A stretch of 64,000 nucleotides of DNA from an uncultured Verrucomicrobiae bacterium (GTDB taxonomy: Bacteria; Verrucomicrobiota; Verrucomicrobiia; Chthoniobacterales; UBA10450): assembly GCA_963815455.1 (NCBI GenBank), contig CAWFGO010000002.1:32001-96000 (forward strand). The letters are read 5' to 3'. This document shows positions 1-64,000 of the stretch, in pieces. The notes under the pieces were generated by a model. It was not told where the DNA came from. It searched no databases and was given only the letters and a program-made list of their open reading frames with translations. Both the position numbers and the translations under genes were made by a program. The first letter of the stretch is position 1; each line of letters begins with the position of its first letter.

Positions 1-1861
1 TCGTTCGCATACCAGAAAGTGCAGTCGTCGGCCGGATCGACGCTCATGCTGCTATAATCGCCCCAGCGCCCGGGCAAGCATGCCGAGCGGGATCCGGCAA
101 CTTCATTTCGGGTGCCGGTAAAGATGATCGTTTCAGGAACGGTCATCGTTCCCAGAGGATCGTTCTTCGCCCGGCCGGTGTAGCGGATCGAGTGGGCATC
201 GATCGCTTCGATTGTGCCGGTGGCGCTATAGCCGACAATGATGTTCTCGGCGCCATCCATACTGATCGACGGCATCCAGCGGGAACGGCCATTAGGCGCG
301 TCGGCCACGGTCCCCTGCTGATAAGTGCAGGGATAACTGGAGCAGACAGCGTCGGGTTGTCCTGAAATACGGAATTCGTACCAGCGAATGCCGGAGACGA
401 CGCCGGTAATGTTCGGGTCGACCGAGTGTGAGATTACCAGGGATTCGTGATCGATGAAGTTTCGGTAGGCCAGGCGGAACATGAGACGATCGGCCAGCGA
501 GTCGAGAGTGAATGCGCTTTGAGGCTGCGGAATGCAATTACCCGCCGCCGCAAGCGGCACTGGCCGGGGCGATGGGCATAACCGCTTGAAGCGTGCGGGT
601 TGTGTTCGCCGGCGTGGCGAAATCCACTTTCATTCGATAGAGGTACATCCCATCGCCGTGAACGGAGGTAAAGATGCCCGGCGCCCCTCCCGGCGGCGGA
701 GCGAATCCATCCAGGTCCGCGGGCATATGCCCGCCTTCCAGAGGATCGACAATGACCTGCCAGGTGGCGGTCGGATCTGCCGCGAGCATTTTAGTCCGAT
801 CCATGGCGCCGAACCCGCCGCCCACATAGCTGGGCGTGCCGGAAGAGGCGGTAAAATGGTGGGCCATTACGTAGTAGGCGTCGGTCCAGACACCGTAGTG
901 CGGATAATCGCCGAAATTGCCATTGGGCACGGCAAAGGCATAACGAGCATAATGTCCCGGTAGCGTTGGCTGTGGTGGAAATCGCTACGCACTGATAGTA
1001 GAAACCGCCCGAAACGGATGAAGTAAACTGCGAGATCAGCCATCGGTTCGCCACTTTGTCATAGAGCACAACCGGGTCGCCGGAATTCTGCGATTGGCAC
1101 GCACCGCCGAAGCCTGCCCAGAGCGTATTAATGTTGACCGGCCCTAGGATCGACGTGGCGGTGTTGGTCGCGCGATTGAGCGACCATACCTGATAGCTCG
1201 TGTTGACCGTCTCTACGTACTGATCGTTACCGACCGAGCCGTTCGTGTCCGGCGGGTATCCCCCCGTTAAACTCCCGGCAACACCATCGAAATTGAAACC
1301 GGTGACCGCAGTCGTCGGAGCCGCCGGCCGGCTCACATCCCGGGGGGCCGGCGCGACCTGAGTCACCGGGTCCGGCCTTGCTGAACGAAGTATGCGTGAG
1401 GGCGGCAGCGGAAGTTCCGGGAGCTGCTCTTCCTTCGGTTCAGGAAGCGAAATTTTAGCCAGCTCCGTCAGCGGCGGCGAAATGTCGAAGTTTGAGGGTG
1501 AGACCGAGTAAACGATCTGGCCGAGTTGATTGCGCTGTTCTTTAATCCTGATGTTCCGGGCGCTGGCTGCCGTCCCTGGCATTTGCCCGCCGCGGTCGGC
1601 GGTGGGCGGGCCGCCGGAAACGGTTTTCGCGGCGCCCCCTCGTGCCGTGAGCATCCTTTTTAATGAAGCCAACAACGACTGGTGGCTACCGGGACCGCTT
1701 TTCACGGCAACGGATCGCGTCTCCGTTCGCGATTCACCGAACGGAGCGGGAATGGTTCCCCCCGCGGCGAGCGCAAGAATGCACCCAACCGCGCCCAGTG
1801 AGATGGCTGTCAAAACGCGCAGATTAAAAATACCGGATTGAGAGGCGGATTTCTTTTTCAT
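1..1861 (-). CDS. Large secreted protein, paralog of 19041..21167; runs off the window edge; two +1 frameshifts (~951, ~541)
   Basis: ORFs 791..1861 and 538..930 plus an open frame to position 1 join into one protein (PPDTNGSVG, GDPVVLYDKVANRWLISQF, DYPHYGVWTDAYY, DRLMFRLAYRNF, RWGDYSSMSVDPADDCTFWY). The same motifs occur in 19041..21167. N-terminal signal-like segment. Confidence 0.75.
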
Positions 1862-2055
1862 AGAGTGATTAAGTTAAGGACCGACGATTAACAGGTTCGG
1901 ATGAACGAACGCCTGTTGAGTGGTTGACATGCTCCCAATTCGGTTCTCAGCCGGCAACCGGTTGCCTACCTTGTCCGTGTTTCGACATTTCACCTTCACC
2001 CGGCATTGCTCCGCCCGGTTGACAAATTCGCGGTTCTTTGATAGCAGATTCGCCC

Positions 2056-2859
2056 ATGTGTCGTTTTATCACCGTCCTTTTTGCTCTTGTTGCCGGTTCC
2101 ACTTGTTTCGCCGGGCCGGAATCGCTTCCATCGGGCAAGGAAATGGCCGTTTCACCGGCTCCCGCTCCACCAGCCTGTTCCTGGACCGGCATTTACGTTG
2201 GCCTGCGCATCGGTTACGGCGGGCAATGGCACGATGTTCGTTTTGATCCCAGCCGAAGCCCGGGAGACTTCGGTTATTACGGCGACGATGTCTCAGTTGA
2301 TAGCGATGGCGTGATCGGCGGCGGCGCGCTCGGATATAACTATCAGCTTGGCCGGTTCGTGCTCGGCGCCGAAGCGGATTTTTCCGGGGCCGACGTTTCC
2401 GGTAATGGCGTGAATGAGCATCTGAGGTCGGTTGGACCTAACGGCTATGATCCGGATGCGAGCGACCTGTTCGCCCATGAAGACATCGATTGGTTCGGTA
2501 CCGTTCGAGGGCGGATCGGGTACCTCGTTTCGCCCTGCCTGTTGTTTTACGGCACCGGCGGCTTCGCCTATGTCGATCGTACCCTAACGGGAGACCTGGA
2601 CGTTTTCCAGGTGGGTGCGTATCACCACTTTGGCAAATGGGATGGCGTCGTCCCCGGTTGGACGGCCGGTGCAGGCCTGGAGTGGAAACTCGATCGACAC
2701 TGGAGCGTAAAGGTTGAATATCTCTATCTTGATGCTCGCCATCACACTGCTCATGGTCTCGAGACTAGCGACGGTTTCACATATCGTTACTATGCGGTCG
2801 ATTACACTGGTGATACCGAACTGCACACCGGCTCCGTCGGATTAAACTATCAGTTCTGA
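2056..2859 (+). CDS. Outer membrane beta-barrel protein (Omp25/Omp31-like)
   Basis: Signal peptide, SWTGIYVG, GYNYQ, WFGTVRGRIGY, GWTAGAGLEW, C-terminal GLNYQF. Confidence 0.85.
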   Translation: MCRFITVLFALVAGSTCFAGPESLPSGKEMAVSPAPAPPACSWTGIYVGLRIGYGGQWHDVRFDPSRSPGDFGYYGDDVSVDSDGVIGGGALGYNYQLGRFVLGAEADFSGADVSGNGVNEHLRSVGPNGYDPDASDLFAHEDIDWFGTVRGRIGYLVSPCLLFYGTGGFAYVDRTLTGDLDVFQVGAYHHFGKWDGVVPGWTAGAGLEWKLDRHWSVKVEYLYLDARHHTAHGLETSDGFTYRYYAVDYTGDTELHTGSVGLNYQF

Positions 2860-3055
2860 TGTCGGCAGCGCGCCGGTTGCGACGGTGATGACATCCATCG
2901 GCCCGGTCTAGGCACCCCTTTTGTTGTAGCCGCTGGTCGAAGACTCGCCGTGGAGAGCGCCGACTGCGGCCACTCCGTCCTCTGTCCTCCGTCTGCTTTC
3001 CCCCTGCTCCGCGCCTGAATGGTCTGCGTTTTGCTTCCCTAGTGCCCCGGAGCCC

Positions 3056-3469
3056 ATGAAAAACCCCTTACGCATTCTAACTGTCGAGGACGAGCCGGCC
3101 GTGACAGACCTGCTTGCGCTCATATTGGGCGGGCCGGCCGCGAAGGTAACCAGCGCATCCGACGGCTGGATGGCGCTCATGAAGATCGGCGCCGCCGCGC
3201 ACCCTTTCGACGTCGTCATTACCGACCATCAGATGCAACGTGTGAATGGGCTCGAACTGGTGCGTCACCTGCGAAAGCGCGAGTTCCCGGGCAAGATCAT
3301 CGTCCTCTCGGCCCATCTCACCGATGAGAACATCCAGGCTTACGAGGAACTAAAGGTGGACATGTTCCTGGCCAAACCCTTCGATGTGGAAGAGCTGCAG
3401 CTGGCCATGAGCCTCCTCACGAAAAAAACGTCAGGAACCGCACCAGCGCCTTTGGCAGCGGTGGCCTGA
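3056..3469 (+). CDS. Single-domain response regulator (REC)
   Basis: ILTVEDE, VITDHQM (phospho-Asp), VLSA, KPF. Confidence 0.9.
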   Translation: MKNPLRILTVEDEPAVTDLLALILGGPAAKVTSASDGWMALMKIGAAAHPFDVVITDHQMQRVNGLELVRHLRKREFPGKIIVLSAHLTDENIQAYEELKVDMFLAKPFDVEELQLAMSLLTKKTSGTAPAPLAAVA

Positions 3470-3498
3470 TTTCCGACTTCTTCGACTTCTGACTTCTG

Positions 3499-3801
3499 CT
3501 ACAGCCGGCTTATCTTTCCTGTCTGCGGGTCGACCATCACTTTTTCGGCAACGTTGCCGCCGGTCCGCCTAAACTGCACGATCCAGACGGAGTTGTCCTT
3601 TACCGTGCCCATTTCGCAGCTGATCAACTGCGCGCCCGGATACTTCTGCTGAACCAACTTCTGCGCCGCCTCTTTGGTGATCGTGGTCGCAGCGGCGGCC
3701 TGGCTATCGGTCGCTGCCTTTTTTGGCTCGGCTTGAGCCCGCGAGTTGGCGAGAACGGAAACGACAACAATTGAAAGAACGATGTAAGCGAATTTTCTCA
3801 T
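3499..3801 (-). CDS. Secreted PepSY-like domain protein
   Basis: Signal peptide, ITKEAAQKLV...VDPQTGKI pattern. Confidence 0.65.
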   Translation of the reverse strand: MRKFAYIVLSIVVVSVLANSRAQAEPKKAATDSQAAAATTITKEAAQKLVQQKYPGAQLISCEMGTVKDNSVWIVQFRRTGGNVAEKVMVDPQTGKISRL

Positions 3802-3866
3802 GTCCCTAATAAATACGGATCGTCCCGATAATGCAATCCCTTTGCCTCGGGCTCCTGCTTGCCTGC

Positions 3867-3914
3867 CTCGCCCTGACCACTCGACTTCAAGGTGTCGAGG
3901 CGGCCGTGCCGGCC
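3867..3914. repeat. 48-bp direct repeat, copy 1 (copy 2 at 4266..4313)
   Basis: ctcgccctgaccactcgacttcaag... vs ctcgccctgaccacttgacttcaag... Confidence 0.7.
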
Positions 3915-4023
3915 GCGGGTATTGAAACTCCGTCGTCGCAAGCCCTCGCGACTTTACCTTTCTATGTCGTTAATCCCAAATTCTTATTAACTGATAATCG
4001 ATAATGGCAACGCTCCGCATTTC

Positions 4024-4164
4024 CTAACGTCTGCCTTGGACCAGGTTAACAATGATGATAATGACGGCAATCACGAGGAGGAGATGGATGAGTCCGCCAC
4101 CCACGTGACCGATAAAGCCAAGAAGCCAGAGCACGACCAGAATAACAATAATAGTCCAAAGCAT
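4024..4164 (-). CDS. lmo0937-family small membrane protein (46 aa)
   Basis: MLWTIIVILVVLWLLG...GGLIHLLLVIA...GRR; AAAGGA RBS upstream. Confidence 0.85.
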   Translation of the reverse strand: MLWTIIVILVVLWLLGFIGHVGGGLIHLLLVIAVIIIIVNLVQGRR

Positions 4165-4265
4165 AGAATTCCTTTCGGTTGAGTCGGCCCTCATTTCGCC
4201 ACAACGCCGCGACTCAATCAAGAAAGATTTCGGCCCGACACGCCTTCTCGACGGACCCGCCCGCG

Positions 4266-4313
4266 CTCGCCCTGACCACTTGACTTCAAGTCGCAGAGGC
4301 AGCCGTGTCGGCC
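4266..4313. repeat. 48-bp direct repeat, copy 2
   Basis: Similar to 3867..3914. Confidence 0.7.
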
Positions 4314-4377
4314 CAAGATCGACAATTTCAGAACCTCGCTTTTTTTCCCGTTCTGACCACTGACTTGTGGCCGGACG

Positions 4378-4902
4378 CTACCAGGAATGTTTCCTGGCCG
4401 TACTTGCTTTTTTCTTGGCCGATTGCGGCTCTTTGGCCGGCACCGGCTGCAGGAACACGTCAGAATGAATATAAAAACCGTTTATCTGCCAGGTATCGTT
4501 CACACGCAGCAGCTGGATCTGAATGGTCGCATGCCCCTTCTCGAATTCAGCCGGAACGGTGTAGTTGCCTACCGTGGCCGTGCCTTCCCCGGTAAACGTG
4601 CTGGTGCCGACCATTCCCTTTGGCGTGCCGAGCTGTTTGAATGACCCCAGCCGCTGGAACATCTCAAAAATGCGATCATACCCGCCGCGCGCGGCCACCG
4701 TTGAATTCAGTTGCGGGCTGGCCCGGTTAACCAGCTCCTGGATGTTCCAATTCGTGACAATCTTAGGTACGGCGTTCTGAATATAAGCCGTGACGTCTTT
4801 ATCCAGCCTCAGCGCAGCCGGAATCAAAATAGCCGCGGCGATCCCGGCAATCACCAGGATCACGCCAAAAATGCCGCCCAGGATCATGAAGAACTTTTTC
4901 AT
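4378..4902 (-). CDS. Membrane-anchored hypothetical protein (DUF4019/DUF3887-like)
   Basis: N-terminal TM helix; AEFEKGHATIQI...WQINGFYI. Confidence 0.6.
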   Translation of the reverse strand: MKKFFMILGGIFGVILVIAGIAAAILIPAALRLDKDVTAYIQNAVPKIVTNWNIQELVNRASPQLNSTVAARGGYDRIFEMFQRLGSFKQLGTPKGMVGTSTFTGEGTATVGNYTVPAEFEKGHATIQIQLLRVNDTWQINGFYIHSDVFLQPVPAKEPQSAKKKASTARKHSW

Positions 4903-5102
4903 ATCAAGCGGAATAAAACGGGATACCGATCATCATCAGGTCCGCCCCAGTTAGGCAAGATCGAAATCCGCCCCGACCGGAACGAAAATCGAAAGAAAAG
5001 CTCGCCACGGCGAGTCCGTCTTTTGCCGGACAGGTCGCAGACTCGCCGTGGAGAGAACGAAGGAACTCCGACGTCGATCTTGTTATGACCTCCGATTGTT
5101 TC

Positions 5103-5144
5103 TGTAGCCACAGCCTGCCCACCGTGTGCGGGTCGCTACGCGAC
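5103..5144. repeat. GTAG-type REP-like element; inverted copy at 5887..5928
   Basis: tgtagccacagcctgcccaccgtgtgcgggtcgctacgcgac matches the reverse complement of 5887..5928 at 40/42. Confidence 0.8.
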
Positions 5145-5196
5145 GTCAGATCTGTAGCCGCTGTCGCTGACTGCGGCCGATCCGACTTCTTAATTC

Positions 5197-5727
5197 TTAC
5201 TTTCCTGTTTCCCGTTTCTCCTCCCAGGCATAAAGCCGCCCCTGGGTGTCAAACCCAGGCACCTGCACCATCCGCTCGTAGCGAAGTCCGAGTTTTTCCA
5301 AAAGATGCGCCGACTTCGCATTGGTCGGCGAAGTGAAGGCGATGATACGCTTCAGACCCAGCTCGGTTCGGCCGTATTGCATCAAGGCCGTAGCCGCTTC
5401 GAAGGCGTAACCGTTACCGGAGAACTCCTGAAGCGTCGAATACCCAATATCGAAGTCCTCAAAGGTGCCGCGTTTCATCAATCCGCACGTGCCAACCGGC
5501 GCGCCAGATGATTTCAATTTCACCACGCAATAACCGACTCCGTAACGCTGGTGTCCTGGCAGAAACTTTTCCCTGATATAATCCGCGGCCTGCTCCACCG
5601 TTCGAACCCCGCGGTCGGCCACATTGGCAATGAAATCCGGCTCGTTCAGCGTCCGGAGGACAAAAGCCGCATCCCGCTCCGCCTCTACTGCCCGCACAAT
5701 TAGCCTCTTGGTTTCGATTTGCTGCAT
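5197..5727 (-). CDS. GNAT N-acetyltransferase (RimJ/RimL-like)
   Basis: IETKRL, VGTCGL, DIGY, GNGYAFEAA, NAKSAHLLEKLG. Confidence 0.9.
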   Translation of the reverse strand: MQQIETKRLIVRAVEAERDAAFVLRTLNEPDFIANVADRGVRTVEQAADYIREKFLPGHQRYGVGYCVVKLKSSGAPVGTCGLMKRGTFEDFDIGYSTLQEFSGNGYAFEAATALMQYGRTELGLKRIIAFTSPTNAKSAHLLEKLGLRYERMVQVPGFDTQGRLYAWEEKRETGK

Positions 5728-5886
5728 ACGCGATCCGTCACCTGAACTTTAACAGAAGGAAACGAAGGTCGCGAAAGCGGGAGAGGGCGGAGATCGGTGA
5801 TCGGGGCTCATGCTCATGCTCATGCTCAATGGAAATTGAGGGAGCCCAGACCGGGGTCAGCGCTCCCGGCTACAACGGATTCCAAT

Positions 5887-5928
5887 GTCGCATAGCGACC
5901 CGCACACGGCGGGCAGGCTGTGGCTACA
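5887..5928. repeat. Inverted partner of 5103..5144
   Basis: gtcgcatagcgacccgcacacggcgggcaggctgtggctaca. Confidence 0.8.
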
Positions 5929-6031
5929 GCGGACGTGAAATCGGAAGTCACAGGTCAGTTGTCAGTCAGTGGTCACCGAAGGCACTTTGACGCGTGCAGG
6001 CGGGTCGTCGATCTTCTATTCTTCTATTATT

Positions 6032-7042
6032 ATGAGCGATCCAAATCCCGCGCCGCCTTCACCCCAGCTTTTTTTTGAGACGATTAATGCGTATGAAAAA
6101 ACTGCGGCGCTGAAGGGGGCGGTCGAGCTGGATTTCTTTACCGCGATGGCCGATGGGCCGGCTACAGCGGCGGATATCGCCAAACATTGCCAGGCAGCCG
6201 AGCGCGGGGCGCGGATCCTGGCGGATTATCTGACGATCCTCGGGTTCCTGACCAAGACCGGTGACCGCTACGCGTTGACGCCGGATAGCGCGATGTTTCT
6301 CAATCGGAAGTCGCCGGCTTATGTGGGCGGGATGATCCAGTTTTTGTTGTCGCCGGAACTGCGCCGGGGCTTTGACGATATCGCGGCTACGGTGCGCAAG
6401 GGGGGCACGGCCCAGAGCGAGCTGGGAACGATCGCGCCGGAGCATCCGGTCTGGCTGGAATTCGCCCGGGCCATGGGACCGATGATGAAGACGTCGTCGG
6501 AGGTGCTGGCGGGATTGGTGCCTCTCGATGGTGCGCCGAAGATTTTGGATATCTCGGCCAGCCACGGGATGTGGGGAATGGCGTTCGCGCTAAAGCATCC
6601 GCGGGCGCAACTGGTGGCGTTGGACTGGGCGCCGGTGTTGAAGTTGACGCGGGAGAACGCGGAACGGGCGGGATTGAAGGACCGGTTCCAGACGATCGCG
6701 GGGAACGCGTTCGAGGTGGATCTCGGGTCGGGTTACGACGTGGTGTTGATTCCGAATTTTCTGCATCACTTTAACAAGGCGGATTGCGAGCGGTTCCTGA
6801 AGAAGGCGCACACCGCGTTGCGAAATGGCGGACGCGTGGCGATTGCGGAGTTCGTGCCGAATCCGGATCGGGTATCGCCGCCGCAGGCTGCGAGCTTCAG
6901 CTTCGTGATGCTGGCCAATACTCCGGAAGGAGACGCTTATACCTTGGCGGAGCTTGAGGAGATGCTAAAGAGCGCCGGGTTTAGCGGCATCGAGAGTCAT
7001 GATCTGCCGCCGATGTCGATGGCGATCGTTGCGCGGAAGTGA
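6032..7042 (+). CDS. SAM-dependent O-methyltransferase with dimerisation domain
   Basis: ALKGAVELDFF wHTH region; ILDISASHG SAM motif; NFLHHF. Confidence 0.9.
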   Translation: MSDPNPAPPSPQLFFETINAYEKTAALKGAVELDFFTAMADGPATAADIAKHCQAAERGARILADYLTILGFLTKTGDRYALTPDSAMFLNRKSPAYVGGMIQFLLSPELRRGFDDIAATVRKGGTAQSELGTIAPEHPVWLEFARAMGPMMKTSSEVLAGLVPLDGAPKILDISASHGMWGMAFALKHPRAQLVALDWAPVLKLTRENAERAGLKDRFQTIAGNAFEVDLGSGYDVVLIPNFLHHFNKADCERFLKKAHTALRNGGRVAIAEFVPNPDRVSPPQAASFSFVMLANTPEGDAYTLAELEEMLKSAGFSGIESHDLPPMSMAIVARK

Positions 7043-7161
7043 ATGGGAGAGTGACGGGTGATCAGTGACCAGTGACCGCGTAAAGCGGGACAGTGATCAG
7101 CAATCAGCAAAGTTGTGAATGATATTTGGGCGGCTTCGGTCTAATCTGCAAAGGAGCGAAC

Positions 7162-7803
7162 ATGAAGTTACCAGGTGTTTTTGCCGGTTGTGTTTTGGTC
7201 GTATCTCTCTGTGGCGCGCAATCGCCGGCTCCGAATATATCGTCAGCACCGCAAGTCACGACGAAACGTCAGGCCAATGTCGAGCGCCGGCCTAAACCGG
7301 CGAAACGCCCATTGCCACCGGTTATTAGTTCGCCAATTCCGGCGCGGCCGCTCCCGCAGCGTGGAAAAAAAGGCGGGAACACCGGAACCGCAGGGAATGC
7401 GATCACGAGTAATCACGCTCCGTATTCGAACGCGCTCCGCCGGTACCGGCACGAACGGCACAACCGCAATTGGTGGAAACAGCATTACACCGTGATCGTC
7501 CTTGTCCTGGGCGGTTATTATTATTACGACTCGGGCTATTGGTGCCCGGCGTGGGGTTACGATCCGGCTTATCAATATTACGATTATGACGGGCCGATTT
7601 ACACCTACGGCAATTTGTTGCCGGACCAGGTGATCCTGAATGTGCAGCGGGCGCTGAAGGAACTGGGCTATTACACGGGCAGTTTAAATGGCTCGCTCGG
7701 GCCGGCGACGCGGCAAGCGATTGCGAGTTATCAAGAGGACGCCGGCCTAGAAGCGACAGGAGCAATCGATGCCGCGACGGTCGAGGCGCTCGGGTTGAAC
7801 TGA
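7162..7803 (+). CDS. Secreted protein with C-terminal peptidoglycan-binding domain
   Basis: AAGGAG RBS, signal peptide, Tyr-rich region, VQRALKELGYYTG..G.LGPATRQAI..YQ. Confidence 0.85.
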   Translation: MKLPGVFAGCVLVVSLCGAQSPAPNISSAPQVTTKRQANVERRPKPAKRPLPPVISSPIPARPLPQRGKKGGNTGTAGNAITSNHAPYSNALRRYRHERHNRNWWKQHYTVIVLVLGGYYYYDSGYWCPAWGYDPAYQYYDYDGPIYTYGNLLPDQVILNVQRALKELGYYTGSLNGSLGPATRQAIASYQEDAGLEATGAIDAATVEALGLN

Positions 7804-7829
7804 GGGCAGGGCGGAATGTTTAACAGAAG

Positions 7830-7873
7830 GAAACTCCGAAAGCCTTCGCGAACGGGCGAAGTTTACGAAGGGA
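7830..7873. repeat. 44-bp direct repeat flanking TA module, copy 1
   Basis: gaaactccgaaagccttcgcgaacgggcgaagtttacgaaggga; 43/44 identical to 8437..8480. Confidence 0.9.
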
Positions 7874-7938
7874 AGAGGTTAATCACAATGCGGGAATCAG
7901 CTTTGCGTTAAAAGAGCGGATGCGTTACCCTTTTCGCC

Positions 7939-8142
7939 GTGAGCGCGACGGAAATCATCGAGCAATTCAAGGCTCTTCCCGCCACTGAGCGAGCACAAGT
8001 GGCCAAGTTCGTTGTGGAAAACGATGATTCCTGGATTCCGGAATCCTTTAGGCAGGGTATGGCCGATGCCGCTGCGGGCCGGCTTGTGGACATGGAAACC
8101 GCGCTTAGCGGAACGAAACCGCCGTCTCGCGCGGCGGAATGA
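7939..8142 (+). CDS. Putative type II antitoxin
   Basis: Small acidic protein (MSATEIIEQFKALP...GMADAAAGRLV) overlapping the toxin start (ATGA). Confidence 0.65.
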   Translation: MSATEIIEQFKALPATERAQVAKFVVENDDSWIPESFRQGMADAAAGRLVDMETALSGTKPPSRAAE

Positions 8143-8408
8143 AATACTTTGCCACCCAGCGATTCTGGGAAAGCTTTTACGCCCTTTCATCAGGTCAGAA
8201 GGAGTCCACGCGTCGAGCTTGGGCAATCTTCAAGGAACATCCTTTCGATCCGCGACTGCGAACACACAAGATCCACAAGCTGTCGGCACGGTTCAATCGT
8301 ACGATTTACGCGGCGGAAATTGAAGCCGACTTGCGAGCCGTCTTCTACATTGAAACCGACATGGTGGTAACGGTGGATATCGGCTCGCACGATATTTACC
8401 GCGGGTGA
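8139..8408 (+). CDS. RelE-superfamily toxin
   Basis: HPFDPRLRTHKI, DLRAVF, DIGSHDIY. Confidence 0.8.
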   Translation: MKYFATQRFWESFYALSSGQKESTRRAWAIFKEHPFDPRLRTHKIHKLSARFNRTIYAAEIEADLRAVFYIETDMVVTVDIGSHDIYRG

Positions 8409-8436
8409 TTCGGAACGCGGAGGGTTTTAGCGGAAA

Positions 8437-8480
8437 GAAACTCCGAAAGCCTTCGCGAGCGGGCGAAGTTTACGAAGGGA
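8437..8480. repeat. 44-bp direct repeat flanking TA module, copy 2
   Basis: Matches 7830..7873. Confidence 0.9.
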
Positions 8481-8592
8481 GGAGGTCAGTGACCAGGCTC
8501 CGGCTGTGACTTGGCGACGCTGAGGCTCCCTCCCACGCGCGAGCTTCGGCGCAACAAGATGGCGTGGCAGACGAGAGCAGCCAGCAGAGCGC

Positions 8593-8790
8593 TTATTCGG
8601 TCAGCTCCGGAACTTTCTCGTCTTCGTACTTTTCGATGAGAACACCGAGTACATCCATAAGTGACCGCGAGTGGATGGCCTTCATAAACCGGCTTTTCCG
8701 CATAATTACGTACCAGCGCGCGAGAGATGACCTGGTGGCCGGATGCGTTTCAGCAAACTCATTCAACCGCTTCCTAGTAATGACATGCAT
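8593..8790 (-). pseudogene. HigB N-terminus fused to a HigA-like segment (deletion remnant)
   Basis: MHVITRKRLNEFAETHP...LARW (HigB-like start) joined to SLMDVLGVLIEKYEDEKVPEL (HigA-like motif). Confidence 0.6.
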
Positions 8791-8878
8791 TCTGCTAAAA
8801 ACCGGTATCCGACACCGGCCTGCCAAAGCGCCGAAATCAGATGCCTGAAGTCAACGTCAGGCTGGAAGCCGATGGCTG

Positions 8879-10136
<1,258 letters not shown>

Positions 10137-10610
10137 AAGCGATAAGAGGTTGAAATGTTGGGAAAGTGACTTGTTACGAGTGACGAGCTAAGACAGGAAA
10201 AGTTGAGACAACGAAGAAACAGCCAATACTGAACACAGATACTCCATGCCGGAACCAAACAGGCAGAGGAGAGACGGCCGGATCAGGCCGCAGCGCTGAG
10301 ATTGGGTCGCTTATCCTTTGCGAGCCGCATTTCGACGGGGGCGTCACGTGTGCAGATGTCGCACCAATGGCGTTTTGTGCTATCCAGGCGCTTGCGGCTA
10401 CCGCACTTATCGCAAATAAAAAGATCGTTGTTGGGTTTCCTGACCGAGCGCATCCTACTTACTCGGTCGTTTTAGCTACTCTGGCAAGTCTGGAATTAAG
10501 AATTAGGAGTTTGCCGTTTCTGGGCGATATTGGGCCAAGTCTCTCTGGACTGGTTCTCTGGAGCGCAACCTCAGCTTCCGGAATCTCCGCACCTAGTCTT
10601 ATATATACCT

Positions 10611-10898
10611 ATGAAATCCGATCTCGTTAAAGCCGCCTCCGAAGTAATTCCAAGCCCGCAAATTCTGGTGAACATGGTCTCGCGCCGGGTGCGACAGCTC
10701 CTCCTCGGGCATCGCCCGATGGTGGAATTTGCCCCGGGGATGGGACATGCGGATGTGGCGCTTCGTGAGATAGCCGCTGGAAAGCTCATTTTCGAATCCA
10801 TCCTCGCTCAAAATGGGCACGTCGAGCCGGCCCAAGTGGTCGAGTTCCCAGGGATCATCGTGGCCAAGAAACCGGCGACGAAGAAAAAAGCGGCCTGA
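10611..10898 (+). CDS. rpoZ: RNA polymerase omega subunit (Verrucomicrobia type)
   Basis: PQILVNMVSRRVRQL..GHRPMV...DVALREIAAGKL. Confidence 0.75.
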   Translation: MKSDLVKAASEVIPSPQILVNMVSRRVRQLLLGHRPMVEFAPGMGHADVALREIAAGKLIFESILAQNGHVEPAQVVEFPGIIVAKKPATKKKAA

Positions 10899-10958
10899 GT
10901 CTCCGGCCGGAAGCCAGATCTTCGACGGTCAGAGACCGCCGCTGCAGACGCTTAATGC

Positions 10959-12950
10959 TTAACGTTTAGCGCTCGGCGCCGCTGAGGGCAGAGCGGTTCC
11001 CAGGTTCGCTTTCAGCTGAGACACATCGCTGGCGTTGATGGTGCCGTTGACGTTGATGTCGTTGCGGAAATTCGAGCCGGATACCCCCTGGCCTAGCTGG
11101 CCTTTGGCCTGGCTTACATCGGTCGAGTTCACGCTGCCGTTTCCGTTCGTATCGCCGAGAAGAAAACCGGCGGTGACCGAAGCAGATGGCAGCGTTTGAC
11201 CAAAGCTATCCATCACGCTGCTCACGGCGACCGTGACGGTTTGGGCATTGGCGACTCCGGCCAGGTTTATGGTCATGGTGTTGCCGCTGAAAGAAGGAGG
11301 GCCCGACACGCTGCCGATGCCGCTGGTGACCATTGCGTTGCCGCTCACAACAGGATTGTTGAAAGTGAAAACAACGGTGTGATTACCGCCGGCGCCGCCG
11401 GTGCGGCATTCCACGCCCGGTGACCCGGAAAGCGGGAGACTCACATCGAAGATTCCGGCATTGGGGTGAGACTTGCGTGAGCCGGCGCCGTTCAGCGCGA
11501 GCGCCATCGGCAGCACGTTATAGACGCCGATGTGCGTGGCGATCGCGCCGTTGTTCTCCCTGGCCAGTGCATAAACGGTCTGCGGACCAGGGCGCGAATC
11601 TGCCGGGATCGTTCCGAGCCAATGGGTGCCGTCGCCACTGCTGAGTGGCGCCCCGTTGGCGAAAACGTTCGTGATGGTGCGCGTCGTCGGCATTCCGAAG
11701 TCAGGCAGGGCGGTCACAAAGACCTGGATGGGCTGACCTGCCATGACTGTCGGTGGATTGATCTGAACGGGATTCATGATAATCGGAGCGTTGCCTTCTT
11801 CGCATTGGTCGATCACCGCATTGTAGTTTTGATCCGGCGCAGCGCCGTTGGCGATGTCGATGGGATCCGGAATCCCGTTCATATTGCAATCGTTGGTTGG
11901 CGGGGAACAAGTCGTCGGCGGCATCGACGTATCGACGAAATGGGCCATGCCGGCGCAACCAAACGCGGCCGAGCCGTCGGAAAACGTCCCTTCGACGCGC
12001 AACGTGCTTTCGCTGCACGAGCCGGACGCGCACATGCCATAGGAACGGATGTCCACGAAAACATCAAAGAAGGAATCGGGCGCCAGCGGCGGGATCGCCA
12101 TCATGATTTCCGGCTGAGAATAGGGATGGCCAGGCAACGGAAGGCAGGGGCCCGGACCAAAAGCAATTGGAAAATCGTCGCCAAACGGATTTGCGATGGC
12201 AAAGATGCCCTGATTTTCGTTTGCACCTTGCGGCCGCGCAGCAGCCTGCTTGCCGGTAGCGAAGGCGGTGACAGTTAACGTGCGGGTAGGATCGTTGTTC
12301 GTGATCCGGTAGGTCATGGTGTGCTGATCCCCGCCGGCCATCATCGGAAATGAAGGCGTGAGCCGTTGCAAATCCAGCCGCGGAACACTCGGGTTGCCCG
12401 GAGCCGGCTCGACCAGACAAACTACCGTGTCCCCGCTCTGGCTAAGGGAGAGTCCGTCCGAGAAAAACACGGTTGTTTTCCCAACTACTTTGTAAGCACC
12501 CCGGGCCGTGCCCGCGGGCACAGTGATTGGAACCGAATAGTTGTTGAAGACGCCGATTGGCGAGGCGCCGGGCAGAGTCATGGTGCCGTCGGCCGTACTG
12601 ATCCCAGCGATGGCAATATTCGGTCCGCCCAGAAGCGGCGATACGACCATGTCGATCCTGGCCGAAGTGGGAGAAACCGGCATAGGACACGGGGCGCACC
12701 CGGGAGCGGGATTATTAGCAATCAAGAAGAGTTTAACCGGAATGTTAAACATGACGGACGTGCTCGCCGGCAACAGGACCACACCGGGACTGGATTTTGC
12801 CATCACCATCGACTTGAGGCAGGTGGTGGTCGTTACGGTGCAGACCGAGCCGCTACTGCCGGAACAGGCAAAAGCAGGCTCGCGCTCCGGTGCCAGGAGC
12901 AGACCGATACTGATGAGAACCAAGGCGGTAAGAATCTTTGCGTATTTCAT
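10959..12950 (-). CDS. Cys-rich secreted protein with Ca-binding DCNxNGIPD motif and C-terminal dockerin-like module
   Basis: GGAGG RBS, signal peptide, DCNMNGIPDPID, SRKSH..AGIFDV.LPL.G.PGVECR, duplicated GDTNGNGSVNSTD / DINVNGTINASD. Confidence 0.75.
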   Translation of the reverse strand: MKYAKILTALVLISIGLLLAPEREPAFACSGSSGSVCTVTTTTCLKSMVMAKSSPGVVLLPASTSVMFNIPVKLFLIANNPAPGCAPCPMPVSPTSARIDMVVSPLLGGPNIAIAGISTADGTMTLPGASPIGVFNNYSVPITVPAGTARGAYKVVGKTTVFFSDGLSLSQSGDTVVCLVEPAPGNPSVPRLDLQRLTPSFPMMAGGDQHTMTYRITNNDPTRTLTVTAFATGKQAAARPQGANENQGIFAIANPFGDDFPIAFGPGPCLPLPGHPYSQPEIMMAIPPLAPDSFFDVFVDIRSYGMCASGSCSESTLRVEGTFSDGSAAFGCAGMAHFVDTSMPPTTCSPPTNDCNMNGIPDPIDIANGAAPDQNYNAVIDQCEEGNAPIIMNPVQINPPTVMAGQPIQVFVTALPDFGMPTTRTITNVFANGAPLSSGDGTHWLGTIPADSRPGPQTVYALARENNGAIATHIGVYNVLPMALALNGAGSRKSHPNAGIFDVSLPLSGSPGVECRTGGAGGNHTVVFTFNNPVVSGNAMVTSGIGSVSGPPSFSGNTMTINLAGVANAQTVTVAVSSVMDSFGQTLPSASVTAGFLLGDTNGNGSVNSTDVSQAKGQLGQGVSGSNFRNDINVNGTINASDVSQLKANLGTALPSAAPSAKR

Positions 12951-12994
12951 TGGGCCTCCACGAATCCTTTAGCGGATTCTGTTTTTTTGGGTTA

Positions 12995-13129
12995 CTAAGG
13001 AACGCCGTAATCGTCCTGCGACGATCCCGGCATTCTTCGAGAAATTGGGACGCCGGAAGCCGCCAGCGCCGTTGCCATCCCAGAACATACCGCAGCCACT
13101 CTTCTACGCGTAAAGGTGGGCGGCGGCAT
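12995..13129 (-). CDS. Possible 44-aa small ORF with twin-arginine-like start
   Basis: GAGGAG six nt before ATG; MPPPTFTRRRVAAVCSGMATALAASG...DDYGVP*. Confidence 0.3.
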   Translation of the reverse strand: MPPPTFTRRRVAAVCSGMATALAASGVPISRRMPGSSQDDYGVP

Positions 13130-13290
13130 GACGAACTCCTCTAAAGGCGATCCTCTTCAAGGATAACCAACAACGTCAAGCTCTTTTCTTCGGTATCGAA
13201 GTTGTGGATATTCAATCCGCGACGTCCAGGTCAGGGACCCGGGCACAAGTGTTCGTGACGCGGGTTGTGCGGCTTGGTAGAATCCGCGCT

Positions 13291-13809
13291 ATGGATTCGT
13301 TTTCCCCTGCTCCATTACGACCCGGCTCCGGCGAACGCTGGCGGTTCTTGCGCGATCTGATTGTTTTTCAACTTAAAATGTTGCTGGATAATGTGCGCGA
13401 TTTTGCGCTCATGCCGATCGCGCTGGTGGCCGCGATTGTCGATGTTGTTTACAAAGGGGAAGTGGAAGGCGCGCGTTTTTACAGGGTTTTGCGCTGGGGC
13501 GCGCACAGCGAAGAGGTCATCAATGTCTACAGCGCGATCAAGCAGCATCCGTTGGGCGAATTCAAGGTGAACCCCGCTTACACGGTCGATGCCGTGATTG
13601 CTCAACTGGAAGGCGTTGTTGTGCGCGAGTGCGAAAAGGGCGGCACCGCAATGAGCATTAAGGAAGCGATGGATCGCGCGTTCGACCAGATCCACCGACA
13701 AACGCGGGATACAGGCGACCGGGCCCGGGACGTTGTCGCGCGCACGGCCGATAAACTGCGGCTCAAGATCGATACTCTGCCGGAGGAGAAGAGCGAGAGC
13801 GAAGGCTGA
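13291..13809 (+). CDS. Hypothetical protein
   Basis: Long ORF with a typical codon pattern; RDLIVFQLKMLLDNVRDFAL. Confidence 0.65.
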   Translation: MDSFSPAPLRPGSGERWRFLRDLIVFQLKMLLDNVRDFALMPIALVAAIVDVVYKGEVEGARFYRVLRWGAHSEEVINVYSAIKQHPLGEFKVNPAYTVDAVIAQLEGVVVRECEKGGTAMSIKEAMDRAFDQIHRQTRDTGDRARDVVARTADKLRLKIDTLPEEKSESEG

Positions 13810-13842
13810 CTTTACTTGGTTCGCGTTGGACGAAGAAGAATC

Positions 13843-14889
13843 ATGTTTTCAACCAAAGGATATGCCGCGCAGGCCGCGCAGGAACAATTGAAGCCCTTCT
13901 CATTCGAGCGGCGTGACCCGACGCCGAACGATGTGCAGATCGAGATCCTTTTCTGCGGCGTGTGTCACTCGGACATTCATACCGCGCGGAACGAATGGGG
14001 CGGCACGACTACCTACCCCTGCGTGCCCGGTCATGAAATCGTCGGGCGCGTGGTGAAGGTGGGACGCGACGTAAAGAAATTTAAAGAAGGCGACCTGGCG
14101 GCGGTCGGTTGCATGGTCGATTCATGCGGGGTTTGCGGGAACTGCAAGGCGGACCTGGAGCAGTTCTGCGAGAACGGATGCGTGTTCACTTACAACAGCA
14201 AAGATGAACACACCGGCGGGATCACCTACGGCGGATATTCCAAGAGCATCGTGGTGGACCAGGAGTTCGTGCTGCGAATTTCCAACAAGCTCGACCTCGC
14301 TTCTTCCGCTCCGCTTCTCTGCGCCGGGATCACCACTTATTCGCCGTTGCGCCGTTGGCAGGTGAGGAAAGGCCAGAAAGTGGGCGTGATCGGTCTGGGT
14401 GGCCTCGGCCATATGGCGCTCAAGTTCGCCCACGCCTTCGGCGCCGAGGTGATTTTGTTTACCACGTCACCGGGCAAGACCGAAGACGCGAAGCGGTTGG
14501 GCGCGAATGACGTCGTGATTTCCAAGAACGAAGATGAGATGAAGAAACATGCGACGAGTTTCGATTTCATCATCGACACCGTATCGGCGAAACATGATCT
14601 CGCCCCTTATCTCGATCTTTTAAAACGCGATGGCGTTCTGACATTGGTGGGCGTGCCGCCAGAGCCGATGCCGGTGAACGTTTTCAGCTTGATCATGCCG
14701 CGGCGTCAACTGGCGGGGTCCCTCATCGGTGGAATCGCCGAGACGCAGGAGATGCTCGATTTTTGTGCCGATCGGGGAATTACATGCGATATCGAGATGA
14801 TCCCGATCAGTAAGATCAACGAAGCGTATGAGCGGATGCTGAAGAGCGATGTGAAGTATCGGTTCGTGATCGATATGGCGACGGCGTGA
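13843..14889 (+). CDS. NAD(P)-dependent Zn alcohol dehydrogenase (CAD/YahK family)
   Basis: CGVCHSD, GHEIVG, CxxCxxC, APLLCAGITTYSPL, GLGGLGH, DVKYRFVID. Confidence 0.95.
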   Translation: MFSTKGYAAQAAQEQLKPFSFERRDPTPNDVQIEILFCGVCHSDIHTARNEWGGTTTYPCVPGHEIVGRVVKVGRDVKKFKEGDLAAVGCMVDSCGVCGNCKADLEQFCENGCVFTYNSKDEHTGGITYGGYSKSIVVDQEFVLRISNKLDLASSAPLLCAGITTYSPLRRWQVRKGQKVGVIGLGGLGHMALKFAHAFGAEVILFTTSPGKTEDAKRLGANDVVISKNEDEMKKHATSFDFIIDTVSAKHDLAPYLDLLKRDGVLTLVGVPPEPMPVNVFSLIMPRRQLAGSLIGGIAETQEMLDFCADRGITCDIEMIPISKINEAYERMLKSDVKYRFVIDMATA

Positions 14890-14943
14890 TGGGAAGTGAC
14901 GAGTGGCGAGTGACGAGTGATCAGCAGGCGGTGACCAGTGTGA

Positions 14944-15945
14944 TCAGAGTCCTTTTTTCATTTTCACGGCGGGTGGGCGCTCGACGTGACCGCCGAAACC
15001 TTTGCGCATCGCGGAGAGGATTTTCTCGGCAAAGGTGTGTTCCTGCCGGGAACGGAACCGGGTGTAAAGCGCGACCGAGAGCACTTCGGCCGATACGCCC
15101 TCTTCGAGCGCGGCTTGAATTGTCCAACGGCCTTCTCCCGAATCCTCCACGAAACCGGAATAACCCTCGAGTTGCCGATCGCTGGCCAGCGCGGCCGCAG
15201 TGAGATCGAGCAGCCAGGACGAGACGACGCTTCCGCGCCGCCAGAGCTCGGCGATGTCGGCAAGGTTTAGATCGTAAGCGAGTCCCGCGGGGAGGTTATC
15301 CGAATTCGCGCCGCGCAGAATGTCGAATCCTTCGGCGTATGCCTGCATCAGGCCATATTCGATTCCGTTATGAATCATTTTCACAAAGTGTCCGGCTCCG
15401 GACGCGCCGCAATAGAGATAGCCGAGCTCGGCGGTGCTCTTCATCTTTTCCCGGCCCGTTGTCTTGGGAAGGTCGCCCGGGCCGGGCGCCAGAGTAGCGA
15501 AGATCGGGTCGAGCCGTTCGGCCGTGGATTGATCGCCCCCGATCATCATGCAGTAGCCTCGCTCCAAACCCCAGACTCCGCCGCTCGTGCCAGCATCGAG
15601 ATAGTGGATCCCACGGGGCTTGAGCATCTCGCTGCGGCGCACGTCGTCTTTGTAGAATGAATTTCCGCCGTCAATAATCGCGTCCCCGGACTGCAGCACT
15701 TTGGAAAGCGCGACCACGGTCTCTTCCGTAGACGGGCCAGATGGGAGCATGATCCAGACAGCACGGGGCGCGCTAAGTTTTTCGACAACTTCCTCAAGCG
15801 AGTAGGCGGGAAGCGGGCCTTCCTTGGCCAATGCATCGACCGTTGCCCGGTTGCGATCGAACACGACACATTGATGGCCGCCCCTGGTCAGGCGTCGTGC
15901 CATGTTCCCGCCCATTCGGCCCAGACCGATCATTCCAATTTGCAT
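14944..15945 (-). CDS. gnd: 6-phosphogluconate dehydrogenase, short type
   Basis: [47 protein letters not shown]. Confidence 0.95.
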
Positions 15946-16114
15946 TCAATGAGCCTGATTGGGAAAGCGGAAATTAGAAAGGCTAAAATGGAAAGGCCGA
16001 ACGAAAACGCCGGGAGGCTGGCATGTTCGCCGCGATCGCTTATTGTCTCTTGAACGATAACCGCCCCTGATGATGGCAATCATTCAAAGTAACCCGGCAA
16101 AATTGATCCTGGCC

Positions 16115-16342
16115 ATGGCCGACCCGCTGATGCCGATCCGGATTCTCGCCGTCATTGCGCTCATCGCAGCGATCGTGGCGTTCATCTACGTTCTGCGACA
16201 TTTGAAGAAGATCGAGAAAACGATCGCGACCGATAATCTTGTGCCGGCAGAGCGCGGTCCACGCAACAACATGGTGCTCATGGTCTGCGCAATCCCGATT
16301 ATCGTGGTGGCGCTTCTGCTGTTCCTGATTGTCAATACTTAG
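16115..16342 (+). CDS. Small two-TM hypothetical protein
   Basis: Two hydrophobic helices; start codon uncertain. Confidence 0.5.
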   Translation: MADPLMPIRILAVIALIAAIVAFIYVLRHLKKIEKTIATDNLVPAERGPRNNMVLMVCAIPIIVVALLLFLIVNT

Positions 16343-16389
16343 CGAGCAGCACAGAAGGCGTGGCGCGCGCGCTCAGTTGTAAACAGAGC

Positions 16390-16893
16390 TTACGGCAACG
16401 CGGTGCCGAGGTTGGCTTTCACCTGCGAGACATCGGTGGCGTTGATCGTGCCGTTGCCGTTTACGTCACAACGGAAATTGGAACTATCGATCGGCTGTCC
16501 CACGCGCGATTTTGCCTGGCTCACATCTGAGGCATTGACGACGCGGTTTCCGTTCGTGTCGCCTTGAAGGAAACCAGCCGGAAGGTTCACGTCGTTGGTA
16601 TGGACGCCGTCGTTGACGTAGTTGAGCCTGACGTTGATTTGTTGCGCATTCCCAACACCGGTCAGGTTCACGGTCACTTGCGACCCGTCAACGCTGAAGC
16701 TGCTCACGCTTCCGACGCCGCTGTTGACGCTGGCGCTGAAAACCGTGACCGGCGTCGCGAAGTCCATGACGATCTGAAAATTTCCGCTCGTTCCCGACCT
16801 GCGAGGTTCAACTCCGACAGTGCCGGTTAACGGAAACTCGACACCGAATTGACCATTCATCATCGAGCGGTTGCCGCCAGAATGCATTGTCAA
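16390..16893 (-). CDS. Stand-alone dockerin-like C-terminal module (no signal peptide; possibly a remnant)
   Basis: PLTGTVGVEPR, GDTNGNRVVNASDVSQAKS...DVNGNGTINATDV; in-frame stop just upstream. Confidence 0.6.
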   Translation of the reverse strand: MTMHSGGNRSMMNGQFGVEFPLTGTVGVEPRRSGTSGNFQIVMDFATPVTVFSASVNSGVGSVSSFSVDGSQVTVNLTGVGNAQQINVRLNYVNDGVHTNDVNLPAGFLQGDTNGNRVVNASDVSQAKSRVGQPIDSSNFRCDVNGNGTINATDVSQVKANLGTALP

Positions 16894-16926
16894 TCTACCA
16901 TTGAATCGTTTTCACCGACGGGCTTC

Positions 16927-18900
16927 CTAGAACGGCGGCGCGACCGGAACAGACGTCCCGACTTGCGACTTCACCAGAGCGACATCGGACGCGTTGATCG
17001 TCCCGTTGGCATTGACGTCCGAACGAAAGTTCGTCGCGTCGAGAATTTGACCCGCCCGCGACTTTGTCTGGCTCACGTCGGAAGCGTTGACGGTGCCGTT
17101 GCCGCCGGTATCGCCGGCCAACACACTCATTCCAATGTCCACATTGGCCGAACTGTTCACGGAGTTGAGCCTCACCGTGATGGTCTGGGCATTGGTCACA
17201 TTTGTTAGCGGAATCGTCACAGTATTGCCGCTGACCGTCACCATGCCGCCGTTGGACACTCCGCCGCTGCCTATTGTCCCTACGCCAGAATTTATCTGCG
17301 CTTGCGGACTCCCGCTTACGGTCACGGAATTAGCAAACGTAACCACGATTGCGTAATCATCGGTTGCCCCGCCACTGCGACACTCGATCCCTGGCGGCCC
17401 GCTCACTCCAAGATCGACATCGAAAGTGCCAGCACCGCCATGGATCTTTCGCGACACCGCGTTTTGCGCTACCGGCGCTGCCGGAGTCACTCGCACGTAA
17501 TAAACGTCCTCTTCGTGTTGCCCTCTGCTCGCGTTGAAATTGAACGTGGCGGCATAGGCGACATTGCCTCCGGTGTTGTCCGAAACGATGGTGATGTAAT
17601 CGCCCATCTTGTTCTGGTTCGGATAGCCTTCCGATGGATTAAACGAATTGCTCACCGCGATGTTCGGCGCCCAGGTCACACCGCCGTCAATGCTGTAGGA
17701 ATAGAACAACTGCGAATCGATGTTATTCGCGCCGTTGCGGCTATCGAGCCAGACAGAATCGATCCGGCCGTTAGGCGCCACTGAGAGCGTGCCGAACCAA
17801 TGATACTTGCTGTGATTAACGGGATCATCGTTGATCCGGATCGGCGCGCTAAAGCTTACTCCGCCGTTGGTGCTGCGGGCAAACATCACGTCGGTCCCGG
17901 TGCTAAAGCCGGTCGGCCGTACGCTGGCCAGCATGTAAATATTGTTGTTGGTCGGCCCGCCAGAACGGTCCACCGCCAGGAAAGCCTGTCCGCAAAGGCC
18001 TGCTGGATTTATTCCGCCGCTTACTATGAGACCACCAAGACTCACCGCGGTTACCCGGTCAAAAGTTGGCGTGACGCCACCATTCTGCGCATTGCTCGAG
18101 CGGACGCAGTAAAAGGTTGTGCTCCCTTCTCCTCCGATAAAAAGGTTGCCGTTCGTATCGACATCGAGCGTTCCGTACACAGGTGAGTTGGGAATGGTGA
18201 TGGGAGCCTGCCACGTAAACCCGCCATCCGTGGAGCGCTGAAATTGCACCCCGCTGCCGGTACAGTTAATCCCATCGTCCGCCTGGTACTGGAAGCCGTG
18301 CCCCGGCCCGTTGGTTTTATCAATGGTAAACCACTGCTTGTCGCCTCCCCCACCGCCCCTTTCCCCCGACAACAGCGTCCACGATTGGCCGCCATTCAGC
18401 GAGCGCCACAGATCATCGCAAAAAAACGACTGGTTCACATCCGACTGAAGACTGAGATAGAAAAAATTGCCGACCTCATCGTAAGCCGTTACCGGGTCGC
18501 TGCGGAAAATGTTGTTTTCCAAAACACCCGGGAAAGTCCAGGTGAGGCCGCCATCGCTGGTGTATCCCCAGCCGCCCTGCCGGAAGTTTGATAACACGCT
18601 GTTGAACTGCCGCCAGCCGATGGTCATCTTGTTAGGGTTGGTCGGGTCAACGGAAATGGAGCACTCGTTAGCGGCGTCGCCGACAATGTTGTTGCCACTG
18701 GCATCGACGTTTACCTGGTAACTGGTAAACGGACCGTACCGCGAGACCATTCGTGGCGAAGTCTCCAGCCGGTAAATGTACATTGGTGGATTGTCGTATT
18801 TTTCCAGCGGCTCGGTTCGGAGCGGCCTGTATGTGGGCGCGAGTTGCCCCGAAGCGGTGGCAAGGCCAGACAGCAGACCCAGACAAATAAAAAAGCGCAT
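16927..18900 (-). CDS. Secreted BNR/Asp-box (sialidase-like propeller) protein with dockerin-like module
   Basis: Signal peptide; TSDGGLTW, SLNGGQSW, STDGGFTW, STNGGVSF, SIDGGVTW; C-terminal GDTGGNGTVNASD...DVNANGTINASD. Confidence 0.85.
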   Translation of the reverse strand: MRFFICLGLLSGLATASGQLAPTYRPLRTEPLEKYDNPPMYIYRLETSPRMVSRYGPFTSYQVNVDASGNNIVGDAANECSISVDPTNPNKMTIGWRQFNSVLSNFRQGGWGYTSDGGLTWTFPGVLENNIFRSDPVTAYDEVGNFFYLSLQSDVNQSFFCDDLWRSLNGGQSWTLLSGERGGGGGDKQWFTIDKTNGPGHGFQYQADDGINCTGSGVQFQRSTDGGFTWQAPITIPNSPVYGTLDVDTNGNLFIGGEGSTTFYCVRSSNAQNGGVTPTFDRVTAVSLGGLIVSGGINPAGLCGQAFLAVDRSGGPTNNNIYMLASVRPTGFSTGTDVMFARSTNGGVSFSAPIRINDDPVNHSKYHWFGTLSVAPNGRIDSVWLDSRNGANNIDSQLFYSYSIDGGVTWAPNIAVSNSFNPSEGYPNQNKMGDYITIVSDNTGGNVAYAATFNFNASRGQHEEDVYYVRVTPAAPVAQNAVSRKIHGGAGTFDVDLGVSGPPGIECRSGGATDDYAIVVTFANSVTVSGSPQAQINSGVGTIGSGGVSNGGMVTVSGNTVTIPLTNVTNAQTITVRLNSVNSSANVDIGMSVLAGDTGGNGTVNASDVSQTKSRAGQILDATNFRSDVNANGTINASDVALVKSQVGTSVPVAPPF

Positions 18901-19040
18901 CCTTGAAACCATAAAAAGCACTCGAGTTGAAGAAGGGCAGCCTATATCAGAATCCACTCGCGGCGTCGATCTAATCCTTTAGACCCAAGTGAGGAAATTT
19001 CGACTCGGGCAGTGCCGTTACACTTCGCGGCTCAGCTCCA

Positions 19041-21167
19041 TTGCCCTCTTATCGTTGCACAAACCGAGAACGACCGGGGGGCGTAGTTTGTTGTCGCGAA
19101 TCCAGCTGGAAAAAGTTACCATCGGCTATCACGGAAAAAGCGGCCAACTCGTATCCAAGAATCTTGACCGGGGCTGTGCTGTGTAGCGCAGGCGCATTGC
19201 TCGCCCTGTTATGCGTTACCGCGGCTCCACTGCCGGCGGGCAGGTCGAGCATTGAGCAAATCCAACGTCGGCCGGCCGTTGGCATGTCGGTTCACAACGA
19301 TGTCTCGCCGCCGCTGCGTGATATCGGCCGATTGTCGATCCAATCAGCGGATTCCATCACGCCGAACCTCCTTACGGATCCAATACTGAACTTTGAGGGC
19401 ATGACGACGTTCCTCGCTCCCCCCGCGATGCAAGGTGCAGTGGGACAAAGCCATTACGTCCAGATCTTGCACCAAAGTTATCAGGTATTCGACAAGACCA
19501 CCGGCGGTTCCGTGCTCGGACCAAACACCATCATGTCCATGTGGGTCGGCTTTGGCGGTCTGTGCCAGACAAATGGGGGACTGGAGCCCCTGGTTGTGTA
19601 TGACCAGATTGCCAACCGTTGGTTGGTCGTTCAATTTGCAGGCACCCTTGGGCTCACCGAAGCGTGCATCGCCGTTTCCAACACCAGTGATGCCACCGGC
19701 AGTTACAATCGGTACGCTTTTCATTTCCCGTCCAATAATCTTGACGACTGGAAACTCGGAATCTGGCCGGACGCGTACTATATGAGCGCCGCCGCCTTCG
19801 ACGCGAATACAGCTGTGGCAGTCGCGTTGGATCGCGCCGCAATGATCGCGGGACAGCCTGCCAGTTATCAGCTTTTTCCGCGACCCGCCAACGAGAGAAA
19901 AATGTTACCGGCGACCCTGGAAGGATCGACATCGCCACCGCCAGGCGCGCCGAATCCGTTTTTGCAATTCCCGAGCGGCGGTAGCTACAAACTTTTTCGA
20001 TACCACGTCGATTTTGCCACCCCGGCAAATTCTACGTTCACCGGACCGATTCCCATCGCAGCAGCGGCTTTTATGGAACTTTGTCCATCGAACTCAAGTT
20101 GTGTCCCGCAACCAGCCACCGCCACCCGGGTCGACGGAGTCGGTGATCGCCTAATGTCGAGACTCGCTTATCGGAATTTAAGCGATCACGAAATGCTGGT
20201 GGGGAATTTTAGCGTCCAAATCGGGATCAGCCCCAGCCAGTTCAGCGCAATCCGCTGGTTCGAGATGCGCAGGGTCACTTCTGGCACGCCGATCGTTTTT
20301 CAGGAAGCCACCTTCGCGCCGGACAACCTTTGGCGTTGGTTAGGAAGCAGCGCCACGGATCAACTCGGAAACATTGCTCTCGGTTATAGCATATCTCACG
20401 GCAGTTTGTTTCCCGGTATTCGTTACGCCGGGCGATTGGCAACGGGCCCGCCCGGTTCGATGCAAGGGGACTTTCTGCTCATCAATGGCACTGGCAGTCA
20501 AACCAGCCCCTCTCACACTTGGGGGCCTCACAGTGCGATGACTGTCGATCCGGTCGATGAGCGAACGTTCTGGTTCACCAGCGAATATTACACCACCACC
20601 ACTTCCTATCAGCCGCATACCCGCATCGGCAGTTTTAGATTTCCAGTTGCACCGGCCATACAATCGATTGTCTCGCGAAAGATCCATGGCGGCATGAACT
20701 TTGACATCGCGCTTCCCGCTACCGGTAATCCCGGAATCGAATGTCGCCGCGGCTCGGGAGCAAATTCGAACAATCACCAGGTGATCGTGACGTTTGCCGA
20801 GCCGGTCAACGTCGACGGTGTGGTGGTAAACAGCATTGACGGGCAGGCCACCGCGACTACCAGCGTTGCCGGAGCAGCCGTCATTGTCGATCTTTCCAGT
20901 GTAGCAAACGCGCAGATAATCAGAATCACGCTCACCAACGTAGCCGGCGACACGGATATCGGAAACGTTTCATTTCCAATGTCGTTCTTGCTCGGCGACA
21001 CAACCGGCAACGGTAGCGTCAACGCCTCCGATGTCGGGCAAACCAAAGCGCGAGCGGGTCAGGTGTTGAGTGAGACCAATTTTCGCAGCGACCTCAACGA
21101 GAACGGCACGATCAACGCAAGCGATGTTGCCATTGTAAAAGCGCAGGTCGGCACGTCGCTTCCGTAG
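19041..21167 (+). CDS. Secreted protein (paralog of 1..1861) with dockerin-like module; start uncertain
   Basis: VYDQIANRWLVVQF, GIWPDAYY, DRLMSRLAYRN, VDPVDERTFWFTSEYY, then SRKIHGG..FDI.LP..GNPGIECR and dockerin repeats. Confidence 0.8.
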   Translation: MPSYRCTNRERPGGVVCCRESSWKKLPSAITEKAANSYPRILTGAVLCSAGALLALLCVTAAPLPAGRSSIEQIQRRPAVGMSVHNDVSPPLRDIGRLSIQSADSITPNLLTDPILNFEGMTTFLAPPAMQGAVGQSHYVQILHQSYQVFDKTTGGSVLGPNTIMSMWVGFGGLCQTNGGLEPLVVYDQIANRWLVVQFAGTLGLTEACIAVSNTSDATGSYNRYAFHFPSNNLDDWKLGIWPDAYYMSAAAFDANTAVAVALDRAAMIAGQPASYQLFPRPANERKMLPATLEGSTSPPPGAPNPFLQFPSGGSYKLFRYHVDFATPANSTFTGPIPIAAAAFMELCPSNSSCVPQPATATRVDGVGDRLMSRLAYRNLSDHEMLVGNFSVQIGISPSQFSAIRWFEMRRVTSGTPIVFQEATFAPDNLWRWLGSSATDQLGNIALGYSISHGSLFPGIRYAGRLATGPPGSMQGDFLLINGTGSQTSPSHTWGPHSAMTVDPVDERTFWFTSEYYTTTTSYQPHTRIGSFRFPVAPAIQSIVSRKIHGGMNFDIALPATGNPGIECRRGSGANSNNHQVIVTFAEPVNVDGVVVNSIDGQATATTSVAGAAVIVDLSSVANAQIIRITLTNVAGDTDIGNVSFPMSFLLGDTTGNGSVNASDVGQTKARAGQVLSETNFRSDLNENGTINASDVAIVKAQVGTSLP

Positions 21168-21174
21168 GAAACTT

Positions 21175-22890
21175 TCAAATCTCACGCACGACTTCGCTGG
21201 ACTCCTTGTCCTCTCGCAAGCCGAGGAAGACCGGCGCCCGCAATTTTTCATCGCGGGTCCATTCGGCAAATTTGATTTCGCAAACAAAGACCGGATTAAG
21301 CCAGTGCATTTTCTTCATCATTCCGGGCGTGATGTTCTGCGACCATTGCCCGGCGGTCTTGTGCGGAAGATCGACAAATGGGCAATCTTTCCGGCGCTCT
21401 TTCTGAAATTTCTTGTGCAGCATCGACAAGGTTTTTTCCGAGAACCCGGTGCCGACTTTACCAGCAAACTTGAGTTTCTTGTCCTCATAGTAGCCGACCA
21501 AAAGTGCTCCGAAATATTTCCGCGCGCCTTGTGGCGGAGTGTAGCCGCCAATGACAAATTCCTGTTCGTTAACGCATTTGAGTTTGATCCATGCGCCGCT
21601 TCTCCGACCTGGCTCGTAAACTGAATTGCGCTGCTTGCCGATGATTCCTTCCAAGCCGCGCCGCTTCACTTCTTCAAGCAAGGTTCTGGCATCGCCGCCA
21701 ATCGCGCCCGAGTAACGGATAGGGTCCCCTGCCCCGGCACAAAGTTTTTCCAGAACACTCTTCCGCGCTTCCAGCGGGAGCGAGATCAGGCTCTTGCCGT
21801 CGAGTTGGAGAAGATCGAACGCATAAAAATACACAGGCGATTTTCGGCCTTCCATCTCGAACGCCTGCAAGAGTTGAAAAGAGGACCGGCCCTTCTGGTC
21901 GAGCGCAACCACCTCGCCATCGATCACGCATTCCCGGACCGGCAATTCCTTCACTGCCTCAACGATGTCCGGGAACCGCTTGGCCTGTTCGTTCTCGTTT
22001 CGCGACAATAGCGACACTTTCTTGTCGATCTTAACTACGACCAGCCGAATGCCGTCGAACTTGAGCTCATACATCCAATCGCCCTGGCCCGGAGGCGCAT
22101 CGACCAGCTTCGATTTCATGGGCTCGATGAATCGCGCCTTCCCATCAGGTAGGGACAGCTTTCCAAGCTGTCCGTCGACTCCTCTACTTTCTGTATTTCC
22201 TCGGATGCCTCGGAGAGGCGTCCCTACCTTTTTGTCTTTTTTTTTAACCGCCGACCGAATGCGCGCCTTGAATTTCGACGTGGCGCTCGCGTCTTTGTCT
22301 TCGCGCCCCGATTCCCATTCGGCATCGCGATCAGCCGCAATCTGCTTCATGGTGCGGCCGGTCTTGATCGATTGATCGTCAACTCTCTTCGAGGGCGTTT
22401 TGGTGTCCGCTCCGGTTTTCAGGATCAGCCACTGATTTTTCTCGCCGTCGCGGCCGCGTATTCGCACCAATGTCCATTCGCCTTTTGCTTTGTCACCATC
22501 GAGAACGAGATGGACTTTGCCTTCCTTCCATGATTTCACCGGCTGTTCGCCGTAAACGTAATAGTCGCCCCGGTCCCAAAGCATCACGGTGCCGCCGCCA
22601 TACTGACCTTCCGGAATGATCCCTTCAAACGCTTCGTATTCGACCGGGTGATCTTCAACTTCGACGGCGAGATGTTTTTCGCCTCGTTTCCAGGGAAGAC
22701 CTTTCGGCAGGGCCCACGATTTCAAAACGCCTTCCATCCGGAGACGAAAATCGTAATGCAAACGACTGGCATCGTGTTTCTGAATTACGAAACGCGAAGC
22801 CCCGCGCACCGCTTTCGGCAGCGGCTTGCCGCCGGCCGGTTCGGCCGTTTTCCGGAAATCGCGTTTTCGTTTGTATTCGGCGAGGCCCAT
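21175..22890 (-). CDS. ligD: NHEJ DNA ligase D (phosphoesterase + ligase domains, no polymerase domain)
   Basis: YKRKRDF, FVIQKHDASRLHYDFRL, EDHPVEY; ELKFDGIR, EGIIGK, WIKLK. Confidence 0.93.
   Translation of the reverse strand: MGLAEYKRKRDFRKTAEPAGGKPLPKAVRGASRFVIQKHDASRLHYDFRLRMEGVLKSWALPKGLPWKRGEKHLAVEVEDHPVEYEAFEGIIPEGQYGGGTVMLWDRGDYYVYGEQPVKSWKEGKVHLVLDGDKAKGEWTLVRIRGRDGEKNQWLILKTGADTKTPSKRVDDQSIKTGRTMKQIAADRDAEWESGREDKDASATSKFKARIRSAVKKKDKKVGTPLRGIRGNTESRGVDGQLGKLSLPDGKARFIEPMKSKLVDAPPGQGDWMYELKFDGIRLVVVKIDKKVSLLSRNENEQAKRFPDIVEAVKELPVRECVIDGEVVALDQKGRSSFQLLQAFEMEGRKSPVYFYAFDLLQLDGKSLISLPLEARKSVLEKLCAGAGDPIRYSGAIGGDARTLLEEVKRRGLEGIIGKQRNSVYEPGRRSGAWIKLKCVNEQEFVIGGYTPPQGARKYFGALLVGYYEDKKLKFAGKVGTGFSEKTLSMLHKKFQKERRKDCPFVDLPHKTAGQWSQNITPGMMKKMHWLNPVFVCEIKFAEWTRDEKLRAPVFLGLREDKESSEVVREI
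22148..22228. repeat. REP doublet (GGTAGGG...CCCTACC) inserted in frame in the ligD linker
   Basis: 81 bp with two inverted palindromic arms; same family as intergenic 63640..63703. Confidence 0.8.
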
Positions 22891-22904
22891 CAACTTCCAA
22901 GAAT

Positions 22905-22934
22905 AACCACGGATTACGCGGATTTCACGGATTG
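22905..22934. repeat. 9-mer tandem repeat (CACGGATT-like); inverted copy at 55122..55151
   Basis: aaccacggattacgcggatttcacggattg; 28/30 to the reverse complement of 55122..55151. Confidence 0.7.
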
Positions 22935-22954
22935 ATCAGCCAAGATGCTCGCCA

Positions 22955-23566
22955 CTAACCTGCCGACTCGTTCTCGACTGCTTCGCCCATGAGATAACGG
23001 GTGAACCGTCGGATTACGATGTTTTCGCCCAGCTCGGCAATCTTTGCTTTGACGAGGTCGTCGATAGTTTGGTCCGGGTTCTTGATGAATCCCTGTTCGA
23101 GCAGGCAGACCGTGCTGTAAAACTTCTCCAGTTTACCATCGACAATTTTATCCACGACGTTGGCCGGCTTGCCTTTCACCTGCGCCTTGTAGATCTCGCG
23201 CTCGGCTTCGATTAACTGCCCAGGAACCTGTTCCCGGCTGACGTAAAGCGGATGGGCCGCGGCGATGTGCAGGGTGATGTCCTTCACGAACACGCGGAAG
23301 TTTTCGTTCTTGGCCACGAAATCGGTCTCGCAATTCACTTCGACCAGCACGCCGACTTTGCCCTGTTGATGAATGTAAGCGGCGACGATCCCCTCCTTGG
23401 TCGCGCGCGACGCTTTCCTACTGGCGCTGGCAATTCCCTTCGCCCGCAGGATCCCTTCGGCTTTGTCAAAATCGCCGCCGGCCTCGGCCAGGGCGCGTTT
23501 GCAATCCATCATCCCCGCGTTGGTTTTTTCGCGAAGTTTTTTAACCAGTTGTGGATCGATTTCCAT
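22955..23566 (-). CDS. tsf: Elongation factor Ts (short form)
   Basis: LREKTNAGMMDCKRAL, EVNCETDFVA. Confidence 0.97.
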   Translation of the reverse strand: MEIDPQLVKKLREKTNAGMMDCKRALAEAGGDFDKAEGILRAKGIASASRKASRATKEGIVAAYIHQQGKVGVLVEVNCETDFVAKNENFRVFVKDITLHIAAAHPLYVSREQVPGQLIEAEREIYKAQVKGKPANVVDKIVDGKLEKFYSTVCLLEQGFIKNPDQTIDDLVKAKIAELGENIVIRRFTRYLMGEAVENESAG

Positions 23567-23637
23567 GGAAGAAAAAATGTGGAGAAGAAAGCGTTCTTGA
23601 GAGTCTGCTCAACTCCTCAACAACTCTACCGTCTCCG

Positions 23638-24369
23638 CTAGGCGGAGACTCCCGCCATCTCGACTTGGTCGCGGATGCGCGCCTCGTTGCTGGCCGAAAC
23701 GATCGCGTCCACGAGTTTTTGCAGGATGACGCGGATCGCGCGAATGGCGTCGTCGTTTCCGGCAATAGGATAATCGATCATTTCCGGATCGGCGTTGGTA
23801 TCGACGATGGCCACGACCGGAATGCTGAGCCGGCGCGCCTCGAGGACGGCGTTTTGCTCACGGAGAGTGTCGATGATGACAATCGCGTCGGGCAATTTGT
23901 CCATCTCGAGGATGCCCTCGAGATTGCGGCGCAGTTTGGCCGCTTCGCGATTGAGGGCAGCCAGCTCCTGTTTGCCCATTTTCTTGTAATCGGGCGATTG
24001 CTCGATCTGCTCGATAAATTTCAAGCGGCCGATGCTCTTGCGGATGGTGGTGAGATTGGTAAGCGTGCCGCCGAGCCAACGCTGATTAACATAAAATTGT
24101 CCGCAGGCGACCGCCGCTTCCTTGATCGCTTCTTGGGCCTGCTTCTTGCAACCAACGAACAAAATCTTGCCGCCGCGCCGGGCCACATCCTGGAGAAACT
24201 CGGTGGCGCGGCGAAGCTGCACCACGGTTTCATCGAGATTGATGATGTAAATCTGATTGCGCTGTTCGAAAATGAACGGCTTCATCTTCGGGTTCCAGCG
24301 TTTGGTCTGGTGACCAAAATGGACGCCCGCTTCCAACAATTCGGGTACTAATTCAACTGTATTTGCCAT
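23638..24369 (-). CDS. rpsB: 30S ribosomal protein S2
   Basis: LLEAGVHFGHQTKRWNPKM, RWLGGTLTN, GNDDAIRAI. Confidence 0.98.
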   Translation of the reverse strand: MANTVELVPELLEAGVHFGHQTKRWNPKMKPFIFEQRNQIYIINLDETVVQLRRATEFLQDVARRGGKILFVGCKKQAQEAIKEAAVACGQFYVNQRWLGGTLTNLTTIRKSIGRLKFIEQIEQSPDYKKMGKQELAALNREAAKLRRNLEGILEMDKLPDAIVIIDTLREQNAVLEARRLSIPVVAIVDTNADPEMIDYPIAGNDDAIRAIRVILQKLVDAIVSASNEARIRDQVEMAGVSA

Positions 24370-24513
24370 AGAGAAAAATCGCGCCGGCCGAGCTTCGACC
24401 GGCGGAGCGGGAAGATGCTACAGGGGGAGAGAGATGGCAAATCCAATTTCAACTGAGATTCGCGGCCTGACTGCCGACCGGGCAATGGCCATTAGGACGT
24501 TAAGCAAAGGCGA

Positions 24514-25359
24514 TCAGCGGTGGAAAAGACTATCCACGCGGATGTTCACCCGCAAGGTGACCTGATCCTCGCAAAGATCGACATGAGTCGAATGGACCAT
24601 GAACTTCGAGTCCCCGGCAAAATCGAAGTTTTGGCTGCCAAACGAGGTGTGCCGATACTCGGCGCCAATGCTCACCGCATCGGACACCGCGAACTCGGCG
24701 CCGCCGCCGGCCGTCCAGCCCGCCACGACCGTGTCGTCGCTGGAGCTCTGCTCGCCAGGTGAAGTGGGCGAATAAAAATCGACTGCTTCGACATTGATAT
24801 TGGAAATGGCCAAACCACCGGTGCCGTAAAAGAGAATGCGCCCCCAAGCATAACCCAGACGAACCCGTCCGGTGAGCAGCCAATCGCTTGAGGCCGAGCG
24901 CTTGGCCGAAAGCCCCTCCACATCCAGCAGGTCCGAATGCAGGGTGAAGGTCTTCCAGGTGTTGAGCGACAGACCAGCCGCATCGCCTTCCACGCCCAAA
25001 ACAAAACTGCCAAACTGCCGATTGTAGCCGGCCTGCACTCCCCCAACAAAATCGCCACCATTACTCGCATTAAAAGCCGGAACTTCTATCGTGACGATGA
25101 CCGGGAGCGGCTCGGGCCCGTCACCCACCACACGCGGACCACGCAAGGTCACATCCACCGACGAATCCCCAAAACCGTAATCTCCCCAGATACCGCCGGC
25201 ATGTCCTCCAAAATAGAAACCGCTCCAGTTTAGCAGTGCCGACCCTTTTTGAGCAGGAGGAGAGATCGGTCCATCTGCCCGAACCGTCTCAACGGATGAT
25301 ATCGCAGCCAGTAATCCCACGACCAGGGCGGGCCAACAAAAGCGTCTGTTCCAGTTCAT
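24514..25359 (-). CDS. Outer membrane beta-barrel protein (Omp25/Omp31-like)
   Basis: NWSGFYFGGHAG, GVQAGYN, GRVRLGYA, GWTAGGGAE. Confidence 0.85.
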   Translation of the reverse strand: MNWNRRFCWPALVVGLLAAISSVETVRADGPISPPAQKGSALLNWSGFYFGGHAGGIWGDYGFGDSSVDVTLRGPRVVGDGPEPLPVIVTIEVPAFNASNGGDFVGGVQAGYNRQFGSFVLGVEGDAAGLSLNTWKTFTLHSDLLDVEGLSAKRSASSDWLLTGRVRLGYAWGRILFYGTGGLAISNINVEAVDFYSPTSPGEQSSSDDTVVAGWTAGGGAEFAVSDAVSIGAEYRHTSFGSQNFDFAGDSKFMVHSTHVDLCEDQVTLRVNIRVDSLFHR

Positions 25360-25426
25360 TGATTGTTTGGCGATAGTGCCAAGTCGGACAAGTGCCAGAA
25401 AGCCTGCCAATGCACAACAACAAAAT

Positions 25427-25978
25427 TTAGGGCCCCGCGGCGCCAGGGGGCGGCTTTTCCACGTGACGGGCCAGGACCCAGCAAAAATCGGAGAGCCGAT
25501 TGAGGTAGCGGACGATCTCCGGGTTAAAATCTTTTTCTTCCTCCATTAGGACGGCCACCCGGCGCTCAGCGCGTCGGCAAGTCGTCCTGGCGAAATCGAG
25601 CGCAGCGGAAAGACCGGTCTTGCCCGGAATCACCCAATCTTTCGGGTAAAGCGATTTGTCCTTTTCGAGATCGACAATCTCCCCGGTCAGGCGTTCGACC
25701 ATCGGAGCAGTCGTAAGCTGAAATCCATCTTTGACGTAGCGTTGTCGATCCTGCGGGTCGGTCGCCAGTTCGCCCATCACAATGATCAGATCCTTCTGGG
25801 CGGCCAGGATTCGGTCGTAAACGAACTGCTCCTGGCAAACGGACCGGGCCAGACCAAGCGCCGCCGTCAGTTCGTCCACGCACCCATAGGCATCGACCCG
25901 AGGATGACTCTTCGAAACGCGCCGTCCATACATCAGCGAGGTTTCCCCCTGATCGCCCGTTTTGGTGACGATCGACAT
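25427..25978 (-). CDS. Cob(I)alamin adenosyltransferase (PduO type)
   Basis: IVTKTGDQGET, AYGCVDEL, RTTCRRAER, YLNRLSD. Confidence 0.93.
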   Translation of the reverse strand: MSIVTKTGDQGETSLMYGRRVSKSHPRVDAYGCVDELTAALGLARSVCQEQFVYDRILAAQKDLIIVMGELATDPQDRQRYVKDGFQLTTAPMVERLTGEIVDLEKDKSLYPKDWVIPGKTGLSAALDFARTTCRRAERRVAVLMEEEKDFNPEIVRYLNRLSDFCWVLARHVEKPPPGAAGP

Positions 25979-26007
25979 CGGACGAATTGCAGGGCCCTAC
26001 AGAATCA

Positions 26008-29000
26008 TCACCCGATCGCCGGCTGCGGCTCGGCCTCCTCCATCACGGGAGCGCCGATCGGTTCGCCTTTCTCAACCAGCTTGATCTCACGATGGGCATG
26101 GAATCCCGTGCCCGCCGGAATCAAGTGACCCATGATCACGTTCTCCTTAAAGCCGCGGAGCCTGTCGATCTTCCCAAGCGTAGCCGCTTCGGTGAGCACG
26201 CGTGTCGTATCCTGGAAGGACGCCGCCGAAATAAAGCTGTCGGTCTCGAGCGAAGCCTTGGTAATGCCGAGCAGCACTGGAACGGCTTCCGCCGGCTTTC
26301 CGCCCTTCTCGACGACCTTGCTGTTTTCCTGCTCGAAATCGAGCTTGTCCACCTGATCGCCCCAGAGCAGCGAAGTGTCGCCCGGATCGGTGATCTTCAC
26401 CTTGCGCAACATCTGCCGAACAATGATCTCGATGTGCTTGTCGTTAATCTCGACCCCTTGGAGCCGATAAACTTCCTGCACTTCGTTGACCAAATGTTCC
26501 TGCAAATCCTGCGGTCCGCAGACCTCGAGAATTTCGTGGGGAACAACCGGTCCTTCGGTGAGCTGCTGCCCCTTCTTCACAAAATCGCCCTTGAAAACGA
26601 TCACGTGCTTCGTCATCGAAATGAGATGCTCTTCCTCGGCTCCCGTTTTCGCGTCCTTTAGAATAAGACGTCGCTTCCCGCGAGCCGTGCCGCCCATTTC
26701 GACGATCCCGTCGATCTTGGCAATCTCGGCCGCGTCTTTGGGACGGCGCGCCTCGAATAACTCGGCCACGCGCGGCAAACCACCCGTGATATCCTTGGTC
26801 TTGGCCACTTTGCGCGGCGTCTTGGCCAGCAATGCGCCTCCGCGAACTTTTTGTCCTTCTTCGACAATAACGTGCGCGCCGGCGGGAATGGAATAACTCG
26901 ATAGCACTTCCTTCTTGTCGCCCACAATGACGATCTGCGGATGCAAGTCTTCCTTGTGCTCGATGATGACCGTCCCCATCAGGCCGGTCGCTTCATCGAC
27001 ATCGCGCTTGATCGTGACTCCGGCAATCATGTCGCGGAATTCGATCTTGCCGCTCTTGTCGGTGAGAATCGGCACATTGTACGGATCCCACTGAACGAAC
27101 GTCTCGGCTTTCTTGACCTGGCCACCATCTTTGGTGGTGATGACCGAGCCAATGACAATGTTATAGCGCTCCAATTCGCGGCCGTCTTTGCCGTGAATGC
27201 CGACCGAACCGTTCTTGTTGAGCACGATCCAGTTGCCTTCGAGCGACTCGACCACGCGAAGATCGTTGTAACGAACTTCGCCGTCGTTCTTCGCTTTAAT
27301 GATGGGCTGCTTGAACGTCTGGCTGGCCGTGCCGCCGATGTGGAACGTCCGCATCGTCAGCTGCGTTCCGGGTTCGCCAATCGATTGAGCAGCGATGATC
27401 CCCACCGCTTCGCCCAGCTTCACGAATTGACCGGTCGCGAGGTTGCGTCCGTAGCACATCGCGCAAACACCGCGGCCGCATTCGCACGTGAGCACCGAGC
27501 GAATTTTCAGACTCTCCACTCCGATGCGCTGCAGATCCGCCGCCGTTTTTTCGTCGATGAGCTGGTTCGCTTTAACAATTTTTTTCTTCTTTTCAACCGG
27601 GTCCGCGATCGTTTCGCAACTGACCCGACCGATGATGCGCTGGGCAAGATCGACAACTTCCTCGTCGCCCTCGTAGATCGAACGCACTTCGATGCCGTTG
27701 ACCGTGCCGCAGTCCGGTTCGTTGATGATCACGTCCTGGGCTGCGTCTACCAACTTGCGTGTGAGATAACCGGAGTCCGCCGTCTTGAGCGCCGTATCGG
27801 CCAGACCTTTGCGGGCGCCGTGAGTAGAAATGAAGTACTCGAGCACGCTCAATCCTTCGCGGAAGTTGGACGTGATCGGGCGTTCGATAATTTCGCCGCT
27901 CGGCTTGGCCATCAAACCGCGCATACCGGCGAGCTGACGAACCTGTTGCCGGTTTCCGCGCGCGCCGGAATCAACCATCAGGAAGACCGGATTCAATTCC
28001 TTGCGGCCCTCGTTGTGTTCGAGAGTGCGGAACATCACGCTGGAGATTTCGTCGCCGGCATGAGTCCAGATGTCGATGATCTTATTGTAACGCTCGCCGT
28101 CGGTAATGATGCCCTTGCGATATTGCTGCTCGACCAAACGGATTTGCTTGTAGGCGTTTTCCAGTTCCGTCTGTTTCTCCTTGGGAATAATCATGTCCGA
28201 TATCCCAATCGAGATTCCGGCCTTGGTCGCTTCGGTGAAGCCCAACTCTTTCAATTTGTCGAGGGTCGCGACCGTTTCGGCCGGGCCCGCAACCTGGTAG
28301 CAACGCCAGATAATGTCGCTCAGCTGTTTCTTGCCCGCGGCCTTGTTGAAAAATCCCAGCTCCTTCGGCCAGATCTCGTTGAAAATAACGCGGCCGGCCG
28401 TCGTCTCGATGATTTTGAGATCTCCGTTCCCATTGAGCGTTTGTTTGCCAAAATCGGGATTCTTTAATCGGATGCGGTCGTGCGTCCGGACGGACCCCTG
28501 GCTCATGGCGAACTCCACTTCGGTGGCATCGCCAAATAGCGGAAGGCGCTGGCCGTCCTTGATCTGTCCGCGCGGATTTTGGGTCAGATAATAACAACCG
28601 AGCGTAATGTCTTGCGACGGCGTGGTGATTGGTTTGCCGCTCGACGGCGAGAAAATATTGTTCGGCGCGAGCATCAGCATGCGCGCTTCCAATTGCGCCT
28701 CGACCGATAGCGGCACGTGCACCGCCATTTGGTCGCCGTCGAAGTCCGCGTTGTAAGCGGTACAGACCAGCGGGTGAATGCGAATCGCTTCGCCCTCGAT
28801 CAATTGCGGCTCGAAAGCCTGGATCGACAATCGATGCAGCGTCGGTGCGCGATTGAGCAGCACCGGATGCCCGCGCGTTACTTCATCGAGAATGTCCCAC
28901 ACCTCCGGTGTCTGGCGCTCGATCATTTTTTTCGCGCTGCGCACCGTGTGGACGTAGCCGAGGTCTTTCAGCCGACGAATGATGAACGGCTCGAACAACA

Positions 29001-30126
29001 CGAGCGCCATCTTCTTCGGCAAGCCGCACTGATGCAGTTTCAACTCCGGACCGATAACGATGACCGAGCGGCCCGAGTAATCGACGCGCTTGCCCAACAA
29101 ATTCTGACGGAAGCGTCCGCCCTTGCCCTTGAGCATATCGCTAAGGGATTTGAGCGGGCGATTGCCCGCGCCGGTGACGGCGCGGCCGTGCCGACCATTG
29201 TCGAACAACGCGTCCACCGCTTCTTGCAACATGCGCTTTTCGTTGCGAATGATGACGTCGGGCGTCTTGAGCAAAAGCAGGTTTTTAAGCCGGTTGTTGC
29301 GGTTGATCACACGGCGATAAAGATCATTCAGGTCCGACGTGGCAAATCGACCGCCTTCCAGCGGAACGAGCGGACGCAAATCCGGCGGGATAACCGGGAG
29401 AACATCGAGAATCATCCACTCCGGCCGGGCGTGTGAGTTCATGAAGCCCTGGCAAAGCTTCAGGCGTTTCGCCAGTTTCTTGCGAATTTGTTTGCTCTTG
29501 GTCGCGCCCATCGCTTTATCGAGCTCTTTGTTGAGCTTGTTCAACTCGATCTCGCTCAGAAGTTTTTTGATTCCTTCCGCGCCCATGCCGGCCACGAAAT
29601 CTTCGCCATACTGTTCCTGCGCTTCGCGATATTCGCTCTCGTTCAAGAGCTGCGTTCTTTGCAGCGGAGTCTTGCCCGGATCGATGACGATGTAGTCCTC
29701 GTAATAGATGATGCGCTCGAGCTGGCGCGCGCTCATGTCGAGCATCAGCCCGATGCGCGACGGCATGCACTTGTAAAACCAGATGTGCGAAACCGGCACT
29801 GCCAGTTCGATGTGCCCCATCCGTTCCCGGCGGACTCGGGCCAAAGTAACCTCGACGCCGCAACGATCGCAGATGACGCCCTTATGCTTGATCCGCTTAT
29901 ATTTACCGCATGAACATTCCCAATCGCGCGTCGGTCCAAAAATGCGTTCGCAAAACAGACCGCCCTTTTCCGGTTTGAAAGTCCGGTAATTAATCGTCTC
30001 CGGATTTTTTACTTCACCCTTGCTCCAGGACCGCATCGTGTCGCTCGAAGCAACTCCGATTGCAACCTGATCAAAACCCACGGCCCGTTCTTCGCCTACT
30101 AACTCACGCCAGGAATGTTCGTTCAT
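26008..30126 (-). CDS. rpoC: RNA polymerase beta-prime subunit
   Basis: [26 protein letters not shown]. Confidence 0.99.
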
Positions 30127-30196
30127 GATTATTTATTCTGATTGCTTGCTCGCCGTAGGTCGCCGCGGCGACCGAAGGCGGGTCGATCTAAAATTG

Positions 30197-33100
30197 TTAA
30201 GCCACATTCTCCAGGAAAGCGCTCGGCGCCTGGCTGCCGACTTTTACGTCGAGGCCAAGGCTCTGCATTTCCTTGATTAACACGTTGAAAGATTCGGGTG
30301 TGCCCGCTTCGAGCGAGTTGTCGCCCTTGACGATGGATTCGTAAATCCGCGTGCGTCCCTGCACGTCGTCGGATTTCACCGTGAGCAATTCCTGCAAGGT
30401 GTAAGCCGCGCCGTAGGCTTCCATTGCCCAGACTTCCATTTCGCCGAAGCGCTGCCCGCCGTATTGGGCTTTACCGCCCAGCGGCTGCTGCGTCACCAGC
30501 GAGTAAGGCCCGACCGCTCGCGCATGGATCTTGTCGGCCACCAAGTGGCCAAGCTTCATCATATAAATGTAGCCAACCACGACCTCCTGATCGAAGGCAT
30601 CTCCCGTGCGACCATCGAACAACCGCGCTTTGCCGGTCTCCTGCACCCAGGCGAACCCTTCTTTCTTGCGCGCTTCCTTGAGATAGCTGCGGATTTTCTC
30701 CTCCTTGATGCCGTCGAAAACCGGCGTCGCGACCTTGAATCCCAGCGCCTTGGCGGCAACGCCAAGGTGCGTCTCGAGAACCTGACCGACGTTCATTCGG
30801 CTCGGCACGCCCAGAGGATTAAGCACGATTTCCACCGGCGTCCCGTCCGCCAGGAACGGCATGTCTTCTTCAGGAACAATGCGCGCCACCACGCCTTTGT
30901 TCCCGTGCCGTCCGGCCATCTTGTCGCCCACACTCAATTTGCGTTTGCTGGCGATGTAAACCTTGACCTGCTTGATGATGCCAGGATCGATATCATCCCC
31001 GCTCTCCACCCGGTCCATTGCTCGTTCCCGCTCCAGTTCGAGCTCGGCGAACTTGTGTTCGTAGGAAGCGATGATTTCCCGTATCTTATTTCGAATCGGG
31101 CTCGGATCGATCTCGATGTGATCGTAAACATTGGCCAGTTTGCGCAACAGCGTTTTGGTGATTTTGCGATTGGCCGGGATGATGATCTCGCCCGTCTCGG
31201 CGTTGACCACGTCGAGCGGAATTTTTTCGCCCAACAAAATATTTGAAAGCGCGTCGGTCAGTTGCTCAGTCAGCTCCTCTTTCTTGCGCTTGTTTTCTTC
31301 CGCGATCGACTTGAGCTGCCGTTTGGTCTCTGTGGGCGTAAGTTTTTCCCGAGCGACTTCGCGACGCGAGGAAACCTTCACATCCATCACGATGCCGTAG
31401 GTCCCGGACGGAACCGTCAGGGATGTGTCTTTCACGTCAGCTGCTTTTTCGCCGAAAATCGCGCGAAGCAGGCGCTCTTCCGGCGCCAGTTCGGTCTCGC
31501 TCTTAGGCGTAATTTTGCCCACGAGAATGTCGCCCGGCTTAACTTCTGCGCCGACCCGCACCACTCCGTCCGATCCGAGATTGCGCAAAGCTTCTTCACT
31601 GACGTTGGGAATGTCGCGCGTGATTTCTTCCGGACCGAGCTTGGTATCTCGGGCGCCGATCTCGAACTCGTCGATGTGAATCGAGGTGTAAATGTCCTCT
31701 TTCACGACCTTTTCCGAGATCATGATCGCGTCCTCGAAGTTGTAACCGTTCCACGGCATGAAGGCCACGAGCACGTTGCGGCCGAGGGCGAGCTCGCCCT
31801 GATCGGTATTCGGGCCGTCAGCGATGACCTGCCCCTTCTTCACATGCTGGCCTTTGTGCACAATCGGTTTTTGATTGATGCAGGTGCCGGCATTCGAACG
31901 CATGAACTTCCGCAGTTCGTAAACGTGAATTCCTTCTTCAAGATCCGTCTTTAGTTTCCGCTTCCCTTCGGGCATATGCCCATCCTTGGTCACCACGATC
32001 TGATCCGCCGTGACGGACGCGACCTTGCCGCTCTCGGTTGAGAGAAGAACGGCGTGCGAATCGCGCGCTACCTTCGCCTCCAGACCGGTGCCGACCAACG
32101 GCGCTTCGGAAACAATCAACGGCACGCCCTGGCGCTGCATGTTGGAACCCATGAGCGCGCGATTGGCATCATCGTGCTCCAGGAACGGAACCAGCCCCGC
32201 CGCCACCGAAACCAGCTGCTTGGGCGAAACATCCATGTAATGGACCTTCGACGGCTCGACTTCCAAAAAGTCGCCGCGGTAACGGACCGAAACTTTTTCG
32301 CCGGTGAAATGTCGGCGCCCGTCAATCGGCGCATTGGCCTGGGCAACGAGATAATTTTCTTCGCGATCGCCAGTGAGATAATCGATCTCGTCGGTGACCC
32401 GGCCGTTGTGCACCTTCTGGTACGGCGTCTCGATAAATCCAAATTCGTTGATCCGCGCGAAAGTCGACATCGAGCTGATCAGACCGATGTTCGGACCTTC
32501 CGGCGTCTCGATCGGACAAATCCGTCCGTAATGCGACGGATGAACGTCGCGCACTTCGAATCCGGCGCGATCCCGGCTTAGACCGCCAGGCCCGAGCGCC
32601 GACAAACGTCGTTTATGGGTCAACTCCGCCAGCGGATTGGTCTGGTCCATGAACTGCGACAACTGCGAGCGGCCGAAGAAATCGCGAATCACCGCGCTCA
32701 GCGCTTTCGGGTTGATCAGCTTTTGCGGCGTCATCCCGTCCACGTTGATGTCGAACAATGTCATGCGCTCTTTCACCAGGCGCTCGGTCCGAGCCAGGCC
32801 CACCCGGCATTGATTGGCCAGCAATTCGCCCACGGTGCGCACGCGACGGCTTCCCAAATGATCGATATCGTCCAAAGTGCCTTCGCCCCGGCGCAGATTG
32901 ACCAAATATTTGATCGCACCGATGAAATCCTTGTCGGTCAAAATCCGCTCGCCAAGATCGACATCGATGCTGAGTTTCTGATTGATCTTGTAGCGACCGA
33001 CCCGGCCCAAATCGTATTTTTTCGAATCGAAAAAGAGCCGTTTGAGCAAGGCCCTCGCATTCGCCACCGTGGGCGGATCGCCAGGACGCAGCTTGCGATA

Positions 33101-34006
33101 AATGTCCTTGAGCGCTTCTTCCTGATCGTGCGCCGGATCTTTCCGGAGCGCTTTCACCACGGTGTCGTCATTCGAGATATCGATGACTTTCACTTCCTTG
33201 ATCTTGAGCGCCATGATCTCGCGGACCGTCGCCAGCGTGAGCGGCTCGAATGCGCGCGCAACCGTGACTTCCCCGTCCATGATTTCGGCCGTGAGCACCT
33301 TGGTGGCGAGCTTCTCTTCGTCGAGCTTCTCGCTTAGCTTGAGGGTCTCGATGTTATAGAAAAGCTTGATGACTTCTTCGTCCGTTCCGTATCCGAGCGC
33401 CCGGAGAAAAGTCGTGGCCAGGAATTTCCGGCGGCGTTTGCGACGATCGAGATAGATATACAGCAGATCGGCGGTATCGAATTGCACCTCGATCCACGAC
33501 CCGCGATCCGGAATGATGCGGAAACTGTAGAGTACCTTGCCGTTGACGTGGATGGTCGATTCAAACGCGATACCCGGCGATCGATGCAACTGGCTCACCA
33601 CCACGCGCTCCGCGCCATTGATGACGAACGTGCCCTGTGCCGTCATGAGCGGGATTTCGCCCATGTAAACTTTCTCTTCCTTCGTCCCCTTTTCTTCACG
33701 GAGCTGGAACGTCACATGCAACGGCGCGCTGTAAGTCTGGCCCTCCCGCTGCGCCTCGAGCGCACTCAATTTCGGCTCGCCGATCTCGTAATGGCTGAAA
33801 TCGAGCACCGCTTTTTCATCGTAGCTCTCAATCGGAAAAACCTCCTTGAAAACAGCCTGCAATCCCTGGTTCTTCCGTTTGGAAAACGGGACGTCTTTTT
33901 GGAGAAAATCGACGTAAGAATTGAGCTGAACTTCGATCAAGTTCGGCGGCTCGATGGCTTCTTTGATTGTTCCGAAGTGAATCCGTTCCGAGTTTCTTTC
34001 CGACAT
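30197..34006 (-). CDS. rpoB: RNA polymerase beta subunit
   Basis: [31 protein letters not shown]. Confidence 0.99.
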
Positions 34007-34326
34007 AATCACTAGATCAAGGGTTACAAACCCATGCCGGCCACAATAAATGGCGGCCGACGCAGGTAAGGTGTTTCAGGGGGTCAGGGACGCGCGAAGA
34101 GCGCAAAAATGGCAGCAAAACAGCAGGCTGTCAAATCGACCGCCTCCGTTCTGTTGCCAATCTTGTATTCTGCCCTTGGACGCCGGGTTAGCAATACTTC
34201 TAACAGAGTCTGACGGTAAAGGAAATTAGCCCCAACGCAAGCAAAAAAACTCCCATCGCTGGGGTACAAAACAAACGTGAAGACTCCGACGAATCAGAGT
34301 CTCCACGCTGAAAAAAGAAATTGTTA

Positions 34327-34710
34327 TTATTTGATCTCGACCTTGGCTCCGGCCGCTTCGATCTTTTTCTTGATCTCGTCGGCTTCGGCTTTGGTCACGC
34401 CTTCCTTGATCGGTTTGGGCGCACTTTCCACCAATGCTTTCGCTTCGGCTAATCCAAGTCCGGGCACCGCGCTGCGAACTTCCTTGATCACACCGATCTT
34501 GTTCGAGCCAGTTTCCTTCAGGATGACGTCGAAGGTGGTTTTCTCCTCAGCCGCGGGAGCTGCTGCGCCCCCGACACCAGTCGGGGCTGCCGCCGCTACC
34601 GGAGCCGCTGCGCTCACGCCCCATTTTTCTTCGAGTTCTTTTACCAATCCAGCAATCTCAAGCACGGACATGCCGCTGAGTTGCTCCACCATTTTAGCTG
34701 TATCTGCCAT
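34327..34710 (-). CDS. rplL: 50S ribosomal protein L7/L12
   Basis: [32 protein letters not shown]. Confidence 0.98.
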
Positions 34711-34839
34711 TTTATTTTCCTCCAATTGCCGCCGGCGAAAGCCTCCGCCGATTTAACCCCGAAAGCCTTCGGGGCGGACAGTTTTAGTTTCGTTGCTCGC
34801 CCAGCACTTTGACTAGCAAAGGGCTGAGCGAAATTCCTT

Positions 34840-35538
34840 CTATCCGCCGTCCTCCGGGTTTGATTTTTCTTCAACCGGAGTTTCCGCGGACGCGACTGGC
34901 GTTGCTTCGGAGACCGGTGTTTCCGCGGCTGCTGCCGGAGCCGGCGATTCCACGGGTGCTTCCGCTGCCGGTGCCTCTGCTTTCGGCGCTGGTTCTGCCG
35001 GAGCTGGAGCCGGCGCCGGCTTTTCCGCTGGCATTGATCTTTCTCTCGCGCCCATTAATCGGGCAAAAGCCGAGGCGGGTTCGTTCAGTACCCGCACCAG
35101 GCGAGTCGCCGGCGCCATGAGCAATCCAAGCAATTGTGAAAGCAACACTTCGCGCGACGGCAGGTCGGCCAGTGTTTCCAATTCGGCAGTCGACATCACC
35201 GCCCGATCGACTAGCCCAATCTTGAGCGCGGCAACCTTAAATTCAGTCGCAAACGTCTTTAACACTTTCGCCACCGGCGCGACATCTTTCTCGCCCGTCA
35301 CGACAGCCGTCTGACCGATCAATTTCTCACTCACGTCCGGGAAACCGGAATCGGTCATGGCCCGCTTCAGGAAATTGTTTTTGACCACGTGGACTTCCGC
35401 GCCCGCAGGGGCGAGCCGGTTCCGCAGTTCGCCAAAATCCCCAACTTTCATGCGCTGGTAATCGGCCACCAGCACAAACGGCGAGCGCTTCAGTTTCTCG
35501 GACAACTCCGAAACGATGCTGGCTTTTTCCGGCCTCAT
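34840..35538 (-). CDS. rplJ: 50S ribosomal protein L10 with Ala/Pro/Glu-rich C-terminal extension
   Basis: VVKNNFL, LADLPSREVLLSQL; position between rplA and rplL. Confidence 0.95.
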   Translation of the reverse strand: MRPEKASIVSELSEKLKRSPFVLVADYQRMKVGDFGELRNRLAPAGAEVHVVKNNFLKRAMTDSGFPDVSEKLIGQTAVVTGEKDVAPVAKVLKTFATEFKVAALKIGLVDRAVMSTAELETLADLPSREVLLSQLLGLLMAPATRLVRVLNEPASAFARLMGARERSMPAEKPAPAPAPAEPAPKAEAPAAEAPVESPAPAAAAETPVSEATPVASAETPVEEKSNPEDGG

Positions 35539-35546
35539 GTTGTGAT

Positions 35547-35613
35547 GTAGCATCGGCATCCTGCCGATGGTCCGAGCCGGACTGGCGATTCATGGGCTGG
35601 AAGCCCATGCCAC
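35547..35613. repeat. REP-like doublet just upstream of rplJ
   Basis: gtagcatcggcatcctgccgatg ... catgggctggaagcccatgccac; two inverted palindromes. Confidence 0.65.
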
Positions 35614-35651
35614 TTATTAGCTTTCTCTGATCGCATATAAATTCCTGGTTA

Positions 35652-36359
35652 TTATGCCCCGACGCTCAAATACGGCGACGGATCGACGTGAACGCCGGGC
35701 GACATGGTCGCACTAACCGTCACGCTTTCAAGGTAGCGCCCTTTCGCCGTCGCCGGACGGGCCCGCACCACCGCTTCGATCACAGCGTTGCCGTTTTCCA
35801 CGAGCGCATTTTGTTCAAATGAAAATTTCCCCACCGGCACGGCGACATTGCCATTCTTATCGAGCTTGAACTCGACCCGCCCGGCTTTTACTTCCTGCAC
35901 CGCTTTCGCCGTGTCTTCGGTCACGGTTCCGGTCTTCGGGTTCGGCATCAGTCCGCGAGGGCCGAGCACTTTTCCGAGCTTGCGCACTTCGGCCATCGCC
36001 GTAGGCGTCGCCACCGCCACATCGAAATCCTGAAAACCATCCTGAACTTTCTTAATCAGATCCTCGAACCCGACATGTTCCGCGCCGGCATCCTTCGCCG
36101 CTTGCGCGGCCGCACCCTGGGCAAAAACCAGCACTCGCACCGTTTTCCCGCTGCCGTGCGGAAGCGGACACGTCCCCCGCACCATTTGATCGGATTGTTT
36201 GGGATCGACACTGAGCCGGAACGAAACCGTCACGGTCTGATCGAACTTCGTCGGCGGAAATTTCTTCAACGTCGCGACGGCGTCGCTGAGGTTATAAGAC
36301 TTGGTCCGGTCCACCTGTTCGGCGGCGGCGCGATATCTTTTCGAACGATTGTTTTGCAT
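35652..36359 (-). CDS. rplA: 50S ribosomal protein L1
   Basis: DQMVRG..LPHGSGK, LGPRGLMPNPKTGTVT. Confidence 0.98.
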   Translation of the reverse strand: MQNNRSKRYRAAAEQVDRTKSYNLSDAVATLKKFPPTKFDQTVTVSFRLSVDPKQSDQMVRGTCPLPHGSGKTVRVLVFAQGAAAQAAKDAGAEHVGFEDLIKKVQDGFQDFDVAVATPTAMAEVRKLGKVLGPRGLMPNPKTGTVTEDTAKAVQEVKAGRVEFKLDKNGNVAVPVGKFSFEQNALVENGNAVIEAVVRARPATAKGRYLESVTVSATMSPGVHVDPSPYLSVGA

Positions 36360-36367
36360 GGCTTTGT

Positions 36368-36396
36368 GCAGTGCGAACGAGCGGAGACTCTCCTGC
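36368..36396 (-). promoter_or_regulatory. Putative L1-binding autoregulatory RNA
   Basis: GCAGGAG-AGTCT-CCGC-TCGTTCGC-ACTGC just before the rplA ATG resembles the GNGGGAG...CCG...ACCAC L1 leader pattern. Confidence 0.45.
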
Positions 36397-36440
36397 GGTA
36401 AGTCGGGACGCGCACAATAAAGCAAAGCCACCGGCTGTCA

Positions 36441-36565
36441 AACCACGAATTAACACCAATAAACACGAATCAGGGAGGATCGCTGTAGCTTCGGCTGTCC
36501 CCGGCCTCTACAGCCGTTCCCGCCGTCCCTCCGCCCGATTCGTGCCTATTCGTGCAATTCGTGTC
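36441..36565. repeat. Inverted pair of 9-mer arrays enclosing a TGTAG...CTACA palindrome
   Basis: aaccacgaattaacaccaataaacacgaat ... attcgtgcctattcgtgcaattcgtgtc. Confidence 0.65.
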
Positions 36566-36620
36566 TCAACCTCGTTTTTGCCTTGCAAAATTTCCCATGA
36601 TCCTGGTAAAAACAGTGATT

Positions 36621-37493
36621 ATGAAACGCCCCACCGTTTATAAACTGTCGATCCTCGCCGTTATCCTGTTTGGCTTGGCCAATCTAACCTCCGCCCGCCC
36701 GATCGAGTTCAGTGAGCTTTCGCTCCTGGTTCGCGCCCGCGAGAGCGAGAACTCAATCAAGAACGACGTTGCCGAGCGCAAATTGATGCATGCGCTGACG
36801 CCGCAACAGGAGAGCAAATTGAAAGCCGAAGGGGCAAGCGATTCGCTGATAAATTCTTTGCGTAATCCAAACCAGATCGTGTCGAAAGATGAAGCGGCTG
36901 CCTTCGAGAGCGCAAGCGCGCAAAAAGCGAAAGCCGCTCCGGCAGGCAGCGTAGGATCGACAACTGGCCGCGCCGAGCAGGGAAAATTATACGTTTTCGA
37001 TGTCGCGCTGGGGCATCCAATCAATCTCAGCCAATGGGGTGGCTATGATTACGAGCTGGCGTTCTATTCCTACCGTTGCGCCGGTGAAGACATTGTCGAG
37101 CCGGTTCTCATCGATCCGGTTCGGACAATCTCTGTGGTCAGCCGAGTTATTCCTACCCAGGGTTCGAGCGAGGATGAAACGTTCGCGGACAATGGTTTCA
37201 CTCGCGATTGGTATCGCCGTCAGCGTTTCATGGCCACCGATAATGATGGCCACCGATTCACGCCCTACGATGCCCGGCGCGATTTGAAGGACGATCGCTT
37301 CAACTTCAGCGACACCGTCGCGGCGAGTTCGTACTCGGCTTCCCGTCCATTAGCCATCGATTGGAGCAGTCCGGTCACAATTGAAGGCGTCCCTTATGCG
37401 CTGTATCCCGTTTACGGCGCCGGCGGTGTCTCGCTTTACTACATCGGCGGTTCGAGCACTTCGGTTAGGCTGGCAGTCAGCACCAACCGATAG
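36621..37493 (+). CDS. Exported hypothetical protein
   Basis: Signal peptide; long ORF. Confidence 0.7.
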   Translation: MKRPTVYKLSILAVILFGLANLTSARPIEFSELSLLVRARESENSIKNDVAERKLMHALTPQQESKLKAEGASDSLINSLRNPNQIVSKDEAAAFESASAQKAKAAPAGSVGSTTGRAEQGKLYVFDVALGHPINLSQWGGYDYELAFYSYRCAGEDIVEPVLIDPVRTISVVSRVIPTQGSSEDETFADNGFTRDWYRRQRFMATDNDGHRFTPYDARRDLKDDRFNFSDTVAASSYSASRPLAIDWSSPVTIEGVPYALYPVYGAGGVSLYYIGGSSTSVRLAVSTNR

Positions 37494-37496
37494 AGC

Positions 37497-38864
37497 TCAA
37501 TCAACCGGGATCTCAGCAGCGGAAACGTCCGTTGAAACGGTCGGCCCCGGGGTAGCCGGGCCGTTCCGGATGATCTTTCCCTCCTTCATCACGAACGAGA
37601 CGCGTTCGGTCGCGGTGATGTCGGAAGTCGGATCGCCGGGCATGGCCACGATGTCGGCCAGTTTTCCTTTCTCCAACGTGCCAACTTTCTGCGCGATGCC
37701 GAAAAGTTCGGCGTCGGTTGCCGTTGCAGCTTTCAACGCATCGATCGGCGCCATCCCGAGATCGACCATGAGTTTGAATTCCTTGGCGTTCTGGCCGTGC
37801 GGGAAAACGGCGGCATCCGTTCCGAAGGAAATTTTAACTCCGATTTTCACTGCGTTCCGAAACATTTCTGTGCGCGCCGCCGTCGCCGCTTTCGCTTTGT
37901 CTTGGAGCGGCTTGGGATAATTGCCGATCTTTTGCATGATCCATTCCGACGCCATCAACGTGGGCGTGAGATAAGTTCCTTTCGCTTTCATCTTGGCTAA
38001 CGTATCAGGTTTTAAGAACGAACCGTGCTCGATCGAATCGACCCCGGCGTCGATCGCTTCGCGGGCGGCTTGATCGCCATGGCAATGCACTGCCACTTTC
38101 TTGCGCAAGCGGTGCGATTCATCCACCAGGGCTGCCATTTCTGCCGGCGTCAATTGCGGTGTGTCCACTTCATCGGCTAACGAAAGAACTCCGCCGGAGA
38201 CCGCAGCTTTGATCACATCCGCGCCATTTTTCACTTCGAACCGCACCGCTTTTCGAACGTCATCCGGACTATCGACAATGCCATCGGTGTAATCCGGTTC
38301 GCGCCCAAAAAGAAAATCGCGAAACCCGCTGGTGGGATCGAAATGGCCACCCGTGGCGCCGATTCCCTTCGTCGCCACGAGCATTCTCGGACCGACAATC
38401 ACGCCTTTATTGATCGAATTGCGCAATGCAACATCGACAAACTCGCGGCTGCCAACGAACCGGCTGCCGAGATCGCGCACTGTTGTGAATCCCGCTTCGA
38501 CTGTCGCGCGCGCGTAAGTCGTCGCTTTGATCGCCTGCTCGGCCACGTTGAGATCGAGCTCGTGGAGCCGCCGAACGTTGTAGTCGCCGGAAAAATCCAA
38601 TGTCAGATGCGAATGAGCGTCCATGAATCCCGGCGAGAGCGTGGCATCGCCGAGATCGATAACTTTCGCGGCGTCCGGCACGGCCAGGTTACTGGCAACA
38701 TCGACAATCTTGTCGCCTTGCACGATCACGACAGCGCTCTGTAAAAGCGTCTTGGATTTCCCGTCGAACATGCGGGCCGCTTTGAGGGCAACGACTTGAT
38801 CGGCTGCACGCGCCGAAACTACCAGACACAAGCAAGCGACAAAAATTTGGGAAAGAATCTTCAT
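37497..38864 (-). CDS. Secreted metal-dependent amidohydrolase
   Basis: PGFMDAHSH, GADVIK, HCHG, IEHG, FGTDA. Confidence 0.93.
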   Translation of the reverse strand: MKILSQIFVACLCLVVSARAADQVVALKAARMFDGKSKTLLQSAVVIVQGDKIVDVASNLAVPDAAKVIDLGDATLSPGFMDAHSHLTLDFSGDYNVRRLHELDLNVAEQAIKATTYARATVEAGFTTVRDLGSRFVGSREFVDVALRNSINKGVIVGPRMLVATKGIGATGGHFDPTSGFRDFLFGREPDYTDGIVDSPDDVRKAVRFEVKNGADVIKAAVSGGVLSLADEVDTPQLTPAEMAALVDESHRLRKKVAVHCHGDQAAREAIDAGVDSIEHGSFLKPDTLAKMKAKGTYLTPTLMASEWIMQKIGNYPKPLQDKAKAATAARTEMFRNAVKIGVKISFGTDAAVFPHGQNAKEFKLMVDLGMAPIDALKAATATDAELFGIAQKVGTLEKGKLADIVAMPGDPTSDITATERVSFVMKEGKIIRNGPATPGPTVSTDVSAAEIPVD

Positions 38865-38938
38865 TGTGCCGGTTTAGAAGTAATCGCTGTGCCTGGCAAG
38901 AAAGGAAACCACCTGGAGGGCGCCGCCGTTCCCCGAAA

Positions 38939-39052
38939 AAGCGATGCGGAGACGCATCGCACTCCTCAAGCTTCGCGAAATGTTACGCACGCTTCCATTA
39001 TTTTCGCGCGCGCATGCGCGCTTTCGGAGTGCGGGGCGTCCTCGCACCGCTT
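38939..39052. repeat. REP-like inverted doublet (GGAGTGCG family)
   Basis: aagcgatgcggagacgcatcgcactcc ... ggagtgcggggcgtcctcgcaccgctt. Confidence 0.55.
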
Positions 39053-39056
39053 AATC

Positions 39057-40046
39057 TCAATCCCTCGTCAGTGGCCCCATTTTCACCACTTCCAAGTCGC
39101 TCCCTTTCACACGCTTGATCGCGCCCAAGGCCTCGTCGTCCCAGCGATCGTCGGGCGCGCCCGAGATGAACCAGTCGCCGCCGTTGTCGGCCAGGATCAT
39201 GCCGTAGATTTTAAGACAACGCAGAATCACCTGCGCGGCTTCGGGAAATTTGGAGATGTCGTAATCCGCCTTCAATCGCACCCGTAATCCCATCGGCGGC
39301 AGCGATGAGTCTTTGCTTTCGCTGGCATAATGCGATGCGGGCGGCACGTAGGCTCGCTGCGTTTTCTGCACCGTGAATCGCAGCGCGTGGCGAATCTCTT
39401 TTTGCTCCATCACTTCGTCGTAGCGCGCCAGGCCGGGGAAAATCGGCAGACCAGCGGCATCGGCGCTGGTCCAACCGGCCGGACGCGACTTATTGCTCTT
39501 CAAATCGAAAACCGCGCCCGCACCGGCGCGCCACGCCTTACCGTCGGGAGAAGCCGAAAAGATTTCGTAAAGCTTTTCGTTGTCGCGGTCGAGCACCAGA
39601 ACATGGCGGTCGCCATCGGCGTCGGCCTTCGGGCCGCCTTCGATCGGCGCATCAGGCGGAATCGGGTATGGGCCGGGATCGCTTTCGTCGGCGTATTCAA
39701 AAGTGAGCGAGACTTTCGGCTGCGTGCCCGCGACGACGACATACGGAATACCGAGCGGCGCGCCCTCATAAGGCGCCCCGAAATCCGGGTGCAGCGGTTT
39801 GTCGGCGCCGATGCTTTTGATGAACGCCGACGATTTGGCGTCCACCGGCAATTTATCAACCGGCGTGTTCCACGGATTATCGTCGGGAAACGGGCGATAG
39901 CCGCGCAAACTCGTGTTGGGACCGAGATGGCGTTGTTCCTTGGCGGGCGATCCCGCAACCAAAACATCATCGCCGCAGACCGAAGCCAACAACAATCCAG
40001 CAAGGCCCAGTGACAGAATCCGATAATTAGCGTTCGAGGCAGGCAT
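39057..40046 (-). CDS. Conserved secreted hypothetical protein
   Basis: Signal peptide; PFPDDNPWN, GDRHVLVLD, GWTSADAAGLPIFPGL. Confidence 0.75.
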   Translation of the reverse strand: MPASNANYRILSLGLAGLLLASVCGDDVLVAGSPAKEQRHLGPNTSLRGYRPFPDDNPWNTPVDKLPVDAKSSAFIKSIGADKPLHPDFGAPYEGAPLGIPYVVVAGTQPKVSLTFEYADESDPGPYPIPPDAPIEGGPKADADGDRHVLVLDRDNEKLYEIFSASPDGKAWRAGAGAVFDLKSNKSRPAGWTSADAAGLPIFPGLARYDEVMEQKEIRHALRFTVQKTQRAYVPPASHYASESKDSSLPPMGLRVRLKADYDISKFPEAAQVILRCLKIYGMILADNGGDWFISGAPDDRWDDEALGAIKRVKGSDLEVVKMGPLTRD

Positions 40047-40052
40047 GGGAAC

Positions 40053-40904
40053 TTATTGTCTGGATATCACAACCGCCTTGGCCAGTTGCTCGCCCGCATC
40101 AGTCAAAAAAAAGAGATAGTTTTTGCCTCGCTCCACCGTCACACGGCGCGTCCCTTTCCCGTCCTCAGCCACGCGCTTTTCTTCCCCCTGCGAGCCCTCC
40201 TTCATCCAGACTTTTGCATCCGGATGGTCCGGCCCGCCGTCCCAAGTCAGCGTGACCGTACCCTCAGATTGCCCATCGGGAATGTTAACGACTGTGGGAT
40301 GGGCCGAGATGGTAGGAGAAGCCGTCGAAGACTGCGTTTTCGGCATTTTGCCGCTGCTCTTAATAGGCGGTGTGGCGGTAGGCGGTTCAACAGGCGCCGC
40401 ATCCGCGCACTCCATGTGCGTTTCGCTGTACCAATTTACCTTTATCGAAGGCGTTGCTTGGTTGTAACCGGTGCCCTCAATCCTGCCGGAAGGCCCGATC
40501 GTGCCGTTATAAACGCCAGTGGTGTTGTTGTTCCAATGAATGATCACGTCGAAGTGATCGTCTTTCATGGTGCCGTCGACAGTGCCGCGGACGTTCGCTT
40601 TGCCTTCGATGCCGGGGCCGCCATCTTTTGGTGTCACATCTATTCTATGATTTGCCTTCCCCGTAATCACAGTTCCGTTCTGGTCCAGCTCGAGGTCCAC
40701 ATTGGTTGAGCCTTGTTTAAACCGCCACCCGTGGCCGACGTTCCATTGAGAACACTGAGCTTCCACGGGCGGAGCCGAAAACGCGAAAATGGATGTGAAC
40801 AAAAATCCACCAAGCGCTAGAGCAAACCACCTGCGACGGATTAGTGCCTTGTCGCCGCTTTGGATCACCGGCGGTGACAGAATTGAATGATGTTTTGTTT
40901 TCAT
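40053..40904 (-). CDS. Array unit 1: secreted protein, module A + PIKSSGKMPK linker + module B
   Basis: MKTKHHSILSPP...WFALALGG..AQCSQW...MECAD; PTVVNIPDGQ..GT.TLTWDGG.DHP. Confidence 0.8.
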   Translation of the reverse strand: MKTKHHSILSPPVIQSGDKALIRRRWFALALGGFLFTSIFAFSAPPVEAQCSQWNVGHGWRFKQGSTNVDLELDQNGTVITGKANHRIDVTPKDGGPGIEGKANVRGTVDGTMKDDHFDVIIHWNNNTTGVYNGTIGPSGRIEGTGYNQATPSIKVNWYSETHMECADAAPVEPPTATPPIKSSGKMPKTQSSTASPTISAHPTVVNIPDGQSEGTVTLTWDGGPDHPDAKVWMKEGSQGEEKRVAEDGKGTRRVTVERGKNYLFFLTDAGEQLAKAVVISRQ

Positions 40905-40950
40905 ATGGTTTGGGTTCTGAAACGTTTTCGTCGATCTAATCGTTGCCTTG
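40893..40950 (-). repeat. Array junction repeat J1 (31-bp spacer)
   Basis: CAAGGCAACGAT TAG ATCGACGAAAACGTTTCAGAACCCAAACCAT ATGAAAACAAAA. Confidence 0.85.
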
Positions 40951-41978
40951 GTTCTCATCATCGTCGTGATGATGACGGTTCTTATGCTTTTTAGGCTGGT
41001 CTTCCGTGTCGCTCGATGAAGATTCGTCCGCTTCTGGATGCCGGAGCCTAGACCCTCGGGGCCCTTGGGCCGACGAGTTCTCCGCTCTGACAGTAACAGA
41101 GGCCAGGCGCTCCTCGGAGTCGGTCAGAGTAAAGGTATTTTCCCCTGGCTTTATCGGCACCAATTGTGAACCTTTGCTTCTCAGCGGAGCGACGGACTCG
41201 TCGTCGTTGTTTACCTTAATCCTCACTTGGGCGTTCGGGTGGCCGCTTCCTGCATCCCAAGTCAGACGAGTGGATCCGCTGTTTTGCCCGTCGGGAATGT
41301 TAACGACTGTGGGATTGGCCGAGATGGTAGGAGAAGCCGTCGAAGACTGCGTTTTCGGCATTTTGCCGCTGCTCTTAATTGGCGGCGTGGGCTTCGGCAT
41401 CTTGCCGCTGGACTTAATCGGTGTGGCGGTAGGCGGTCCAACAGGCGCCGCAGCCGCGCAATCAAAATGGTGTCGAGGTAAACCATTTTACGGTTTATCG
41501 AACGGCATTCTTGGTTGTAAGCCGTTCCCTGGATGCCGGAAGCTGCCTCGACCTATTGCGCCGTTATAAACGCCAGTGGTGTTGTTAGCCCAATTAATAT
41601 TACGTTGAAACTGTCGCCTTCACGGTGCCGTTGACTCGACCCTGAACGTACGCTTTTTCGCCGAACATCGCCCTTCCCGTAGTCTAGGTATTCCAAATTA
41701 TATTATGGGTCGCAGTCCATTGACTATTTTGCCATTCTGGTGCAGAGTTCGAATCGAAATGATTGCGCCTTTACCCGAGCCTTGTTTGGACCGCCACCTG
41801 GCCGACATCTATTGCTGACAACTGGCTTCCGCGGAAGAAGCCAACAGCGCGAAAATGGATGTGAACAAGAATCCACCAAGCCCGAGGGCAAACCACCTGG
41901 GACAGATCGAATTGTTTCGATTTTGGTCGCCGCTTTGGGTCACCGGCGCTGACAGAATTAATGATGTTTTGTTTTCAT
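40936..41978 (-). pseudogene. Array unit 2 (A + linker x2 + B + QGND tail), multiple frameshifts
   Basis: Close paralog of unit 1 with single-base deletions in the 5' half; 3' ORF 40936..41400 is intact. Confidence 0.75.
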
Positions 41979-42040
41979 ATGTTTTGGGTTCTGAGATTTT
42001 TTCTCGACTCAAGATGTCGATCTAATCGTTACCCCTGGTC
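41967..42040 (-). repeat. Array junction repeat J2 (43-bp spacer)
   Basis: AACGAT TAG ATCGACATCTTGAGTCGAGAAAAAATCTCAGAACCCAAAACAT ATGAAAACAAAA. Confidence 0.9.
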
Positions 42041-42579
42041 CTGATCGTCGTGGTCGTGCTGATGGGTCTTTTCCACTGGGATGCGGCCGCCGAAGGGTCG
42101 TCCCCGCAGGACATTCTCTTGCTGCCGACCCAGTTTACCCCTTGGGAGGTAGTACCCTCGATTTTGCCACCAGGGCCGACGCTACCCGTAAAGCGGTATT
42201 GCGTCGTACCTATCGTGAGTTACAGAGTGAAGGAATTTATCTGTGATGTTTCCACTTATTATACCGTCCTGTGCTTGTTCGAGGCAGGCGGCAATATGAG
42301 TGCCGTTCCAGTAAGATTCGCGCTCGTCTGTCCCCAGTTCGCCCTGCTGCAGGTTGACGGACACATTCATCCCATTGCCATTTGAATACCCAGTTGTCCG
42401 CTGACATTCCAACGCTTGCACTGCGCTTGCGCTGGAGAAGGCAATAAGGCGCAGACTGAGATGAACAAGATTCCGGGAAGTCCCAATGCAAATAACCTGC
42501 GAGGGACAGTATTGTTTAGGGTTTTGCCGCCGCTGTACCCTGACCGCGCTGACATGATTGACTGAATTTTTGTTTTCAT
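42022..42579 (-). pseudogene. Array unit 3 (A + tail), frameshifted paralog of unit 6
   Basis: MKTKIQS...ISVCALLPSPAQAQCKRWNVSGQ; WVGSKRMSCGD; HQHDHDDQDQG(N)D. Confidence 0.75.
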
Positions 42580-42640
42580 ATGTTTTAGTTCTGAGAGGTT
42601 TCTTCGGCTCAAAGATGTCGATCTAATCGTTGCCCTGGTC
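42568..42640 (-). repeat. Array junction repeat J3 (43-bp spacer)
   Basis: CAGGGCAACGAT TAG ATCGACATCTTTGAGCCGAAGAAACCTCTCAGAACTAAAACAT ATGAAAACAAAA. Confidence 0.9.
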
Positions 42641-43555
42641 CTGATTGTCGTCGTCGTGATGATGATGGTGCTTTCTCTTATTCTTCTTGTGCTTTCCGTG
42701 CTGGTCGTCCTCCGTATCGTTTGATGAAGATTCGTCCGCTTCTGCACTCGGGGCTGGCTTGGAAGGGCTAGGCGCTGGAGTGTGCATTTGAATGAAGCCG
42801 CCCGCTGTTCCGCTGCCAGACACTGGGGTAGTAGCCGGCTTGGGTGTCGGTTTGGGCACTTGAACCCCGTTAGGCACTGTCTGCCCGCTAACGTAGTCCT
42901 CTATTTTGCCGCTGGATTTAGGAAGACTGCCCGGCTTAAAAAAGCTCTCACTCTCGCACGTGACGGTTCTGCTGGCCAGCTCCTTGCCCGCGTAGTACTT
43001 TTTGCCGTCAACTTCAGTTACGACAACAGCGGCGGCGTTGGCACTGCGTCGACTGTGGTTTCCGCCGCCCGCGTCACTCACCTCCCTCAGAACAAAGCGA
43101 TAGCTCTCGCCCCGCCCGACCCGAAACTTACACCCCTTCGGAAAGTCTAGTATCGACGGCGGAAAGATTTTTTGGGGCCCGCCGTTCAAACTAAAATACA
43201 GCGCGACGTGGGGGTGTTTCTCTCCACCCCTCCAGTAGATCGTGGTCGTGCCCTTAGTTTGCCCACCGGGAATGGTAACGATGGGAGGACACATCAGGAC
43301 GAACGGAGGCTCAAACGGGCAATCGCGGACTTCGACCGGGCATCCCTCATCGTTGGCGTCGGGACTTGAGCCCGCGACGGTGACTGGAGGCAACGGGGCG
43401 CAAAGTGCGGCGAACAAGACGCATCCTTTTCCTGCAATCGAGAAGATTGCCGGCCAATAACTAGTTGTTTTCATATAATCGGTTCGCTGCTTCGCGTTTT
43501 TGTCGCCGCTTTGGGTCACCGGCGCTGATAGAATTGGGTGATGTTTTGTTTTCAT
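42623..43555 (-). CDS. Array unit 4: module B + Pro-rich linker + tail
   Basis: MKTKHHPILSAPVTQSGDK; PPIVTIPGGQTKGTTTIYW.GGEKHP; ADESSSNDTEDDQHGKHKKNKRKHHHHHDDDNQDQGND. Confidence 0.8.
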   Translation of the reverse strand: MKTKHHPILSAPVTQSGDKNAKQRTDYMKTTSYWPAIFSIAGKGCVLFAALCAPLPPVTVAGSSPDANDEGCPVEVRDCPFEPPFVLMCPPIVTIPGGQTKGTTTIYWRGGEKHPHVALYFSLNGGPQKIFPPSILDFPKGCKFRVGRGESYRFVLREVSDAGGGNHSRRSANAAAVVVTEVDGKKYYAGKELASRTVTCESESFFKPGSLPKSSGKIEDYVSGQTVPNGVQVPKPTPKPATTPVSGSGTAGGFIQMHTPAPSPSKPAPSAEADESSSNDTEDDQHGKHKKNKRKHHHHHDDDNQDQGND

Positions 43556-43612
43556 TGTTTTGGGTTCTGAGATTTTTCCCAGATTCAAGATGTCGATCTA
43601 ATCGTTGCCGCT
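43544..43612 (-). repeat. Array junction repeat J4 (42-bp spacer)
   Basis: GGCAACGAT TAG ATCGACATCTTGAATCTGGGAAAAATCTCAGAACCCAAAACA ATGAAAACAAAA. Confidence 0.9.
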
Positions 43613-43680
43613 ATCATCATCGTTGTCGTAATGGTGAATGGGTGTTTTTCTTGTGCTTTGCCGCTGCCGGTTGCTTCGGC

Positions 43681-44208
43681 CTAGTCACGGCACTCCATCA
43701 AATCCGTGGTGGACCAGCGTACCTTCTTGTTAGGGCTTCTCTTTTCGTAACCCATGCCGCCTGTGATCTGCCCTCGTTTTTTGCCTTCACGTTGAATCTC
43801 GAATCGAGGCCTGATCGTTGCGTCATAAACGCCCGTAAGCCCATTACTCCAAGAAATCTCGAAATGGATTTTATCTGCCGAAACCCAACCCGCGACTTTA
43901 CCCTCACCTGCTGTGCTCCTCCAATCCGCGGTCAGATACTGTGCGGTCCCTGTAAAGCGGCCCCCCTGGAAAGATAATGACAACTGATTCCGTTGTACTT
44001 GGTTATCCTGCGTAAACTCAAAATAAGAGATGGACCATCCTTTGGGGCACTGGCCTTTCACTGGAGAAGATAAAAACAGGATAACTAAAAGTAAGGCACT
44101 AAGACCCACGACGGGACGCACTCGACGAATCGGACGAGTGCTTTCGATTGCCTGGCTAGAAGTTTTGGCTCCAGATGCTGGCAGAATTGAATGATGTTTT
44201 GTTTTCAT
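43681..44208 (-). CDS. Array unit 5: module A; vestigial out-of-frame tail at 43598..43680
   Basis: MKTKHHSIL...QCPKGW...TGVYDATI...LMECRD*; downstream DNA still reads KHKKN / HHYDNDDDSGND*. Confidence 0.8.
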   Translation of the reverse strand: MKTKHHSILPASGAKTSSQAIESTRPIRRVRPVVGLSALLLVILFLSSPVKGQCPKGWSISYFEFTQDNQVQRNQLSLSFQGGRFTGTAQYLTADWRSTAGEGKVAGWVSADKIHFEISWSNGLTGVYDATIRPRFEIQREGKKRGQITGGMGYEKRSPNKKVRWSTTDLMECRD

Positions 44209-44265
44209 TGTTTTGGGTTCTGAGATTTTTCTCGGCTTGAAGATGTCGATCTAATCGTTGCCCTG
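44197..44265 (-). repeat. Array junction repeat J5 (42-bp spacer)
   Basis: CAGGGCAACGAT TAG ATCGACATCTTCAAGCCGAGAAAAATCTCAGAACCCAAAACA ATGAAAACAAAA. Confidence 0.9.
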
Positions 44266-44850
44266 CTCCTGATCGTCGTCGTGATGATGATGCTTTTTCT
44301 TATTCTTTTTGTGCTTTTTGTGCCAATCCTGCGTGTCGTTGGATGAAGATTCGGACATTGAGCTAGCGCCGGTTTTTTGCGGATTTGCATCCGCGCACTT
44401 CATGCTCCTGCTGCTGACCCAGTACACTCCGCTGGCGTCCCTGGCGCCGATATAACCTTCGATTATGCCACTAGCGCCGATGGTGCCCGTATAGCGGCGT
44501 GGAAGCCCATCTACGGTGTATGCCATCGTGAAGGCATTGCCGGAGATGTTTCCACTTATTGCATGGCCGGCCGTCGTCCCCGTAAGATTCGCACTCGCCC
44601 CTTCCCATTTACCCTGCCGCAGGTTGAGTGAAGAAATTCCCCCATTGCTCGTCCGCATTTCCCATTGTCCGCTGACATCCCAACGCTTGCACTGCGCTTG
44701 CGCTGGAGAAGGCAATAAGGCGCAGACTGAGATGAGCAAGATTCCGAAAAGTCCCAGGGCAAATGACCTGCCAGGGACGGTATTGTTTAGTTTTTGGTCA
44801 ACGCCTTTGGCATCCGCCGCTGATAGAGTTGAATTGTATTTTGTTTTCAT
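44251..44850 (-). CDS. Array unit 6 (first transcribed): module A + tail
   Basis: MKTKYNS...SPAQAQCKRW...MKCAD...SESSSNDTQDWHKKHKKNKKKHHHHDDDQEQGND. Confidence 0.8.
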   Translation of the reverse strand: MKTKYNSTLSAADAKGVDQKLNNTVPGRSFALGLFGILLISVCALLPSPAQAQCKRWDVSGQWEMRTSNGGISSLNLRQGKWEGASANLTGTTAGHAISGNISGNAFTMAYTVDGLPRRYTGTIGASGIIEGYIGARDASGVYWVSSRSMKCADANPQKTGASSMSESSSNDTQDWHKKHKKNKKKHHHHDDDQEQGND

Positions 44851-45004
44851 ATGCTTTGGGTTTTGAAACGGAATTGTCTTTAACCGTCAACGCGCAGGCC
44901 GGTGGCAAATCACGCCATTTTTTTTGTTACTTTTTCCGCAACCGGTGTGTCATGATCGGGCCGCAGGCGCGGTAATCTGGATTTTCGCGCGCGAAATTAT
45001 CCCG

Positions 45005-45631
45005 GTGAAATCATCTGCCCTCGATTCTGGAGCCTCCGAACAGGAGGGCGAAACGGCAACGCCAAACAAAGGCGAGGTGACGCGATGGCTGATCGCCGGC
45101 AGCGCGGGCGATGCTCACGCGCTCGAGTCTTTGCTCCCGCTGGTCTATGAAGAGCTGCATCGCCAGGCCGTCAGCTTCTTTCGCCGGGAACGCGCGGGAC
45201 ACACGCTTCAACCGACGGCATTGGTGAACGAAGTTTATCTGCGCCTCATCAATCAGCACGAGGTGAGCTGGCAGAATCGCGCGCAATTTTTCGGGATCGC
45301 CGCGCAAATGATGCGGCGCATCCTGGTAAGTCACGCCCGCGGCCGGGATGCGAAAAAGCGGGGTGGCGCAGGCCAGCAGATTACCTTGCAGGAGGAAATG
45401 GCGGCCGCGCCCGAACGCGACCTGAATCTGCTCGCCCTCGACGATGCGCTGACCAGGCTGGAGACGGTTGATCCGGACAAAAGTCGAATGGTGGAGCTGC
45501 GTTTCTTTAGCGGATTGTCGGTGGAAGAGACGGCGGAAGTAATGGGAGTTTCGTCGCGGACGATTGACCGGCAATGGCAAACGGCAAAAGCATGGCTGCA
45601 CCGGGAAATGAGCGCGGGAAAAGCGGCGTGA
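45005..45631 (+). CDS. ECF sigma-70 factor, kinase-associated (TIGR02999 / ECF43-like)
   Basis: LVYEELHRQA, HTLQPTALVNEVYLRL, WQNRAQFFGIAAQMMRRILV, ELRFFSGLS..E; start codon uncertain. Confidence 0.88.
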   Translation: MKSSALDSGASEQEGETATPNKGEVTRWLIAGSAGDAHALESLLPLVYEELHRQAVSFFRRERAGHTLQPTALVNEVYLRLINQHEVSWQNRAQFFGIAAQMMRRILVSHARGRDAKKRGGAGQQITLQEEMAAAPERDLNLLALDDALTRLETVDPDKSRMVELRFFSGLSVEETAEVMGVSSRTIDRQWQTAKAWLHREMSAGKAA

Positions 45632-48310
45632 CCTCAGAGAAGTGGAAGCAAGTCGAGGCGCTCTTCGAGCAGGCACTTGAAGTTCCGACTGCCGAACGGC
45701 CTCAATTTTTGCAAAGGATCGGTGACGACGAACTGCGTCGCGAGGTCGAGTCACTGCTTCAGGCCCACAATCAAGCCGGCGCTTTTATCGACGAACCGGA
45801 TCACTTCATTTCAACTGAAAGTCTGGAAGAAAATGGCGGTAGCTTTTTGCCCGGCGAGATCATCGATCGCTATCGCATTATCCGCGAGGTCGGGCGCGGC
45901 GGAATGGGCGCGGTTTTTCTGGCCGAGCGCGCCGACGATCAATATCAGAAACAGGTTGCGATCAAGCTGATCAAGCGCGGCACGGATACCGATTCTGTGC
46001 TGCGCCATTTTCGCAACGAGCGGCAGATTCTCGCCGGCTTCGATCATGCCAACATTGCCCGGCTCTTTGATGGCGGTACGACTGAGAGTGGTCTGCCCTA
46101 TTTCGTGATGGAGTACATCGAGGGACTTCCGATCGACGAGTACCTGCAACACACACGCGCTCTCGGTCGTTGAACGGTTGAAGCTCTTCCGCGAAGTCTG
46201 CGCCGCTGTTTCCTACGCCCATCGTCATCTTGTTATTCATCGGGACATCAAACGCTCAAATATTCTGATCACGGCGGACGGCGTGTCCAAGCTGCTCGAC
46301 TTCGGGATTGCAAAAATCCTTCAGCAAGGGGACCAGCCGCTGGCGACGATGACGGGGATGCGGCTGATGACGCCCGAGTGCGCCAGCCCGGAGCAGGTGC
46401 GAGGTCAGCCGGTGACTACGGCGAGTGATGTCTATTCGTTAGGCCTGGTGCTGTATGAATTACTCTGCGGCCGGGCGCCTTATCGATTCCCCAGTCAGAC
46501 ACCGCACGAAATCGCGCGCGTGATTACCGAGACCGAGCCGAAGAAGCCGAGCACGGCCTTCGCTCGAAGCGATGGAAGTTCACAAATTCCAAATCCCAAA
46601 ATATTGCGGGGCGATCTCGACAACATCGTGCTGATGGCGTTGCGCAAGGAGCCGGAGCGGCGCTACCAATCAGTAGAGCAATTCTCCGAAGATATCCGGC
46701 GGCACCTGGAAGCGCGGCCCGTTCACGCGCGCAAAGACACTTTCGGCTATCGCTCCGCCAAATTCGTGCGACGAAACAAGGCCGCGCTCGCCGCGGCCGC
46801 GCTCGTATTTCTTGTTCTGGTCGGCGGCATAGTTGCGACGAGCCGGCAGGCTCATATTGCCACGCGGGAAAAGACTCGCGCGGAGCGGCGCTTCAACGAC
46901 GTGCGCAAGCTGGCCAACAGCGTCTTGTTCGATTACCACGATGCGATCAAGGACTTGCCCGGCGCGACCAAGGTGCGGGAGCGATTGGTCAAGGATGGTT
47001 TGACTTACCTCGACAGTCTGGCCGGCGAAGCGCACGGCGACCCTGCCTTGCAGCGCGAGCTCGCCGCCGCTTACGAGAAAGTCGGCGACGTGCGCGGAGG
47101 AGAATCGAGCGGCAGCCTTGGCGACCTAGCTGGGGCGCTGGAGAGTTACACGAAGTCGCTCAGGATTCGCGAAGCCCTGGTAGCTCTGAATCCCAATGAC
47201 GCGCAGGCACGGCGCGGCCTCGCCAGCAGCCACCAAAAAATTGGCTACCGGCTGCTCGACACCGGCGAGGCGAGCAATGGCTTGGAGCATCTTCGGAAAG
47301 CTCTAACGCTTTACCTCGACCTGACGCGGGAACAGCCTGCCAATGACGACCTTCAGCTCGAGTTCGTCGATACCTACGACAAGCTTGGGCAAGCGATGAA
47401 AGTGCAGGGTGATCTCGTCGGCGCGCTTAAACAATATCGCGCAGCCTCGGCCATCTGCGAAGGGCCTGCCGCCCGCCATCCGCAAGACCAAAAGTACCGT
47501 CGCGCACTCTGGACCACCTACGAGCACACGGCGGATGTGCTGTATTTACAAGAAGCAGGCGCTGAAGCCCTCGCCGCCAACAGCAAAGCGCTCGCGCTGG
47601 GAGAAGCGTTGATCGCGGACGACCCCATCAACGCCGATTACCGCCGCGGCCTGGTGCTGAACTATAAGCGTGGTGGCGACTATCGCAGATGGACCGACCC
47701 GCGTGGCGCACTGGAGTACTTCCGCAGGGCGGTAGCACTCGACGAGGAGTTGCTCACGGCGGACCCGGCTAATGCGTTAACCCGTAAGGATCTTGGATAC
47801 TTGCACAAGAGGATAGCCGACTTCCTGGGGAATCTGCACGACGACTCTCAAGCTCTCTTGCACTTCCGTAAGGCGCTGGAGGCTTATCAACAGGTGGTCA
47901 CAGACGCCCCCACAGACTTGATCTCGCGATTCCTGGTCGCCACTTGTCGCGGTGGCGTGGCTCAGAGCCAGGCACGGCTGGGCGAGGTTGATCCTGCGCT
48001 GCAAGAATGTGGCAAAGCGATTGCCCTCCTCGGAGAGATTACTGAAGACGCGACAAACGCTCGTCAGCGGTTGAATAGAGCTCAGGCGTATGAAAATCTT
48101 GGCTCTGCCTACCTCGACGTGGCCACGTCCCCGAAAGCATCGACCAGCGAGACCACTCAGCGCATGAGCGCTGCTCGCGACATGTATCGGGAAAGCCTGA
48201 ATGTCCTCGATGACTTGCGTAGTCGCGGCATCTTGAACGCGGCCGACGAGGTTTGGGCGAAGGACATCGCTGGCCAGCTCGCCAAATGCGACACGGCTTT
48301 AGGCAAATAA
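45628..48310 (+). CDS. Membrane Ser/Thr kinase with C-terminal TPR region; +1 frameshift at ~46144
   Basis: GTG overlaps the ECF stop; GRGGMG, VAIK, HRDIK, DFG, SPEQ, one TM helix, helical repeats. Removing one C restores EYCNTHALSVVERLKLF. Confidence 0.88.
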
Positions 48311-48425
48311 GCGCAGGCCAGTCATTTCGAGCTCTGCGTTCCGGTTTACTCCTGAGTATTCACGGTCTCGCGTAAAAGGCAGAAACGTCTTGTTTCGCCT
48401 TGAGCGCTTCGTTTCAATCGCTCGC

Positions 48426-50300
48426 ATGAAACCTCTCGCCTGCATCGTGTTGGTTGCGATTGTCGTCCTTTCCGTCGTCTTCGGAACCTTGGCCCAAACG
48501 CCGCCGCCGACCGCGCCGTCGCCATCGCCCTCTCCGGCACAACGTCCCACTGATTATGATCTTCGCTGGGGTGTAAGGATCCCGATGCGCGACAAAGTCG
48601 AGCTGAACGCGACGATTTATTTTCCGAAAGCGGCCGACCCGGCTTCGCCCGCAACGGGCTCCGCCGCGGCGAGCGGTTCACAGGCAAAGACGCCGGTAAT
48701 CTTTACCCTGACGCCGTATATTTCCGACAGTTACCACGCGCGCGCGGCTTATTTCGCTTCGCATGGTTATACCTTTGCCCTTGTCGATGTTCGCGGCCGC
48801 GGAAATTCCGACGGCGAGTTCGAGCCGTTTGCGCAGGAGCCGCGCGATGGTCACGACGTGGCGGAATGGCTGGCGCAGCAACCGTTTTGCGACGGCAAAG
48901 TCGCGATGTGGGGTGGTTCGTATGCCGGTTTCGATCAATGGGCGACCGCGAAAGAACTGCCGCCGCACCTGGCTACGATCGTGCCCGCCGCCGCCGCGCA
49001 TCCGCCGCTGGATTATCCGTCGTATCAAAACGTCGGCGAAACCTACGACATGCAATGGTACACCTTTACCAGCGGCCGGGCCGGACAATCGAATCTCTTT
49101 AGCGATTCAAAATTCTGGCGCACAAAATTTCTCGACGCCTATAAAAAACACATCGCCTTCAAGACTCTCGATTCGTTCGTCGGCAATCCGTCGGTCAATT
49201 TCCAGCGGATCCTGAAACATCCCACTGCTGATGCCTATTACGACGCGATGGTGCCGAGCGTTGAGCAATACAAGAAGATCACGCTGCCGATCTTGACCAT
49301 CACCGGCCAGTACGACGGCGATGAGCTGGGTGCGATGACCTTTTACCGAAATCATATCGCAAACGCGTCGCCTGAGGTTCGCGCGAAACATTTCCTCATC
49401 ATCGGTCCGTGGGACCATGCCGGAACGCGCACGCCGACCGATGAATCGGCTGGCGTGAAATTTGGCCCGGGCGCGATTGTCGATCTAAACGATCTACACC
49501 GGCAATGGTACGACTGGACGATGAAGAGCGGGAAGAAACCGGAGTTCCTGAAAGACCAGGTCGCGTATTACGTTCTCGCAGCAGGCAACAGTGGGGCGAA
49601 CGGCGAATGGAAATATGCCGACGATTATGCCGCGCTGATTGCGAAACCGAAGACGTTCTATCTCGATTCAAAGACCAGCGACGCCAATGGCGTTTTCCGA
49701 TCCGGCGAATTGACCGAAGCCCAACCCAAGGAGGGCACGGATCAATACGTTTACGATCCGCTCGACACCAGCCGCGGTGAAAACGTCGAGGGCGTCGAGC
49801 CAAACGACAAGACAGCCGGCCTTGATCAGCGATTCGCGCTCAGCATCGGCAAGGATGGGCTTGTTTATCATACCGAGCTGCTAAAAACCGAGACGCCAAT
49901 AATTGGATGCCCAAAGGTTGCCCTGTGGTTGTCGATCGACACGCCGGATACCGACATCGAAGTCGACCTGTACGAAATCCAGCCCGATGGGACGAGCATT
50001 GCCTTGTGGAGCGATGTGCGCCGTCTGCGTTACCGCGACTCATTACGCGAAGCAAAGCCGGTGAAGCCGGGTGAAATCGTGAAATGCGATTTCGATCCGG
50101 GCTTGTTCGTTGCCCGGCGATTAATGAAAGGAAGCCGGCTGCGCCTCGTCGTTGCATCACCGAACTCGATCTTTTGGCAAAAAAATTACAACTCGGGCGG
50201 AGTTGTGGCCGACGAAACGGCCAAAGATGCGAAGACCTGCCACGTGAAAGTCTTTCACGACGCGGCGCACGCCAGCGCGATCGATCTGCCGCTGCGCTAA
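48426..50300 (+). CDS. CocE/NonD family serine hydrolase
   Basis: IPMRD, TPY, DVRGRGNSDG, WGGSYAG, IGPWDH. Confidence 0.93.
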   Translation: MKPLACIVLVAIVVLSVVFGTLAQTPPPTAPSPSPSPAQRPTDYDLRWGVRIPMRDKVELNATIYFPKAADPASPATGSAAASGSQAKTPVIFTLTPYISDSYHARAAYFASHGYTFALVDVRGRGNSDGEFEPFAQEPRDGHDVAEWLAQQPFCDGKVAMWGGSYAGFDQWATAKELPPHLATIVPAAAAHPPLDYPSYQNVGETYDMQWYTFTSGRAGQSNLFSDSKFWRTKFLDAYKKHIAFKTLDSFVGNPSVNFQRILKHPTADAYYDAMVPSVEQYKKITLPILTITGQYDGDELGAMTFYRNHIANASPEVRAKHFLIIGPWDHAGTRTPTDESAGVKFGPGAIVDLNDLHRQWYDWTMKSGKKPEFLKDQVAYYVLAAGNSGANGEWKYADDYAALIAKPKTFYLDSKTSDANGVFRSGELTEAQPKEGTDQYVYDPLDTSRGENVEGVEPNDKTAGLDQRFALSIGKDGLVYHTELLKTETPIIGCPKVALWLSIDTPDTDIEVDLYEIQPDGTSIALWSDVRRLRYRDSLREAKPVKPGEIVKCDFDPGLFVARRLMKGSRLRLVVASPNSIFWQKNYNSGGVVADETAKDAKTCHVKVFHDAAHASAIDLPLR

Positions 50301-50330
50301 GTGATCGTTAGCGCACCGCCCTTCTTCTCC

Positions 50331-50450
50331 GTCATTCTGAGCCCCGAACGCCTTCGGGGTCGAAGGATCCCGTTGCGCCAGCTTTAAGGTGCCAACCCGG
50401 GATCCCTCGACGGAGCCTGTCCTGAGCGAAGTCGAAGGGCTCGGGAAGAC
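50331..50450. repeat. GTCATTC.GAGC-type palindromic element with nested small palindromes
   Basis: gtcattctgagc[cccgaacgccttcggg]gtcgaaggatccc...gggatccctcgac...gctcgggaagac; related half-element at 54918..54980. Confidence 0.65.
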
Positions 50451-50456
50451 AGGCGA

Positions 50457-50822
50457 TTGACAACCCTGTTCGCCTCCGGCAAACAAGCCCGTTTGTCGCA
50501 ATTGCTCGTTGCACTACTGATTGCGGTGGCCGTCGATGCCGGCGCGAAGTCGGCAGGTAGCGGGCGCGACAGCGATTCACTCGACAAGCTCTCCGATGAT
50601 TTCTGGGCCTGGCGGGCCAAATACGCGCCGTTTACCGGCGACGATGTGAACCGAATGGAGCGGCCCGGCGGTAAGCGTGATTGGTCGCGGGCCGGGAACG
50701 CGCGAACATGCCACGTGAAAATTTATCACGATGCGACGCACGCCAGTGCCATGCAGCTGCCGTTGCGCGGACGGTTACTTGTCGATCTTAAAGCAAGCAT
50801 AACTAGGCTCGTCATGTTCTGA
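50457..50822 (+). pseudogene. Chimeric remnant: DUF885 N-terminus fused to CocE C-terminus
   Basis: DSLDKLSDDFWAWRAKYAPFTGDDVNRMERPGG (cf. 53309..53425) followed by ARTCHVKIYHDATHASAMQLPLR (cf. 50229..50297). Confidence 0.8.
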
Positions 50823-50844
50823 CGCGGTTGTTATCCTTCCCTAA

Positions 50845-53244
50845 ATGGCGATTGACCCGGAGGCGGATTTTCAGCTCGAGATCGGTCATGTCCTCTTCAT
50901 CGACATCGTCGGTTACTCGAAATTACTGATCGACGAGCAGCGACAACGTCAGAATGCGTTGAACGCGATCGTGCGTGAAACGGAGCAGTTCCGTCTCTCG
51001 GACGCTGGCGGAAGACTTGTGCGCTTGCCTACGGGAGATGGTATGGCCCTGGTGTTTCGCGATAGCATGGAGTCGCCCGTACATTGCGCGGCCCAAATCA
51101 GCAAAGCGCTGCAGACCCATCCGGAGCTCCCGGTGCGCATGGGGATTCATAGCGGACCGGTCAGCGATGTTCGCGACGTGAACGAACGTTCCAATGTGGC
51201 GGGCGATGGAATAAATCTCGCGCAACGGATAATGGATTGCGGCGACGCCGGCCATATTCTTTTGTCAAAACGCATCGCCGATGATCTGGCGCATCACAGC
51301 CGATGGCGTTCACAACTGCACCCGTTAGGCGAGGCCGAAGTGAAACACGGCGCCACGATCGACATTGTCAATTTCTTTGGAGATGGTTTTGGCAACGGGG
51401 CCGTGCCAGAAAAAATCGCGAAAAAGAAACGCGAAATCGACGCCGCAGCACGCAGCGAGCAAAGGCGCTCGCGCAGAAAGATAGCGGTCGTAATCCTTTT
51501 GTTAGCCGCAGTTGCAATTGGATCGTCAATGTTTGCCTATCGGTTTATGCGTCTGCGCAACGCAGCGGATGTGGGCTCGAATAAAAGTGTGGCCGTGCTC
51601 CCGTTCGAAAATCTGAGCGCCGATCCCGACAACGCTTTTTTCGCTGATGGAATTCAGGAGGACGTTCTAACAAGTCTCGCGAAGGTGAGCGATCTTAAGG
51701 TAATCAGTCGCACGTCGGTCATGCAATATCGGGGCGCGAAGGGAAATCGTAACCTTCGCGAGATCGCGCGCGCACTCGGCGTTGAGAATGTTCTGGAAGG
51801 AAGCGTTAGGCGGGTCGGAAACCGTGTCCTCGTGAATGTGCAGCTGATTGACGCGCCCAACGATCGGCATATTTGGGCCGAGCGTTACGACAGGACTATC
51901 GCAGATTCAATTGGCCTGCAAGGTGAACTCGCCGTGGAAATCGCGGCCGCGCTCAAAGCGACGCTCGCACCAATAGAAAAAGCGCGGCTCGCGACAAAGC
52001 CAACCGCAAATCCTGACGCTTACGTTCTCTATCTCCGCGCAATCGATCGTACGCGCACGGCCGCCTCAAAGGAAGATGCATTTGCGGTTGATGCACTCTA
52101 CGCGAAGGCGATTGAACTTGATCCGACATTTGCTTTGGCCATCGCGCGTCGATCGATGTGGAACACCGTAATGTACAGCGTCAGCCGCCTACCAGAGTTC
52201 AAGGCCAGAGCGCCCGCGCTTGCCGCGCAGGCTCTGCAACTCTCGCCCGATTTGCCAGAAGGGCACGTCGCGCTCGGCCTTTGCTTTTTCCGGATCGACC
52301 AGAATTACCCGGCGGCGCTGAAAGAATTTTCCATCGCCGCATCCGCGTCGACATTGGAACCGGATGTACTCGATTACACCGCCTCTATTTACTGCCGGCA
52401 GGGTCGCTGGCGAGAGGGACTTGCCAGCTACGATCGCGCGCAGGCACTGGATCCAAGAAATGCGCACGCCGGCGGTCCACAGACACGTGCGATGTTGCGC
52501 GATTGGTCTGGAGCCGTGGCCGGGTTTGAGCGGCTGCTGGCCATCGAGCCTGACAACATTTACGCAACGTGCGAATTTGCGCTGGTCTTGGTTCAACAAA
52601 GCGGGGACTTCGATCGGGCGAAGCAAATTCTTGCTGCGGTGCCGCCCGGCTTACACGGCGCAGGTGGACAGCCTTCGATGCTCGACGTGGTTCTGGCGGA
52701 GACCCGCTGGGAAATTAATATGCTCGCGCGCGATTACGCGGCGGCCGAAAAAGTCCTGGCCGATTACAAGGGCGACGAGTTCCTCGACATGCGCGCGGGT
52801 GAAAAGGCCTTTGATGCCGCGCGATCGGCGCTGGCTCGCGGTGATGTTAATGCAGCCCAACCGTTGTTTGAAAGGGTAAGATCGATTTACGAGGCAAGGG
52901 CGCGCGACCATCCCGATGACGCCAAATTTCACGGACCACTCGGACCGCTCTACGCGTATCTCGGCCGAAAAGATGATGCGTTTCGGGAAAGCCTTCGGGC
53001 CGTCGAGCTCTCTCCGGAAAGCAAAGACGCAATCGCCGGAGTAGCTTATTCGAACAATCTCGCGCTGGTCTACGCCCGGACGGGCGAGACCGATAAGGCG
53101 ATCACGCTAATTGAGCGTCTGCTTACGACTCCAGGCGGAGTCACGCTAACGGATTTGCGGTTGAATTGGCAGTGGGACCCGCTCCGGACGGATCCGCGCT
53201 TTCAGAAAATCCTCGCCGGATCTGAGCCGAAGACGATCTACTAG
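50845..53244 (+). CDS. Class III nucleotide cyclase domain + TM + TolB-like + TPR protein
   Basis: LFIDIVGYS, TGDG, RMGIHSG, GINLAQR; SVAVLPFENLS; WDPLRTDPRF. Confidence 0.88.
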   Translation: MAIDPEADFQLEIGHVLFIDIVGYSKLLIDEQRQRQNALNAIVRETEQFRLSDAGGRLVRLPTGDGMALVFRDSMESPVHCAAQISKALQTHPELPVRMGIHSGPVSDVRDVNERSNVAGDGINLAQRIMDCGDAGHILLSKRIADDLAHHSRWRSQLHPLGEAEVKHGATIDIVNFFGDGFGNGAVPEKIAKKKREIDAAARSEQRRSRRKIAVVILLLAAVAIGSSMFAYRFMRLRNAADVGSNKSVAVLPFENLSADPDNAFFADGIQEDVLTSLAKVSDLKVISRTSVMQYRGAKGNRNLREIARALGVENVLEGSVRRVGNRVLVNVQLIDAPNDRHIWAERYDRTIADSIGLQGELAVEIAAALKATLAPIEKARLATKPTANPDAYVLYLRAIDRTRTAASKEDAFAVDALYAKAIELDPTFALAIARRSMWNTVMYSVSRLPEFKARAPALAAQALQLSPDLPEGHVALGLCFFRIDQNYPAALKEFSIAASASTLEPDVLDYTASIYCRQGRWREGLASYDRAQALDPRNAHAGGPQTRAMLRDWSGAVAGFERLLAIEPDNIYATCEFALVLVQQSGDFDRAKQILAAVPPGLHGAGGQPSMLDVVLAETRWEINMLARDYAAAEKVLADYKGDEFLDMRAGEKAFDAARSALARGDVNAAQPLFERVRSIYEARARDHPDDAKFHGPLGPLYAYLGRKDDAFRESLRAVELSPESKDAIAGVAYSNNLALVYARTGETDKAITLIERLLTTPGGVTLTDLRLNWQWDPLRTDPRFQKILAGSEPKTIY

Positions 53245-53248
53245 ATAC

Positions 53249-54907
53249 ATGAACAACTTTCGAGCTTCCCTGTTTGTCTTCCTTCTGTTCGCCTCAGGCG
53301 CATACGCAGATTCGCTTGACAAACTGGCTGACGATTTCTGGACCTGGCGCGCGAAGAACGCTCCGTTCACCGGCGACGATGTAAACCGGCTGGAGCGGCC
53401 CGGCGGGATGCGCGACTGGTCGCGGACTAGCATCGACAAGCGACGCAAAGACCTCGCTGATTTCCAAACACGCTGGAAGAAGATCGACATCAGCGGTTGG
53501 CCGATTCCGAAACAAGTCGATTACAAATTGATCGGCTCGGCCCTGGCGCGCGGGCATTGGGAACTCGACATTAATCCTCGCTGGAAACGCGATCCCAATT
53601 TCTATCTCGAACAAACGCTCACCGCGCTCACCGAGTCTTTAACAGTCCCCGCGCCGTACGACGAAGCGCACAGCAAAGAGATCCTCACGCGCATTGAAAA
53701 TATTCCATCGATTCTCAAGCAAGCGGAAAAAAATCTGGATGAGCCGCCGGCGCCATTCGCTTCCGTTGCCATTCAAGCGCTGGACGGAATCCGCGATCGC
53801 CTCCAAAAAATGGCGAGTGCCCTGCGACCATCGACAACGCTTAAAGGCGAACAACTGAATGACGCGACAAATCGCGCCGCCGATGCCCTGGAACATTTGC
53901 AAGGACATTTGAAGCAGTTATTGCCGTCGCTTCCGCAACAAACCGCGCTCGGTCGCGACGCTTACGTCTTCTTTCTCAAGCACGTCGCTCTCTATCCTTT
54001 TTCACCCGAGGAAATCCTGGCTATGGGGCAGCAGGAATGGAATCGGGCAGTTGCCTTCGAAGCGTTCGAGAAGAATCGGAACAAAGATGTACCGCCGCTC
54101 AAGATCGCCGATAACATCGACAATTGGATCAAGAAAGCCGCAGCCGACGAACTCCAGGTCCGCAAATTTCTGGAGGAACACAATATTCTCACTGTGCCCG
54201 ATTGGGTGCAGCATTACACGTTGCGGCCAACGCCGGAATATTTGCGCGCGTTGGGATTTACCGAGACCGACGATTTCACCGGACCGTCGCGATTGAAGGA
54301 AAATTGTATCCGCTACATCGCCGAGCCTTCTGAAAATCTCGGTTACTTCTGGCGCGCAACGGCGATGGACTCGCGTCCGATCTGCGTCCACGAAGGAATT
54401 CCGGGCCATTATTTTCAGCTTTGTCTTTCCTGGAAACACGAGGATCCAATCCGCCGGCATTATTACGACTCCGGCGCCAACGAAGGGATCGGTTTTTATG
54501 CCGAAGAGATGACGTTGCAAGCGGGCTTGTTCGACGACAGCCCGCACACCCGCGAGATCATTTACAATTTCATGCGTCTGCGCGCGCTGCGCGTGGAAGT
54601 GGATGTGAAACTCGCGCTCGGACAATTCACCCTCGAACAAGCCGCGAAATATTTACAGGAGAAAGTCCCGATGGACGAAGGCACCGCGCGCCAGGAAGCG
54701 ATCGCTTTCTCCACCGGCCCGGGCCAGGCGTTAACCTATCAGATCGGGAAACTCCAGATTTTGAAATTTCTGGCCGACGCGCGCATGCAGCAGGGCGACA
54801 AATTCAATCTCCGCGCCTTCCACGATTTCGTCTGGAAGAACGGCAACGTCCCGATTGCGTTGCAAGAGTGGGAATATTTAGGTGTTGGCCGCGAAGTTCC
54901 TAAATAA
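53249..54907 (+). CDS. DUF885 family secreted protein
   Basis: HEGIPGH, EGIGFYAE, PGQALTYQIG, FNLRAFHD. Confidence 0.88.
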   Translation: MNNFRASLFVFLLFASGAYADSLDKLADDFWTWRAKNAPFTGDDVNRLERPGGMRDWSRTSIDKRRKDLADFQTRWKKIDISGWPIPKQVDYKLIGSALARGHWELDINPRWKRDPNFYLEQTLTALTESLTVPAPYDEAHSKEILTRIENIPSILKQAEKNLDEPPAPFASVAIQALDGIRDRLQKMASALRPSTTLKGEQLNDATNRAADALEHLQGHLKQLLPSLPQQTALGRDAYVFFLKHVALYPFSPEEILAMGQQEWNRAVAFEAFEKNRNKDVPPLKIADNIDNWIKKAAADELQVRKFLEEHNILTVPDWVQHYTLRPTPEYLRALGFTETDDFTGPSRLKENCIRYIAEPSENLGYFWRATAMDSRPICVHEGIPGHYFQLCLSWKHEDPIRRHYYDSGANEGIGFYAEEMTLQAGLFDDSPHTREIIYNFMRLRALRVEVDVKLALGQFTLEQAAKYLQEKVPMDEGTARQEAIAFSTGPGQALTYQIGKLQILKFLADARMQQGDKFNLRAFHDFVWKNGNVPIALQEWEYLGVGREVPK

Positions 54908-55121
54908 AGCCAATTCTGTCATTCCGAGCGAAGTCGCCTGCCTTGCCGAAGCCTTGTGCGAAGGCTGGGAGGAATCTCTCGCTTTCCACAAGCCGGGGAG
55001 CTACATCGACGGGACACGTTCCATTGCAACAACGCGGCATTCATTCAACCAACCTCGTGAAAAGGATCGAAGCTCGTTTCGGCTAGCAGCCGAAACCAAC
55101 AGGCTGGCAGCCTGTGCTCCC

Positions 55122-55151
55122 CAATCCGTGAAATCCGCGTCATCCGCGGTT
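55122..55151. repeat. 9-mer tandem repeat, inverted copy of 22905..22934
   Basis: caatccgtgaaatccgcgtcatccgcggtt. Confidence 0.7.
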
Positions 55152-55161
55152 TGCTTCGCCT

Positions 55162-57201
55162 TCAGTGCCGGGTTCCAAATTGACGCGCTTGCTCGAACGC
55201 CTCGGCCGCGCGTTCCTGCTGATTGAAATGGGCCAGATATCGGCCGCGGTTCTCCAGCATCGCTCTGTAAGCCGGAATCACCTTCACATTCACGACGTCA
55301 TCTGGCTCGAACCTGTTGGTCCCGTCGGTTAGGCCGCGCATTTGCAGGTGCAATTCTCCGGGGTCGTGAAAGTCATGGTCGCGGACCAACTGAAACACGA
55401 GCCCTCTGGGGACTACTTGAAAATTTTGATCGAGCCATCGATTCAGATCGATTTCACGCGATTCCCTCATCACGAAAACTTCATTGGTGACGTAAACCGG
55501 CGCGACTTGGATTTCTTTGGTGACAAAGGATTGAATCATCCGCTGAAAAGCGCTGCTTATTTGCTGGGTCAGGGCGGTGCTTTTCCGATACACCTCGGGA
55601 TCGTGTTCCCAATTCTTCAGGTACGCTAAATACGGATTGACCGTATCGCGCGATCTTTCGATGAAATCCGGGTAAGCCCGCTGCAAGTAATCGAAATACC
55701 AGGAGCGGCGCAGCAGTAGCATATCCACCGCTTTGATGTCCCGGCGACGCTGCTCTATTTCGCGGGTGTAAAGCATGGGCGAGGCAACCTGCCAGTCGAA
55801 CGTAAGCAGAAGGCCATTCGGTTCGATCGTGTTCTGAATGTTCTCCACGTAATCGTGCGCAATGAAATAATGGCTCCGATTATTGAAGGGCCAGTTGCTG
55901 GCCAGAGCCAATACCGGAACCAGCGCGACGGTCGAGGAAATCAACACCCTGCCCGTAGTCGTTGCGCGTTTTGCCGATGCAAATTGCAGGAATGAATGAA
56001 AACCGATTCCGGCAGCGATGCTTATCGCGATAAAAACCGGCAAGTAATACGCGTCCTTATCTTCGGCGATCTCGTAGTTGAGGTTGTAGGCGAGATTCGC
56101 CAGAGCAATAACGAGCAACCATAGAAAGATGGCGCGATCTCGTTTCCATGCGGCGATGAAACCTGCGATCGCGACAACAATGGCAATTGGAAGCCACGGC
56201 GGGCCGAATTCGCGAAGCAGGAACCGCCCGAACTGCAGAAACTGCTTGCCGATAATCGTCGGCGAAAATGAGAGGAAGAGTTGATACTGCTTGCCGGTGA
56301 TGTGCGCCCAGATCTTATCGAGCGAGTGCGGGTCTCCCCAGTTCAAGATCGGTTTGTGCGCAGCGGCCAGCGGCAGGTAGGTGTAAACAACGAGCAGGGC
56401 GGCAAAGGAAATGAGTGCCGCGTACAATAATCTCTTGCTCGCAAAAAATCTGAGGCCCTGAGTCTTGTAGACCAGAACCGCCAACGCTGGCAGTACCAAC
56501 GCGACGGTCACGTGGTGAACGCCCAGCGCGAGTCCGAAGACGACCGCCGCCGCGTACAGAAAACAATCATGATCGACGATGCCAGCCCTGAAGCCGCGAG
56601 CGGTTGTCGATCTTTCATCTTCGACGATCCGACGCCGCCAGTGAGCCATCAAGAACAGGATCGTCAGAATAAGAAATGTGTTGAGTGCATAGACCTCGGT
56701 GATGGTCGCGTACGACCAAAGCGTGCGTGAAAATGCCAGGACCAACCCCGCGCCAATGGCGGGAATAATTGTTACCAGCCAACTGCTTGTCGAATTGCCA
56801 TCGGCAGCGGTGGCAATCGAATGAGGAGATGGCTTCCTGCCTTTTCGTGCCGCCTTTTTGGATCTGCGTTGCAATTCCACGATATATGAAGCCGTAAAAA
56901 TAATCTCAGCCACGAGGAGCGTGAGCATCGCGCAAGCAAGCGCCGCAAAAAACGCCGAAGCAAAATTGATCCGCACCGCGACGTTACCGATCGGAACCAG
57001 CGAAGCGAGATGAGCCAGCAGCAGATACAACGGAAAACCCGGCGGGTGAGCGACGCCGAGGAAGCGAGCGGCAACAATCAATTCGCCGCTGTCCACCAGA
57101 GTGACCGTCGGCGCCAGCGTCCGGATGTAAACAACGAGCGCGACGAGAAAGACCAGCGCAGCAGAAACGAAGGTTGAGGTGCGAAAAGTGAACTTCGTCA
57201 C
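55162..57201 (-). CDS. DUF2723 / TMEM260-like membrane glycosyltransferase
   Basis: TLAPTV..DSGELI, GVAHPPGFPLY, EVYALN; many TM helices. Confidence 0.88.
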   Translation of the reverse strand: MTKFTFRTSTFVSAALVFLVALVVYIRTLAPTVTLVDSGELIVAARFLGVAHPPGFPLYLLLAHLASLVPIGNVAVRINFASAFFAALACAMLTLLVAEIIFTASYIVELQRRSKKAARKGRKPSPHSIATAADGNSTSSWLVTIIPAIGAGLVLAFSRTLWSYATITEVYALNTFLILTILFLMAHWRRRIVEDERSTTARGFRAGIVDHDCFLYAAAVVFGLALGVHHVTVALVLPALAVLVYKTQGLRFFASKRLLYAALISFAALLVVYTYLPLAAAHKPILNWGDPHSLDKIWAHITGKQYQLFLSFSPTIIGKQFLQFGRFLLREFGPPWLPIAIVVAIAGFIAAWKRDRAIFLWLLVIALANLAYNLNYEIAEDKDAYYLPVFIAISIAAGIGFHSFLQFASAKRATTTGRVLISSTVALVPVLALASNWPFNNRSHYFIAHDYVENIQNTIEPNGLLLTFDWQVASPMLYTREIEQRRRDIKAVDMLLLRRSWYFDYLQRAYPDFIERSRDTVNPYLAYLKNWEHDPEVYRKSTALTQQISSAFQRMIQSFVTKEIQVAPVYVTNEVFVMRESREIDLNRWLDQNFQVVPRGLVFQLVRDHDFHDPGELHLQMRGLTDGTNRFEPDDVVNVKVIPAYRAMLENRGRYLAHFNQQERAAEAFEQARQFGTRH

Positions 57202-57356
57202 GGAACTGCTTCTACCATACTGATAGACACCAGATCATGAGATTTTCACCAAAGTTCGTTTCGGCGAGATGCCGAAACCAGGTTCGCCGCGGCGACCGCC
57301 AGCCAGTCTGTGAAACCCGCATCATTCGCGATTGGATCGGTGTCCTCGTGGTCGTG

Positions 57357-57812
57357 TCAGCGCAGTTTAAGAAGCACATCGTTGATCGCCGAGTCGAGGG
57401 CCTTCAGTTTGAAGGGCTTGATGAGCACCGTCGCGTTCACTCGCCGGAAGAAAAACTCGATTGCCGGATTGTTCTGGTGGCCGGTAAAAAAGATGAACCG
57501 CCGAGCAGCAGCCGGCCGGGCCCGGGTCACCGCCCAGTAGAACATTTCGCCCCCGACTTTCGGCATCATCATGTCGCAAATGATGAGATCAAAGGCGCCT
57601 TTCATGATCGCGCGCAGGCCCTCGACGCCGCTTCGGACAGAGGTCACCTCACAAGAGCGGAGGACCAGGTGTTCGTGGAGAACCTCCCGGAAATCATCGC
57701 GATCTTCCAGGAGCAACACTCGCCGGGCCGGCCCCTTTGGTGTAGCCACTTGCTCGTTAATGTCGAGAGCGATCGACTTCGCGGGAACGTAAGTTATCGG
57801 TGGCCGGCGCAT
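57357..57812 (-). CDS. Single-domain response regulator (start uncertain)
   Basis: VLLLED, IICDMMMPKVGG, FFTG, KPF. Confidence 0.8.
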   Translation of the reverse strand: MRRPPITYVPAKSIALDINEQVATPKGPARRVLLLEDRDDFREVLHEHLVLRSCEVTSVRSGVEGLRAIMKGAFDLIICDMMMPKVGGEMFYWAVTRARPAAARRFIFFTGHQNNPAIEFFFRRVNATVLIKPFKLKALDSAINDVLLKLR

Positions 57813-57911
57813 CGCCCCAAGCTAATTAGCAAGACGGGTGCCCTCGGCACAGTTCGGGATGCCTCTTTGCCCTGGCCTTGAAACCCGCGGCACTACTACT
57901 GATTGTCGATC

Positions 57912-57984
57912 CTAATCGACGATTTCGAGGCCCATTTGGCGGGCGGTACCGGCGATGATGCGATAGGTGCCTTTCGCTGCTGCG
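57912..57984 (-). repeat. Diverged duplicate of the rplK 3' end
   Basis: Encodes [16 protein letters not shown]; differs from 58612..58662 at three synonymous sites. Confidence 0.9.
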
Positions 57985-58033
57985 CCCGACAAAAATGAAT
58001 TGCGGGATACAGCGTGTGATCGGAGAATTAACC

Positions 58034-58252
58034 GTGGATACAGCGTTACCTCTGGACAAGATGACTGTCGAAGAAAAACTCAGGGCGATGGAATCTATTT
58101 GGCAGTCGCTCTCGAAGCAGGAGGAAAATGTGCCCGTTCCTGACTGGCACAAACGCGTCCTGGATGCGCGTCAGCGGCAGATCGATGCCGGGGAAGCTAC
58201 CTTCATTTCTTTGGAAGACATGAAGGAACGTGTCCGGAAGCGAACTGAATGA
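58034..58252 (+). CDS. Addiction-module antitoxin (TIGR02574-like)
   Basis: GGAGA RBS; MTVEEKLRAMESIWQSL, VPDWHKRVLDAR. Confidence 0.8.
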   Translation: MDTALPLDKMTVEEKLRAMESIWQSLSKQEENVPVPDWHKRVLDARQRQIDAGEATFISLEDMKERVRKRTE

Positions 58253-58541
58253 GAGTCCAGATCCTGGACATGGCCGAAGAGGACCTTGTCGAGGGATACT
58301 GGTTTTACGAAGCTCAAGAACCGGGTTTGGGAGCGTATTTTCGCGATAGCATCTATGCCGACCTTTATGCGCTAGAAAAACGGCAGGCGTTCATCGCATC
58401 GTTTACAAAAACTATAACCGGGCGCTCGCCGCCCTGTTTCCATTCGCGTTGTACTACTCGGTTTCGGGGCAGACAGCGTTTGCCCGAGCGATCGTCGATT
58501 GCCGGCGAGACCCTACATGGATCAGGGAGCATCTGGAATAA
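58249..58541 (+). CDS. RelE/ParE toxin, frameshifted in an A-run (~58378)
   Basis: AEEDLVEGYWFYEAQEPGLG..F; adding one A gives ...FPFALYY...AIVDCRRDPTWI. Confidence 0.75.
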
Positions 58542-58611
58542 GTTCGCTTCGACGAGGGCGCCGAAAACCAGGTCTGCGACCGCTCTCCAATCCGCGTAGT
58601 ACGCGGTTCAA

Positions 58612-59037
58612 CTAATCGACGATCTCGAGGCCCATCTGGCGGGCGGTACCAGCGATGATGCGGAAGGCGGCTTCGCTGCTTCGGGCGTTCAAGTCTTTCC
58701 CTTTCGTTTTCACGATGTCCATGACTTGTTTGCGCGTGACGGTGCCGACTTTGACTTTGTTCGGCTCTTTGGAGCCGGCGGCGATGTTGGCCGCTTTTTT
58801 CAACAAGATCGCGGCCGGCGGGCTCTTGGTAATGAAGGTGAACGATTTGTCTTTGAAAACGGTGATCACGACCGGAAGAATATCGCCGGATTGTTTTTGG
58901 GTGGCGGCGTTAAATTCCTTGCAGAACGCCATGATGTTGACGCCGCGCGGTCCGAGCGCGGTGCCAACGGGCGGCGCCGGGTTCGCCTGACCTGCGGGGA
59001 TCTGCAATTTGATGTGTGCTACAATTTCTTTAGCCAT
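58612..59037 (-). CDS. rplK: 50S ribosomal protein L11
   Basis: [35 protein letters not shown]. Confidence 0.98.
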
Positions 59038-59083
59038 CTGGAAAAGTTAGAGTTGTTAGTTGAGAGTTGAGTAATTGTCGATC

Positions 59084-59653
59084 TTAGCCGCGCTCGACCT
59101 GCCAGTATTCCAGTTCCACCGGGGTGGCGCGGCCGAAAATGGTGACCGAGACGCGCAGCTTGCCGCGCTCCGGGTCTATTTCTTCGACAATGCCGTTCTG
59201 GTTTTGGAACGGACCGTCGGCGACCTTCACGGTTTCGCCCACTTCGAAGCTGACTTTCGGCTTCACCTTTTCTTCACGCTCTTTCATTTGCGCCAGCATG
59301 CTGTCCACTTCGGATTGGCGCATCGGAATCGGTTTGTCCTTCGTGCCGGCAAAACCGATCACGCCCGGTGTGTCGCGAATAAAATACCAGGTGCGTCCGA
59401 TCAGCTGGTTGTTTTCGTCGAGCAAATGCATGTTCACGATCAGATAGCCCGGGAAAAACTTGCGGGTCGTCTCGCTCTTCTTGCCCTTCTTGATTTCCGA
59501 GACCCGCTCCGTCGGAACCATTACCTCGTAAACAAGGTCGCCCATTTCCTCGGTCTTGACGCGCTTCTCGATGTTCTCCCGGACCTTGTTTTCCTGGCCG
59601 GAGAGCACGTGCACGACGAACCATTGGTCTTTGCCTGCAAGTGTTTGCGACAT
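59084..59653 (-). CDS. nusG: Transcription elongation factor NusG
   Basis: WFVVHVLSGQE, FPGY, KOW motif DGPF, IFGRATPVEL. Confidence 0.98.
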   Translation of the reverse strand: MSQTLAGKDQWFVVHVLSGQENKVRENIEKRVKTEEMGDLVYEVMVPTERVSEIKKGKKSETTRKFFPGYLIVNMHLLDENNQLIGRTWYFIRDTPGVIGFAGTKDKPIPMRQSEVDSMLAQMKEREEKVKPKVSFEVGETVKVADGPFQNQNGIVEEIDPERGKLRVSVTIFGRATPVELEYWQVERG

Positions 59654-59655
59654 AA

Positions 59656-59874
59656 TCAGTGGAGCCGGGTAAAGAAGTGCACAACGTTCACCAGGACGAA
59701 ATCGAACAACGCGACGTAACCGCCAAGCAACAACATGGCGATGATGACCACGAGGGTCGAATCAGTGAGTTCCTTGTAGCGGCGGAATCCTTTTTCCTGC
59801 GGGTCCCACGGCCAGGAAGCTTTCTGAAGCTCGACCTTCACTTCATTGAAGAAGGTTTTGGTTTTTGTGATCAT
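59656..59874 (-). CDS. secE: Preprotein translocase SecE
   Basis: EVKVELQKASWP plus one TM helix; synteny with tRNA-Trp and nusG. Confidence 0.92.
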   Translation of the reverse strand: MITKTKTFFNEVKVELQKASWPWDPQEKGFRRYKELTDSTLVVIIAMLLLGGYVALFDFVLVNVVHFFTRLH

Positions 59875-59896
59875 GAACTAATCAAACACTCATCAA

Positions 59897-59969
59897 CACG
59901 CCAGGAGGGACTCGAACCCCCAACAGGCGGTTTTGGAGACCGCTACTCTACCAATTGAGTTACTGGCGT
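59897..59969 (-). tRNA. tRNA-Trp(CCA), CCA end not encoded
   Basis: ACGCCAG acceptor stem, anticodon loop CTCCAAA, GTTCGAGTCC T-arm. Confidence 0.95.
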
Positions 59970-60040
59970 AAAACTCTTCCTCTTCCTCTTAATCTTCCTC
60001 CACTCAGAGAGGAGAAAAGAGGAAGCGGTAGAGGAAGATT

Positions 60041-61225
<1,185 letters not shown>

Positions 61226-61294
61226 GTCGATCTTTCTTTTTAATTAATACTGCGTCTTTTTTTCTAATCATCTGCCCCGGTCCCGAGCTCACTC

Positions 61295-61370
<76 letters not shown>

Positions 61371-61639
61371 GGCTCTTCGTCATGTCGATGCTCGCCGCGT
61401 TCTCCGTGGCGGAGCCGAGCGACGAACCGGTTTGCTCCTTGCCAGAGAGTCAAAAGTCCCAGAGCCGCGTCAAATTTGCATAATTTGAACGACTTTGGGA
61501 CCGCCTCGTTCCAGCAAAAAGCGTCCGCAAGCTAACAGCACGCCCCCCACTGTCAAAGAAATTTTGGAGCGCAAACGGACCGAAATCCGTGGCCTAATGG
61601 AGCCTCCTCTGCCTTTTCCTTTCGATGGAAGATTATGAC

Positions 61640-62560
61640 TTACCGAATCCGTGTGCTGCTGGTGGGTTCTTCCTTGCCCCGGGTCACCAGGCGCCACACG
61701 ACCGCGCCGATAATCAAGACGGCAAACGCGATCAGGAGGTAGATCAGGAAGTGGCTCTCCGCCGGCGGCGGCGCAGGGGTGGGTGGCGGCGCGTTTTTCG
61801 CCGCCAGCCTCGAGCGATAGTATTGCAGCCGCTGGATGGTTTCATAATCGTCCGGCTTGATCTTTAAGGCCGCCTCAGAATCAGCGATGGCCTTCTCATA
61901 TTGCTCCATCAAACTATAAGTGTAACCGCGCTTGGCGAAGGTATCCCCGTCATTGGGATTTTTCTCCAGGATAAATGTGTAATCGGCAATGGCGGCATCG
62001 AAATTTTTCAGGCCGCGATAGGCGAACGCTCGCCGGTCGTAATTCTGCATGTCGTTCGGATCCTTCGCGATCGCCGTGGTGAAGTCCGCGGCCGCCTTGT
62101 CCCATTGGGTCAGCCCGATCTCGGCGAACCCGCGGTATTTATAGGCCAGGGCATCATCGGGCTTTAGCTCGATGGCCTTGTTGAAATCCGGCAGGGCGAG
62201 GTCGTACATCCGTTGCATCGCCTGGGTGTTGCCGCGTTCGCGATAGGCAATCTCGTCCTTCGGAGCCAGTTCGATCGCTTTCGAGAAATCGGCCACCGCT
62301 TCAGCGAGCCGGCCGCTTGCCCGATAAGCCGTAGCCCGGTTGGTGTAACCAAGTGGGTCCTGCCCATTGGCTTGGATGTATTTGGTGAATTCGGCAATGG
62401 CCGCGTCGTATTGTTTCTCCCGCGCAAGCTCGATTCCGCGCTCGATATGCCCTCCTCCGCCACCACCGCTCCTCTTTCTGGCGAGCCCCGTCTCGACGAG
62501 CCCAAACAAAATGAGTGACACTGCCGCCAACGTGACTGTCTGCTTGTTCAAGATATTCAT
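61640..62560 (-). CDS. TPR protein with signal peptide and C-terminal TM helix
   Basis: Repeated AY..RG...A.ADF.KAIEL.P. Confidence 0.9.
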   Translation of the reverse strand: MNILNKQTVTLAAVSLILFGLVETGLARKRSGGGGGGHIERGIELAREKQYDAAIAEFTKYIQANGQDPLGYTNRATAYRASGRLAEAVADFSKAIELAPKDEIAYRERGNTQAMQRMYDLALPDFNKAIELKPDDALAYKYRGFAEIGLTQWDKAAADFTTAIAKDPNDMQNYDRRAFAYRGLKNFDAAIADYTFILEKNPNDGDTFAKRGYTYSLMEQYEKAIADSEAALKIKPDDYETIQRLQYYRSRLAAKNAPPPTPAPPPAESHFLIYLLIAFAVLIIGAVVWRLVTRGKEEPTSSTRIR

Positions 62561-62636
62561 TTCTCCTCCGAGATTACTTTTTGCGCGATTAATCGTCTGT
62601 AGGCGAGCAAATTAAACAGCCAAAGTCACCACAAAT

Positions 62637-63639
62637 ATGCAACAGCCGCATCACCCGCCGAGAATTGTCGATCTTCCGCCCGGGCGGAACCTCTCCAAAG
62701 GCTACGCCGCGGTATTCGCCACGGTGGTCATCTGGTCGATGCCGTCGCTCTTCATGTTCTACCTCAATCGCTATTACGATCCCTGGGCTCAAAATTTCTA
62801 TCGTTATTCCGTCGCTTGCATCGCCATTCTGCCTTTGATGCTCTATCGCATTTATCGCGGCGGACCGCGGATCGACAGGCGCGCCATCGGCCTTTGCCTC
62901 ATTCCTTGTCTCCCCAATGTCGTTCATCAAGTCACCCAGGTAATGGCGCTCTTCTACATGGGCCCCGGCGTGTATGCGATTTTCGCCCGCTCATCAGTGA
63001 TCTTCACCGCCCTGCTCGTGCTCGCATTTTTTCCGGAGGAACGTCACGTGATTCGGCAATGGCAATTTCAAGCCGGCACAATTCTCGGATTGATCGGGGC
63101 GTTCGGCGTGATTTGGTTCCAAGCCGGCGCGCTCACCACGGCGAGTCCGTCCCCTGGCGGACACGACCGGCATATCGCGCTGCCGGGATTGTTCATCGCT
63201 TTCACAGCGACATTCTGCTGGGCGCTATACGGGGTCCTGGTCAAACGCCCGTCGGCCCAGCTCGGGTTCCATTCGCAGTTTCGGCTTGATCAGCTTTATC
63301 ACTTCGGCGCTGCTTTTGCCGCTCACCGCGATCTTTGGCCGGATCAACACCCCATTGCATGCCGGCGGCCATGTGAATTTGATTCTGATCATCTCGGCCG
63401 TGACCTGCATCACTCTCGCCCATGTTCTCTATTACGTGGCCATCCAGCAGATCGGTGTCGCGCTCGCCCAGACCCTTCAACTTCTTTGCCCGGCCGGCGC
63501 CATGGCCCTCTCGTTTTGGATCTTCGGCGAGCACCTTACTCAAGCACAGCTGTGGAGCGCTGCCATCCTCCTCCTCGGCGCATTCCTCGCCATGCGCACG
63601 AAACCGATCTCAACAACCGAAACGGCCGAGAATATTTGA
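62637..63639 (+). CDS. DMT/EamA family transporter; +1 frameshift at ~63265
   Basis: Two EamA-like halves across ORFs 62637.. and 63286..63639; removing one G of GGG restores LGSIRSFGLISF; ends IFGEHL. Confidence 0.8.
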
Positions 63640-63703
63640 GGTAGGGACGCACCTCCGGGGCGTCCGTCGAATTTCTCGGCGCGCTCGGAGAGCGCTCCCT
63701 ACC
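63640..63703. repeat. REP doublet GGTAGGG...CCCTACC between convergent genes
   Basis: ggtagggacgcacctccggggcgtccg ... cggcgcgctcggagagcgctccctacc; supplies the TAG stop of the minus-strand gene. Confidence 0.75.
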
Positions 63704-64000
63704 CTTTCTTTAACGCCATCACCTTGCGAACGAGTTCGATAAATCCGGCACGATATCCATTCGCGTCGCTGCCTTTTCCTTCCTGGGCCCATTCCAGGAC
63801 CGCGCCGAGTGTTCCGTTTCCCTTGTATTCGGAGTCGCGAAGGATCATTCCGAATTCGGCGACCGCGCCCGCGAATTTCAAGTCTTGCGGCGCGCGCGAG
63901 AAATCGGTCCCGCTATCTACCAGCGCGTGCTCTATCAGCTCGCTCTTGTCACCATCCGGCTTTTTGAAACGCAGCTTCACTGTGAGCATTTCGGCTGTAG
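63699..64000 (-). CDS. C-terminus of a YfbK-like (vWA / DUF3520) protein, partial
   Basis: LTVKLRFKKPDG.KS, FAGAVAEFGMILRDSEYKG, GYRAGFIELV. Confidence 0.85.
   Translation of the reverse strand, partial: TAEMLTVKLRFKKPDGDKSELIEHALVDSGTDFSRAPQDLKFAGAVAEFGMILRDSEYKGNGTLGAVLEWAQEGKGSDANGYRAGFIELVRKVMALKKG

Follow-up and report, generated by a model that had tools for sequence, protein, structure and literature searches.

What kind of genetic system keeps the boundaries of neighbouring genes nearly constant while the sequence between them diverges? The question is raised by an array of genes in a 64,000-nucleotide stretch of DNA (the window) from an uncultured Verrucomicrobiae bacterium. A reading of the letters without database searches (the sequence-only reading) had proposed that the DNA junction between these genes is itself the duplicated or recombining unit. 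Our best reading is a tandem repertoire in the style of TipC and EsaG, whose proteins form a new family and whose units are likely reshuffled through homologous recombination. The host is a soil bacterium; its genome is 3.6 Mb and 90% complete.

As had been described, six units on the minus strand have a common MKTK start, with ATGAAAACAAAA at 44850, 44208, 43555, 42579, 41978 and 40904. We number them U1 to U6 in order of transcription (unit 5 of the sequence-only reading is our U2). The six-gene layout holds; however, only four ORFs are intact, as comparison with intact homologues revealed that U4 and U5 are broken. U1 (44251..44850) is intact and encodes 199 amino acids, comprising a long leader/signal peptide, a barrel and a Lys/His/Asp tail with a GND end. 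U2 (43681..44208, 175 amino acids) consists of leader and barrel and ends ahead of the tail. Its early stop had been noted and lies 83 bp ahead of the junction stop; the intervening sequence (43598..43680) is an out-of-frame tail remnant that ends in the junction stop. U3 (42623..43555) is intact and lacks a barrel. Its 310 amino acids comprise the array leader, a second, different leader, an Ig-like domain, linker modules and the tail, which makes it a double-leader chimera. U4 (42022..42579) is a broken paralogue of U1, and U5 (40936..41978) a broken paralogue of U6 in which the Ig-like domain and tail are still open. U6 (40053..40904) is intact, with 283 amino acids forming a leader, an 8-stranded barrel, a Pro-rich linker and an Ig-like sandwich. 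Thus, of the leader and tail reported as common to all units, the leader is common, while U6 has no tail.

The cores had been likened to spacers because they diverge strongly. The intact barrel cores do diverge, with 39-45% nucleotide and 28-34% amino-acid identity, but they are homologous rather than unrelated. The barrel is common to U1, U2, U4, U5 and U6 (tblastn E values of 1e-11 to 1e-56), and the Ig-like domain to U3, U5 and U6. The array is a tandem of secreted modular proteins built from a leader, a predicted avidin-like barrel and/or an Ig-like domain, and a charged tail.

Structure searches on the cores yielded a common avidin-like barrel of eight antiparallel strands in a predicted model (pLDDT 90.5). 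Fold comparison gave Z scores up to 11.8; the top matches were designed barrels and a dehydrogenase domain, and several avidins scored 8.3-10.2. MliC/PliC lysozyme inhibitors are similar barrels and were absent among the 50 fold matches listed, which does not argue against them. A Foldseek search with the two-domain U6 model returned only two matches at E≤0.001, neither of which fitted well globally, and an atlas lead for the barrel scored 0.85, with 27% Avidin members. Like avidin and streptavidin (PMC8033661), the proteins are predicted to be secreted and to form 8-stranded antiparallel barrels. They differ in lacking a match to Pfam Avidin (0 of 120 family members at E≤0.05), in having 8-14% identity to avidins, in the loop between strands 3 and 4 (8-37 residues), and in their fusions to Ig-like domains or tails. 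A fold in common with avidins does not show function. Sequence searches of Pfam, NCBIfam and PDB gave no family name for the units or for the 329-amino-acid gene that follows them, and a literature search, thin on subscription journals and supplements, found no paper on the barrel family or the locus. The family comprises 1053 clusters at 50% identity (E≤1e-10).

We next consider the junctions. The five reported spacers were confirmed: in transcription order they are 42 bp (44209..44250), 42 bp (43556..43597), 43 bp (42580..42622), 43 bp (41979..42021) and 31 bp (40905..40935), the last with an internal deletion. All lie on the minus strand, and the stop sits within CGAT-TAG-ATCG at 5/5 junctions, as described. 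The 15-mer AACGATTAGATCGAC occurs five times in the 3.6-Mb genome, each time inside the array, which is not chance. When a junction profile was run against the whole genome, the five junctions scored 29-38 bits and the next best match 20. The four full-length spacers are 75-90% identical, far above the nucleotide identity of the intact barrel cores. Since, in addition, every other array seen has a different set and order of units, old duplication in fixed order does not fit, and the proposal of an expandable repertoire of secreted proteins is supported.

The junction is composite: as spacer 1 illustrates, the 3′ end of one gene is joined to the 5′ end of the following gene. The 5′ half also occurs after the promoter, and the 3′ half ends the arrays of two other genomes (G030 and G035) without any gene after it. 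The proposed hairpins are not stable: RNA z scores ran from 0.18 to -2.16 (1/5 below -2) and DNA z scores, on both strands, from -0.02 to -1.81. A further genome, G153, has a larger array of the same protein family that lacks the junction motif, which is absent from the arrays of G191 too. Because each half also occurs alone, no stable fold is seen and the G153 array does without it, the reading of the junction as an autonomous unit of the CRISPR or attC type is unsupported. We rejected a structured RNA, as there is no stable fold and the single Rfam match (17.9 bits, where the cut-off is 58.7) lies outside the array. An internal promoter was rejected because neither the spacing nor the -10 element is conserved across copies; a sigma-70 scan found one site against 3.2 expected.

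Shuffling of modules is well supported by sequence comparison. The three intact barrels fall into three separate starred subfamilies of 106, and grouping them together was rejected (p-AU 0.013). On an 81-row barrel tree, the choice between a tail and an Ig ending changes 19-20 times, with at least 9-10 changes forced by starred branches, and a single tail clade was rejected (p-AU 7e-48). In 7 of 26 pairs, leaders at least 85% identical precede cores that are at most 50% identical. For example, U2 and P0061 have leaders 96% identical and cores 48% identical, with a sharp fall just past the predicted signal cleavage site. Tracts of 69 of 70 identical nucleotides join U1 to U4 and U5 to U6, pairs that are 70-71% identical overall (p=0.0005); the tracts belong to coding blocks, which selection might equally have kept alike, and one gene of each pair is broken. 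Swap points also occur inside genes, and the genome contains recA.

Could plain tandem duplication and selection on the peptides suffice? In that case leader and tail would persist for their roles in export and in holding the protein at the surface, cores would drift or diversify by point change, recombination at junctions would be minor, and the likeness of the spacers would reflect a young island. Spacer likeness hardly differs between arrays (0.68) and inside one (0.72; p=0.08), so that concerted evolution of spacers is not significant. Homogenisation within arrays is likewise weak (last 24 tail nucleotides, p=0.55; first 30 leader nucleotides, p=0.012). Leader and core identity are correlated (r=0.34), leaders mostly go with the subfamily of the core behind them, and full leaders show no grouping by genome. 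However, this account must also explain spacers 75-90% alike among cores that belong to three subfamilies and have 28-34% amino-acid identity, the double leader of U3, the leader found on an unrelated family (below) and at least 9 swaps between tail and Ig ending. We therefore consider it unlikely.

A second alternative accepts the same genetics and holds that the motif outlives its reading frame because it has a regulatory role at the RNA or DNA level, such as a site of transcript processing or translational coupling or a repressor site. The motif does persist as non-coding sequence after U2, at the array ends of G030 and G035 and in locus L043, and in L039 it follows a shortened tail. Conservation is about 0.9 over the first 10 nucleotides behind the stop versus 0.65 for the following 10, a value inflated by the choice of copies by motif; this conservation extends to copies in which TAG is not a working stop, and the stop lies between the arms of a 4-bp inverted repeat. 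A cis function outside our best model is therefore possible. As an explanation of the locus it is nonetheless improbable: the copies were picked by the motif itself, there is neither a stable fold nor an Rfam match near the cut-off, and the arrays of G153 and G191 do without it.

Could the stop-spanning motif instead be the site of a trans-acting recombinase or capture enzyme in a dedicated gene-cassette system? Its persistence where non-coding would fit, as would unrelated cores within one frame and the availability of integron integrases in trans. Like integron arrays, this array has short head-to-tail genes, a repeated boundary and one upstream promoter. In integrons, an attC site (RYYYAAC...GTTRRRY, forming a bottom-strand hairpin) follows each gene. 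A scan for such sites in C2:70000-78000, which holds the array, found none, whereas the same scan at four integrase loci gave 16, 18, 10 and 7 strand-hits, with attC-like sites of roughly 123 bp; the source genome thus carries four attC-type arrays elsewhere that are quite unlike the barrel array. TIGR02249 matches above the cut-off are on contigs C1 and C3, and the nearest tyrosine-recombinase match on C2 is about 280 kb off. The earlier statement that integrase, recombinase and reverse transcriptase are missing thus holds near the array, while integron integrases do occur elsewhere in the genome. Lacking attC and an adjoining integrase, and with paralogous content, the array is not an integron. 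RVT_1 had no match in the 90% complete genome, so no reverse-transcriptase system (DGR, retron) was found. Since, moreover, no recombinase adjoins any array examined, the larger G153 array lacks the motif and swap points fall inside genes too, we regard a dedicated cassette system as very improbable.

Lesions in U4 (5-6 frameshifts or stops) and U5 (7-9, in its 5′ half) are crowded within about 0.95 kb, as a noisy mixed-strain consensus might give, but mis-assembly of dispersed paralogues is scarcely credible, as no copies of the array genes were found elsewhere in the source genome, the same tandem layout and junction recur in two further genomes and in four arrays from independent metagenome sequences, and consensus error would explain the lesions, not the array. 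Background frameshifts (about 2 sites per 53.5 kb) are far too few for general sequencing error to be the cause; local consensus error could be. With two broken units and a split kinase, the system may be decaying in the source genome.

How might the array be expressed? Divergent from it, on the plus strand, lies a gene for an ECF sigma factor (44924..45631; Sigma70_ECF, PF07638, E 5e-57; TIGR02999 above cut-off), with ACG where G030 has an ATG start. At +1 is a Ser/Thr kinase gene (45574..48310, plus strand) whose product has one TM helix and TPRs; a single frameshift near 46140 splits the gene here, whereas it is whole in G030. Ahead of U1 by 38 bp is a new promoter-like motif, TGGCGYGA...GCGCGTT (44889..44917, minus strand), the predicted target of the sigma factor. 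The motif is present in 26 of 355 genomes, and a reversed control in one. It co-occurs with this sigma subtype: sigma factors 76-93% identical lie divergent from it at 8 of 29 loci of other genomes, while 21 of 30 motif loci have no sigma factor within about 1.5 kb. The G035 array has no adjoining sigma/kinase pair, and an RHS gene with the same promoter motif was found only in G030. The pair and the motif likely drive the array; like the common barrel fold and the two broken units, they had gone unnoticed in the sequence-only reading.

The pair resembles ECF43 pairs, namely EcfK-PknS of Xanthomonas citri and EcfP-PknT of Vibrio (PMC13147305, PMC8999054, PMC7826278). Both have a Sigma70_ECF protein, a kinase at +1, one TM helix and TPRs, and the sigma-2.2 acidic motif is replaced by the Thr motif QPTA here, compared with the consensus QTTA and QATE in EcfK (a likeness judged from the motif rather than from an EcfK alignment). 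In contrast to those pairs, ours is outside Proteobacteria, its kinase is split, and its predicted targets are secreted proteins rather than T6SS. The predicted promoter published for ECF43 has GTC at -35 and CAG at -10 (PMC7826278), which the motif here does not match. Because the promoter differs, we describe the pair as working like ECF43 and do not file it as a member.

Downstream of U6 lies a conserved gene of an unnamed, widespread family (39057..40046, minus strand) encoding a 329-amino-acid secreted partner. Its likeness to MltA-type double-psi-barrel folds is weak (Z≤4.3); no 3D-domain match was found at the locus, and Foldseek with its model returned no match at E≤0.001. The protein has a conserved ADNG motif, in which the Asp is a candidate catalytic residue. 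The barrel-family leader profile scores at least 15 bits in 12 of its 28 closest relatives and in 0 of 92 more distant ones. On this evidence, the array leader has been transferred to a neighbour of unrelated sequence.

The island seems to have passed from genus to genus in recent times. For G030/G035, dS was 1.30/1.14 for rpoB, 2.58/1.63 for the amidohydrolase and 1.76/1.21 for CocE, compared with 0.50/0.36 for the 329-amino-acid gene, 0.28/0.33 for the U6 barrel and, to G030, 0.66 for the ECF gene. Thus, island dS is 0.3-0.7 versus 1.1-2.6 for flanking genes; dN/dS is 0.47-0.91 for the barrel versus 0.04-0.15 in the comparison. The barrel family occurs in 5 of 355 genomes of the source taxonomic family, belonging to five different genera, and in the single same-genus genome the flanking genes are directly adjacent. 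A phylum sample of 401 genomes gave one weak match apart from the source genome, and 0 of 102 pattern matches in viral contigs were confirmed.

The sequence-only reading knew of no described counterpart for the layout. Such counterparts exist in streptococci (the tipC clusters) and staphylococci (the esaG and lpl clusters). In tipC, conserved 5′ (signal peptide) and 3′ blocks enclose a variable centre, and recombination through these blocks alters number and content (PMC9484751). Like our array, tipC and esaG are tandems of non-identical paralogues with conserved end blocks and a variable centre (PMC9484751); the array differs in protein family and phylum, in having several unrelated core types, and in its link to a sigma factor and kinase. 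Any cognate toxin of the array would be a candidate at most, such as the weakly MltA-like 329-amino-acid partner or, in G030, the RHS gene. In Staphylococcus aureus lpl, the crossover block lies in the middle of the gene, and it is the variable part that spans two genes (PMC2568036), whereas in our array the stretch spanning two genes is conserved.

A model that accommodates these data is that the junction arose once, when the 3′ flank of a gene was joined to the 5′ flank of a gene, and has since served, with tail and leader, as a crossover block of about 100-150 nucleotides. Homologous recombination at the conserved tail-spacer-leader and linker blocks would likely reshuffle units and resize the array, and the island likely moves between genera. 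By analogy to EcfK/PknS, the neighbouring kinase would activate the sigma factor by phosphorylation, allowing transcription of the array, and the varied barrels would probably neutralise foreign enzymes or toxins. Taken as a whole, a recombination-reshuffled, island-borne, sigma/kinase-driven array of secreted modular binding proteins is, we think, probably the right explanation.

Fold, fusions and context suggest that the barrels act in defensive binding. On the same basis, an inhibitor or immunity-like role is plausible, if short of probable, a lectin- or adhesin-like role is a tentative possibility, and other roles together are about as likely. A bolder and rather unlikely proposal is an antibody-like inducible repertoire in soil Verrucomicrobia, in which contact with a predator or competitor would act through the receptor kinase to switch on a secreted MltA-like cell-wall enzyme and an array of hypervariable barrel binders. 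Their cores would be exchanged while leader and tail stay constant, and would pass from genus to genus, with the motif as a true recombination or processing signal.

The genetics of the array are of a known type and not a new cassette machine. For a large unnamed protein family, the locus adds a fold prediction, a grammar of modules and a genetic setting. For kinase-coupled sigma factors outside Proteobacteria, it suggests a promoter motif and the genes that they would target. The barrel, which has a loop of widely varying length and is under little purifying selection, is of interest as a naturally occurring scaffold for binders. If the immunity reading is true, the array would show how little-studied soil Verrucomicrobia defend themselves.

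The six tandem minus-strand units at 40053..44870 (U1 to U6, numbered in transcription order) have the six starts, five junctions and spacer lengths claimed by the sequence-only reading, all of which were confirmed on the sequence. A 15-mer from the junction (tail end, stop, spacer and leader start) occurs five times in the whole genome, every time in the array, and a genome search found no copy of any unit elsewhere. Open frames of 199 (U1), 175 (U2), 310 (U3) and 283 (U6) amino acids are present, while U4 carries 5-6 lesions and U5 7-9, the majority between 42380 and 41460. Since background frameshifts are rare (~2 sites across 53.5 kb of aligned coding sequence, of which the neighbouring kinase accounts for one), the U4 and U5 lesions are either real decay or local consensus error.

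The 3′ half of the junction also terminates arrays in two relatives from the same family (G030 and G035), with unrelated DNA after it, and the 5′ half is also found downstream of the promoter at U1 and at two genes of G030. Since each half also occurs alone, the junction reads as the end of one gene fused to the start of another. The hairpins proposed for it did not hold up: folding was no better than that of shuffled sequences in four of the five copies as RNA and in all five as DNA. An attC identity was rejected, as the array lacks any attC-like site, in contrast to the ~123-bp attC-like sites at four genome loci. These integron-like loci (C1:1708000-1720000, C1:1485000-1496200, C3:784700-792300 and C2:707900-712700) hold arrays of one site family and have integrase genes, two of them split; three integron integrases in the genome scored over the cut-off. 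An RVT_1 search of the genome gave no match, and recA is present. Two observations sit badly with a simple reading: the motif persists where it is non-coding, and homogenisation within arrays is weak. The motif may have a cis role.

Sequences between junctions had been described as strongly diverged. Array content does vary, but one core is common to five units and a second domain to three. Pfam and NCBIfam searches gave no fitting family for the unit proteins. A profile search with the barrel family found 139 homologues (120 of them listed), and a deep search gathered 1984 clusters at E ≤ 0.001, 1053 of which reach E ≤ 1e-10. The predicted U6 model (pLDDT 90.5) comprises an 8-stranded barrel and a beta-sandwich. 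In this model, the barrel scores highest against designed barrels (Z 11.8, rmsd 2.3 over 99 residues), followed by a quinohemoprotein amine dehydrogenase domain (Z 11.1) and several avidins (Z 8.3-10.2), while the sandwich resembles Ig/FN3-like domains (Z up to 9.6). Near-invariant cysteines lie at the two ends of the barrel, and the strand 3-4 loop spans 8-37 residues in 88 of 89 pattern-fitting proteins (from the 120 listed). Tachylectin, CAP or AbfB domains in 3 of 25 homologues, chosen for length or extra domains, hint at an extracellular binding role. We infer that the intact units are secreted because each has a hydrophobic stretch within its first 60 residues. Run over the genome's 20,744 C-termini, the tail profile strongly matched only U1, U3 and U5. 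Barrel dN/dS was 0.47-0.91 across six pairs with U6 (0.51-0.77 with the loop excluded; controls 0.04-0.15), a pattern that would fit weak constraint or diversifying selection, overall not above 1. Array genes at L041:547-1143 and L044 (minus strands) and L016:12368-12832 encode low-complexity, apparently unstructured secreted proteins with the same tail. A lone gene beyond CocE in G001, a genome of the window's genus (L019:2913-4019), fuses the same Ig-like domain to another unnamed domain.

The three intact barrels (those of U1, U2 and U6) fall into three starred subfamilies of the barrel tree, and their joint clade was rejected (p-AU 0.013), with long branches involved. Tail and Ig endings were exchanged repeatedly along the tree (81 of the 120 listed proteins, those with either ending), although the labels still show some clustering (1-2 of 500 shuffles were as low). 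Between U2 and the homologous barrel protein P0061, identity is 96% in the leader and 48% in the core. In U3, the array leader precedes a second leader resembling that of a G153 gene. The array leader is also grafted onto an unrelated family, that of a 329-aa partner protein: 12 of 28 close relatives have it, and 0 of 92 distant ones. The copy in the window, at 10.5 bits, falls under the line used for that count. Seven short linker motifs reappear in many combinations.

This 329-aa partner gene (39057-40046) represents a secreted, highly conserved and very widespread family without a name, which numbers at least 8000 members. The gene is strongly constrained (dN/dS 0.14-0.15) and is found alongside arrays in G030, G035, G153 and L045. 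Its predicted model is confident (pLDDT 92.9), with weak structural matches (Z ≤ 4.3), mostly to double-psi-barrel glycan proteins; MltA lytic transglycosylases fill five of the ten best rows, so the model is possibly MltA-like. An ADNG/ADTG motif in 117 of 120 listed relatives presumably resembles the catalytic-Asp site of MltA/3D proteins. A 3D profile search on the protein gave no match. MltA/3D proteins use a catalytic Asp, according to an excerpt of PMC4499186. A reading as partner enzyme and array inhibitors is a lead only.

Of the 354 other family genomes, two (G030 and G035) contain junction DNA at length; a further ten show just weak matches of 24-40 nt. The barrel family is present in 5 of 355 genomes, from five different genera, and the named records matched are MAGs of Chthoniobacterales or Verrucomicrobiae (L084-L086), together with a single distant match in an actinobacterium. 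A metagenome scan gave nine loci, two of them chance matches and seven in arrays, which collapse to four after overlaps. Every array seen differs from the others in content. G153 has eight family matches in two clusters and G191 two; the tail-junction motif is absent from both genomes' arrays.

In the window, the island sits in the interval between rplA and rplK, genes that are neighbours in E. coli. Both flanks are shared by G153 and the one at rplA by G030 and G035, whereas the G191 array is located elsewhere; in G001, the flanking amidohydrolase and CocE genes are directly adjacent. Since dS to G030/G035 is far lower for island genes (0.28-0.66) than for flanking genes (1.14-2.58), these comparisons point to recent transfer between genera. 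In the window, ~22 kb of accessory genes (36431-58612) separate rplA from rplK, and the corresponding stretch of G153 contains several sigma/kinase pairs along with genes for secreted proteins; the interval therefore resembles an insertion hotspot. An unnamed 313-aa secreted-looking gene (36552-37493) is kept beside rplA in G030, G035 and G153.

The layout had been thought to match no described system. The genetics instead matches the known tipC/esaG arrays, as presented in an excerpt of PMC9484751, and the cross-gene unit of lpl (excerpt of PMC2568036) is reminiscent of it. Literature searches found no published description of the barrel proteins as a family, of a single frame grafted to unrelated cores, or of the promoter motif.

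That promoter-like motif lies 38 bp upstream of U1, its single exact occurrence in the genome. The divergent TIGR02999 sigma factor and TPR kinase show three of four ECF43 features tested. G030 has three copies of the motif, two upstream of array genes and one upstream of an RHS gene. Of 355 genomes, 26 carry it, while the reversed motif, used as a control, turned up in 1. Nine of 30 motif loci read, including the window's, have a 76-100% identical sigma directly upstream on the opposite strand, and the genes behind them are mostly secreted-looking, as judged by eye. Some remaining sites are probably chance. We infer that the window's sigma factor reads this motif. A related pair in X. citri responds to amoebae (excerpt of PMC13147305). 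Two further TIGR02999-like sigma/kinase pairs (C2:109776 and C1:427363) lack this motif; opposite each of them, in divergent orientation, is a large secreted-looking gene broken into several frames. The G030 RHS/YD-repeat gene (L016:4353-9260; 1635 aa) sits immediately behind the array with its own motif copy. As the window's kinase is frameshifted and the sigma factor's usual start codon altered, the sigma/kinase-array system may be decaying in its own genome. In other genomes of the family, the motif precedes varied secreted repeat or surface proteins (L089, L092, L093, L096, L102, L109, L110, L111, L113, L114 and L116), whose genes are a candidate regulon.
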